DNA of 58,255 bases, the filler included, from Sphacelaria rigidula (lineage: Eukaryota): NCBI GenBank assembly GCA_964200075.2. It is 10 parts of 10 records of this genome, joined end to end, with 100 filler letters (N's around TTAATTAATTAA, not from the genome) between each part and the next. Parts side by side here need not be neighbours in the genome. Positions count along the whole stretch, not along the records: positions 46,686 to 52,420 come from CAXNAA020024856.1; 9 more parts are not named here. One strand, written 5' to 3'. Position numbers and translations under genes: made by a program. Numbering within the stretch: the stretch's first letter is position 1; the number at the start of each line of letters is the position of its first letter. Under the pieces are notes generated by a model, which was not told the DNA's origin, ran no database searches, and worked only from the letters and a program-made list of their open reading frames with translations. This document shows positions 1-58,255 of the stretch, in pieces.

Positions 1-821
1 GCATCACGCCGCGATCCGTAACATATATTGGCGGTATGCTCCTTGCACTCTGTGACCACGGGTTCGAGAGATCGAGCTAATGCGATGGATATAATAATAA
101 TAAATAATAATATGGACCCGCCGCCGTCTCGCCGATTCATGCGCTTATCGCAACAGCTCTTTTCTCGAAGAAATTTTCGTCGCGAGGAAGTCTGATCAGA
201 CCTGCAACCGCGGTGTCCTACTGAACAACAGTATTGTTTCACTTACTGAGAGGCAGGTCGCCCATCCTCTGCGTGCTTTGGAGTTTGTTCGTGTTTAGTA
301 CTGAAGTACCGTTCCCTTTCGATGATATGGAACCTTTAACGGAAGCGGGGTGTATGTTCTACTAACTGAAGTCATGTTCCGCACTTTCAGTCGTGCGCAC
401 CTGATACTTGCCGAAGGTGGGGTCCATAGCAGGACGCAGCGGTCGCGTCCGATAGGCTTAAAGTCGATGTGCCGAGCATTTCGAACCGGGAACCGTTCGG
501 CCTAGGCCCTCACATTTACGGTGGGGCCTAGATACCGTTTAGTTTCCGTATTTCTGCAAGCGTTTATCCCTCATGGGGCGGACGTTGACGATGGCGCCCG
601 ACAGCAATAATTATACACTATCTTATTTTGTCATCAGACAAGAGGTCGTAAGACAGCAAAGGAATCCATGAAAATCTCCTACATAATTTCGGTGCAATCC
701 AGGCCCGTAGCGCCTCGTTCAGCCACGGCTGCAGCTCCGGCATGTTACTGTAGCACCTAGCAACACATCCTCGGAGTTGGGGCGTCATTGCAGGCGGGGT
801 GCGGATTATATCGGCGTCTAA

Positions 822-1002
822 GGCCGGATGTTAGGGCAGCAGATGTTAGACCCCCGTTTATAGGGGGAAAAATCGGAGAACGCATTTCACCGTCACGGAT
901 TCGAAGCAAATCGGGACGAAAAATTCGGGGAGTCACGATCTCGGAACGGTTTCCCCCGATTTTTTCAAATATGGGGGGAAACCGTTCCGAGATCGTGACT
1001 CC
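822..1002. mobile_element. Probable MITE fragment containing a perfect 29-bp-stem hairpin (929-957 / 974-1002)
   Basis: GGAGTCACGATCTCGGAACGGTTTCCCCC and its exact reverse complement, with a 16-nt loop. The upstream TAA|GGCC..GTTAG start resembles the terminus of the MITE at 9525. Confidence 0.5.
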
Positions 1003-3164
1003 ACCCGATGTTTTTGAGGTGACGTATGTGCATTGACGTACAATGCCAGAGTACGAGGCGTTTGATATTTTTGCAATGGCAGCAGGAGACAGTCTCGTGA
1101 CAGCACGGGGTGCGCCTACTGCCCGCCGCAGCTGCTATAGCAACTCCGCACGGGGTTTGACAAGCGGATAATAAGTGCTGACACCGTACCCTGCGGCGAT
1201 GGTAATATTTTATGCTGCGCGGCCCTGCCATAGGTAACACTATAACGAACGCTAATGTGCTCTCCTAGCTGTTGTCGCTGTGCTTGACGAGCGATGCACG
1301 GGACTGCACTCCTGTATTCCGCTCGTGCACTGTTTGTTCGCTGTCCTCGCAATGCCGACCGTGCATCATGTGCTACCACACAGTATTATCATGTACTGTA
1401 CTGATTAAGTGTCGTGCACTGTATTACCCTAGGGTACCAAGGTACGATACTGTACTCGATGGATTGTTCACTGCCTGCCTGCTCTTCGGCTTCGTGCACG
1501 AGTACGCAGAACCATACTCATGCAGAAATTGACTGTGTGCAGGACCGTTTCACAAATCTGTGATACTGTACTGCTTGTGCCATAAAACGGTCCCCCCGGT
1601 TTTGAGTTCGCGACTTCCACCGATTGTTTCAAAACCGGGGTCCCAAGAAGTCGAGATTCGTTCGATATAAAAGTGGGCCTTAGACTCACAGATTACTGAA
1701 TCCAGGTGAAATAAATCCGCGGCAAAACTGGTTTCGACAACGATATTATGGCAGCGCACAGATTTGCATACCATACTGTTCTCATTTGTGTACCTCCACC
1801 ACAGTTTCAAGTTTTATCTTTAGCGTGTTTGAACAGCTCACAGTCCCGTAGGTTTATCGTGCGTTGTTGTATGCTGTAGTGATGTGCGTCACTGCCGCGG
1901 AGAGGTCATCACCACCCCACTAACACCACTGTCGGTTCTTTCGATCGCATAAGTAAGCGACCATACCCCCCTTGTTGCTGCTCAATTCGGACCCTTCATC
2001 GAAGGATCGACAGACCACCACCCGCCAGGTAGCGACAGAGCGCGTCACATGTATCCTCTCTTTACGTCTCTGCAATGCTCTTGCCAGGAGACCGACGAGC
2101 TGAACGTGTCGCACTTTGTTTCACATGCGCGAAGCGGACTCCATGGCGCGTCGGGTGCTAGGGTGATTGCTTCGTGTGTTTTTCGTTGTTGTCGAAGGAT
2201 CACTCACAAAGACACAGCCAGCACGCCCGCACATCCAAGACGAACGCGGTGTGAACCCATCATGACGGTCTGCCGGCCAAAACGCAAATTCCTGTGTGCA
2301 AAAATCAGTGCTCGCCGACCCCCGCCAGTTTGCCCAAAAATCGGCGGGACTCGGGCGCCTCATTCTTGGCCGCAGAATGTTTCACCCAAAAGATTGAATA
2401 ACCTCTATCCATAACATGATGATGAGTGTAACCAGGGGGCAGCGCGGTTAAAATTTTCGGACATGTATAGCCCCCCCACCCCACCCGGAGGGCATTTTTT
2501 CGAAAATTGTCATGATTTTTTTCGATTTGATTTTGGTCAACTTTGTTGCAAGAAATTGATCAATAAATACTGTTTCAACTTGTTTCTGTTTCTTTTGGTG
2601 TAGGGCATTCTACTGTGGTGAACATGATTTGTTCACGAGGACGCCCTGACCTCCGTGTAAAACAAAAATAAATGAACGCCCATTATTTTCTTTCAAATTT
2701 GGCACACCTTCGTGATTCTCCATGCCAAGTTTCAAATAGCTACTCTACAATTTGAGCAAAACAATTAAGACAAGGCCCGAGAGCAATGATCATTTATTTC
2801 TCCTCGAAATTCGACTAAAAATTCGAAAAAAAGTGGGAGATAAATGATAAAAATAAAGTAAAGCAGTCTCATTTTATCGTTTTATGCACAAGCGGTTCTC
2901 CATACGGAATTTCGTCGCGCAAGTCTCGAAAAGTGAGACGCGATACCCAGATTTAGGGCATCTCGCGCCTCTGCTCGTAACATACTGATTATGATATCGA
3001 AAATTATGTGCGCCCTATCTCGAGATAGATCACGAATTAGGTGAAGGTGAGGGTATCTGTCGTCTCCGAGTGCTCCAGGGCAGGTCCACGCCAAAAACCG
3101 TCATCATCCGCTGAATGTATCGTTCGGGGTTTCATGTAGATTTAGGGGTGGACGCTATATCCGC

Positions 3165-3362
3165 ATGTGATGGTAAATGACTGAGTGCCTGAATTAATCC
3201 CGTTCCCCGTACCAACGAAGACTCCCTCTTCAAAATGAGTCTCAGTTTTCTGTGGTGTGGGAGAGGTGTGGCTCGATGCAAGTTCGCCCTTTCTGAAAAG
3301 GGACTGCACTTGAACGAACCAGGGTGGGCTAATGTGATGGTAAATGACTGAGTGCCTGAATT
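3165..3362 (+). repeat. Exact 31-bp direct repeat (3165-3195, 3332-3362), possibly an LTR 5' end
   Basis: ATGTGATGGTAAATGACTGAGTGCCTGAATT occurs twice. The TG start fits an LTR, but no internal retroelement domain is seen. Confidence 0.5.
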
Positions 3363-4264
3363 TAACTAGTTCTTTGGGATTTGCAGATGGTCCCTAGAAT
3401 CGACCGGCGGGTAGGGAAAGATTCTAGTCGAATGTGTGTTTGTATAAGGCAGGACTTGGACTGTTTGTATTCGTTGGCGCAGCTGCTTTAAGCGGGGTAC
3501 AAGATTATACCTGATCAGCCGCGTGTACTTGCTGCTACTACAGCTTTGATTGGCTGAAGGCACGGCGCGTCAAGGTGATTTTGTATTATGACAAGGTGGT
3601 AAGCGGGGCAGGAGGACGTACTGACAGAATAACTTTCTCCAGCTGTTGTACCTCGCCTACCGAGGTCACTCGACCTAACCGACCAGCCTGCCGGCACCTA
3701 TTGGATAAAAGAGAGCTTTTTACCCATCACCTACCACCTTGGTCTCTCCGCACGGTCGTGAGCCACAACCTTGACATGAGCCTTTAAGCTGTGCTGTACT
3801 TTTACCCTCATCCCCAATTGTTACCTGTATTCTGCTTGGGGCTGTGTGATTTCCCTAGACAGCTGGTTGATTGAAAGAGAAAGAACCCTCAGTTTGATAA
3901 CACGAGTTGATCACAGGACGGGCTTGTCAATACCCTTCTCTAGAGTGTGCGGAAATAATAATAAAAAGAGGGGTGTGACTTGCTCTGCGAGCCGAATACC
4001 ACGGCACGTACGGTACATGAACTACTAGACATGGGGTTTAATCCACGAGAAAGTGTTGGCCCGGAGGTTTGAGCAGATGGTCATGATCCCCTTGAGTATA
4101 TGATTAATGCGAAATGCAGATCACGGTCCAACCCGTCAATATCGATGAGATATTGCTTTTAGAGCTTAACAGCGTTTTGAGTCTGACTCAGGTCGTATAC
4201 AACGGGGTTTTCAACGCAGTATGTTCCAGCGTGCCGGCACCAATAACAAATCGTCCATTGTCGG

Positions 4265-5602
4265 ACCTATGGTTGCCACCTGCTACAGGAGCTGTATGTG
4301 CTCTACAAGGGACAGCAGCCTGGAGGATTAGCGGCGAGTCCGACGTTTTTCAACCGTGTGTGGCGAGAGGCACGACCGAAGCTACAGCCCAAGGTCGGGT
4401 CAACCTTCATGAATGCCATGCGTGCACGGTGTACAAAGACACCTTGAACGGTATTCCCGGTATCAGGGCGACGGTCGATCCCACCACCATCGAGGAGGTG
4501 AAAGCTAAGCAGAGGGAGCACCTGGAAGTGAGGTGGCGCTGTAGGCGTCGTGGATTTCGGTATCAAAATCGGCGAGCATTCGTCAGACCCGTGTTTTGGG
4601 TGCCCGCCGGGATTATCTGGCTCCGCGTATTGTTGTGTTCGTCTCTCGGCAAGGAATACTTACGGTCGGCATGAGTGCAACATAAGTCACAGTCCACCGC
4701 CACGTTCGTCGCACCCGCCTCATCCCGACCTCGCTGCTGGCGCACATCCTTTTATGCATGTTCGCCCTGACCTCGTGCCCTTCCTCTCCCGCTTTATTCC
4801 ATCCGACACTTCACAGAGAGTCGATCGGGATCGACAATGTCTTACCAACATTGCTGACGCGGCACGACGGGCCAGGGCGGAGCTGAATCCGCTGAAATGC
4901 GTATCGCTCCAAGCAGATGCGGCCAATCAAACGGCGATCGCGCTGCCCATGTGCTCGACACTCACGCACGGAACGGACAAGTAAGTTTCACTTTTTGTCC
5001 AGCAGGCCTCGCTGAAGGCTTGATTTGGGTCTCGCCAGCGCGAACGCCCCGTGAAAACTCACCGTATTCGGAGAACTAGCTTCGATGCAACACAAATTGG
5101 GTGTGAATTTCCTTGTAATGCGAACACTACCGCTGTGGATAACGTGCATGAAAGATTACAGTGATGTCGGCGCGCACAAAAAGTCTGGCCTGGCCGTAGG
5201 TGCTTCATCTTGAAGCAGGACGATGACATGTCTTCCCGCCGGACGCGCTGGAGAGAGTTTCCGTCCGTGCTAATGCGTCGCCGAGTAGTTTATGCCACCT
5301 CCAAGTAGTGAAGCACTGCTGTTCAAGTATTCCACCCGCCGCACAGGTCACTGGCGGTTGCTTCCCGTTCTTCGGCAGTCTTTCACATACTTCTCGTGTA
5401 CGGGCCTCATAAGTGTTACCACGAACGTCATGACACAGCTGAAAACGATAACATATTTACACACACATTGGGCCGAAGACGAGCTTTACGTTGTTCGTGA
5501 TCCCATTGCCCAGGGGCTTCGCCGAACGCCAGAAGGTGATGGCCGTTCTGATCGAAGGGAAAATCGTGGAGATCTTCCTCACGCCACAAACTGTGGGCGG
5601 AG
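4265..5602 (+). pseudogene. Spliced Sola/DUF7869-like transposase fragment; exons ~4265-4527, 4817-4980, 5514-5602; 1-nt frameshift at ~4412
   Basis: Phase-compatible GT-AG splicing gives LQELYVLYK..SPTFFNRVWREARPKLQPKVGSTFM/CHACTVYK..REHLE|RVDRDR..CVSLQADAANQTAIALP..THGTDK|GFAERQKVMAVLIEGKIVEIFLTPQTVGG. This matches the recalled motif order (FxxxW, CxxC, HL, DxxxQxxxxLP) of Sola-type/DUF7869 proteins. The C-terminal half is not in the contig. Confidence 0.6.
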
Positions 5603-5737
5603 GTGAGATTAGTTGATTCCCGGTAAATGAACGTTCCCCCGACGCCGTAACAGCGTCCTGCACTACGAGCTGGGCCAGCCCAGAAACGGATTTAACCTGG
5701 CAGAGCAATATCTCATCACCGGAAACGAATTGGGCCG

Positions 5738-5837
5738 NNNNNNNNNNNNNNNNNNNNNNNNNNNNNNNNNNNNNNNNNNNNTTAATTAATTAANNNNNNN
5801 NNNNNNNNNNNNNNNNNNNNNNNNNNNNNNNNNNNNN
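5738..5837. other. Artificial contig linker (N44-TTAATTAATTAA-N44); identical linkers at 11574-11673, 17410-17509, 23246-23345, 29081-29180, 34916-35015, 40751-40850, 46586-46685 and 52421-52520
   Basis: Identical 100-bp N spacers carry an all-frame stop cassette. The flanking segments are 5737, 5736 or 5735 bp, i.e. size-sorted contigs. Confidence 0.99.
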
Positions 5838-6007
5838 TTGCGTGGATCCCCCTTCGACCAGCGATCAACGTTTCTCTCCCTTTTGGGCAATCAGGCCGAA
5901 TAAATCGTGGATTTGGTGATTCGTAGTCGTGATGATTCATCCTAACCGTGTAACATTTGCTCTTTTATTGCCGGGGGGGGCGCCGCTTTTGTTGCTGTCT
6001 TGTGCAG

Positions 6008-6617
6008 GATGGTGGACTAGACACGGTCGACGCGAACCGTGAGCTCGGGTTCGATGATGATCAGCGTTCCTACGAGTGCGTTGCCTTCATCCTGCGAGAC
6101 ATGGGCGTGAAGGTGGGTTTGGTTGCTGCAAGAGGATAGGTACCACGGAAGTGTTTCCCGTCTGCCGCCTGCAGCACTGGCCATCGCGAACTAACTAAAC
6201 ACTTCCGTACATACTCGCATCTGATCAACTTGTGTATAATTTCCTCAGTAAACAAAAAAATCGAAGGCGTAATTCATGCAGACAGCAAAAAAACTGGGGT
6301 AATTCATTCAACCATCATTGTAGTCCCCCCCCTCTCTCCCCTCTGAAAGGGATGTGTGGTCAATGATCGAATGACCAAGGCAGGCAACAAACGAGTACGC
6401 CCCCCCCCCCCTCCCCCCTTTTCCTCCCCGCGGCGTCCCGTCCTCTTCATAGAGCATACACCTCATGACCAACAATCCTTTCAAGATAAATTGGTTGAAG
6501 GCGACGGGGGTAGAAGTTTCCGGGCGAATTCCGGTGGAGGTGGCTTCCAATAAGCACAACGTGGGATACCTGGAGGCTAAGGCGGATCGCATGAGCCATC
6601 TCATCAATAATCTCTAG
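6008..6617 (+). CDS. ribA: GTP cyclohydrolase II (riboflavin biosynthesis), last two exons 6008-6112 and 6453-6617
   Basis: DGGLDTVDANRELGFDDDQRSYECVAFILRDMGVK|SIHLMTNNPFKINWLKATGVEVSGRIPVEVASNKHNVGYLEAKADRMSHLINNL*. Diagnostic DTVxAN, TNNPxK and YLxxKxxRMxH motifs; phase-0 GT-AG intron. Confidence 0.93.
6340..6418 (+). mobile_element. LINE 3'-end fragment with poly(C) tail, inside the ribA intron
   Basis: GGGATGTGTGGTCAATGATCGAATGACCAAGGCAGGCAACAAACGAGTACG(C)n aligns with the LINE 3' end at 50540-50626. Confidence 0.8.
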
Positions 6618-7878
6618 AGTCGTAACTCTTTCTTCCCTTTATACAGGAAGAGAAGAAGTATATGTTGAAGCTGGGTGCTATTTTCTTACTGTACGTGCGG
6701 GTGGGGGAGTATGGCACACCGGCAACGCGATTTTGAGGAAATGAGGGGGTGTAGTTTTTTTTGTTTTTCAAACAGAGCGTGCGTTTTGTTTGGTTTACCA
6801 GTTTTTTTCCTTGGTGGTAGCGAACACAAGTGTGAGGATGAATAGAAGCGGTGTATCATCTTCTTTTCCATGAAGGGTGTTCCATTCGTTGATGGCGGTG
6901 TGTGTTTCAGTTTCTGTTTTTTTGTACCTGTTGAACTTATTTATTTATTTCTTTACTGGGAAATCTCAAGGGTGGCACCGGCCGCAGATTTTACTTCTGT
7001 TTGAGAAGAGCCATCTACCCACAATGCGTGTCAACCCCACTTGCTGTGTGCAACAATGTGAACATGTTGATGTGGAGATGTTGCTCTAGTGAGGCCGTCC
7101 TCCCCCAACATGTTCGGGGTTTCTTCCGGTAACGGAGCAACGGCACTCTCGTTTTTTTTTTTTCTGTAGTCACGTACTTCTTTTCCCCCCAGCGATATCG
7201 ACGTTTTCATCCGCGGGAGTGTTTTCCCCCTCGTCGTCGTGATCGTAAAGTGATTGTTCCGCGTCCGATCTGTCGCCTCGTCTGCTGCCCTACTGTGTTT
7301 TGTTGTGGGTCGGGGTATATATGGTGGTAGATGGGGTGGACGAGTGTTCGATAATGTATTCGGACTCGGTTCGATCGGAACATGGAAGACAAAGCCAGAC
7401 GTGCCCAAAACGGAACTATGGGAGGACATCCGCACCAGTTACATAGGGTTGCTTGAAACTAGATTTTGGCTATACTGTCGCGATGTATTGGCGGGTACGT
7501 AGCCGATATACTTCGGAGAGATGGCTGCGTTTTTTTGGGCGCCAGGCGAGGGCGCAAACCCGATGTATCCTTTAGAATGGAGAGTTATTCACCGTGCTTA
7601 TATAGCCGGTAACGGTAAACTGGTGATACCGGTGTCAACTACCGATACATAAATACATACATAAATGGAGGATATCGGTACCGTCACAATGTGACTGTTT
7701 TGTCGTGGCTCCTGTAAAGGGAAGCACGTCCCTACAGAGCTAAGTTATTTCAGATGGTACGGTATCGGGTGGTCCGTACCAGGAATTGGATCATGAGCCG
7801 GGTCATGCGTGGTATGTAGGAAAAGAGGGCAGGGTGTACTATTAATAGATGAAAGCTCGAGGAGACTGGAAGGCACTT

Positions 7879-7948
7879 GGGGGGGGAGGGGGAGGGGGAG
7901 GGGGGGTGTACTCATGATCATGCATGCCATAGTCATCAGACCATTGAC
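7879..7948 (-). mobile_element. LINE 3'-end fragment (second subfamily) with poly(C) tail
   Basis: The reverse complement reads GTCAATGGTCTGATGACTATGGCATGCATGATCATGAGTACA(C)n, near-identical to 29211-29251. Confidence 0.8.
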
Positions 7949-9524
7949 GACATCGAAGCAAGGGGGAAATTGATTCGGCGCTGCGGGGGCGCGCCGGAAA
8001 ACAATTTGACGATCGACGGCTTGCTGTCGATTTCAATTTCAGGGACCGCCGAATATTTTGAGAATTGCGGCTGCTGATTCCGCAGAGATGCCGAGTTGAC
8101 GCTCTCGTCATGGATGCTTTCACAAATGAATGTACATGGCCATGTATAATAATATGTCTTGTGCGTGTCAGCGTCGATTTTTCCGGTGACCCTCGTACGA
8201 AAGCCACGTTCGTGGATGGCTGTCAACGCGGCAGAACTGAAGGCTAAGTGGCGCAAAATGGTGCATAGCGCTCAATTTTTTCAACTTCTGGGTGCGGCCT
8301 CCGACGGCCTGGCTCATACGGGGGGGGATGGTTTGTTGCCGCCTCCGGCAGCCGAATAATGGCCTCCGGCCAGATCGGCGCCGATCCGAAAGAAGGCCAA
8401 TGTTTTCTCCTGCGTCGAAGTATGCTTCAAGATGCAACGGAAGTGTGCATTCATGTTATGTTGGGGGGAACGTGCGTGATTATTTCTCGTGAGCTTGTCG
8501 GGGGGTGGAAGGACCAGCTACGAGAACGAAGAGACGGTTGCCACGCAATTTTGCCTCGTGTCGTCATACTTACTAGCGTGCATTATGATAATAAGCCGCG
8601 ACCAGCACTACTCGCAGTGATGATCGCGCCAGCATGCAGAGCATGCAGCTATACATGAACAAAGGTTTCAGCACGACAGCGGAGTGAAAGGTGAAGGGAA
8701 ACATCACGCAACCGCCTCCCGTTACCATGTGAGAGCAGCAAACGTCCACCGCCAGCACCTAGGCCGTGTCTCCAGTTGTGTGCAACTGGCGAAAACTGCC
8801 AACACCCATTTACAAAATTTCACGTCCATCCCTGCCTAGTGGGAGACCGTTCGTTCTGACCCCCAGGAATTGCACTCGAACAAGAACTCGGTACAGCATG
8901 ACCGGTCCGCAATAATGGCGCGATAGTCCCCCCCTCTCAAACCAGCCCTAAACACGTCACGGAACCGACCTTGCAGCACATGATAGCTGGTTTCACACTG
9001 CATGAAACGCCTCTTATGGGCAACATTGACGGAAACGACCCCAAGCGTGGGAACTCCCGGCTGCACGGTGTGCTCGGCTTCTGTCCTTTTGAATCGTGTA
9101 CAGATTTTTTCTTGTCGAACCATCCACTTTCTTCGGGGGAGAGGGCCACCGCGGCATCACTCTCCAGAGGTCATCAGGGAAGCCCGACCATAGCTTGGTT
9201 TGCGAATGCATTAGTGCATTTGTGCCGCGCCCCGGTGGTCGTATGGTACAGTACAGTACAAGTGCCACCATGAGAACGGGGGGATTCGTGGGTTCGATTC
9301 CCGCCAGACAGATGCATCTAGTTTGTCTTATTTTTTTCTCACAAGAACCGCATGTGATTTCCATCGTTGAAAGCGTTGGGACGTACGTGAGTAGGAAACT
9401 AAAAAGAGAGTCTGATTGGCTGAGTTTGTTGGACGACGGCCCAGGCGGGGCAGGAACGCTGATGCATTATGCGATAATTAGTGTTTTTCGTGAGATCGAG
9501 AGTACTCGTAGAGGATACGATTGA

Positions 9525-9718
9525 GGCCTTTTGTTAGCACATCACTGTAGTTTTCTATCAAAAATGTGCGGTGGAAAACAAAAATCCTGATCTGATCGGT
9601 CGTGAATTCAACCATCGTCGAAAAATTTGAAGATGGTTGGAGTCACGACCTATCAGGTCGGGATTTCTGTTTCCCACCGCACAATTTCGATCGAAAAGTA
9701 ATGTGCTAAGACAGGGCC
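9525..9718. mobile_element. PIF/Harbinger (Tourist-like) MITE, ~194 bp, almost fully palindromic
   Basis: GGCC termini flanked by a 3-bp TGA duplication (9522-9524, 9719-9721). The two halves are imperfect reverse complements over ~90 bp. Confidence 0.75.
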
Positions 9719-11924
9719 TGAGATGAGAGTGAGAAGCGGTCAATTAATTAATGTAGAGTTTCAGTTCCGAAATGCCCCTCGACGAGGCCCGACACGCCTT
9801 CTGCAGTAGCTCGCCACTGAAGCCCTTGATATCCCTGATGAATAGGATATCGACGTGCAGCCGTAAGCACACGCCAGTGTTACAGGCAAGGAAAAGCACG
9901 CACAAAATGAAAAACTGGCCAGGTTAGAGTGCGAACGATATTACCCGCTCTCCATCCACGCTCTAATCTCAACCTCACGAAAACAGTCTTGATGACGAAA
10001 TACAAGGCGTGCACCAGGCGAGAGACGACTTGATCCCTAGAGATGACGGACTCGTCCCGAGAAAGGAGGGGAGTTAGAAGTGAGAACGAGAAAAAAAAAA
10101 ACACGCGCGCATACGAAGGTTTGTAGCTTGCATTCATTCCCTTGGATTTCACCACCACTTTTTCCTGTGTGGCCTCCTTACGTGAAACCCTGGCAAGGAG
10201 GGCCTATCGAGATCCACGTCGAGGCGGTACTCGTTCTCTAGCCTGGTGTCTTCTCCCGTCACCCCCCCCCCCGTTTTTTTCAGCCCTTTATTCAGTTAGT
10301 TCTCTTCCGTTGTCGTGTTGGTTTTCTGTCATGTCCGGCCCTCGTTTCGAGCTCCTTTCCCCGAATGTCCCCGTGTTTATTTATCACCTCGGGTACGTCT
10401 GGTATCTATCTTGGGACTACGGCTGTACTGTACTGTAGTTGTGGCGGATCAGTTCACATGCGACGATATATCAATCACCCAACCAATCCATCAATTATCA
10501 AGGAAATAGCAATCACTGGGACCGGCGGACCTTACGGCACACATACAACACACACAAAACACGTACACACACACTTCGCCAGAAACCCACATCAAAGCCG
10601 TGAGTGGCTGGCCAGCTTACATCGGGAACGCACTACTACAGGCAAACATTATTATTAATAGTACGAGTATTACAAAAGAAGTATACAGGATTGGAGGGAC
10701 ACCAATATGAAACATTCACGAAATGGAGCTAAATTTCTTGTGCGCATTTTTTTTTTTTTTAATGTCGCTGGCCGCTGACCGCGGCGACCTTGCGGTTCAT
10801 CCGAGCTATCGTTTATTGAAATCGACCCATGAGCGCTCGATTTACGTCCGTTTATGTATTCACTCATACTAACGATGTTCCCCCGCAATGACGACTCCAT
10901 CCGGGAACTCTATATCCACACCATCTTCCCTCTCCCTCTGGACTACACTCCACAGGCATGAAAACAGACGCTTACTTCTCCAAAAAATGCAATCAGCACA
11001 CTCACCAGTAACTAGTACGAGCAACCATCCTTGATTCTGTAACTTCTATTATACGCAACAACGCCCGCAATATTCTACATATCCCACGAATCTGTACTCT
11101 CAGCGGGCTCTTTCGACACCACTCGACGATCTCGCCCAATGCTAGTCTTGGCGGAAGCCCCCAACACCTTACGAGCGGCCGTTGGAGTAACTTCTCGCTT
11201 TTCCCTCGGCTTTCGAATTCCAAGCGCGCCCGATATTAGCCTGGAAGCACTTGATGCGTCTGCTGGAGGGCGTCCGGGACGAGCCAAATTAACTGGTCCA
11301 ATTGTCAACAACACAAAAAAAAAAAACGAAACACGGGGTGAGGGAGAAGACACACCGGAACTCTAGTGTAAAACCCACCTTATTGAGCATATTTTCGTAT
11401 TCTTCGTCCGGTTACAAAAAATAACGAACATCGCCGGGCTTTTTTGGACCGGGAGGGAGGTGACGGGGGGTGGGGAGTAGTTACGAACTTTCGAGATCGT
11501 CTGACCCTGCAACAGACGAAATGTTCACTAGAACTACCGTATTTGTGTGTGGGGGGGGGGGGGACTCATGATCNNNNNNNNNNNNNNNNNNNNNNNNNNN
11601 NNNNNNNNNNNNNNNNNTTAATTAATTAANNNNNNNNNNNNNNNNNNNNNNNNNNNNNNNNNNNNNNNNNNNNCGCCTCAACCAGTAGAGCAAGTCATTC
11701 CAAGGTGTCAAACTCCGCCTAGCTCTTTTTGGGGGCGTAAAACGACGTAAAAGCTCCAAAAAGACATGTTTCCGTTTATTTTTTTTATTTTTGTCTATTA
11801 TAAGAAGCGGCCTAAATCGGCCATCTCTTTCTGCGCTTTGCTTTTAATGATTTTTTTTTCGTACCACGTCTTAGTCCACTATTTCGTTCTGTTCGACTTT
11901 TTTCTGTTTCTTTTTTTTTCAGCG

Positions 11925-12010
11925 AGTGTTTCAGTCTATGATGCGACTACGGCTGGACCCATAGGTGGTCAGTTCAAGTTGGACAATCAATCAATCAAAA
12001 ATCAATCAAT
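11925..12010 (+). mobile_element. Retroposon-like 3' end with (AATC)n tail; second copy on the minus strand at ~40593-40680
   Basis: Both copies share ACGGCTGGACCCAT(A/G)GGTGGTCAGT..AAGT..GACAATCA followed by AATC repeats, in two independent contigs. Confidence 0.65.
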
Positions 12011-12080
12011 AGAATGCAATATCAGCAGGGGCTCTTTACGTTACACGTCAAAGAGTTCGTTACACGGTACAAAATCTCAC

Positions 12081-13102
12081 CGTAGAGTCGAGCACGTCCT
12101 TGGGCCCATTCTTGCACTTATCCAACAAGTCATAGCCCAAAATTTCCGACGCCGTGTCGAAGAGCTCTTTCGCCTTTGGTACCTATCCCATGACCATCGA
12201 AAACCCATGAACCGGAGGAGGGAAATCGAACATTTCATCACAAAAAGCAGTAAATCATAAAAACACAAGATCATGTCACCACGGCTGGATCTCTAGAGGG
12301 TTAGCTCAAGTGCGACATTAAAAAAAAATGAATCAAACACGACAGGGACCGGCTTCTTTTGAATCAACGAGGGTCGACCGTTCCAATATTTCTGAGAACA
12401 AGATGGGATATAAAAACAAAAGCTAGCCGCACCATTTACTTCAATGCGCTGTTCCTTTTACACATCAACTCGACCGCTTCCGCGCCGACACCGTGGGACT
12501 CATGACGGACGTCGGCGGGGCACACGAATATCTCATCGCAAGACGGACGAACAGACAAACAAGTGGAAGGTTCATGCTTCGTCAGGCTACGCCTCGGGTT
12601 TAAGGGCGTGCTGTGGACATACTGCAAAATTGCCGTGCAGCCCGTCTTCGTACTCAATCTCAAGCGGGCATCTCCTGACCCGAAATATAAGCGCAATTAT
12701 GTTGCCAGACGTGTCCGATTACACTGCAGTGCTGTAGTGCGTACAGCGCAACATGAAGCCAATCAGCACCCCGCATAAAAACGCGGTATGGTCAAGATGC
12801 AGGTGCTACAGCGAGCTGCTCCGGACGTTCCCAAGGCATACACACACACGGTGGTCCTCGAGCGAAATAACGACTACGATGACATCAAGTGACGATACGA
12901 TCCTTTTTGTCTCCCGAATAGTGACATGTTTCAAAATACGCGTGTCCACATACCTCGTCGCATATTGTGGCCGCCATGCCCATGTACTGAGCTCCTTGTC
13001 CCGGAAACATGAAGGTCACCTTGCTGTCGTAGTCCGCGAAGTCCGTGTCGGACATGGACATGGCGGAGCCAGCACATCTCCTTCGACTGTGTACGTGACG
13101 TG
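12081..13102 (-). CDS. fabD: Malonyl-CoA:ACP transacylase (probably plastid FAS II), exons 13102-12954 and 12182-12081 (partial)
   Basis: ..SAMSMSDTDFADYDSKVTFMFPGQGAQYMGMAATICDE|VPKAKELFDTASEILGYDLLDKCKNGPKDVLDST. FPGQGxQ motif; phase-0 GT-AG junction; Arg/Ser-rich transit-like stretch upstream. Confidence 0.9.
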
Positions 13103-16100
13103 CTGCATTGTAGATAATGGCCAGAGCGCGCATGACGGGGTACCCAAAAAGTGAAAAAAAGAAATGGAACGTGACAAATCTCAACTCCACGAACGAAGTG
13201 GCGGACATTAGAAAACGCTCTCCACACGTATGCAGTATTTTCAAGGGGTACGCACGTCGCATTGCCATGGGAGAGGCAGCGAATGTTTTCGAGAGAATGA
13301 TGTACGTGACGCCTCATGCGCCGAATTGCCAGTGATGACTACAAACTCGAAATGATCCTCCGGTGCAGTGCTATAATGCGACGGGCGGTCTGATTTCTCT
13401 GCTCGATGTTGGTGGGTCGTGCATCATCGAACGTATTGCAGCACGGCGTACCGCCGTGGGTGCACTTTTCGCCAACTTGCACGGCGGTAGGACCAGCGGC
13501 AATGGGTGTCAGGATCCATGACGGTACCGCAAAAGACTAGCGATCCAATGCCGAACGTGGTTTCATCTGCCCGCTGATGAGGTTTCCTTTCAAAATGTGT
13601 ACGCGGCCCAATGCAGGGGAAAAAAAATGATGGCACGGATCGTGCCGGCCACTGCATGAGCAATAAATACGCGGGGCCAAGGTACGATCAAAATGCCGGA
13701 TAGTATGGCCCTTTGGTTGAGCTGCACGCTGATATATGCCGTACACAATTCATGATCGCGATCGATTTGTTGCTCATTGTCAACTGCATGCCATGCTTCA
13801 CTGACATGGTTGAGGCACCTGCTCACGACAGCACCCCCGCCAAACCTCAAGGGGCTTGGTTTTCGGAACAGAAAAACTACCGCGCGATGGACTCGACTCA
13901 TGGGTTGGGTTTACGTTTAGATACAGGTGGGCACTGAACTGCGGCACACAAGGAGCAGGGCCGACTGCACAAACGAGCTTGTTCCAGTGGTTTCACCAGA
14001 AGACTCGCCAATAGACGTATCGCTCTCGAACAACACTCGTGGTCTAACAGCATGCACACGTAGGCATGCTGTCAGCGGGCAATGCAGTACGACCCACTAC
14101 ACGTCGTGACTTGCTGTCGTGGAGAACAAGGTGTGAGCACACAGTACTGAACAAGTGTTCTTCAGCACCCGACAACCAGCCAGGATGCATGAAGATCGCG
14201 AGGGTGTAGCCTATGTACTCTGCTCACCATCTTAACCGGAAAAATCCGCGATGGGTCTATTTGACGGTAAGTATTGCCATATCTATCCAGTGTAATATCT
14301 AATCAGTGCCCAGCGAGGCAAGACGCGGGCTGTCGTGCGCACATACGGTTCATGGCGACGAACACCTTCCCACCCAAGCAGAGCAAGATTTGCAGGCCAA
14401 AAGCTGTGGTCACACCACAGAATTTTTCACCCTTTGAATGATCTGACGAACAATCTCTGGACTAGCGAGTCGTTCACCTTCTGGGGGCATAGGATCTCAT
14501 AGGCAGAGAGAAGTTACAAGACCAAAAAAAAAACTCATGACAACGGCTCGCCAACGTGAGGGGTGCTATACTCCGTCATACAAGGTAGGCGCTGTACGAG
14601 AGTACAGTCGAAGGTGCTCTTCTCGTCCAAGTTACTGTGCGCAATGAGGTGCAGCCAATAGTATCGCATCATGAGAACTTTTGCGCAGCGATTTTGCATG
14701 TTCATTTTTCGAACGACCGAGAATCCATTGGCAGCGACACGACCGGCAATGCTCTGAGGCTACCGAACCTACAATCACCATGGAACACGTGTGGCTCATC
14801 TGAAGCTTATCGAGGGAAACTCACGCTGTTGGCGGACAGCTCGTGCGATAGAGGCAGTAGACGGTTTGCATGATGACGACGCTAGGCCACCAATCGTTCC
14901 CACAAAAGCTGCTGAACGACTCAAGGCTCCCAGCATGGCCGTAGCAGTGAGAAAGCTGTTGGGGGTCATCGCGGACGGCTACGCTGCTACGGGCTGATAT
15001 CAACGAAGTTTGCGGGCGAGGATTCCGCAGTCCGCAGTCATCAGTGGAGGTGATATCCCCTTATATTTGTTCCTCGTCACAGTAGCTAATATATTTCGGA
15101 CCTGCGGTATAGCAGAGGCCCCATATCAATTATGATAGTCACCGGCAGATAGACGAAACACACACCAAGTATAGGCCCGAGCCACCTTGCAGTGAGTAAA
15201 CTCTGCATGAAGTAGCCCCCAATGAACGTATGCATTGTAGTGCTGGGAAGAAATAAGAATCAGGCTTTCTCCTCTCAGAGTCCCTCCGATCATCCGCCAC
15301 CTCAAAATAATACAGGATGGGTGAAGGAAATTGTGCGTCGCGAAAATGATATCTTGGGAATTGAAAAAGGGTTATGATGCAAAATTTATATTTTAAAGCA
15401 ATAGTTGGTGGTGATGCTCCCACTCACCCAGAAAAGTAACAGTGCGATAATACGCACTTACTTTCATATACAAGCGCATACACCTAAGGATGAAGCAGAA
15501 CAAAAATCAACAAGGTAGGGCCAGTTCGAGAGAATTTAATGACGACCATAGGATATGCGTGGCAATTCAGATGGTGCGCACTGATACTTGGAACGACACG
15601 CTGTCGTACTTTGTGTCCTTTGGAGCAACTGAGAATACACGCATGCTTCAAGATTTGTGTAGTTATTGAAACATTATGTTTCCTGAAAAAGTAGCGTTTT
15701 AAACGATTGATCCCGTCGGCTGCTGTGACTATTCAGATTAGCTCGCCCCGCTTGGGGTTTTCAAAGATGCCGACTGCGACGACTGTCATGCAAATGAAAC
15801 CCTCATACTCATGCTTTTAGGATCGTATTTGTCTCCAAAACGCCCAATGGAAGCAGTGTCGTTGGTGCGTATAGGATGTTGGCATGTGCACGCATGACGG
15901 CACGGCAACAGTACGCAGCTCACGATTTGTGTGTACACGTAGGATGGCGCGACAGTAGTACGCAGTGCAGTATGTTAAATGGGTGGGACCTGCGTTTTTG
16001 GATTGCTGGACCACATTTGTTTCGATCATGTATCATCATGCAGATGTTAGGGGAATAACGAAACGGACACCCCACGCACTCGCACCGCATTGTCGCTGGC

Positions 16101-17691
16101 TGGTGCCCCCGCGGGTCCAACCTATCATGACTCATATACTACGAAGATGCATGTAAACGCGGCGAAGTAATTCAACAAAAAAGAAGTTGCCCGGAACACT
16201 TGGAGAAAATCGTCTATCGATTCTGTCCAGCACGTTCTCGGATTGGGATGCTGCAACATGACGCTCGTTTCTGGTGGTATGGTGGAACGCAGTCACCACC
16301 CATTTCACCATGATACTACTATACCTATTCACGCACCCTGTATCTATGCATCTCACTATATAACACCAGGTTCTGCGTCCCTGCCCACCAGCTGAAATGA
16401 AGGTAGTTAATTACAAATGCAGCGTGTAATCTACATCGGTATGTATCGAGTGTGAATCCTCCGATCTCCCACCGCAGACGGCGCTCTGTACCCCCAAATT
16501 ATTCCATTCCAACGGACTAGCGGTGGAAATCGCCCTAGATCGCCATCGTTGAACTGCGCGCCGTGTCTCGCCAGTTCCTGCATGCACTTGGAAGATACCC
16601 GTCTTCGTGTGTGCGTGTCATAAGGACAGCCGCGAAACGGGACCCTCAGCGCCTAGCTAGCGTAGAGAGCTTTCTCTATCGGGAACCAACCCCGTCAGTC
16701 AAACACGGGGGTGGTACTGTGCTGTATGTAAAACCACGGTATCATCCATCTGGTCGACACATACAGGAGGTCAACCGCTCTCTACATTCCCACCACTACG
16801 ATCGAACGCTATCACAACAGGCGGCTCTGTCGCAAGTTGTAGCCGGGTGGGATGCGGATGGCTGCGGCACCAAGGGGTGAGCCGCCTGAGAATAACCGGC
16901 AATGCAATATGGGCATCGCAGCTTGATAGTCTAACTCACCCTATGCGAGAAAGGCGCGTGTACGCAGGTGACGCTACAGTTCCGCCCTTGTTCCAGTTGG
17001 CTCATCATCTGAGCTGCCGATATTGGGCCCATGTGTTTTCGACGCGGCTTCGAGAATGCCGTTTTCTCTGTGGATCGTTCGCGCCCATCGTAGTGCCAAA
17101 CCGCATGCATCCGCTGCGTGGCATGGGTCGATGGTCAGTTACTCTGCACTACTTATACTGAGTAAGTAGCCCAAGGTGCAAATTTTGCGTTTCCGTGAAA
17201 GATATCTTGAACAGCAGTAATCCTATCGGCAGCTATCGCCCGTGGTAGTAAACCTATCGACAGCTGTCGACCATGTGGTTATAGACCCCGTAGAACGTGA
17301 GTGAACAAAGAAGTCGACTGGGTTTGTGTGACGTGAGTTTACGCGGTGCGGGATTGCTGACCCAATCCGCGAGACCAAAATGGAAGGCGCGTACCGGGGG
17401 GGATGGGTTNNNNNNNNNNNNNNNNNNNNNNNNNNNNNNNNNNNNNNNNNNNNTTAATTAATTAANNNNNNNNNNNNNNNNNNNNNNNNNNNNNNNNNNN
17501 NNNNNNNNNCCGAATCGGCATGAAACCTGTCATCCCCTGCTATTACTTTTTTAATTCTCTGGGCCCAGGGTCAAAAGCTCCCCCCCCCCCTCTTCTGACG
17601 CTCAATCGTCTCCTCCTCGATAGTCACACACGATTTGGTGTGCTGACCACATCCGAACTTCTCTGTATTGTCCCCCGGAATTTCACCACAG

Positions 17692-19644
17692 GTGGCGTTG
17701 ATCTACTTCCAGCTGGGCTGTGAAGACCATAGGTGGTGGTGGCGGAGCTTTTTGTCCGGGGGTTCGACCGGTCTCTTCATGTATGCGTACTCGTTCTTTT
17801 ACTTCTTCAACCGGTCGCAGATGCACGGACTGTTGCAGGTATATGGGATATACATATATACACATATCTATTTCTTCAACTAGCTGATAATTTCCTGTAG
17901 AACAAACTTGCTTTACATGATTTTTGCTGCGTACGGTGGTCCAAATTTGAGGCTCTCAACATGGTCCAGGGTCGTGGGTCGGTATCTCGTCCGCCACAAT
18001 GAGTATTAGTCTATTCACAGATCGGGCGCATCACGGAGATCCGGCCGCTTTTCAAGTAGTTCTCGACCAACACCACGTGAAAGCAGCAAGTTGTCTTCGT
18101 CATGGACTCGTTGTTCAGAACTTGACGTTCAAATTTAGCATGCGCGTATGTACGTACATTTCAAGAAGGGGGAGTTCGAAGTTCTTGTTCTTCCTTCTGA
18201 AACCAAGATATTCGATTTTTTAAGCAGTAACGGACGTTTTTTTCCATCTTGGAATACCATTCCTGTAGAGTTCCCAAAGTTGATGTAAATCTGCAGTGAC
18301 AAACGATCCTGATATCACAAATAGGTATGAGTGTGTGAGAATACGCCCAATAAGTTGCAAAATACACAAAATAGACTTGAACCGAAATTTTGAAGTATCC
18401 GTAGGTCCCCTTCATTCGTTTTTGCTACTCTTTGACGATCCTCCCTTGTCTCCACGAAGTATTTCGTGAAAAATTCCGGTGAAAAATGCGTTCGACCACG
18501 AACAACTGAGCATGGTGTCAAAAGTCAATGCCTCCTTATTGGTCGATTGATCGGTTGATTTTCGCACTTCAACGGATCCCTCAGGGATGCAGCCGTGGTC
18601 ACATGATAGACAAACCCAAAATGAAGCAATTTGAGAGCACTCGCTGACGAAAACTGAAGAAAACAGAAGTGAAACAGACAGAGTAGACTGAGAGGGGAAA
18701 AAAAAAAGAAACGAAGAGAGAACGAAGGCACAAAAAGAAGAAATAAATTTCGAAATGGCCGACCTTTGCAACATGGTTTCGATAGAAAAGGTCTCGTGCA
18801 AAGACCGCACTCGAACCCAATCGCCAAAAAACAAGTAGCTGTGGGAACAGATTGCGGCTAATCTTGTGAAGCACACTATCCAGTGGATCGATTATTTTCG
18901 GTGATGAAATTTTCAAGAGCAAGTCGAGTAGTGTATACTAAAGTGCAGGTTATTTTAAAAGTCGTACTTGAAGTTCACAAATCGGAGTAGGGTGTTGGAG
19001 GTCGCTTTCCAGTTATTTTTTGGGTACGACTCCCAACATCTTACCCCAGTTTCAGTACTCGAAGTACGACTGTTGAAATACCCCGCAATGAAGTATATCC
19101 TTCTCGACCTGCCCTTGAAACTTGAACTTGAACTAAACTCTCACCTAAGATGAGGTGCGGGTTGGAAATCGAACCTTCGTGTACGACCAACCGCCACATA
19201 CATCATACATGATTCGTGACCAAACGACAGCAGAAAGAGTGGTCGATGTGCAGTAGGTGGGCGCTAAGCGGTGGTTTATTGATTTCAGATGTCTGCTGTC
19301 GCGACAATTTATTGTGCCTTCCCACACTAAACGAAGAATGCGTGTGGTTTCTTGTTTGTACCCCGCCAGCTGTTTTCATTGGTTCTCCTGCGGCGATCAG
19401 CTGAGATTGGGGAGAGCAAGCAAAATCAGTCACACACGGCTTATACCCTTTTAACGTGGGCGTCCGATCGTTCGTGCTAACGTGCTTTCGTCCGATTTGT
19501 TTTGCCCGCCGCGAGCAGTCATCGTTCTTTTTCGGATATATGGGATTGGTGAGCTACGCGTTCTTCATCATGCTCGGATACGTGGGATTCGCGTCGTCAA
19601 TGACCTTCGTGAAGTACATCTATGGCGTGCTGAAATGCGACTAG
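17692..19644 (+). CDS. TM9SF: Transmembrane 9 superfamily (nonaspanin/EMP70) protein, last two exons 17692-17838 and 19519-19644
   Basis: VALIYFQLGCEDHRWWWRSFLSGGSTGLFMYAYSFFYFFNRSQMHGLLQ|SSFFFGYMGLVSYAFFIMLGYVGFASSMTFVKYIYGVLKCD*. EDxxWWWRSF motif and terminal KxD. Confidence 0.95.
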
Positions 19645-21959
19645 GATGGTGACGAGAGGCATGAACGAGAACAATATTAAGACGGGGAGAAGAAAAAAAC
19701 AGGAGAAAACTTGCAGGAGCGACCCAAATGTTTTCAGGGCATTAAAGTCTAGCGCGCAGTGTCCTTTTGTGCATTTCGTTTTTGTACTAGGTCAAATATA
19801 TCGGTGTGTGTGAAATACTGGTTGCATAACCCTGTGAAGAGAAGGCGTGCACCCGCCTTGCAATCTTGCCCGTTTCACAGGTAGTCTTATGGGGGGGGGG
19901 GGCTAAAGTGTAGCGTGTGTGCACGAAGGTGTGTCGTGATGACGGGTCAATCTCTAGAACCTCGCCTTCGCCCTCACTGTTGGTTCGCAGTTGAAGGTTT
20001 TTTCGGAGCTCTTTCGTTAGTTCTTGACACGCGCTTGTGGCAGTGGACGCGCTGTTGCCAGGTGTTTGATGGCATCTGCTGGCTCGTCTGAGTACCTGAG
20101 TAGATACGGGTCAGGCACGATTCGGGTCAGCATGAAAACCTGCAGGTTTTCAGGTGATTTCCGGGTGTTATCGAATCAATATTAGCTGGTTGTCCTGCGG
20201 GTCGGAGGGTATTGTGTCGACGTTTATCGGGAGATTTACAGTCGTGTGCGGTCGCGGCTTGAACGTATCTTGGTCTGTTGTTTAGGGCAAAACTAATGGA
20301 CGGTGTTGGAGGTGTGACCTTGGCGGCGTATGCCACACTGAGTAAAAAAGGGCGTCCTCATTTCATGTATTCCGGGTGATGTGCATCATCCGCCTCGGGA
20401 GTTTTCGTTAGTTCTGATATGAACAGTACATTCAAGGTGTCAAACGTAGGAGTTGTATTTTGCCGAAATTTGACCGGTCGCGCATTTCGCAGTACCCCCC
20501 ACGAATACCGTGTTATCTCGTCTCCGAGCAACGCGACGAGAAAGCAGTTGCGCGTTTTGGCTCTCCGCCCATCGTGCTGTAATGTAATTTTACCCAACTC
20601 ACGTCGTTTGGTCGTAAACTTTTCTTTTTCAAGAGTGTTGCAAAGTTGTTGCGGATGTGTACTTTTGTTGAAGAGCTGGGCATGACTTGTATCTGTGTAA
20701 CTGTTGCTGATGGCGGTGGGATATACTCATTCCCTACAGACGGACCGCTGTGAGTAACCCAACGTCTTCACCAACTCATCGTTGTCAGGCATGCTGCAGT
20801 TTCAGGTATGTTCGGTGTCACCCCCGGTTAATATGGCTCCCTGTCTGACCCAGCTTTTCCGATTTTCAAATTGATCGTTGTCTCAGGCTATTCCAGATTC
20901 GGGATTGGATTTCTGTGACAGAAAAACAAGCAGAGCTTTTCGAGAACTGCTCAAAACGTGACCCCATTACCTGGAGTACGGTGTACTACACTGAAAACAA
21001 GACAATTCTGCAGTGGTATATCGAATACAGAGTACTACACTGAACACAGACAACACAGCAGTTCTGCAGTGTTTCTTAGTTCGAGAACTTGAAGACGGAC
21101 TGTATACAGCATGCATCAGCTTCTCTTGTTGCAAAATTAATAGTATCCAGCTGCTGCTGTACTACTACGACAATATACAATGTTTTCTTCAGAATATGTG
21201 GTCAAACGAACAAGGCGATTCCCACACCCATTATTTCTGTGCTGTAGTTGTCGCTGTGCTGTTGTGCATTTGAACATTCTACGATGAACATGGTGTGATA
21301 TGCGCTGGAGAGTGGCTGAACAATTGCAGTGCTGCATGCGATGTTCTGGTAAGCACAAAAGTGGGGTGAGATCAAAGTGCTGTACACTAGCTTCTGTCTG
21401 TACACAGGTGAAAAGATGAAACGATCACGTGACGACTGTGCAGCTGTCTGTTGCGTCTCCGCACTGTACTTCAGCTATAGTCGGGTGCTGGGATCGGAGA
21501 AAACACGCAAGGCGGACGCGTGCACGTTGGGGCGAACAAACTGAGCCAGCACGGAGCTGCTCTATCCCAAGCGCTTGAGGACAGGAGCTGTCTGCCTTGA
21601 TGTCCCATGTAATAGTTCTTCCCCCCAGTTCTGCGTGAGTTGTTTCGTTACTGTCGTGTCGTTCAAATCTGCTGCGTGGGCTCCAGATTTAAAAAACGAC
21701 GCAGCATCGGTCATTCCAATTTTTGAATTGGTCATTGCCTCAGGCTTTCCCAGATTCGGCACTGGATTTCTGTGACGCATTGGATTTCTGCGACGCATAA
21801 AAACCCACCACTCACGGGCATTGCTCAAGCGCTAGCTCATCACCCACACAAGACAGCCTTTGTTTGACGGAAATCCGTCCAGTATTGGATGAAAGGCGGT
21901 CCCGTGCGTAAGGTGCGTGTGCGTTGTAGCACGATTGAAACGCGGACCGTTTCCCCCAT

Positions 21960-22403
21960 AACACGGGATCTTACAAATTGGAGATGGATCTTTTATTGGG
22001 GATGAGAGACCCGGATGATTAAAATCTTCGTACCCACACCAAATCTCGGAATATGCTTCCATTTTTTCACCTACTGATAGCTGTTGACAACTGCTACACG
22101 CCATAAAAAATTGAATTTCGATCACCGAAATCTTGGGATCCTAGGTGAAAAAAACAACTTTGGTGAATTTCGGGTGTCCGAACGGACGCCAAAGTGGTTC
22201 CGAAACTGGTTTATCACGTAGGACCCCAACATTTCGGTGGTCGAAATACAAACAAACATGGCGTTTAGCAGTTGTTAATAGATATCAGTAGGTGAAGAAA
22301 TGGAGCCATATTTCGAAGATTTGGTGTGGATAGGATGATTTTAATCCTCCGGGTTTCTCATCCCCATTAAAAGATCCATCCCCAGTTCGTAAGATCCCGT
22401 GTT
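21960..22403. mobile_element. Foldback MITE copy 1 (long imperfect TIRs, termini AACACGGGATCTTAC)
   Basis: The termini are reverse complements, with ~190-bp inverted arms around a short core. Confidence 0.8.
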
Positions 22404-22448
22404 CCGTGAGGAAAAACGGCAGCAGTAGCGGCAACAGCAGCAGCAGTG

Positions 22449-22871
22449 AACACGGGATCTTACAAATTGGGGATGGATTTTTATTGGGAATGAGAGAGCC
22501 GGAGAAATAAGATCTTCGTATCCACACCAAATTTTCGAAATATGCTTCCATTTCTTCACCTACTGACAGCTTTTGACAACTGCTATACCCCATAAAAAAT
22601 TGGATTTCGATCACCGAAATGTTGCGGTCCTAGGTGAAAACCAATTTCGGAACCATTTTGGCGTCCGTACGGACACCCACAATTCCCCCAAATTGGTTCT
22701 TCACCTAGGACCCCAACATTTCGGTTATCGACATCCATGTTTGTATGGCGTGTGGTAGTGGTCAAATCTAACAGTAGGTGAAAAAATGTAACCATATTTC
22801 GAAGATTTGGTGTGGATACGAAGATTTTAATTCTCCGGCTTTCTCATACCCAATTTGTAATATCCCGTGTT
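22449..22871. mobile_element. Foldback MITE copy 2 (same family)
   Basis: Same termini and arms as copy 1, 45 bp downstream. Confidence 0.8.
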
Positions 22872-23883
22872 AGTGTCGGCACCGGCTGATTTAACCCACC
22901 CCCAGCCGCGTACATTTACTGGCAGTAAAGATGCTGCTGATACTGCCACTGTTGCTTCTTCTCGTGCTGAATACGGTCCGCGTTTCGACCTGCGACAATA
23001 CCTATACCACCTTGCGCGTGATTGCCCCCCTTCTTGAGGCCGCTGGTCTGTTCGCGTGCTGTTTTACCGTCTCGGTATCGCTTGTTTCCCACCCTAGCAT
23101 ACTCGATGAGAACGACGCGTGATTTCTCGTGGCAATGAAGTTGTGGACCGTCACTTCACGATCACCATCACGAAATAACAACAAATTGTGCGAATTGAGG
23201 TTTAACTTCGAGATGAGGTTCAAGCCTAAAACAGTGCTTCCCCCANNNNNNNNNNNNNNNNNNNNNNNNNNNNNNNNNNNNNNNNNNNNTTAATTAATTA
23301 ANNNNNNNNNNNNNNNNNNNNNNNNNNNNNNNNNNNNNNNNNNNNGGGTTCCGGCGTAACCCCCGCCCTTCGATAATTTTCCCTCTTCCTATTGCCTAAT
23401 GGCCCTCGCACCCTTTCCCCCCCCCCCCCCAGCCGCAGCAATTGTTCGCGACAAAAACGGCCGAGGTAACCGTTCAATGGGCTGATCGGATTTCTGCAAA
23501 ACGTTTTATCAAACAGCTTACTCGAATCAGCTTGCCAAATACGCGATGAAGATGAAGATGAAGTGAAAATGGATAAGGTTTGGGGGGCCTACCAATTTGT
23601 GGCCGACCACAGTATAACGTTTTTTTTTTTTCAAAAATAGGCATGAACGTGAATAAAATCCCATGAGGCCAAGATCATGGCTTGAACAAAAAGCGGGGCG
23701 TACTTGCCGTCCGATAACCCGCTGCCTGGTTGACTTGTGGAAACCGGGCTGTCCTGGTTTGCAGCCACCGCTTGCAGCAGTAGTCAAGGTAACTCGCGAA
23801 GTACGATGAGTTTGTTATGGCGGTAATACTCCCCATGTACCTTCACCTTCAAGTCGTTCTTGCGGGCCAATTATTTTTAGCAG

Positions 23884-26800
23884 GCGACGACACTCGAGCA
23901 GCAGAAGCAGCAGCAGAAATAGCACGGGTACTTCAATCAAACATGCCTCTGAGAAGAAGAAGGGGTCTACTCAACGAGGGCGCGGCAGCAGTCACCGTCG
24001 AGTTCTTGGTCGAGGTGGCCGAGGTGATAGCAGTGACAGCATCAGCAGCCGCAGGCGCCGCTGCCGCAGAAATAGCAAAGTCGGTTCAAGCAAAGACACC
24101 TCCAAGGCGCCCGAAAAGGAAGGATGCGGCGGCAGCCTCCGCGGATACGACGGCCGCGGCGGTCGAAGTAGCAGCAGTGACGGCAGCGGTAGTAGTAGTA
24201 GCAGTAGCAGCGACAGCAGTTCTAGCAGCAGCAGTGCCGGCAATGGTGGCTCGAAGGTTGAGCGGCGCCCGCGGAAACGGAAGAGGGTCCCGGCAAGTAG
24301 TAGCAGCAAGAGGAGGTACCGTACTGGCTCCAGTGGCGGTGGTGTTGACTGTAGCGATGGAGAGGCCGCATATGACTGCACAGCGGACGAGCGGTGTAAC
24401 TCGAAAAGGAACCATAGACGACACGGCAGCCGCCGCCACAGCCACCGCCGTGACCATCACATAAGAAGTGGGAAACGCCATGGGAAAGAGAAAGTTTTCA
24501 AGGGAGAGGACGTCGGTGCTGGTGCTGGTGCTGCTCCTGCTGCTCCTGCTGCTGCTACTGCTGCTGCTGCTGATGATGATGATGATGACCGCTATGGCAT
24601 GCGGTCTACCGGAGGGAACAGCGGTGATGACACCGACAAGGATAGCGTTGAAGGTGCTAATGCTAGTGGTGTTTTGGGAACGCCCCGCAAAAAACGCAGC
24701 AAACATCGAGGGTGCAATGCCATACCGAGCGGCGTGGATCAGAACAAAAAGAAGAAGAAGGAGAAGAAAAAGAAAAAGAAAGAGAGGAAAAAAACCGAAC
24801 GGGAAAGAAAATATAGTATAAAGGAGAAACGCGTCTCAAGGAAGAAAGAAGGGAGGAAGAAGGGATCACCCGACCCCTCCCCAAAGAATGGAAGCCGAGC
24901 ATATGAATCTGAGTATAAAACGACGAGTCTCATACGTCCTGCTGCCGATGCTGAGGACGAGGAACAGGGCCGCAAAGACCGCGCCACCAAAGCTACAGGC
25001 AGTAATACCAGCACAACCGAACGACCCGGCGCGAAGAATTCCGGCAGACACGGTACCACAGCTACTGGTACTGCGGGTGATGTACTCCTCTCTTCTGCGA
25101 AAGACGGTGCCCTCGCTGCCGGGGTGCCCGCCCCAACGCAGAAACAGCCGGTGGTCGTGCCGTTAGCTGGTATTGCTGATGTTCATGAGGGGGATCGCGG
25201 GGCAGGGAAGGCCGGGGTGGGGCGCGATGAAGATGTTAAGGCGATACGGGCGAGGGCGATGGTGCCCATGCGGCCGGAGGAATATGAAGCGCAACAAAAT
25301 ACCATACGTGAGGTGTGTGCTTGTGGTTGTGCCTGTGTGGGGGGTGATTTTGTGCGTTTGTGTGAACACGCGCGCTCAACAAGCGAGCGAATTTTCGTGA
25401 AGTCAATGCTGGCGTTGATTTTCGGAACATTTACATATTCATATTCATGTATATTAATATTTATATATATATCAATCCAGGTTTTATCTTTTTTGTTTTC
25501 TTCAGTCATGAAGCCGTTTTTTCTTCTTTCAATCATGAATTAATGCTGTGGATAAGGGAAAAATGCTGGCTGGCGTCGAAAGCTTTGGGAATACTGTAGT
25601 AGTAGGTAGAGTGTTGTGCAAAGTAAATCCCAAATAAGCAAATTGCAGTACCTGCAAGGGTTTATTTGTTCAGTAGTAGCTCTGATTTTTTCTTGTGTGT
25701 GTATGTCTACGAGTGGCCGCGGAAAGAGGTTGGCGCTGTATGCTGCCAAGACCGGCTCGATGATGCAATCGTGCAGATTGTACGACGTACACACCCGATT
25801 CCGGTATACAGCTGACAGTTTCGTTTTGTCCGAACGTTGATCGGGTGGTTGTTGTTGGTGTCCTTTTTGCTCCTGTGTGTTCCTGCGATCCTATTTATGT
25901 GTGTTTCGTTTTATCTCCTTGACGTGCAGATCTACTCGTTGAGATGAAAACAATCTGGCGGGCAAGGCGTTTTATCGGAGTTTGAAAAGATGAGCAGTGG
26001 TTTTTAGAGGAACAATACATGAGAGGGTTTCGGAAGCTTTCGCCATCTCGCTCCGTGGATAGACGGCCAAAACACATGGGCACCGGTGATGGTCATGTTC
26101 CACACCCTGGACAATAGATTCTATTCTAAAAAAACAGTTACTGCGTACAGTATGGAATCTATTGTCTATTGCAATAGGCGCAATAGTCGATACTGTACGC
26201 AGTACACTTTTTGACTGTAAATTCTTTTGTCCAGGATATGTTAGTGTTCGTTGTGTAATGGCACATCATGGCATAATTTGGAGAAATACCGCAGCTGCTC
26301 ACTAGCTGAGATCATTGTGCGTGACCTTGCACAAAATCTTCTAAGATTCGGACGAATTATAATTCGTCCAGAAATTTCTTGATTTTAGTGTAATTGATTC
26401 GTACGGTACGAATCAATTCTTGCGCTTTGTTTTCAGCGTTGCAACCCAGGTACGCAAAGCCCAAGCACGGGAAATGGCGCAAACGTTGCGTGGAGACCTG
26501 TTTGACCAGCGGTCGACTTTTTTCTCTCTCTTTCAATCCACCAGGCCTAAGAAATCGTGGATTTGGTGTTTCGAATCGGCGATGATTCGTCTAGACGATG
26601 AAATCTTTCAAGAATTCATTGCGAAACGATTGAGACTCGCGCACGGCACGCGCGCAGAAAAAGGGTCTGCACCCGTTGAAATTATCATGGAGCTTCCGAG
26701 AACCAAATGGTCACAAAAAAAAACGCACTCTAAAATCAAGAAGAGACGACCCACAAAGTGCCCTCCAAGCCGAGTGAGGAAACATATGATATTCCCATGA

Positions 26801-28572
26801 CCGGGCTGACACTTGCAGACATGATACCGATTCAATTCAGAGCGATAATGGTCCAGATCAAGTCGTGTTAAAGCTGTTGTACATAATGGTAATATTTCTG
26901 CCCCCTCCCCCTTTTTTTTCTCTCAATTCCTTATACCTTATGTTGGGTAGTTAGCCTATGACCACGGAGGGCGTGCGCATCAGATGCCCGGTACAGAAGT
27001 ACAACTACTGCGCAGGTGTCAGAACAGTTTGTCATGTGAAGAGACCAACAACAACTACATATAATACCGCTTCAAATTGGGAAAAGCTGGGATAATTGTT
27101 GAATCTAGCCACCGCTAATGATGACAAAATAAACGCAGCAGCAGCAGAAAAAGAAGAAGAACAGTAAAAACGGACGAGACAGGCGTGCGAGATCAAACAT
27201 GCTCGAAGTGTAACGCCCATACAGAACACAGCGCTCAAGACAATTCGAAACGCAAAGTGATGACGGTGATGCCAAAGCTAAAGGAGATGACACGCCGACC
27301 TGTTGGTGTTTCTCAGAGCCTTTTCAGCAGGTTAAAGAGCTGTACAGAGCAGCAGACCCAAGACGAGAGCATTTTAACCAGGTCTAACAGCGGCCCGAAA
27401 AGTGCCCTTTAACCCGACTGAGGACAAAAAAATATACTGCTATGACCCGGCTGAGTGTTTCAGGCATGATATCGGTTTTCAACTCGAAGCGAAAAATGAT
27501 GCCGATCCAGGAATAATGATGAAGGCTGCAGCAGTGCAATAGAAGCAGGGAAAAGGAAGAGAGACAGATGAAAGCACGCTCGAGGCAGAACACGGAAAGC
27601 ACCCTGATTTCCAGTGAAGCATAAGATAGGAAAGGAGCAATGAAAAAGACATACTCGGAAATAATGTCGACCAAAAATGTAAGAGCGACCCGGCTGGCCG
27701 TTTCAGCACATGACGGCCGTCCGTTTCAGGCATGATGTCAATTTAAACCGAAAATAAGAATGATTCCGATATCAGAATACTAGAAAACGCTGTAGCAGCG
27801 GAATAGAAACACGAAGAAAAAAAAGAAGCATGCTTGCGATATCAAAACACGCTCGAGGTGTAACGCCCATGCAGAACAGAGTGCTGAAAGCAAATGCACT
27901 TCAAACCCGAGCAGAAACAGAACGCGCACTAATGTCTAGTGAAATGCAAGAGAAAAAAGGATCGGCGAAAATGATGTGATCGAATATGATGCTTATCAAA
28001 AGTGTAAGAAACTACCCAGTAGAGACGCACTCGAAAACCAAGCACAGACGAATTGGTGGCTTCTCAGGCGTCGACAGCAGCATGACACTTGCCTGCCTGC
28101 CGGAAAGGCATATGACGGCAATGATGAATGATGAAATGGATAAATAATACTCCACGATAAAGGGAACGCGAAATGCTCGTCCGTGACAGCTCGTCGGCGA
28201 AGTGATATCTACCTGCAGGGCAGACATTTGGTCGAAAATATGAATAAGTACTTTGAGATATATCGTTCAGGGGTTTGTTCATGAATTCAGGAATCGATTT
28301 GTTCGTTCGTTGTTTTTCTTGAGCTCAGTTTTACTGTTGTCTCACGGTTCTCTCACTGCCGCCCTCCCCATTTCGAATGACGTTCTTCTGCCAATCACCG
28401 CTGATCGTTTCAGGTGTTCGATGAAGATACCGGACGATGGCGGCTGATCAAAGGCACGGGTGAGATCATAGAGAGGATCGTGTCCCGCCAAGAGCAGCAG
28501 GAGATACAGCAGCACGCCTCGCGATGGGGGTGGGATCACAAAACTCTCTCCCAAGGATCAGCGCGCTCATGA
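23884..28572 (+). CDS. ARL6IP4: ARL6IP4/SR-25-like nuclear Ser/Arg/Lys-rich protein; exons 23884-25312 and 28414-28572 (5' exon not identified)
   Basis: A 1.4-kb open low-complexity S/R/K-rich exon ends RAMVPMRPEEYEAQQNTIRE and splices in phase 0 to VFDEDTGRWRLIKGTGEIIERIVSRQEQQEIQQHA, the conserved SR-25 C-terminal motif. Confidence 0.88.
26487..26597 (+). repeat. Dispersed repeat shared with 5838-5945
   Basis: Both contain TTGCGTGGA..GACCAGCG..AAATCGTGGATTTGGTG..TCG..GATGATTC. Probably a TE fragment within an intron. Confidence 0.6.
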
Positions 28573-29180
28573 GCACCACCGCAAGGGCGGGGGACCGGGT
28601 AGTGAAGTGACTGGGGGTATCTGGATAGGGCGGGGACGAAAATGCGTCAAAAGCCGGCAATTCTGATCTTTCGTCAGAGACTTCCAGCTGGAATGACGAC
28701 GCCTTGTGTTTTCCCTCACGACCTCTTTCGAAAATAGGAGTTCGTCAAATGCGTGGTTTACGCGCACTAGAGTTCGAGATGTGTATGAGGAATCAGCCCA
28801 TATCGATAAATCACAGCATCATTCATATCGCGCCAATTTTGGTACTCACTACGTGAAATGTTTGAGATATGAAAATTTGTTTTATCGAGTGGTGTCACTG
28901 TCGGGGTGCACAAGAGACACATTTCTCTGCGTCGAATTGTTGGGAGCCCGTCACCTCATTGAAGAACGGGTCCCAAAAAACAGTGAGAGCTTGCCACGAT
29001 TAGTATTCCAACGGACAAAGGATGGGTCATCCCACGAGAAGGGTGGGGAGGGTGGGGGGGGGGCGTACTCATTTGTTGCTNNNNNNNNNNNNNNNNNNNN
29101 NNNNNNNNNNNNNNNNNNNNNNNNTTAATTAATTAANNNNNNNNNNNNNNNNNNNNNNNNNNNNNNNNNNNNNNNNNNNN

Positions 29181-29251
29181 TGCTCCGTCCCGGCTTTGTA
29201 GGGATGCGAGGTCAATGGTCTGATGACTATGGCAAGCATGATCATGAGTAC
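29181..29251 (+). mobile_element. LINE 3'-end fragment (second subfamily), tail absent
   Basis: TGCTCCGTCCCGGCTTTGTAGGGATGCGAGGTCAATGG..GATCATGAGTAC matches 51067-51146 and 7879-7948. Confidence 0.75.
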
Positions 29252-32200
29252 TGGTGGGCTACAGGTGAACTACTTCGCCGTCTACCGGTATTTCTCCTTT
29301 TGGCCAGGCACAAGACCCGTACATGGGGATAATTTTGTAGTGAATTAAATTATATGCGCGAAGCGCGATTATGGCCGAGCGTTCGAGATCGGCACCCGGC
29401 AAACACTGAGGACCCGTTTAAAATCAGGCGAAGAACTAAAACATGAGACATGTCCTGTTTCATTGTACTGCAGCACGAACAAACACACTCACGTCCGCTC
29501 TCATGTGCTGTAACTATCATTGTTCTGTGTTGTGTCCAGACCTTGCGAAGATGGTTTGATCCCCGTTGAGGTTGCCTGAGCTGCTGTATTGTTGTGTTCA
29601 TCTCTCTGTAAAATAGAAATATTAGTCGGGACGGGGTGCTGTCTGCACGCTTGACTGTTAAATACTTTATGTTACCGAGATCCATCATTTCATCATTTGC
29701 CATTCGCGCGATTCCAAACATGGCTGGGTAAAAACACACAACCAGCGCCGGTATGCAGCGCTCGACCGGCTGAGACAGACCCCGTGCTCCGATGAAAGGA
29801 GCAACCGACGGCATAGTGCGGACATACTGCACCGCCAGGCTACTGCTTGCACCCGTCAGCATGGCGGCCGCTGCCGGTGGCAACGGCGCCAGCGCTCGCG
29901 GCCACGGCAAGACACGACCAGCGATACTAAGATTAGGATATACCGATTCACAAGCATCGCAATAACGCCCTGCATCGGCAATGTGCCACTCGCCGTCTGA
30001 TTGTCCGCTCGCAGCATCGTTTCTCTGCTACTGTTCTCTCCTGTACTGTAGTACGTACACTACGGAGCAATTACAAGCATTTTTCACTACATCATTCACT
30101 TCGAAGGTCGCATTACAACGGCGCTAGATTCCGCCGATTCCCCACTGAAGGGCCTCTGATTGGTTGAATTCCACATTTAGCCACAACAAAGATCTAGCCC
30201 CATATATGGGCGTTGTGCCTTCGGCCATGACAATTCAACGAAATATTTATGTTACCATGAGTACAAATAGCTTGTTTTGAACGAGTACTCTGCTCGAGGT
30301 CTGTGCCGCCTGTCTGGCGCCTCATGTGTTGCCAGCATGGCTTCACACTGTCTGTACTGTAGTGTCGTTGTTGAACACTACGCAGAGTCATTAGTAGTGT
30401 GCAGTAAATTGTGTACAGTGGAGAGCGATGGCACGTTGATTGTTTCTTGCCGTTGTATCCAGCGGAGACACTGCACACATACTGACTCTATACACTTCTG
30501 ACTGCACGGTCAGAATCGGTCAGGGGTTCTCCGGATTTTTTTTACGTAGATGCCCATCATCCACGTGTTCATGAAGAAGGCGTGTTGTGTAGCGAGAAAA
30601 GAGCTGTTCTGAACTCCAAATGTGGCATAGTTCAACTCAGCTCACCTGCGAGAGGGTCGCTGTCCAGGATTTGAGCGAGGGGACCTAAAGAAATGGTCGT
30701 ACACGGTGGTTGATAATATGGAGGTGCCGTCAACCCTAACGCTAACCCTAATCCCGATCCAAGGCGTACGAGAACCCTCGAGTAAGGAAGGTGTAAGGTG
30801 TTCCCTGGGCAAAGTGTGCGTTGGCAGAGCTCAAATCGACGCCCAGGCGCCGATTATGGACGAAAACACGTTCTGGATAGCTGGGTCTAGTGCTCACCTT
30901 ACCCAAAACATAAATTTTCTCAGAACTTTTTTCAGTCTGAAATCAACTAAAATCGAGTACCAATCGTTGTGTACAGACATTTCTCTAGGTCTACTGACTT
31001 GAGCATATCGCTATGAACTGCAGACCAACCTGGTAACACGGCACCACCGCTGAGTGAAGAAAAAGTGAAGGAAAACATACTGCATAATATATAACCTTAA
31101 CGTCGGATAACCTCAACAACGACGAAAAAAGAGCATATGTCGGGATTCAAACTCATGACCTCCATAACAGAATTCTCCTGTATCGCTTGGATTAAAGGGG
31201 CGCGGCCGTGTCACCCGAAAAGTGCGATGCGGCGCCCAATTTGAAGTGTTTTCGGCCGAAACTTTACCAGGATGTCCTGGACGCGAGTGCCCACGATGTT
31301 GTTCGGGGTGCAGCCGTTTTCATCATTTCTTCACGGAGTTATAGCCGTTTTTCCTGTTTTTACTGAAACTTCAATTCGCTCTAAATTCCTGTTTGTTTTT
31401 TCTCTGCACCCCCATTAGGGTTCCGCGGGTTGATGATAAAAAATGTCCGTGTTAAAATTTCAGCGCCATCTCTTGGGATCACTGTCAGCTGGCCCAGGTC
31501 GTGCCAGATTTTTTACGGGGATGAAAGGAGCACGCGTACCTGGGGCGAGATGATATTTCGTGTTTTGTTCAAAATACCAAGGGGTTCGCGTCGCAGTACC
31601 CGCAAAAATGACTTATTTTTCAAGAGGTGGAGGAGTGCGTCCAGTCCCCTGGGAAATTAAGTGTTGTTGAAGAGGATAAGCGATGGGCATCGCAGTACAA
31701 GTACCGTACCCCAAGGTACTGGCGAACGCCTCTTCACCAACAGGCCCTTACAGGCTGGCAGGAGGGGAATGTTGTCTCCCATCACAGTGGAAAAGTACCA
31801 CGAGAAATTCCATTGCAGTCCTACATGTTCCCTTCCATGAGCCTTGCCTGTTCCCCACACCAAAACAGGATAGCTCATGCGCAAAATTTGACACTAAGTT
31901 CGCTGTGCCGACACTCCTCGCAGGACCATAGTACAGTACCGTGCTGTGCAGCATTTACAGGCAGTGTGCGATTCTCTTCACAAGGCTGTAATCCATATCT
32001 CACAGTACAGTACAACACTAACTTCTGCAGTAAGGGCATGGTGCATGCAAGAGACGGCACTGCAAACAGTACAGTTGGTGCATACGTGTAACGCGGGCTT
32101 GACTAGTTAAAACACAGCTACATGCGCGCATCATGTCACACGTGACAAGGAATACAGGAACGGCTACCTTGTTTTTTGCTGCCGCGAAACTCCGTTATTC

Positions 32201-33135
32201 TCATAGTGCAGAGAGACCAAGAAGCCAGCAAAAAAGCAAGCGGTGCGTCAACCTGCACGGAAGTGTGGAACGCATCATCACCGGTGTGGCAGAGTTACGT
32301 TTGGTGTGGCCAAGAATGCAAAATGCTGCACAAGCATCCACAGAACGCCCACAAGATCCGTGGCAAACACGTACGAAGTATGTTGCTAAATCCCAAAGCC
32401 CGACGGGATACAAAGGAGCCAGGAAGAAAGCAGGCAGTACCTCAAGAAAAAACACTGGAGTCGGAGATGTTTTGTAACTGGTGTGGCAGAGTTGCGTGGA
32501 GCGTAGAAATTAAATGTGAAATACCGCACCACAGTGTAGAAGACAGAAAACAGCGAGGTTTTGCGCTTTTCTGGGACGCGCAGACCCTGATCTGGGACGC
32601 TTACGAGTAGACGTCGGGAATTTGTCGGCAACGCCCTGTTTGTTCGAGGTATCTCAGCGCACCAAACGAGCACCGTGAGCGCAAGGAATACATCAGAAAG
32701 CTAGCTATTTGCGGTCGGTACACATCGCCGTTGACTGCAACGCTGGAAGTATAAAAAGTGGCGTTTCAACGGGACATACATATCACATATCAAGACATGA
32801 AGACACTGGGAAATTGTTGTTTTGAGCCCTTCCGTGCCATTCCTTCGGCACATGTTTCTCGTCCATCGTGATCTGGTAGGAAAGGATGCTTGCGTCGCTC
32901 GCAGAGTTTCACCCCTGTAGTGGTGTGGCACATTGCTGTACGTGACGGTTTCATATGCAGCCATAGAAGAGGCCGCTAGGTGGTGCTATATCACAGATGA
33001 CTTCGAATGTGATGGCGGTTTCCGTGTGTGATATCGTACAGCTGAGTTTTATCCATGGCGTCCAACTGTGGACCGTGGCCAACACCCTCGCCTGCGTTGG
33101 CCGTTCGTTGGTTTACCTTGTTCTGTTTGTTCAAG

Positions 33136-34511
33136 GTGGGGAAGCTGTTGGAAGCAAAAAAGCGGTACAAAGACACCACCGGTACCGACTACGCGCCTCC
33201 GAAGCCGGACAAGAAGAAGGATGGTAGCAAGAAGTCCAAACCCAACGTAAGTAAACTATTACTATCTACCAGCGCATGGAGCAGGTATGAAACCTCATGG
33301 GCAGGTGTAGTCAAGCGTACTGACTGCTGCATTTGTCCTAGTCTTGACTCGCTTTTGATCACTGTAGAAAGGTGATTCGCTAGTGGTCGTTGCGTGGCGG
33401 CCGTCTTCTGTGCGCTGTATTCTTTGTATTTCTTCATGTATGATGCACAGGAAGAGGAACCTGCCTCGGCTGGCCCAAGCAAGAATGCCCAAAAGAAGGC
33501 CGCAAAGTTGGCCAGCAAAGCCGCGGGGAAGACGGGGGGTGCGTCGTCGACATCACCGCCCACTACATCCAAGTCACCACAAGCCACCTCGGCTGCGCCC
33601 GCCGCCGCGCCCAAAGCTACTCCTCTCCCCGTGGCCTCTGGCCCGCTGATGTATCTCAACAGCGATGGGCCTGGACCTCTGAAGTGCGTCGCTGCCGCTC
33701 GGTTGTTTGGGATTAAAGTAGACGCAGCAGAGATGAACCCAGCGGGTGAGACAATGAGCGAGACCGAGGAGGATGGCTGATGTACACCAAATGGCTAGCA
33801 TAGCCGTGCCGTTCATGTGCTCAGTTGGTACCTGTTGGAAAGAGTTGAGAGTTAATCTTGGTAAAACCAATGATACCTCTGCATCCTTGCTTCACTCCAG
33901 CATGACTTGTTACCTGGTGCGGATCGCATCTTGCGACGGTTGGTTGCCCTCCAGAAATTGACGGCTGGCGGCTGCACGTTTTTTCAAGACCAGCGCTTGA
34001 TTTGAGGGACAGGCTTGCCCGTGTGTTGTCGTCCGGTGCTGGTACCTCGCAGGAGGTTGGCTCTTTCGATTTTTTGGCACGGTAAACGATCTCGACATGC
34101 TGCCGATGAATAGGCCGTTGGTCGACGTTGTGCAGCAGAAATACAGCGTGATTTTTCAATCCTCCCCACCATCTCCCTCCATCGCCTCGATCATGTATGC
34201 ATATCACGTCTGGACTCATTCCCTTCCTACACCCAGGTAACCTTTCCTCTGCATCTGGATGCGCGCTTACCGTGGGGCGGTCGCTCATCTTCGGGCCCAA
34301 CGCCATCTGTAGATATTTTTCGTACAGGGGAAGGTCGAAGAGCGACTCGGCGGCAGCGGAGGAGTGGCTGGAGTGGGAAGCATCAGCGCTTGCTCCTACA
34401 GAAAAAGTGATCGGCGAAACAAAAAAGGCCGGCGGTGCCCCGCCAGCTCAAGCTCTCTCCCCCCTACAATACCTGGAGGATAAGCTCTCCGGCGATTGGC
34501 TTCTTGACGGG
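33136..34511 (+). CDS. Aminoacyl-tRNA synthetase-related protein: WHEP half-domain followed by a MetRS-type GST-like domain; exons 33136-33246, 33451-33745, 34237-34511 (partial)
   Basis: VGKLLEAKKRYKDTTGTDY fits WHEP helix 2. LMYLNSDGPGPLKCVAAA..LIFGPNAICRYF..EEWLEWEASALAP resembles the GST-like appendix of animal MetRS. Splice phases (0, 1) are consistent. Confidence 0.75.
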
Positions 34512-36879
34512 GTAAGACGACTTGTTTATTCAGAGTTTTGAACTCGTTCGAACCCTTGGTTAAATACCAGGCACATATTACAACCAGTTACACCTATCGG
34601 GGAGAATGACATTTCTGGCAGAGACGCGCTGACGTTCTCCAGTATGGCTGGTGAGGAAGCCTCGCCAGAGATATAAAGAATATGTGTTTTGAAGTCACAA
34701 TTATTCAAAATTGTGTTGAATCCCATTTTTGAAATTTATCGACTCGATCAAAAAAGGATGAGGGAAGGAGATATTCTCTGACACTCCGCGCGTGTCCCAA
34801 CTTCTTGGCAGCAGTCGGGGCCCATCACCCCTCAAAAGACGGGATAAATGAGGACCGACGCCCGGATGGGTAGGGTGACTCGTGTACAGAGTCGAGCTAG
34901 GGGACATTGTAGGAGNNNNNNNNNNNNNNNNNNNNNNNNNNNNNNNNNNNNNNNNNNNNTTAATTAATTAANNNNNNNNNNNNNNNNNNNNNNNNNNNNN
35001 NNNNNNNNNNNNNNNATGCGCCCACATATACCGAAAGGTGTAGACTGGCGCCCAGAATAAATGGGACGACAACACACACAACACACATTGTACCCTACTG
35101 ATCCACCTCCAAGCTGGCTCAGCTCGTATTGGTCCACGGTGGCCTCAACATGCCAGCCAAGTCTTCGCGCGAAACTTTTGCGGAAAGCCACGGCATGACG
35201 GCGGGTATGCAGTGCAACATACCACTGCTCCCATACTGCTCTGAGATAGATAATGCACGCCACCATGCTCCACACCCTCTTGCTTTGCACCCAAAGACCT
35301 GAGGCTGGCATGGCATGCCCTCTGCCCATTTTGTCTCTGAATTTCATAGTAATACCGATCGCTTGGGTTTTGAGGGGGTTCCGTCGTTCATCTGTCTGTA
35401 CAGAGTACATGGCGACTGCAGTGCCGTCCCATATTCTAGCCCACGAGCACTTGCACAGCCTGCACGGTCTTCTTTTCTGGTGGCTTCTTAGTGACTGGCA
35501 GGAGGATTGCGCAGTATATGCGAGAACATGATCCGATTGCGTCCGTGGGCACGGTCAAAGGCGACCTACAGCTCAAGATATCGATAATTGAAGTTGATCG
35601 AGACGTTGATTGGTGTTTTTTCGCACTTTGTTCTTCACCGCTTCGCCCTCTCCGCTGGTCAAAACCGGAGGCGAAGGCGAGAATGTACACATGCAAACTG
35701 TCTTCACATGCAAAACTATTCTTCCAGTTTCTTTGCCAGCATGCGCAATTGAGCAATGCCTCCACCACCCACCGTCCACCTGTGGGTCAGCAGCACAAAA
35801 ACGAGGACATCGGATTTACCGTGCGGCCGCGGGTTTGAACATAAGAGCTGATGTGAATAATTTGTTGTTTGTATTAATTAAATTCAAATTAAATTCCCGG
35901 CGGAGCATTTGCCAGATTGTACGATTTCAAATTGCACCGCATTTTTCAGGACAACAACGCTGTGTACAGTGGAGCAGAAGCAACCCGGTGAGAAGGCGAC
36001 AGGAGACCGGCAGCTACCGTCAGTCATCTCAAAGACGGGGGAAAAGGGGGGGGGCAGGGAAGAAATAAACGTCATATCCCGTGACTGCAGTCGGGGATTA
36101 TATAGAGCCGGATAGCAAAGCAGCGACCCATAGCATGAGTGGCGAGCAACAAGAAGCCAACTCGATTGCGGAAAGCAACGACAACGCGGGTGGGGGCTTC
36201 ATTAGGGAGGAAGCCCAGGGAACGCCACAGGCGATGACAGCTGGGGCTGTTGAAGGTACACGTATAGTGTAAACGTATACATGAGAGCGGTGCCTTGATT
36301 TCGTTGCAAGGACCGATATCGCCCCTCTGCCCGGCACAGCCGAGCATCTTCTGATGTTGGCACTGCGATGTTCGTAGTACAGGACAGATACATACGCGCC
36401 TGACAACAACCCCAGAACGGCCTCCGTATCCCTTGCTGTACAGTACTATGGTACACTCTGTACTATTATACTGTACTGTACTGTTCAACACAGTGCCGTA
36501 CTGATGTAAGACCAATTCATGACATACCTCCTTGTGCGTCGGCTTTGTCACCTCGAGGAACTGTAGAAATCTCTGCTCCAGGGACGGCCGGGATGAATGA
36601 GGTTAGAACAGGTGAGCGTGCGGTGAGCGGTGCTGCAGAGGGTGCGGGAGGCAGCGGCAGCGGCGACGGCGGTGCTGCCGAAGGAGGGAGGCCGGTGCGC
36701 CAGAGAGAGCCTAAGCCTGTGGAGTTCCAGGCGGACCTGGCAGTGCCGTTCGATAGGCTTGCGTTATCAGGTCAGATATGATATTTACGCTTCGAAACGC
36801 TTCAATGAGGGTACACTTCAATTTGAGAGGGAACTACTGCGCTGCAGTGCGCTGCGCAGTGCAGTCCAGTTGGAACAGT

Positions 36880-39365
36880 GGTACATGCTGTGGATATGGG
36901 ATAAGCCGTCGTATAGTAGTACTTCAAGATACTAGTTCCGCCGCGTCTTCTTCAGTAGTGTGGCGTGCACGCCACCGCACGGAAGTAAGGCTGTAGGGTG
37001 CGCCCGGGCATGCCTGACGGATCGGGCGACCTGCTGTTGTGTCGATCAGCTGGACCCATGCGTGGAGGAGAGGTCGGCGGAGAAGGGGCAGAGCACCGTG
37101 TGCAGACGTGCACACGGCCCCAGAACCGAGCGTTTCTGACACAAAAACATATAATTATGAACACAATCGACACCAATGTTCAGTAAATAACCTGTCAGCA
37201 GAGCCCGCAGCGACGTGGGGATCAGCTGCATGGTTTCAGATTTCCAATCCGAGCCTTGTAGCGCGAGAAAGGTTTGGGTGAGTACCGAGGCAACGCGGTG
37301 GGCATTGGGTTGCGGGCAGACCAAGCGCGGGGAGTCCTCCAGCGCCATCTTTCCATATGTTAGGAAGGGGAGCTGTAACAGGCGTTTGGGACGGGAGCGA
37401 TGCCCCGCGCGTCGAGTGCCGGCAGGCAGTGTAATGTAAGGTGTTTTGAGTATCTCCGCTTGGGCAGAAAAAGCGAGTTGGGGGCTCTACAAACGGCGAT
37501 TATGAGGGATGGGTGGCGTGGTGGGGTGCAGCACTCTGCGAAGCGATTTTCGGTTTTGCAGGTCAGTGTTCGATCGGGTACACGTGCAGAGAGAGCACGG
37601 TTGCCTTGTTTAGTTGCGACCGCAGGCCACCCGCCCCACAAAAGGCACTTCAGCAACGCGCTACTATCGGGTAGCAATCAAAATGACCGCCGTATGTTCA
37701 ACACATCAGCCAGTCTCGCGAAAAACGCAATAGCAAACCCCGGTGGTGTTCCTGGCGAAGACTCTTTGTGCCTTGTATGGCGACCTGGGGGCGGGGGACA
37801 GGGAGAGGGTTGCCTTTGTGGGTTAGTTGCGTCAATAATATGCTGGGTTGGATATCGGCGGGTAATATCGTACGCGATCTGCTTCCTGTGTATGGGGTAT
37901 CTTCCATTGATGGCTTGAACAGTAGGGGGAGGAGAGCTGCGCGATGCTTGGCCCCTAGCGGTGCAGTGCAGGTGAGCACAACACACGCGCTGTGACCAGG
38001 GGGTGCTTTTGAGCCCGTAAGGCGCACGCGCTACAGTTCCAAGCACTGGTTTCACTGCGGTGTACGGTCCTAGCCCCGTTTCCGTGATGTATGGGCCCTT
38101 TTTTTTTTTAATGGGAAATCGAGCCGGCTGCTGGCTTCGCTGCCTGCCCCAGTGGGCTCCTGCCCTCTGGGAAGTAACACGGAATAGAGTAGTGAACGAG
38201 AAATGGCTGAGGGGTTGTGTGTGTTGACAGGGGGGGCGCCCTTTGTGCCTGACTGTATCATGTCGTGGTGCGTGGGCAAGGAACGAGCAATCCCCGCCAG
38301 CTGGGAACATCAGCGGGTAGTACTGTTGCATTTTCCGCCAGACCGACTGATGTTCGCGCCATACTGCGGTGATTGTGATTGCAACCCGATAGTAGCGCGT
38401 TGCAGAAGTACCCGTCGCGGGGCGGGTGGCCTGCGGCTGCGACTAAACAAGGCAACCGTGCACTCTTTGCGCGTGCATCTGAACGAACACTGACCTGCAA
38501 GACTGGAAATCGCTCCGCTGAGTGTTGCACCCCACCATGCCACCCCTCATAATTGCCGCTTGTAGAGCCCCCAACTCGCTTTATTGCCCTAGCGGAGACA
38601 CACAAAATGTCCCTACACTTTACGGCCTGCCGGCGCTCGACGCGAAGGCCCCCGCTCTCGTCCCAAGCGCCTGTCACAGCACCCCTTCGTAAGGTACGGA
38701 CAGCTGGCGCTAGAGAACCCCCCGCGTTCGGTCTGCCCGCAACCCAATTTCCACCGCGTTGCCTCGGTGCTCACCTGACCCATTCTCGCGCTACAAGGCT
38801 CGGACCAGAAATCTGGAACCATGCAGCTGATTCCCACGTCGCTGCGGATACCGCTGATGGTTTACTTTCTGAATAATATTTTTGACCGTGTACATGATGA
38901 TTTTTTATTGTCTCAGAAACGCTATTTTTTTTTTAGGGGGGGGGGGGGGGTGTTTGGGGGGCGTGGACGTGTTGTCCTGGGGTGTCCCGCCCTGTGTTTG
39001 CCTTTCTTCTCTTGTCGGGAACGGCACGTTGTTGNNNNNNNNNNGTTGGTTTGTTTCCTCGCTGTTTTTTGTCTGTTTCTGCTCTCTTCTGTTTTGTTCC
39101 GCGTGCGGGCCGGTTGTTCGGGGGTCGTACGCACGTTCGCCTACGGTGCTCCGTCCCTTGTTCGCCGATCTCTCCTGCGAGCGGGTGTCCAACTGCTAGA
39201 TACAGCAGCAGGTCACCCAATACGTTGGCTGCGCCCTGGCGCGCCCTACACCCTTGCTCCTGCACCGTGGCGTGCACGCCAAATTGCTGAAGAAAACGCG
39301 GCGGAACTGCGGAAGAGCTTCCTCTGAAGTACTCTGATGGCTTCCCAATATTTAAACATGTACAG
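36880..39365. repeat. Long diverged inverted repeat; arms ~36880-37775 and ~38275-39365
   Basis: The arms align as reverse complements (compare ORF-track peptides 37215+ and 38613-). The right arm has an extra insertion at ~38925-39115 containing a 10-N gap. Confidence 0.85.
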
Positions 39366-41026
39366 TTGTAGCTGTTGTCTGAGCCGCGGTGTCACACTTT
39401 TCACAAACAGGAAGAGTATTGTAAGTCGATGGCGTTGTAGCACCTGGACTTCAACATGCTTACTGAGAAAAAACTTACTCGAGTTACAAGATTCTTTCAG
39501 AAAAGCAGGGGCCGAGCTGACAGGAGCCTTTCGATTCTTTAGAATAATGGGACAAGTTGATTCGAGTCGTTATGGATGGAATCGTCGGACTCAAGCCATC
39601 ACGATTGTAATTCCGACAAGAATGACCAACCTTCGACTCGAATGACCGCGACTACGTGTCATTAGAAAACGAGCCAGTCCGAGTACACTCATTGCGACCG
39701 TCCCGGGAGAAGAAACACCGTTGATTGCAGCCTTTGGGCTCTTCTTGTTGTGGCTGAAGATATTGAGGAAGTGAAACAGTTCCATGCTGTCGGCTTGCCG
39801 GCGTTTCTCACGCTATTTTTTCGGGAGCTACCGCATCATGGCGCATTGCACCACGGCTCACCTTTGGTAACTGTGGCCAACTTGCGAGCATATATTTCGA
39901 CTGCTACAGTCGGCTGCTGACCCGGTGCTCATAACGATATTTTCGTCGGAGTCAATCGCGAAGAGTGACGAGTTTTGCAAGGGCACTCGTATATCGTGTG
40001 CTGCATTCCTATGTGCTCTATTTGCCTGTACTTGTACTACAATAGCACAGGACTCCGGCTTTTGACCATTAGAGGCGAGATGTCGTACGGAAAAGACCCG
40101 CACAAAGACCTCTGTACAAACAGGGTCGGATTCTTTTTTTGCCACATCGCCCGCTTGAGACTCTCGAGGAGAAACGTTAGTTTGTATATACAGAGTATAT
40201 GAAGTAGTATCCCAGTGCCATTTTCTGCCGAACACTGCGTTATTATGCATTTATCTTTCACAGCGGCAGAGGTTGAAATACGACACACCATGTGCGTGTA
40301 CTTTCAACCACCGTTTCAGCCTCATTTGTAGATGATGACTGTGGATTGATGTGTTGTGTTGCCACGCTGTGGGCAGTCGGGCTGCGTTTCTTGTCATAAT
40401 ATCTAGGGTTACGTATTGTACACAGCATCTTTGTCAGTCAGTCTCAAAATAGTTCGGCACAAGTCATCCAGTTCTATCCGGACGTGTCCCTTCGAGAGCT
40501 GTTAAGCACTGGACTGACGACCGTTCCCAAATCATGTATATACCGTTCGCACCCTGGACAATGGATCACATTGTCAAAAAGTGTACTGTGTTTGATTGAC
40601 TGAATGATTGTCGTACTTTCACTGACCACCCATGGGTCCAGCCGTGGCCTCGTGATACAGGCTGAGCCGCCTAAGACGCGGACAGGGATGTGAACACGCG
40701 ATTTAACAGCTGAGTTTCAGGTTGTTTTCTATGAAATTTTGACACGATGTNNNNNNNNNNNNNNNNNNNNNNNNNNNNNNNNNNNNNNNNNNNNTTAATT
40801 AATTAANNNNNNNNNNNNNNNNNNNNNNNNNNNNNNNNNNNNNNNNNNNNAGGGCCAAACCCCCAAGGCAACCAACAAAGGAGACCCCCCCCCCCCCCCC
40901 TCACCCCCCAGATTGTAGCGTGATTCTCCACCAAACGCTCCTCGCCTAGAACCGCCGAACGTGCGCGCTAGCGTACGCACGCATACCCCGCGCCGAATCT
41001 AAACGTGAAATTCATAATCAGTGGCA

Positions 41027-43464
41027 TTATCCATCACGCGGCGGACCAGGCACTTCTAGCTCCAACTTTACGTTCGCATTCTCCGCCTCTTGAGTTTGCA
41101 CACTAGCAAACACGCCGAGGCACCCAGACCTCACTGCTGACAATTCATAGAGCCACCTCGTACCCGCACCGCTTCTACTGCTGCTGGAGCTACCACCACC
41201 ACCTATGCTGCCCGTACCACTTGAATTGGAAGCATGTTCCTCACAATCTCTGACCCAAATACCACAGTGGGCTGGAAAAGGGACGGCCGGCTCCACTCTT
41301 ATTCCTGTCACCACCCTTGCCTCTGACGACACCTCGCCATCAGACCCTGAGGGTGTGTGTGCTGGGAGCAACGGTAGTGTTGCACCATCCCGCCTTGGAC
41401 TGGGGTGCACACTACGGCGAGTGCCGAAAGCGGCCCATGAATCAGAGCCCGAGCGAGCTGCGCATCTGAGTTTCATTCGTCGTACATCAGCGACGCTTTC
41501 TCCACCACCCTCCGTCGGGCTAGGGCAGGATGTGGCCACCCTGGTGTTGAGTTCGACCATGTCGCAAACTGCAGTTGTGTTGTGTGTAGTAGCATGCTGA
41601 AGGCAGAACTGTGCCTCATCCAAGTTGTGTTTCTTGGAGAAACCCCGCTCGGAGCACACCTCCTTGCTTAACTCACCATGTTCCACGCCAAACCTACCCA
41701 CCCTAGCGTGCTCTGAGCAGAAATCCACCTTCCTGCTCCCCGCAACACAATTTGATGGTTGCGTGAGGCAGCCCTCGTCACCGCACCTTGTTTTCACCAC
41801 GCCCACCACTCCCGCTCCGGCGTGCTCAGCGCAGAACTCCATCTTCGTGCTTCTTACCACACGTCGTGATGGCCGCTTGAGGCGGCCCTTATCGCCGAAC
41901 CTCTTGTTTACCACATCTACCATTCCCGCCCTGGCGTGCTCGGAGCGGAACTCCGCCTTTTTGCTCCCTGCTACGCCATACGATGAATGCTTGAGAAAGG
42001 GGTCGGCGCTGCACCTCTTGTCCCTCATGTTACCATTCCCGCCCTAGCGTGCTCGGAGCAGAACTCCGGCTTCGTGCTTCCTGCTACACCATACGACGGG
42101 TGCTTGAGACAGCCATCGTCGCCGCACCTCCTCTTCACCACATTTACCATTCGCGCCCTGGCGTGCTCAGCGCACACCTCCGCCTTCTTGCTTCCTGCTA
42201 CGTCATACGACGGGTGCTTGAGACATCCCTCGTAGCCGCACCTTCTCTTCACCACATTTACCATTCGAGCCCTGGCGTGCTCAGCGCAAACCTCCGCCGT
42301 CTTGCTTCCTGCTACACCATGCGACGGATGCCTCAGACAGCCCTCGTCGCCGCACCTCTTGTTCACCACATTCATCATTCCCGCCCTGGCGTGCTCGGCG
42401 CAGAAGTTCGCCTTCTGGCTTCCGGCTACACCATACGACGGTCGCGTGACGCAGCCCTCGTAGCCGCATTTCTGCTTCACAGTTACCATTCCCGCTCTGG
42501 CGTGCTCTGAGCAGAACTCCACTTTATTGCTTCCGGCTACACCATACGACGATTGCTTGAGACAGCTCTCGTCGCCGCCCCTTTTGTTTACCACATTGAC
42601 CATTCCCGCCCTAGCGTGCTCGGAGCAGAACTCCGGCTTCGTGCTTCCTGCTACACCATACGACGGGTGCTTGAGACAGCCGTCGTCGCCGCACCTCCTC
42701 TTCACCACATTTACCATTCGCGCCCTGGCGTGCTCAGCGCAAACCTCCGCCTTCTTGCTTCCTGCTACGCCATACGACGGGTGCTTGAGACATCCTTCGT
42801 AGCCGCACCTTCTCTTCACCACATTTACCATTCGCGCCCTGGCGTGCTCAGCGCAAACCTCCGCCGTCTTGCTTCCTGCTACACCATGCGACGGATGCCT
42901 CAGACAGCCCTCGTCGCCGCACCTCCTCTTCACCACATTGATCATTCCCGCCCTGGCGTGCTCGTTGCAGAACTCCGCCGTCTTGCTTCCTGCTACACCA
43001 TACGACGGTCGCGTGACGCAGCCCTTGACGCTGCACCTCTTGCTCATCACATTAACCATTCCCGCCCTGGCGTGCCCAGCGCAGAACTCTCTCTTCTTGC
43101 TTCCGGCTATACCCTAGGGCGGATGCTTCAGACAACCCTCGACGCCGCACCTCTTGCTTATCACGTTCACCATTCCGACCCTGGCGTGCTCAGCGCAGAA
43201 CTCTCTCTTCTTGCTTTCTGCTACACCATACGACGGTTGCTTGGGACAGCCCTCGTCGCCGCACCTCTTGTTCATCACATCCACCATTCCCGCCCTGGCG
43301 TGCTCAAAGCAGAACTCCGCCAACTTGCTTCCTGCTACACCATACGACGGATGCTTCAGACAGCCCTCGTCGGCGTTCCTCTTGTTCACCGCATTTACCA
43401 TTCCCGCCCTTTCGTGCCTAGCGCAGAACGCCGCCTTGTAGGGGCATAGACCGTGCGATGACAC
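41027..43464 (-). pseudogene. EsV-1-7 cysteine-rich (Zn-finger-like) repeat protein, ~17 repeats of 38 aa, with an in-frame TAG (43116-43114) and a frameshift at ~42030
   Basis: Tandem KRCxxEGCxKxPSYGVAGSKKAEFCxEHARAGMVNV units (C-x4-C..C-x2-H), the EsV-1-7 motif of phaeoviruses and brown algae. The three ORFs are one interrupted frame. Confidence 0.9.
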
Positions 43465-46400
43465 CTTGGAGCAGCCCTGGTTGATGCGATCTATCGTCGT
43501 GACGTCGGCCGTCAGCTCCCTCTTCGCGTCCTCCTTCGAGAATCAACCTCTGCCGGCAGGACGATCGTCAAAACACCGGACAGCTGTTCGTGAGCTACGG
43601 CTGGCAACGGGATAGATTGGTTTGAGAAACAGTGTCTTTCCATTCGCTGCGCATAGTCAAGAAAATCGCGAGACACCTGCATCTAATGAGACAACACTCC
43701 ATATACACTGACCAATACAAATCTACTGCCCATGGGTATTCAGCGGATGAGCACGTCCTCTACACTACTGCAGTACGCACTGGGAGCAACTATGAAAACG
43801 CTGCAAACGTGAATAAATGCGTTGCAGAAACACTTAGCTGAAATTCCAATGTCAGGTTCCGCTTGGCTGTGCAAGCAAGACCTGGCAGGATGAGGCATGC
43901 CAAATCATAGATATCCGGGCTTGCACAACACCTGCCAACGCTTGAGGAGGTTGCTTTTCACTTTCGGGATAGCTGGCAACGTTGTGGAAAGTTGCCATAT
44001 TCTTACCGATATTTATACATGCTTGGGGGGAAAAGTATGAACTCGTGGGTACCTGATGGGTTTTCAAACTTTTGATCCGCTTTGATTGCGTGTAGGTAAC
44101 AACCGGAAATAAAACAGAGCTGCCCTCTTTCTTCAACTGCGCTTAACGTCACCCTCGGAGGCCAGTTATTCCAAACGTCGCGATGGACGTGATATGTGCA
44201 TAAGCGTGCAAGAAAATGAATTTCTGCTGAATCTCAATTGTGTCTCGCATGCATTTTTCGCATTTCTGCCGTACGCCTGCGCGCATTTTTTCCAAGAAGT
44301 ACAAGCTGATAACGATCAGTTATCGTCCGGAACTACAATATTTTACTGTTTCAGTTGCCACTCAACCTGCAAATCGGTATTCATCAGTTCTGGGACCTGA
44401 TCTACGCAGGAATAATTTGGGTACTGCTCATATCGTGTCGACAAGATGCGCATGGCTATGACATGCTCTTCTTCGCCGGACCGAAACGTGACGTCAGGGG
44501 AACGCCCAGAGGTGAGCGGGACACGAGATCGGGGAGGGCACAAAGACTTCAGATCAGTACATTCCAAACATGGTGGGTGAATACATCATAGCTGTACACG
44601 ATAGATGCGGACAGACATTCCAGATAGGGTAAAAAAAGATGATCGTCATTCTTGCTACAACTGCTCTGGAGGAAACATGGTCCGACCTCGAAACTATTCG
44701 AAAAGCGTTCGAGAGCATTGCTACAAGCAGGCAGAAGTTTGATAGCTTCAAGGAAATAGTTTCAAGCTGAAAGATACCTGAAAAATATAGAGCGAAGCGT
44801 TTTGAAGTGGCAGGTATCTGGTTTTCTTCCGAACAGGTTTTCTAACGTGAGAGGATACCTGCACATATTCGAGGAAGCCCTACTAGAGTGAACAGGTACC
44901 CCACGCGTGTGAGACCTGTACTTCCTGGAGTGAACAGTGTGTCTATATTTGTCGAAAACATACTTCCTGAAGTGAGCATGTGCCACACCTGCTGTTATTC
45001 CTTACGCGTGGTGTACTGTGCTGGCAGTGGGTTCAACGCCAGCACGAGCGTTTGGTGCAGAATGATAGAATGTACGCCTATAAGGCATGACAGGCCAGCA
45101 GTTTAGGTACCGCAGCTTTGATATCCGATTCCATGGTTTATGTTGTGTCTTCCCGATCATTTTGACTGGACGTGAAACCCGTCGTCCCTGGACCACCCCT
45201 TCGCCGTACTCCCGCCGTGGCACGTGCGAAGGTGCGCATGCAATCATTGGGCAGTGCAGCCGCAGACGCTCAGCAGTGGGCTGAATCTCGCATGAAGAGT
45301 CGCAAATCTCGATCCACATTCAGCCAAGACGCCAGCTTTTACCGTTTTATTTATTTTGTGTGTTTGCGACCTAAAGGAGGTGTGTCGTCAAGACCGAAAA
45401 ATATCGAACACCAGCGCACCCAGTACATGGCGCTCGAGGGCGTTGATTCCCAGAGGTGACGGTGATACGGATACGTTTGGAAGCTGGGACGATATACACA
45501 CGTGAGACTACGTAAGCAACTTGCGATCGTTTGCACGGATGCTCGCCAACGATTATCTACGTGAGCTGACGTCGGTGCTGTGTGGGTTCCTTGCGAGCTG
45601 TCAAACGTGTTGTGTCCTCTAGGGTACACTCGGCCTAACAAATCTCGGGTTTGCTAAATGAACGCTTAAGAAGCATTGAACCTAGCAATTTAATTTTGTG
45701 TGCACGTCATCCTCTCACCAGACCATCTTTCAACCCGACCGACACAAGTGTCACATGATCATCCGTTCAGGATACAGCAAAAGTGAACATCTCACGTGAC
45801 CATCTTCCAATAGGGCACAAGTCTTAAATTGCCATTAAAAAACCGCTCCAGGGAGACCGACACGTAAAAGAGACGCAAAACGTTCCACACCCTGAGCAAT
45901 AGGCGATGTCACACGCGGTGCACTTCCCATCGATTGCAAGTACTGAACGTCTTTTGCCCAGTGTGTGATCACTCCCTTTATAAGCGAATCCACGTCTCGC
46001 TGTAATGTGCGTGGCAGTAGCAAATATAGCACACGGAGTCTGCAAGGGAGTGCAAAATGATGCAGTGACAAGTGGAATGTTGTCATCACGAGGGGGGACG
46101 CCAAGCACGAGGAACATCGCGTTTGCCGTGCACGTGCTTCGCGTGCCGACATAGAATATCATGCCTTCAAAGTTCTCAAAACGTACACCCAGTCCTTCTT
46201 GGCGTTCGGCGACGAATTCGTTTAGGTACGACGGCTGCAAAGTATAGCCCCTGCCTTCCGACAGCCAGCAGTACTGCAATATGTTGAGTCCAAGAAACAC
46301 CAACACCCAAACTGTTCACCTCTACCGCTATACCATTCTAGATTGGGTGGCTGCTCTTTCCAGGTGATCTCTCTTGTTCAGAATATTCCAGCAATCATTG

Positions 46401-46685
46401 GAGATATCTCAACCTCGATATTCCCGGTATGCCCTCACAATAACTTACAGTTGAACATATTGGGGAACCTCAAAATTCCCGGTATGTTTCACAGTTATTC
46501 ACCGCCAAGCGTATCGTGAACCTTCCACACGTCGGACAGATTAGTTTCTATGCGATCCAGCTCCTACAGGTGAAGTATGAACACANNNNNNNNNNNNNNN
46601 NNNNNNNNNNNNNNNNNNNNNNNNNNNNNTTAATTAATTAANNNNNNNNNNNNNNNNNNNNNNNNNNNNNNNNNNNNNNNNNNNN

Positions 46686-46759
46686 GTCTAGAATCGTTAG
46701 GAGCCCCTGAACCAGACAAAATTTCGCGAAAAAAGTGCACCCCTACCGTAGCATTGCTC
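46686..46759. mobile_element. Right end of a GAG-terminated MITE (same family as 47828-48089 and 51627-51772)
   Basis: TCTAGAATCGTTAGGAGCCCCTG..GTGCACCCCTACCGTAGCATTGCTC matches 48012-48089. Confidence 0.75.
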
Positions 46760-46869
46760 AAGTGCATCTCTTCATGTAATGATTTATATAAAAATTCTGG
46801 CGCCTACTTTTGTCCATGTTCACGAAGTAAAAAAGCAAAAACTCGAAAATGTGGAACCGACAAAACCCC

Positions 46870-47690
46870 AAGAGGAGGGAAGCGGGGGGGGTAGGGTCCT
46901 TAGTCAAGGAATAACTGTGCGGCATCATAGAAGTGATAGAAGACACGAAATTCGACGAGATTATATGGACAAGGGTACCAGGAGAGCGGGGAACAAAGAA
47001 CTTCTTCATATAGGGAACATCTCCGTGCCCCCAGAACCGAAGAGTAGGGTGAACGATATACAGCGGAGGTTTGGAGAGATAGCAGCGGAAATGTATATGT
47101 TAGCATAAAGGGCAAAGAGAAGTAACAATGCTGGAGGGAGATTTCAATACAAGGTTTGGGAAAGCAGGTCAACCGGATGGAATCATTAGGCGATACGGGG
47201 AAGATAAGAACACAAATGGGGTAGAAATGTTAAAGTTCCTCGAGCATAATGAGATGAAGACGCTGAACGATATATTGCAAATGCCAGTGTCGCAATGGAC
47301 TTGCACTAGAAAATGTAACGACGAGAGAGAACGCTCCGTTCTTGACTATAATAGGCTCCAAAGTGGTAGAGCATAGGAATAGTGAGGAAAAGGAAGTACG
47401 TGTACGCGCAGAGGACGTGGGAACTGCAGATCATTGTCTAATATGGACAGAAAGCCAACAGACGGGCGTTAAAAGAAGTAGGCGGGTAGGTAGTCGTACA
47501 AATAGAGAATAGATAAACTAGATATGGACAAGAAAAGCGGCAAGAGTTCCAAGAAGAGATGGCCGAAAATACAGTGGAATTTTCCGAGCTGTTGGAACGC
47601 GTAGGTACAGTTGATACCGAAATGAAAAGAGATCGGGCACGAGCAAAGATTATGGAAGGATGGGAGCAGTTGCAACGTGTGTGAAGATAT
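46870..47690 (+). mobile_element. Degenerate LINE, apurinic-endonuclease domain
   Basis: Frameshifted motifs in order: GGVG.LVKE, GDFNTR, N.NG..ML, SVLDY, DVGTADHCLIW. Confidence 0.85.
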
Positions 47691-47692
47691 GT

Positions 47693-49265
47693 AAGGGCAG
47701 GTCGAGTAGAGTATGTACTTTTGTATACTCGGGTAAAATTCTCGAGTATTTACTCTACTCAAAGTTTGAGTAAATTGGGTACGGCCTCAAATACTCTACT
47801 CAAATTGTGGGTAGGTACTTGAGTATAGAGTGGTGCTACGGTAGGGATGCACGAGTATTTTCTGAGGTTAGAATTGGTAGGGGCCCTGTATCTCATTCAA
47901 AATTCGACTTATGGAAATACGTGAGAGTACGCCAGGATTACTATTCCGATGCGCTCGGGATATACCGAAGGAATTTGCAAACAGGGATGCCTTGACCCAT
48001 ATTCTCGTGCATCTAGAATCGTTAGGAACCCCTGGACCAGACGAAAGTTTGGGCGAAATGTGCATCCCTACAGTACTGCAGCATCGCTCTATAGAGTATC
48101 ACTTGGGTATGACCTCAAATACTCTACCAAAATTTTGGGAAGATTGAGCACGGCCTCAAATACTCTACTCAAATGTTGGGTAGATTGGGTACGACCTCAT
48201 ACACTCTACTCAGATTTTGAGTAGATGGAGCATGGCCTCAAATACTCTACTCAAATTTTGAATACATTGCGTACGACCTCGAATACTCTACTCAAATGTT
48301 GGGCAGGTTGAGTACGATCTCAAGTACTCTACTCAAATTTTGAGTGAGTACTCGCAATAATACTTAAGTAAGTACTCTCAGTAATACATGAGTATAGCGT
48401 ATCACTTGGGTATGACCTCAAATACTCTACTCAAATATTAGGTAGATTGAATATGACCTCAAATACTCTACTCAAATATTAGGTAGATTGAGTACGACCT
48501 CAAATACTCTTCTCAAACATTTGGTAAGCACTCTCAGTAATTCTGAGGTATAGAGTATCACTTGGTTATGGTGAAAAACCGTGACCGTCGGCGACTTCGC
48601 GACGTCACTTCACAGACTATGTTGAATATGTTGGCAAACGATGGTCATCAACGAGATTAGTGACGTTACGCCACGTTCTACAACGAGTATGAGGGGATGG
48701 CGGCCACCAAAAACCAACAAAACGTGCAGGTGAATGAACCTACCTGCCCCAGCTCACCCGCCCAAACCCATGGCAGTACATACTTCATACCTCGCAACCG
48801 CTTCGACATCAGTTTCGGTACAAAGCGCTACTCATCATCATTGGGTGATCGAGTGGACGGGTGGTTGGGTACCTGTAGATGTTGTCAAAATGAGCGACTC
48901 TACGGGCCGCACATCTGACTCCTCCATGGGCGAGCGACCCAGCGATGGAAACAGCGCAAGGGCAGGTCGAGTGGAGTATATACTGTTGAATACTGTACTC
49001 GGGTAAAATGCCCAAGTGTTTACTCCACTCAAATTTTGGATACATTGGGTATGACCTGAAATACTCCACTGATACATTGAGTACTCGTAAGTACTCTCGG
49101 TAATACTTGAGCATAGAGTATCACTTGGGTATGAGCTCAATACTCTACTCAAATTTTGAGCAGATTGAGAATGATCTCAAGTACTCTACTCGAATTTTGG
49201 GGAATAAAAAAGTATAATCTTTCGAAAATACCGAGTACTGAGTATACTCTATTCGATCTGCTCTT
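47693..49265. mobile_element. Non-autonomous TIR element(s) with 41-bp palindromic tandem repeats; a second left end at ~48959
   Basis: Left end AAGGGCAGGTCGAGTAGAGTAT versus right end ATACTCTATTCGATCTGCTCTT. Units resembling GACCTCAAATACTCTACTCAAATTTTGAGTAGATTGAGTAC start at 48111, 48152, 48193, 48234, 48275 and 48316. Confidence 0.8.
47828..48089. mobile_element. Nested MITE with GAG..CTC termini and a 4-bp TATA target-site duplication (Sola-like)
   Basis: TATA at 47824-47827 and 48090-48093; TIR core GTAGGGATGCAC. Empty-site-like sequences (ATAGAGTATCACTTGG) occur at ~48550 and ~49114. Confidence 0.8.
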
Positions 49266-49271
49266 GAAGCT

Positions 49272-50626
49272 GTGGTATCAGGATTGATGTTCGCGGATGA
49301 TCATGTGGGGATATCAAGAACACCAGGAGGACTGCGGAAACAGATCGACAAGGTGCTAGAATACACTAGGAAATAGAGAGTGACAGCGAACGTCAACAAA
49401 TGCGCGGTGCTTGTATGTAACGACGACGGTAAGAATCCGGTAGAGTTCGAATGGAAGTGGAGAATTGCCGATCGTAGACCAGTATACATACCCTGGCGTA
49501 GAGATATCAAAAAGTTATTCTTAGGACGCACACATAGATAAAGTAGTAAAAAAAATCAAGGCACAAACAGGCAGGGTAGACGGGATCCTCAGAGACTCGG
49601 ACCTTGACATTAGGATTAAGGTATGCAACCTGATGAACGTGATTGTACCAAAGCTGGAATATGCAGGAGAAGTATGGGAGGGGAACGTGAGGTTGGTGAA
49701 AATTTTGCAAACAGTACAGATGGCAGCAGCTAAGAGAATACTTGGTTGCTCGAATACAACGGGCAATACAGTATTGAGAGCAGAATTGAAAATGTACCCA
49801 ATAAAAACAAGCAGAGCCATGAAAAAATGATATGACAACATAGCGTAAAGAACATGCAGAGAAGGCGGTTGTGTAGCACAGTTGATGGGGCTGTATGAAA
49901 GAACGTTACGAAAGGGAAGGCTGGAATAAGATGGGATAAAGAAGTAGTGGAGAAAGTTTGGAAGGAGATAGGAGGAAATCAAGACGAAATACTGTTATTA
50001 GGCGAAGATACGGGGTACAGGACAAATTTAAGAGACATGATAGAAATAAGGGGAAAAGGAGCGCTCAGACGCGAAGTAAACGAGGAAGAACCCTGGAGAT
50101 ATACGGGGAGGTTGAGAGAGGGGATAGGGATGAAAACGTATCAGCATGCCCCAATGGACGCGGCGAAAATTTTGAAACTGCGATTTCGGGTGAGAGGCTT
50201 GGACCTGTCAGAAAGAAAAAAGAGATACACCAGTAGTCGAGAGGAGAACGAAGTAAATGCACAGAATAGCCTCTGTGGCAAGGCAGTAGAAAGCGGAACT
50301 AGTATAGTGGCAGAGTGTTGACTATTTAAGGAGGAAGGGGTAGAGGTGGAAATGCAGGACTTGAACGAAGGTGGCGCGAAATCATTTGATGCACTAAACA
50401 GTAGGAAGTAAACGATGGCTGTACTAGGAGATAGATGGTGGCCACAGACTGCGAAACTATTTTAACGGTTTTTGTGCAATGTATGGAAGAAACGTAATGA
50501 GCATCGAACTTTCGGAGGCGGCTCTATGAGGAGTAGGAACGATGCTCCGTCTCTAAAGGTCTGCGTGGATAATAGTCAACGACTAAGGCAAGCAACGAAT
50601 GAGTACACCCCCGCCACCCCCCCCCC
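49272..50626 (+). mobile_element. Degenerate LINE: reverse transcriptase C-terminal half, Cys-rich tail and poly(C) 3' end
   Basis: GLMFADDHVGIS, VTANVNKCAV, IVPKLEYAGEVW, AAKRILGC, LRAELKMYP and LKLRFR..CGKAVES...VAEC, with many stops and frameshifts. Ends TGA-GTACA-(C)n. Confidence 0.9.
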
Positions 50627-51062
50627 GCCTTTTCCGTCTAAAAGCTTGGCGTCGATTATCAACGACGCCGTAAAACACGCCATTCACTGCGAAAGCTAGG
50701 CTACCAATTTACCGTTTTTTTATCGCTTGCTTTATTTTTGCGGTAACCATGATGGTGGTCGAGTCAGATCATATTGTGTGGGGTGAGAGAACCTCAACTC
50801 CGCGCAAAAGGGATGATCATACTACGTGGTGCTTAAATGGTGAGGCACCTATGAGGCAGCGTAACCCGTGGCTGTCTCTGAAAGTGGTGATACCAGTGAA
50901 TGAAGCAATTCATTGAAGGCTGCCATCCGTATGCAAGGTAATCAGTGCGCTTGGAGCTGAACAATCTTAGCAGGGTGCAATTTACCCTTCATGCGACTCG
51001 CCGAGCCCATCACGGCGATTCGCGCTCGGTGTGTGATTGCAAGCTTGAACCGGCAAAACCAT

Positions 51063-51146
51063 GGCGTGCTCTGTCCCGGCTCTGTAGGGATGCGAGGTCA
51101 AATGGTCTTGTCACAACGACATGCAACATCATGAGTACACCCCCCC
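51063..51146 (+). mobile_element. LINE 3'-end fragment (second subfamily) with C tail
   Basis: TGCTCTGTCCCGGCTCTGTAGGGATGCGAGGTCAAATGG..ATCATGAGTACACCCCCCC. Confidence 0.75.
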
Positions 51147-51626
51147 GCGTAATCTATGTTATACAGCGGCAACACGACCGCCAGGGTGATTATGAGTACT
51201 GTGTAGCAGCCGCTTGGAACGCGAAGATTCGAGAAACTGAACGTCAACACCACTTCGAAGAATCTCTGAACAAGAAAACCTTGTTTGTGTTGGCCAAACC
51301 GTCAAGATGCTGCCGCCATCGAAATCTACGGTCTCCGTTGAACAGAGTCTTCGACAGCGGTCGTGTTGCCCTTTGTCTGGGGTCTACAACACACACCAGG
51401 CATGCGCAACAGACCTGCTTACGACACATCGCTGATGCGTACACCACACCGAAAAATTACTCATGTCCCCCCTTCTACTAGTGGGCACGATTCTCATCCG
51501 CCCCGACATGAGGAGGACTCATACACCTCGTAGGTATGACGTGCGAATTTCGTGCAGAAGCGGCCATAAAATAGACGGATCCTAGGGGAACGGGTCAAAT
51601 AAGTATTAACGGAACACTCGCGGGAG

Positions 51627-51772
51627 GAGGCGTTCCACGTTAGGGGTGCACAAAGCCTTTCTCGGGCTCTTCACTTTAGGAGCCCCTCAAAGAGAAACAC
51701 CTGGACACAACAAGTGTGCAACCTCAGACACCGTTTTGGCCTCAAACGTGCACCCCTACCGTAATACCACTC
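51627..51772. mobile_element. Short member of the GAG-terminated MITE family
   Basis: Inverted pair TAGGGGTGCAC / GTGCACCCCTA; internal TTAGGAGCCCCT shared with 46686-46759. Confidence 0.6.
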
Positions 51773-52309
51773 GAACGAAAAACTCAAAAAAAGGGATTGA
51801 TAGGAGAAGACTGCCAAAAGAATTTAACGAATAACCACATCGCAACCGTCCAGCTGAATATCTGGAAAAATCGCCAACATTTTGTGCAAGTTAAACTACA
51901 ACTGCTATCGGCTTCACCACCAATGCCGTTACATCAGTTACCCTGACTACTGCATACTCTCAGCCCCATCCACCACTCCCACCACTACAATAATCACGTC
52001 ATGAAACCTCTTGTGCGTAACGCGCCCATTTTCCCTTCATCCTGTCGTGCATGAGTCATCCTACCATAAGGGGGGGGGGGGGTATTTCGGGATTTTCTTG
52101 TACGGACCCCAAGTCAAATCGTCTTCGAAAGCAGCAACGTTTGTTCGAACGAGCTTCTGATAGATATATAACGCTCATTCATACTGCTTGATACCGATTT
52201 GAACCAAATACAAGCGCACCGCGAGTGTGACAAGTCGTCTGCCACACCCATGAGTCTCTTTTTTCGTGCAACCAAATCCCCCCCCCACCCCCACCCCCCC
52301 ACCCCTATC

Positions 52310-52420
52310 GACGGCGAAACAGGACGGGGATAAGCTATGTAAAAGTTTTTGTGTAATGTATGGAAGAAACGTAATGAGTGCCGGAATGTTGAAGGTGGCT
52401 CTATTAGGAGTAGGAACGGT
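52310..52420 (+). mobile_element. 5'-truncated LINE copy, cut by the contig end
   Basis: AATGTATGGAAGAAACGTAATGAG..GGCTCTAT.AGGAGTAGGAACG matches 50478-50541. Confidence 0.8.
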
Positions 52421-52520
52421 NNNNNNNNNNNNNNNNNNNNNNNNNNNNNNNNNNNNNNNNNNNNTTAATTAATTAANNNNNNNNNNNNNNNNNNNNNNNN
52501 NNNNNNNNNNNNNNNNNNNN

Positions 52521-52912
52521 TTCCTTTTCCTTTTCCTTTTCCTTTTCCTTTTCCTTTTCCTTTTCCTTTTCCTTTTCCTTTTCCTTTTCCTTTTCCTTTT
52601 CCTTTTCTTTTTCCTTTTCCTTTTCCTTTTCTTTTTTCTTTTCCTTTTCCTTTTTTTTTTCCTTTTCCTTTTCCTTTTCCTTTTCCTTTTCCTTTTCCTT
52701 TTCCTTTTCCTTTTCCTTTTCCTTTTCCTTTTCCTTTTCCTTTTCCTTTTCCTTTTCCTTTTCCTTTTCCTTTTCCTTTTCCTTCTCCTTCTCCTTCTCC
52801 TTCTCCTTCTCCTTCTCCTTCTCCTTCTCCTTCTCCTTCTCCTTCTCCTTCTCCTTCTCCTTCTCCTTTTCCTTTTCCTTTTCCTTTTCCTTTCCTTTTC
52901 CTTTTCCTTTCC
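52521..52912. repeat. Hexamer microsatellite (TTTTCC)n switching to (TTCTCC)n
   Basis: Directly visible; ~390 bp of almost pure pyrimidine at the contig start. Confidence 0.98.
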
Positions 52913-53265
52913 GTTCGGCCACTTTCCTTTTTATTCAATTCTCCTCCGTTTTCCCCGTTTTCTTTTGTCTCTCGTTTTTATGATCAGTTTACCCCGTTTG
53001 TTGTATATTTCTGTCCTTTCTGTGCCTTTGTCGAGTTCCCTTCAGCGAGTGTTTCTGTTTCGTCGATATAGGGTACGCCTGTCTCATGGATACTGACCAC
53101 CGCCTGTCTTACGGACATTGACCACTGCCGGGTCCCTCGTGGATCGGTTAATGTGCGGCAATGACTGGATGCCTGAGGGATATGTAAACGCGCGATAATT
53201 TGAAGAATATTAATTAACCAATTTATTCATTCAATCAAATGGATGCCATACATACATGAACACAG

Positions 53266-53903
53266 GCTAGATGCCAGCGTCTGCAGGGAGAAGTGGACAT
53301 GCTCACGGCGGAGCGCGACAAGCTGATGGACATTGGGAACGGTCTCAGGGCAGAGCTCAACCGCGTCATGTCGGCGAGCTACCAGGCATGAAAAACACAC
53401 AGCGATGCCGACGACTGACGCCGCATTGATGCACCGACACTCCAGTACTTGCAGACTTGCGGTAGTACCGCTCATGACTATCCATATCTGTGTTCGTTTT
53501 TGTTGTTGCTGTTGTCCTCGTCGTCCTCGTCGTCCTCGTCGTCATTGTTTTTTACTCTGTACGCTGCATTTTTGCTCGTTTTCAGGTTATAGTGTACGTT
53601 ACCATGTTGAGAATTGAAAAAAATCTCCCTCTACTCCCCTAGTTGCATTGCTTTTTTTTAGTTTGGATGGAAGCTCACCCCAAGCACTTGTAAATATATA
53701 ATACTATACACCATGCTGTTGAACAAGAACACATTCTGTTCCGGAAGGTATGCTACCATCCTTCCCCCCCCCCGTCCTCTGATCATGAGTACACCCGTCC
53801 TCTGGTTATGTTATTGCACCCCAATCGCTACTTTGTTATTGCGCTGTGACTAGTACACCTGAAACCAATTGGGGAGGAAGGTTGAGGGTGCGAATCCCGG
53901 GAG

Positions 53904-53942
<39 letters not shown>

Positions 53943-56900
53943 TCGAAGAATATTTTATTCCCATCGTTGTAAACGTGAGGGCGTGTGTAGCAAAGACACT
54001 TAGTTTATTTGACAATAGTCGACGACGCGGCGCGGGAGTGTTTGTCCAACCCACAATGCCAAAAATTGAAGAGGACGGGTGCATACATCCCTACAGAATA
54101 CAGGACTCGTCCCGAGGACGGGAAAGGTTGCGGAAGTGCAACGGAAGCCGAGGAAAACGGAACCCCCCTGACATAATTGGTTCGATGAAAGTCCACGGCC
54201 TGCGGCAGTGGTCATGATCCATCCGGTCAGACGCCCGGTACAGAGTGTAAAAAAGTGTAAGCGTTTCTGTTCGTGTTGGCATACGTTAGGCACGTCGCTC
54301 TTTTGGTCACGCCTACTAATAGATTTGCAGCGGACGGAACACTCGATGTACCCCACTCGATCAGTCGATGAAGCAATCAGTCAGTGAAGGCATCTCTCCT
54401 TGTACCGGGAGAGAGAGGTGTGTTTGTTGAACTCTTGAGACTACGGACTGGCCCCGAGAAGGCCCGCGCGCGGGGGGGGGGGAGTGTTGAAAGCACAAAC
54501 CACAAGGAAACGGGCAAAATTAGTAACTAGTGATTAGTAGTTAGTGCATGGTTATCCTTTCCTCGTGGTGCGCTTTTGTCAGAGAATGGTTCTCTTCACC
54601 CCGTGGCTTCTCCTCTACACCCTATGGCTTCTCCTCTTCACCCTGTGGCTTCTCCTCTTCACCCTGTGCTTTCTCCTCTTCACCCCATGGCTGACTGATT
54701 ATATCTCCCTGCCCTCGGAAAGTTGTCAGAGACTGGTTCGTTGATTTCACGTGCCCAGTCGCTTCTACTTCTTTTGCAAGCCGGAAGTGTCCCTTGGCAC
54801 GACCGGAGCCCAGCCACAATGTCCAATATCTCAGAAATAACGGGTAGCTGCGTGTACTGGCTTTCTGTACCCCACCGCGGTCCCTCTTCCTTGCGGATCA
54901 TGCAAAAGACGTTTGGCTAACTGCCGAGATGAGTGCCCCACGTATCACATGGGTGACCCACCGAATGAATTTTGATGTTGCAATGTCATGTCCAGTAAGC
55001 TCAGTGAGCGTATACATTCGATATATATATATATATATACATGTCTATATTTACATTGCGTTTCAGCTACGTGCGCCGCGCAGTCTCTTTCTGCCGCTAC
55101 GTGTATGCAAGGCGTTTATGAATGAGAAAACAAAACTGCTGTGTATCATCTCTGCACCGTACAGTAACTACTCTGGGCGTTTTGCCTCGTTTACTGTTGT
55201 ATCAACTTTACATTTCCACCCCCTCCCCCCCGCCCCCGCCATTCAACAGCGCGACGACGGCTTAGAAGCAAAGATACATGAGGCCGTATCTCGGGCGCAG
55301 AAAGAAACAAGAAAAAAGTATCGCGCCAGAGTGTCAGAGGTGGAAGCAGCGTTCGCGCAGCTCTCCGCCGACAATCGGCGGCTCAAAGCCAGAGTCGACC
55401 AGTCGGCAAGAGCGGCGGCGGCGGGAGGAAGAGGAGACGTTGTTGATGACGGTGACTATGATAAGGACCCCGGCGACTACGGTGGTAGTCGTGATGGTGC
55501 TGATGCCGCTAGCAGTGACTCCTTCAATCGAGACCTCGGCGAAGTGGGTGATGGTACACTGCGCGTGGGTTACATCGACGACTCCGCTGGCTTCGGGCGG
55601 CGGCGGCGGCGGCAGCGGCAGGAGCAACAACAAACGGCGTCTTTCCCTTCCGGGCGAGCGCGAGAGGAAACGAGCCGGCGCGGTGACGGCCGCAGCCTCG
55701 GGGACCACGATAACCATGGTCATGTTTTTCATGATGGGTTCGTCGACAGCGCCGCATCCCGGGGTTGGGCGGGTGGAGGCCGAAATGCTCATTGGAACAA
55801 GGGGGATCATGGGCGGCATCGACGGACAAGTAGTGCCAGTGAGTTTGAGGAGGGTGGTGGCGGTGGTGGCGACGGTGGTGGTAGAGGAGGAGGTGATAGA
55901 GTGTTCTTGACTTCTTCAAGATCGACAACCCGTCATGCTGTGGTCGTTGGGAAGCGCGTTAGGAATTCTACGCCTCCGGAAGAGGAGCAAGGTACGCTGC
56001 TCCGTACTGCACTGTAGTTCGGAGTCGGTGATCATTCTGTTGACACTTTGGAGGCAAAATTACACTTAGCTCTCTTTTTTTCTTGGTGTCCAGCGCTAGA
56101 TTTTTTTTATGTTTGATTCCCCGTGACCTAAGGTCAATCCGGCCGAGCTTCACCGCTACACGGTAAACCCCAGTTTCTTCCCGGTCTTGTCCGCAAGTGA
56201 AGAACATGAATTGTGTCGACGAAGCCGAGCATAGCTCCGGAAGTACTTCTTCGGTATTTCTGGCGCTCCGGTACGTGACGGGTGGATGCTGCCTGTAGCC
56301 GCACGGGCAAACCACCGCTCGTGTTCACTTGGTTCACTGGCTGGAATAGGCTGACCTGCCTCATCGTGTGTCTCACGGCAATGACTTTGCCACTACCATG
56401 TGCAGCTTTTACAGCTATAGGCACACACAATTCTATCTGCCTTTTGATATCAGGTAGCCGACAGATGGTGAGGGTTAGGGTTGGGGCTATGTGGGGTCGG
56501 TTGAAAGGATCCATCTTCTAGAACGCGGTGTCCGCTGTCCGCTGTCCTCTGTCGTATGTTGCGGCAGTGTCTCGAGTGAGCGAACGACCCGGCTCTTTGC
56601 TGATATTTTTCAATTTTCTGTTGACAAGATAAAACAATACGTGGCCCTGAACATTGCTGACGCGCGGTCGGCGCATTGGTTCTTGCTCCCTGTCCAGTGG
56701 TGGGTCTGCAATGTGCATTTACATGCCTTGTGCTCTCTGTTAATATTGCTTCCTTGGGTCGTCAGTTAGGTGGATACTGGCGTATCCTTATCTAATATCA
56801 AATATTGTTTTCGAAAACGAAACCCTTCCCGCCCCCCTCTCCCTCCTCTCTCTATCTCGAAACAAAAACTCGTTCTACGAAACAGGGCAGGATGAAGACC

Positions 56901-57244
56901 AAATAGTCCCGCCGCCGCCACCACCCCCGCCGCCGCGGGAAAGACGAGCAAGGAATTCCACGCGTTCGTTGTCGTCGTCATCATCCACCAGCAAGCAGCA
57001 GACAGAGGGTCAGAGAGCAGCTGCACAGCGCCTTCGCGCATGGCAGGAGAGGCGAAGGCAAAGCAGCGGCAGCAGTAGTAATTTTAATGGAGCGGGGGCG
57101 AAGGGGTCATCAGCTGCGGGAGCGGGGTCGACGCAAGGGCGACGGGACGTGACAGGATGTGAAGAGGATGCCTTGGCAACAAGTCGGCGGCATCGACGGA
57201 CTGGGGACATTAGGGTTCGGAATTACAACATCACGGAGGATTGA
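53266..57244 (+). CDS. CCDC57: CCDC57-like coiled-coil (centriolar) protein, last three exons: 53266-~53364/53385, 55250-55991, 56886-57244
   Basis: ERDKLMDIGNGLRAELNR and the terminal RVRNYNITED* resemble recalled CCDC57 motifs (LxExGNxLRAEL; C-terminal RNYN). Splice phases (0, 1) are compatible. Confidence 0.7.
53905..53939. repeat. (TA)n microsatellite; another at ~55021-55039
   Basis: Directly visible. Confidence 0.95.
54590..54692 (+). repeat. 21-bp minisatellite, ~5 copies (TTCTCCTCTTCACCCTGTGGC-like)
   Basis: Directly visible in the intron; explains the spurious LLLFTLW repeat ORF. Confidence 0.9.
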
Positions 57245-58255
57245 TTCGACTTGTTTCTATACTCGACCTCAGTTGAGGAGGGCGTTTCACGCGGTGAAGT
57301 CAGCACCTGCGCGTATTTTTTTGCGGTGTAGATGTGCTTTTCTCTGTGGAGTAGCCGACATGAGGGTTGAGCGCAGTGTGTCTAATGGGTGGGGGGTGAG
57401 CCACTCGGTCTGCTGGTGTCGAGAGAAAGTGGGTGTGTTTCTCCATCCCTAAGGGCGGGAAAGGTCGCAAGCAAATTTTGAATCTGGCGAGAAAAATGCC
57501 GCGTACAGTCGAAATAAACGATACTCGGAATGTAATTAGAAACGGGCCGTTGTGGTGGCTTGCCGGAACGTTCATGAATGTGCCGGTATGTTGTTCCCTC
57601 CCCCCCCCCTTGTTTGAAGATGAACCCATCGTTAATCCTGGTGGTTTAGAAGCGTGATATATTTTCCATGATGCGATGCGGCAGGTAGGGGCGAAAAAAG
57701 TTCGTGAGTCGCGATGTTTCGAGGTGTCTGGATCGCGGGCGGGGATGCTGTTGCTGTTGATTGTTGCTCCGTAGGACGTTCGATGCCTGGAACACTTCAC
57801 GGGTGGAAACCAAGGGCCCCAAAACCAAGTCCTGTACACAGGAGCGTTCAGTGGGCTACCCTTCAGGCGGGAGGCGAGCTGTCTACTGCGTGTTGCTAGA
57901 GAGGAGCGCGTGCATTCTTCAATGTTGTGTTGCGGGATGGCATCCGCCCGGCTACGCCGATCAACTCTGTACTGGGTGGTTTGGGGTGATCGTCTTAACC
58001 TCCAACCGACCTTTGCGTGAAATACCCCGACTTTGTGCCATTTGCTCTCGGACTGACTTTTCCAGTTGGCGTGTGATCCTGCGGTGGACATCAAAGCAAT
58101 GCCTTGTGTTATGACGTGATATTCACCATGGCATTGTAATGCCTGCCTCCCACACATTTTTTTCATCTGTTCTCATGATATTGGTGCCGTACAGTAGAAA
58201 ACGTCAGTCCTGTGTGTGTGTGTGTGGGGGGGGGGGGGTTCTCATGATCATGCAT

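Follow-up and report, generated by a model that had tools for sequence, protein, structure and literature searches.

L1 retrotransposons carry an ORF1 and a 3′ UTR and are polyadenylated, and their RNA is recognised by its poly(A). In human L1 TPRT, the poly(A) tail anneals to a T-tract primer, a pairing of homopolymers for which as few as 4 matched nucleotides suffice, and the TSD begins in the run (PMC3649969). Stringent-type LINEs have other tails, such as (TAA)n in I and (TGTAA)n in UnaL2, for whose repeats template slippage has been proposed (PMC3747384), and green-algal RTEX elements end in the microsatellites (CA)n, (CAA)n, or (CCAT)n (Table 3 of the same paper).

Closest to the locus described here are the RTE-X families of Ectocarpus. 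A supplementary table published in 2025 (PMC12477816, MOESM3) describes the 3′ ends of RTEX-1, -2, -N1, and -N2 as (C)n and their TSDs as "C-rich," with the entries "single EN-RT ORF; (C)n 3′" for RTEX-1_Ec32 of Ectocarpus sp. 7 and "(C)n termini/TSD" for RTEX-2_Ec32, and it records RTEX-N1 as 604-607 bp long with a 3′ 60 bp that is 83% alike to the LINE. The same source describes its Ectocarpus assembly as near-gapless and RTEX-N1_Ec32, at about 600 bp and 2.48 Mb, as the most abundant Ectocarpus repeat; judged by size, this is possibly the earlier "Sower," which occupies about 2.5 Mb in Ectocarpus (PMC3145265). The RTE-X assignment rests on published best blastp hits (PMC12477816), and the Repbase clade list was taken from PMC5753468.

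A LINE terminus followed by a C run, of which an initial annotation of the DNA studied here knew no description, is thus already catalogued for Ectocarpus RTE-X families. The accessible main text of PMC12477816 contains neither "C-rich" nor "homopolymer" and offers no mechanism or TSD statistics. We found no mechanistic study of C-ended LINEs in the literature searched, a weak absence because most subscription papers and Repbase Reports lie outside that scope. To the catalogue we add a quantification of tail and target, a truncation peak at 59-69 nt, a 3′ hairpin that covaries and falls within the ORF, and relatives whose tails are (TC)n or (ATTT)n.

Two Types of C-Ended Element in One Window

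The window is a 58,255-nt stretch of DNA from Sphacelaria rigidula (GCA_964200075.2), made up of contigs of ~5.8 kb joined via N-linkers; the assembly behind it comprises 244 Mb in 27,214 contigs. All nine sites at which the initial annotation had placed a terminus against a C run are present (Table 1). They do fall into two types, as it had claimed, but instead of two subfamilies we find an autonomous LINE alongside a non-coding element of ~0.6 kb, hereafter the partner, and the label "stop codon" given to the terminus fits the LINE only, because the partner is non-coding.

Table 1. Elements, element ends, and C tracts located in the window
Feature	Position	Strand	Remarks
59-nt 5′-truncated LINE end and C tract	6345..6418	+	C8 run directly upstream, 6325-6332
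41-nt partner end, C tract interrupted	7879..7948	-	
Partner-type end at contig edge, C13	11550..11573	-	
LINE end and C tract at contig edge	29041..29080	-	
Partner end without C run (counter-example)	29181..29251	+	
LINE-like end, degenerate, C16	40851..40909	+	
Decayed endonuclease-region LINE fragment (P0003 aa 196-462)	46845..47672	+	tblastn; blastn 78% to L197
Decayed ORF remnant: RT end, thumb, C-terminal CCHC-like domain	49273..50599	+	P0003 aa 880-1328
~65-nt 3′ module in ORF end: two predicted hairpins, stop TGA, GTAC; decayed here	50543..50606	+	
A, then interrupted C tract (C5-G-C2-A-C10)	50607..50626	+	Tract proper 50608-50626
Non-autonomous partner (RTEX-N1-like), ~66 nt short at 5′ end	50646..51146	+	blastn
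LINE 3′ fragment; contig end cuts ~69 nt before terminus	52310..52420	+	
Minimal insertion: ~12 nt of partner terminus	53764..53803	+	Read directly from sequence
Partner-type end at window end, C13	58226..58255	-	

The ORF remnant of the focal LINE contains frameshifts and stops and is 78% identical at the nucleotide level to the intact L197; the match to P0003, the reference protein described below, reaches 50603, and the terminus reads TGA (50600-50602) followed by GTAC (50603-50606). The endonuclease fragment is collinear with the RT part, with other repeats in between, and represents either the same disrupted LINE copy or a neighboring one. Directly behind the C tract of the focal LINE lies the long partner copy, which is 84% identical over 498 nt to the partner majority sequence and ends in GAGTAC-A-C7. 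The minimal insertion is flanked by duplicated CCC-GTCCTCT, its target run being C10 and its 3′ run C3. Separating the endonuclease fragment of the focal LINE from its RT fragment, at 47673-49260, is a block with a GAGTAC-rich tandem repeat of 41 bp (82/123 bp); part of the flank of this block is found again where the contig begins (about 46690 and 48015).

The Autonomous LINE Encodes an APE Endonuclease and an RT in One ORF

P0003 is a 1,328-aa single ORF with Exo_endo_phos (PF03372, aa 142-383; APE endonuclease) and RVT_1 (PF00078, aa 710-959; RT) domains, and its C-terminus is the same as that of the focal LINE. Its best PDB matches are L1 ORF2p, then R2, its cluster contains Ectocarpus members, and the closest named proteins are from Ectocarpus. 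Both the endonuclease and the RT region are matched within the window, in support of the LINE identity proposed from the sequence alone, and the hallmarks of non-LTR elements are present: a fixed 3′ end, variable 5′ truncation, TSDs of variable length, and no LTR. The element is an APE-type non-LTR retrotransposon with endonuclease and RT in one ORF.

Three independent metagenome contigs that cover the ORF end (L195, L197, and L198; 54-73% aa identity) finish in stop-GTACG-(C)7-10, so the stop of the LINE is real and its 3′ UTR is 5 nt long. The near-absence of a 3′ UTR is therefore upheld, and the proposed terminal stop codon is a true stop in intact relatives, although the TGA of the focal copy is out of frame by decay.

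RTEX-1/-2_Ec32 share with this LINE the single EN-RT ORF, the (C)n 3′ end, the C-rich TSD, and a copy number in the thousands, and their length of 5.5-5.9 kb compares with 5,649 bp for the contig of P0003 and 5,110 bp for L197. Unlike that entry, the copies in this genome are decayed, the longest having 43-70% aa identity to P0003 and nearly all containing stops. The combination of a (C)n 3′ end with a C-rich TSD that marks the RTEX-1/-2_Ec32 lineage is found here, and from such matching features, compared by description, together with the Ectocarpus proteins in its cluster and clade, the LINE probably belongs to that lineage. A quick RT tree of 62 rows, built without a labelled RTEX reference, unites the 12 brown-algal-type rows in a single clade (SH-aLRT 100), nested within a wider group (97) to which the distant relatives with other tails belong as well. 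The Ectocarpus-annotated protein P0006 (1,927 aa) combines the RT of this LINE (92% to P0003 across two-thirds of the query) with other retroelement domains including PF08719, and is probably a gene model that spans nested elements.

A Non-coding Partner Shares the LINE 3′ End

The partner measures about 560-585 nt by alignment, its longest stop-free frame is 83 codons, and it matches the LINE end at 81-85% over its final 50-52 nt, close to the ~600 bp and ~83% over the 3′ 60 bp that characterize RTEX-N1. RTEX-N1_Ec32 is likewise non-coding, ~0.6 kb long, LINE-like over its 3′ 50-60 nt, provided with a C-rich TSD, and often adjoins other copies; the partner is somewhat shorter by alignment and differs in that a repeat of its own 3′ module makes up its first 49 nt, a feature absent from the rows for RTEX-N1_Ec32 in the supplementary table (PMC12477816, MOESM3). 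An Rfam scan of 6 loci, 2 of them with long partner copies, found no ribozyme or tRNA-like head and gave a single chance match (E 0.44).

The repeat in the partner head matches positions 1-49 to positions 470-515, where the 3′ module starts, at 82% over 49 nt (e.g., L096, L075, and L153), and it may be a promoter or a cleavage site, or a sign of dimeric origin. Among 50 partner copies, 8 are truncated at 90-99 nt, which is the start of the 3′ module.

The Shared 3′ Module Has Predicted Hairpins and Precedes Different Tails in Relatives

Nearly half of the LINE copies (41/90) are truncated 59-69 nt from the end, a peak that coincides with the base of a predicted GAAA-loop hairpin, after which comes a second predicted hairpin. 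For the five pairs of hairpin 2, 90.6% of positions are paired across 17 ends including distant relatives, against 81.1% in shuffled data, with 10 double-sided changes against 2.8 (0/500 shuffles); this covariation is support rather than proof, because the hairpin was chosen by eye from the same related sequences as were scored. The loop of hairpin 2 is freely variable in the partner. Hairpin 1 is conserved, with 78-82 of 83 paired, as scored within families only, the cross-family alignment being out of register.

Distant relatives (28-40% aa identity) carry the same CAATGG-hairpin motif at the ORF end and almost no 3′ UTR, followed by other tails: (TC)n in L202, L203, L204, L206, L209, and L210, with (ATTT)n in L200; the ATT-rich end of L199 is unclear. 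Stringent-type LINEs share with this LINE a 3′ stem-loop common to a SINE-like partner and a tail of non-A repeats; this LINE departs from them in its single-base repeat unit (C) and in stem-loops that are part of the coding sequence. Unlike L1, this LINE has a stringent-type 3′ hairpin module and lacks poly(A).

C Tracts Follow the Terminus Genome-Wide

Exact matches to the 20-nt LINE terminus number 4,424 in the genome, against 0 for a reversed-pattern control, and 3,280 of these (74%; 1,642 forward and 1,638 reverse) are followed by N-CCCC, about a quarter lacking it; the partner terminus has 2,909 exact copies. Positions 2-5 past both termini are 84-94% C, and the C content decays toward background by ~20-30 nt (30 loci per terminus in list order, giving 32 termini each, two of them counted twice). 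A run of at least 8 A within 40 nt was seen at 2/102 LINE-type and 0/57 partner-type termini, as opposed to the poly(A) tail of relaxed, L1-type LINEs, and the flanks past the C run are unique, with 6/12,090 pairs similar. The downstream C enrichment reported in the initial annotation therefore extends to the whole genome, the lack of poly(A) is upheld at the termini counted, with no conserved element sequence beyond the C run, and we confirm that the C-ended LINE feature is real, striking, and abundant.

The C run is present in most copies but is not obligatory: besides the counter-example in Table 1, it is missing from 3/12 termini among 13 long copies retrieved by protein search, and the RT-linked end of L112 lacks it. 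Interrupted tracts make up 40/158.

Insertions Prefer C Runs and Duplicate Them

We counted junctions at 124 termini with usable flanks out of 159 distinct termini, the other 35 having a short or N flank or extending to where the 940-nt reference stops. In the 30 nt that precede the 5′ junction, 90/124 copies have a C5 run and 1/124 a G5 run, compared with 5/119 and 6/120 background windows, so that the preference is strand-specific; the fraction of C upstream is highest, 0.56-0.60, at -6 to -15 from the junction, and 34/124 copies lack an upstream C5. Nesting in the tail of an earlier copy accounts for 19/124 copies (control, 0/117), and the upstream C run is still found in 72/105 once nested copies are removed. 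TSD-like duplications, called as exact repeats of 7 nt or more that include 4 or more non-C bases, flank 42/124 copies, against a mean of 3.1 and a maximum of 8 in 200 shuffles, leaving 82/124 copies without a stringent TSD. Their unique part spans 4-15 nt and mostly begins where the C tract stops, most of the duplications being led by Cs; the minimal insertion at 53764..53803 displays this arrangement. Targeting of C runs, or priming on G/C tracts, which the initial annotation had put forward, is thereby supported.

After 6/42 doubtful calls had been dropped, tract lengths could be compared at 36 insertions: the two tracts differ by no more than 3 nt in 17, the 3′ tract exceeds the target tract by 4 nt or more in 9, and it falls short by 4 nt or more in 10. 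Overall the two lengths are similar (Wilcoxon p 0.89) and uncorrelated (rho 0.04, p 0.83, n=36), comparisons that are affected by any shift in homopolymer length after insertion or during assembly. Four targets consisting of CCC only (L057, L132, L149, and L151) carry 3′ tracts of 7-14 nt, that is, with additional Cs on the element side, and L036 has a C17 target and only CC at its 3′ end. Because the tract lengths are uncorrelated, the target gives the C run without setting the length of the 3′ tract, and the C run is partly target, partly element.

At L187 (10 kb, with two TSD-resolved copies), no joint skipping either insertion was found among those listed for the contigs of 4 runs, the closest DNA-like run having 0-1 differences per matched piece; we therefore infer the target runs from the 5′ copies of the TSDs. 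On the opposite strand, contigs from four sequencing runs have G-rich loose ends, some where the terminus lies and others close to the -65 junction, which in two runs involve hundreds of contigs with an agreement of about 0.4-0.5; the X5 and X6 contigs look spliced, and contigs cannot show RNA ends. Two short LINE copies at L187:3419-6056 lie inside an apparent intron of RNA-like contigs, on the aligned strand of those contigs.

A Proposed Mirror Image of L1 Priming

We consider it likely that this brown-algal lineage of (C)n-ended LINEs (RTEX-1/RTEX-2_Ec32, with an RTEX-N1-like partner) inserts by a TPRT that is the mirror image of that of L1, G:C replacing T:A. The EN-RT protein would bind the ~65-nt two-hairpin module at the RNA 3′ end, where it overlaps the last codons, and the APE endonuclease would nick the G strand inside a genomic C/G run, after which the terminal Gs of the primer would pair, in variable register, with the C tract behind GAGUAC(G/A). 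A second nick 4-15 nt past the run would yield a TSD that starts in Cs, as most of those found here do. Given priming in C runs and C-led TSDs, the new 3′ tract would consist of RNA-derived Cs and duplicated target Cs. The Cs of the RNA itself probably come from read-through of the genomic tract of the donor copy together with RT slippage, a self-sustaining loop that would need no poly(C) polymerase and would also explain the nesting in older tails. The "unusual 3′ processing" of the initial annotation, in the sense of enzymatic C-tailing, is not required by the data, nor do they show it.

It is unlikely that the RNA instead ends in only a few templated Cs that the RT copies reiteratively, by telomerase-like slippage, before it copies the body, all extra Cs then arising in TPRT. 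Such copying would agree with the variable and interrupted tracts, with the microsatellite tails of relatives, and with the slippage proposed for UnaL2 repeats (PMC3747384); it is inseparable from mirror-image priming by genomic data, and later mutation accounts equally well for the single-base interruptions.

We regard as very unlikely a purely targeted insertion, in which GAGTAC(G/A) is the end of a tailless element and all downstream Cs are duplicated target. The strong upstream C enrichment, the overall likeness of 3′ and target tract lengths, and those 3′ ends with only 0-4 Cs speak for it, yet it fails because sites with CCC only carry longer 3′ tracts, the excess over the target being 4-17 nt in the 9/36 copies, and the lack of correlation between the tracts also argues against it. 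Little credence can likewise be given to an untemplated poly(C) tail that a host nucleotidyltransferase or an element protein would add to the RNA and that would pair with G runs. Under such tailing, the 3′ tract would have a length distribution of its own, independent of the target, as it does (median about 9 nt), and donor copies would leave no specific tail haplotypes, of which we found none recurrent beyond simple patterns (the commonest interrupted 14-mer occurs 4 times). However, in the relatives the place of the C tract behind the shared 3′ hairpin motif is taken by (TC)n or (ATTT)n, dinucleotide and tetranucleotide repeats that a homopolymerase cannot make, the green-algal RTEX tails are microsatellites (PMC3747384, Table 3), and the C tracts are often interrupted. 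A post-transcriptional untemplated poly(C) tail coupled to a co-evolved G-run-specific APE endonuclease is, in our estimate, highly improbable; if true, it would be the full G:C counterpart of the poly(A)/T-tract system of L1 and would imply a C-tailing activity on long eukaryotic RNA.

The probability of a sequencing or assembly artefact (two-colour poly-G), raised in the initial annotation and suggested by the fragmented assembly, the many copies at contig ends, and a few very long, perhaps inflated runs near contig ends (L012 and L049), is negligible, since unique DNA follows the runs, which are short and interrupted, C runs also lie 5′ of the element as part of the TSD, the same end occurs in three other assemblies, and the feature is recorded in the near-gapless Ectocarpus assembly (PMC12477816).

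Implications for Brown-Algal Genomes and LINE Biology

Because C-ended elements are among the most abundant repeats in genomes of the Ectocarpus type, a mechanism for them would help explain the C/G runs of such genomes, as well as their nested repeat clusters and many assembly breaks. Mirror-image priming would also offer a natural test of whether tail-target pairing or poly(A) as such sets the insertion preference of LINEs, in one lineage that keeps its 3′ hairpin motif while the tail switches among (C)n, (TC)n, and (ATTT)n. A G-run-preferring APE nuclease and a 65-nt recognition module inside the ORF, both of which we infer, would be useful for retrotransposon biochemistry.

Other Repeats and Homopolymer Runs in the Window

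On the minus strand, 41027-43542 contains ORFs of 114-bp (38-aa) Cys/His repeats in 13.6 copies, which we take to resemble the EsV-1-7 repeats of brown algae. The whole window has 15 C/G runs of at least 10 nt (8 C and 7 G) versus 10 A/T runs, and several of these C/G runs stand without a recognisable element terminus alongside.
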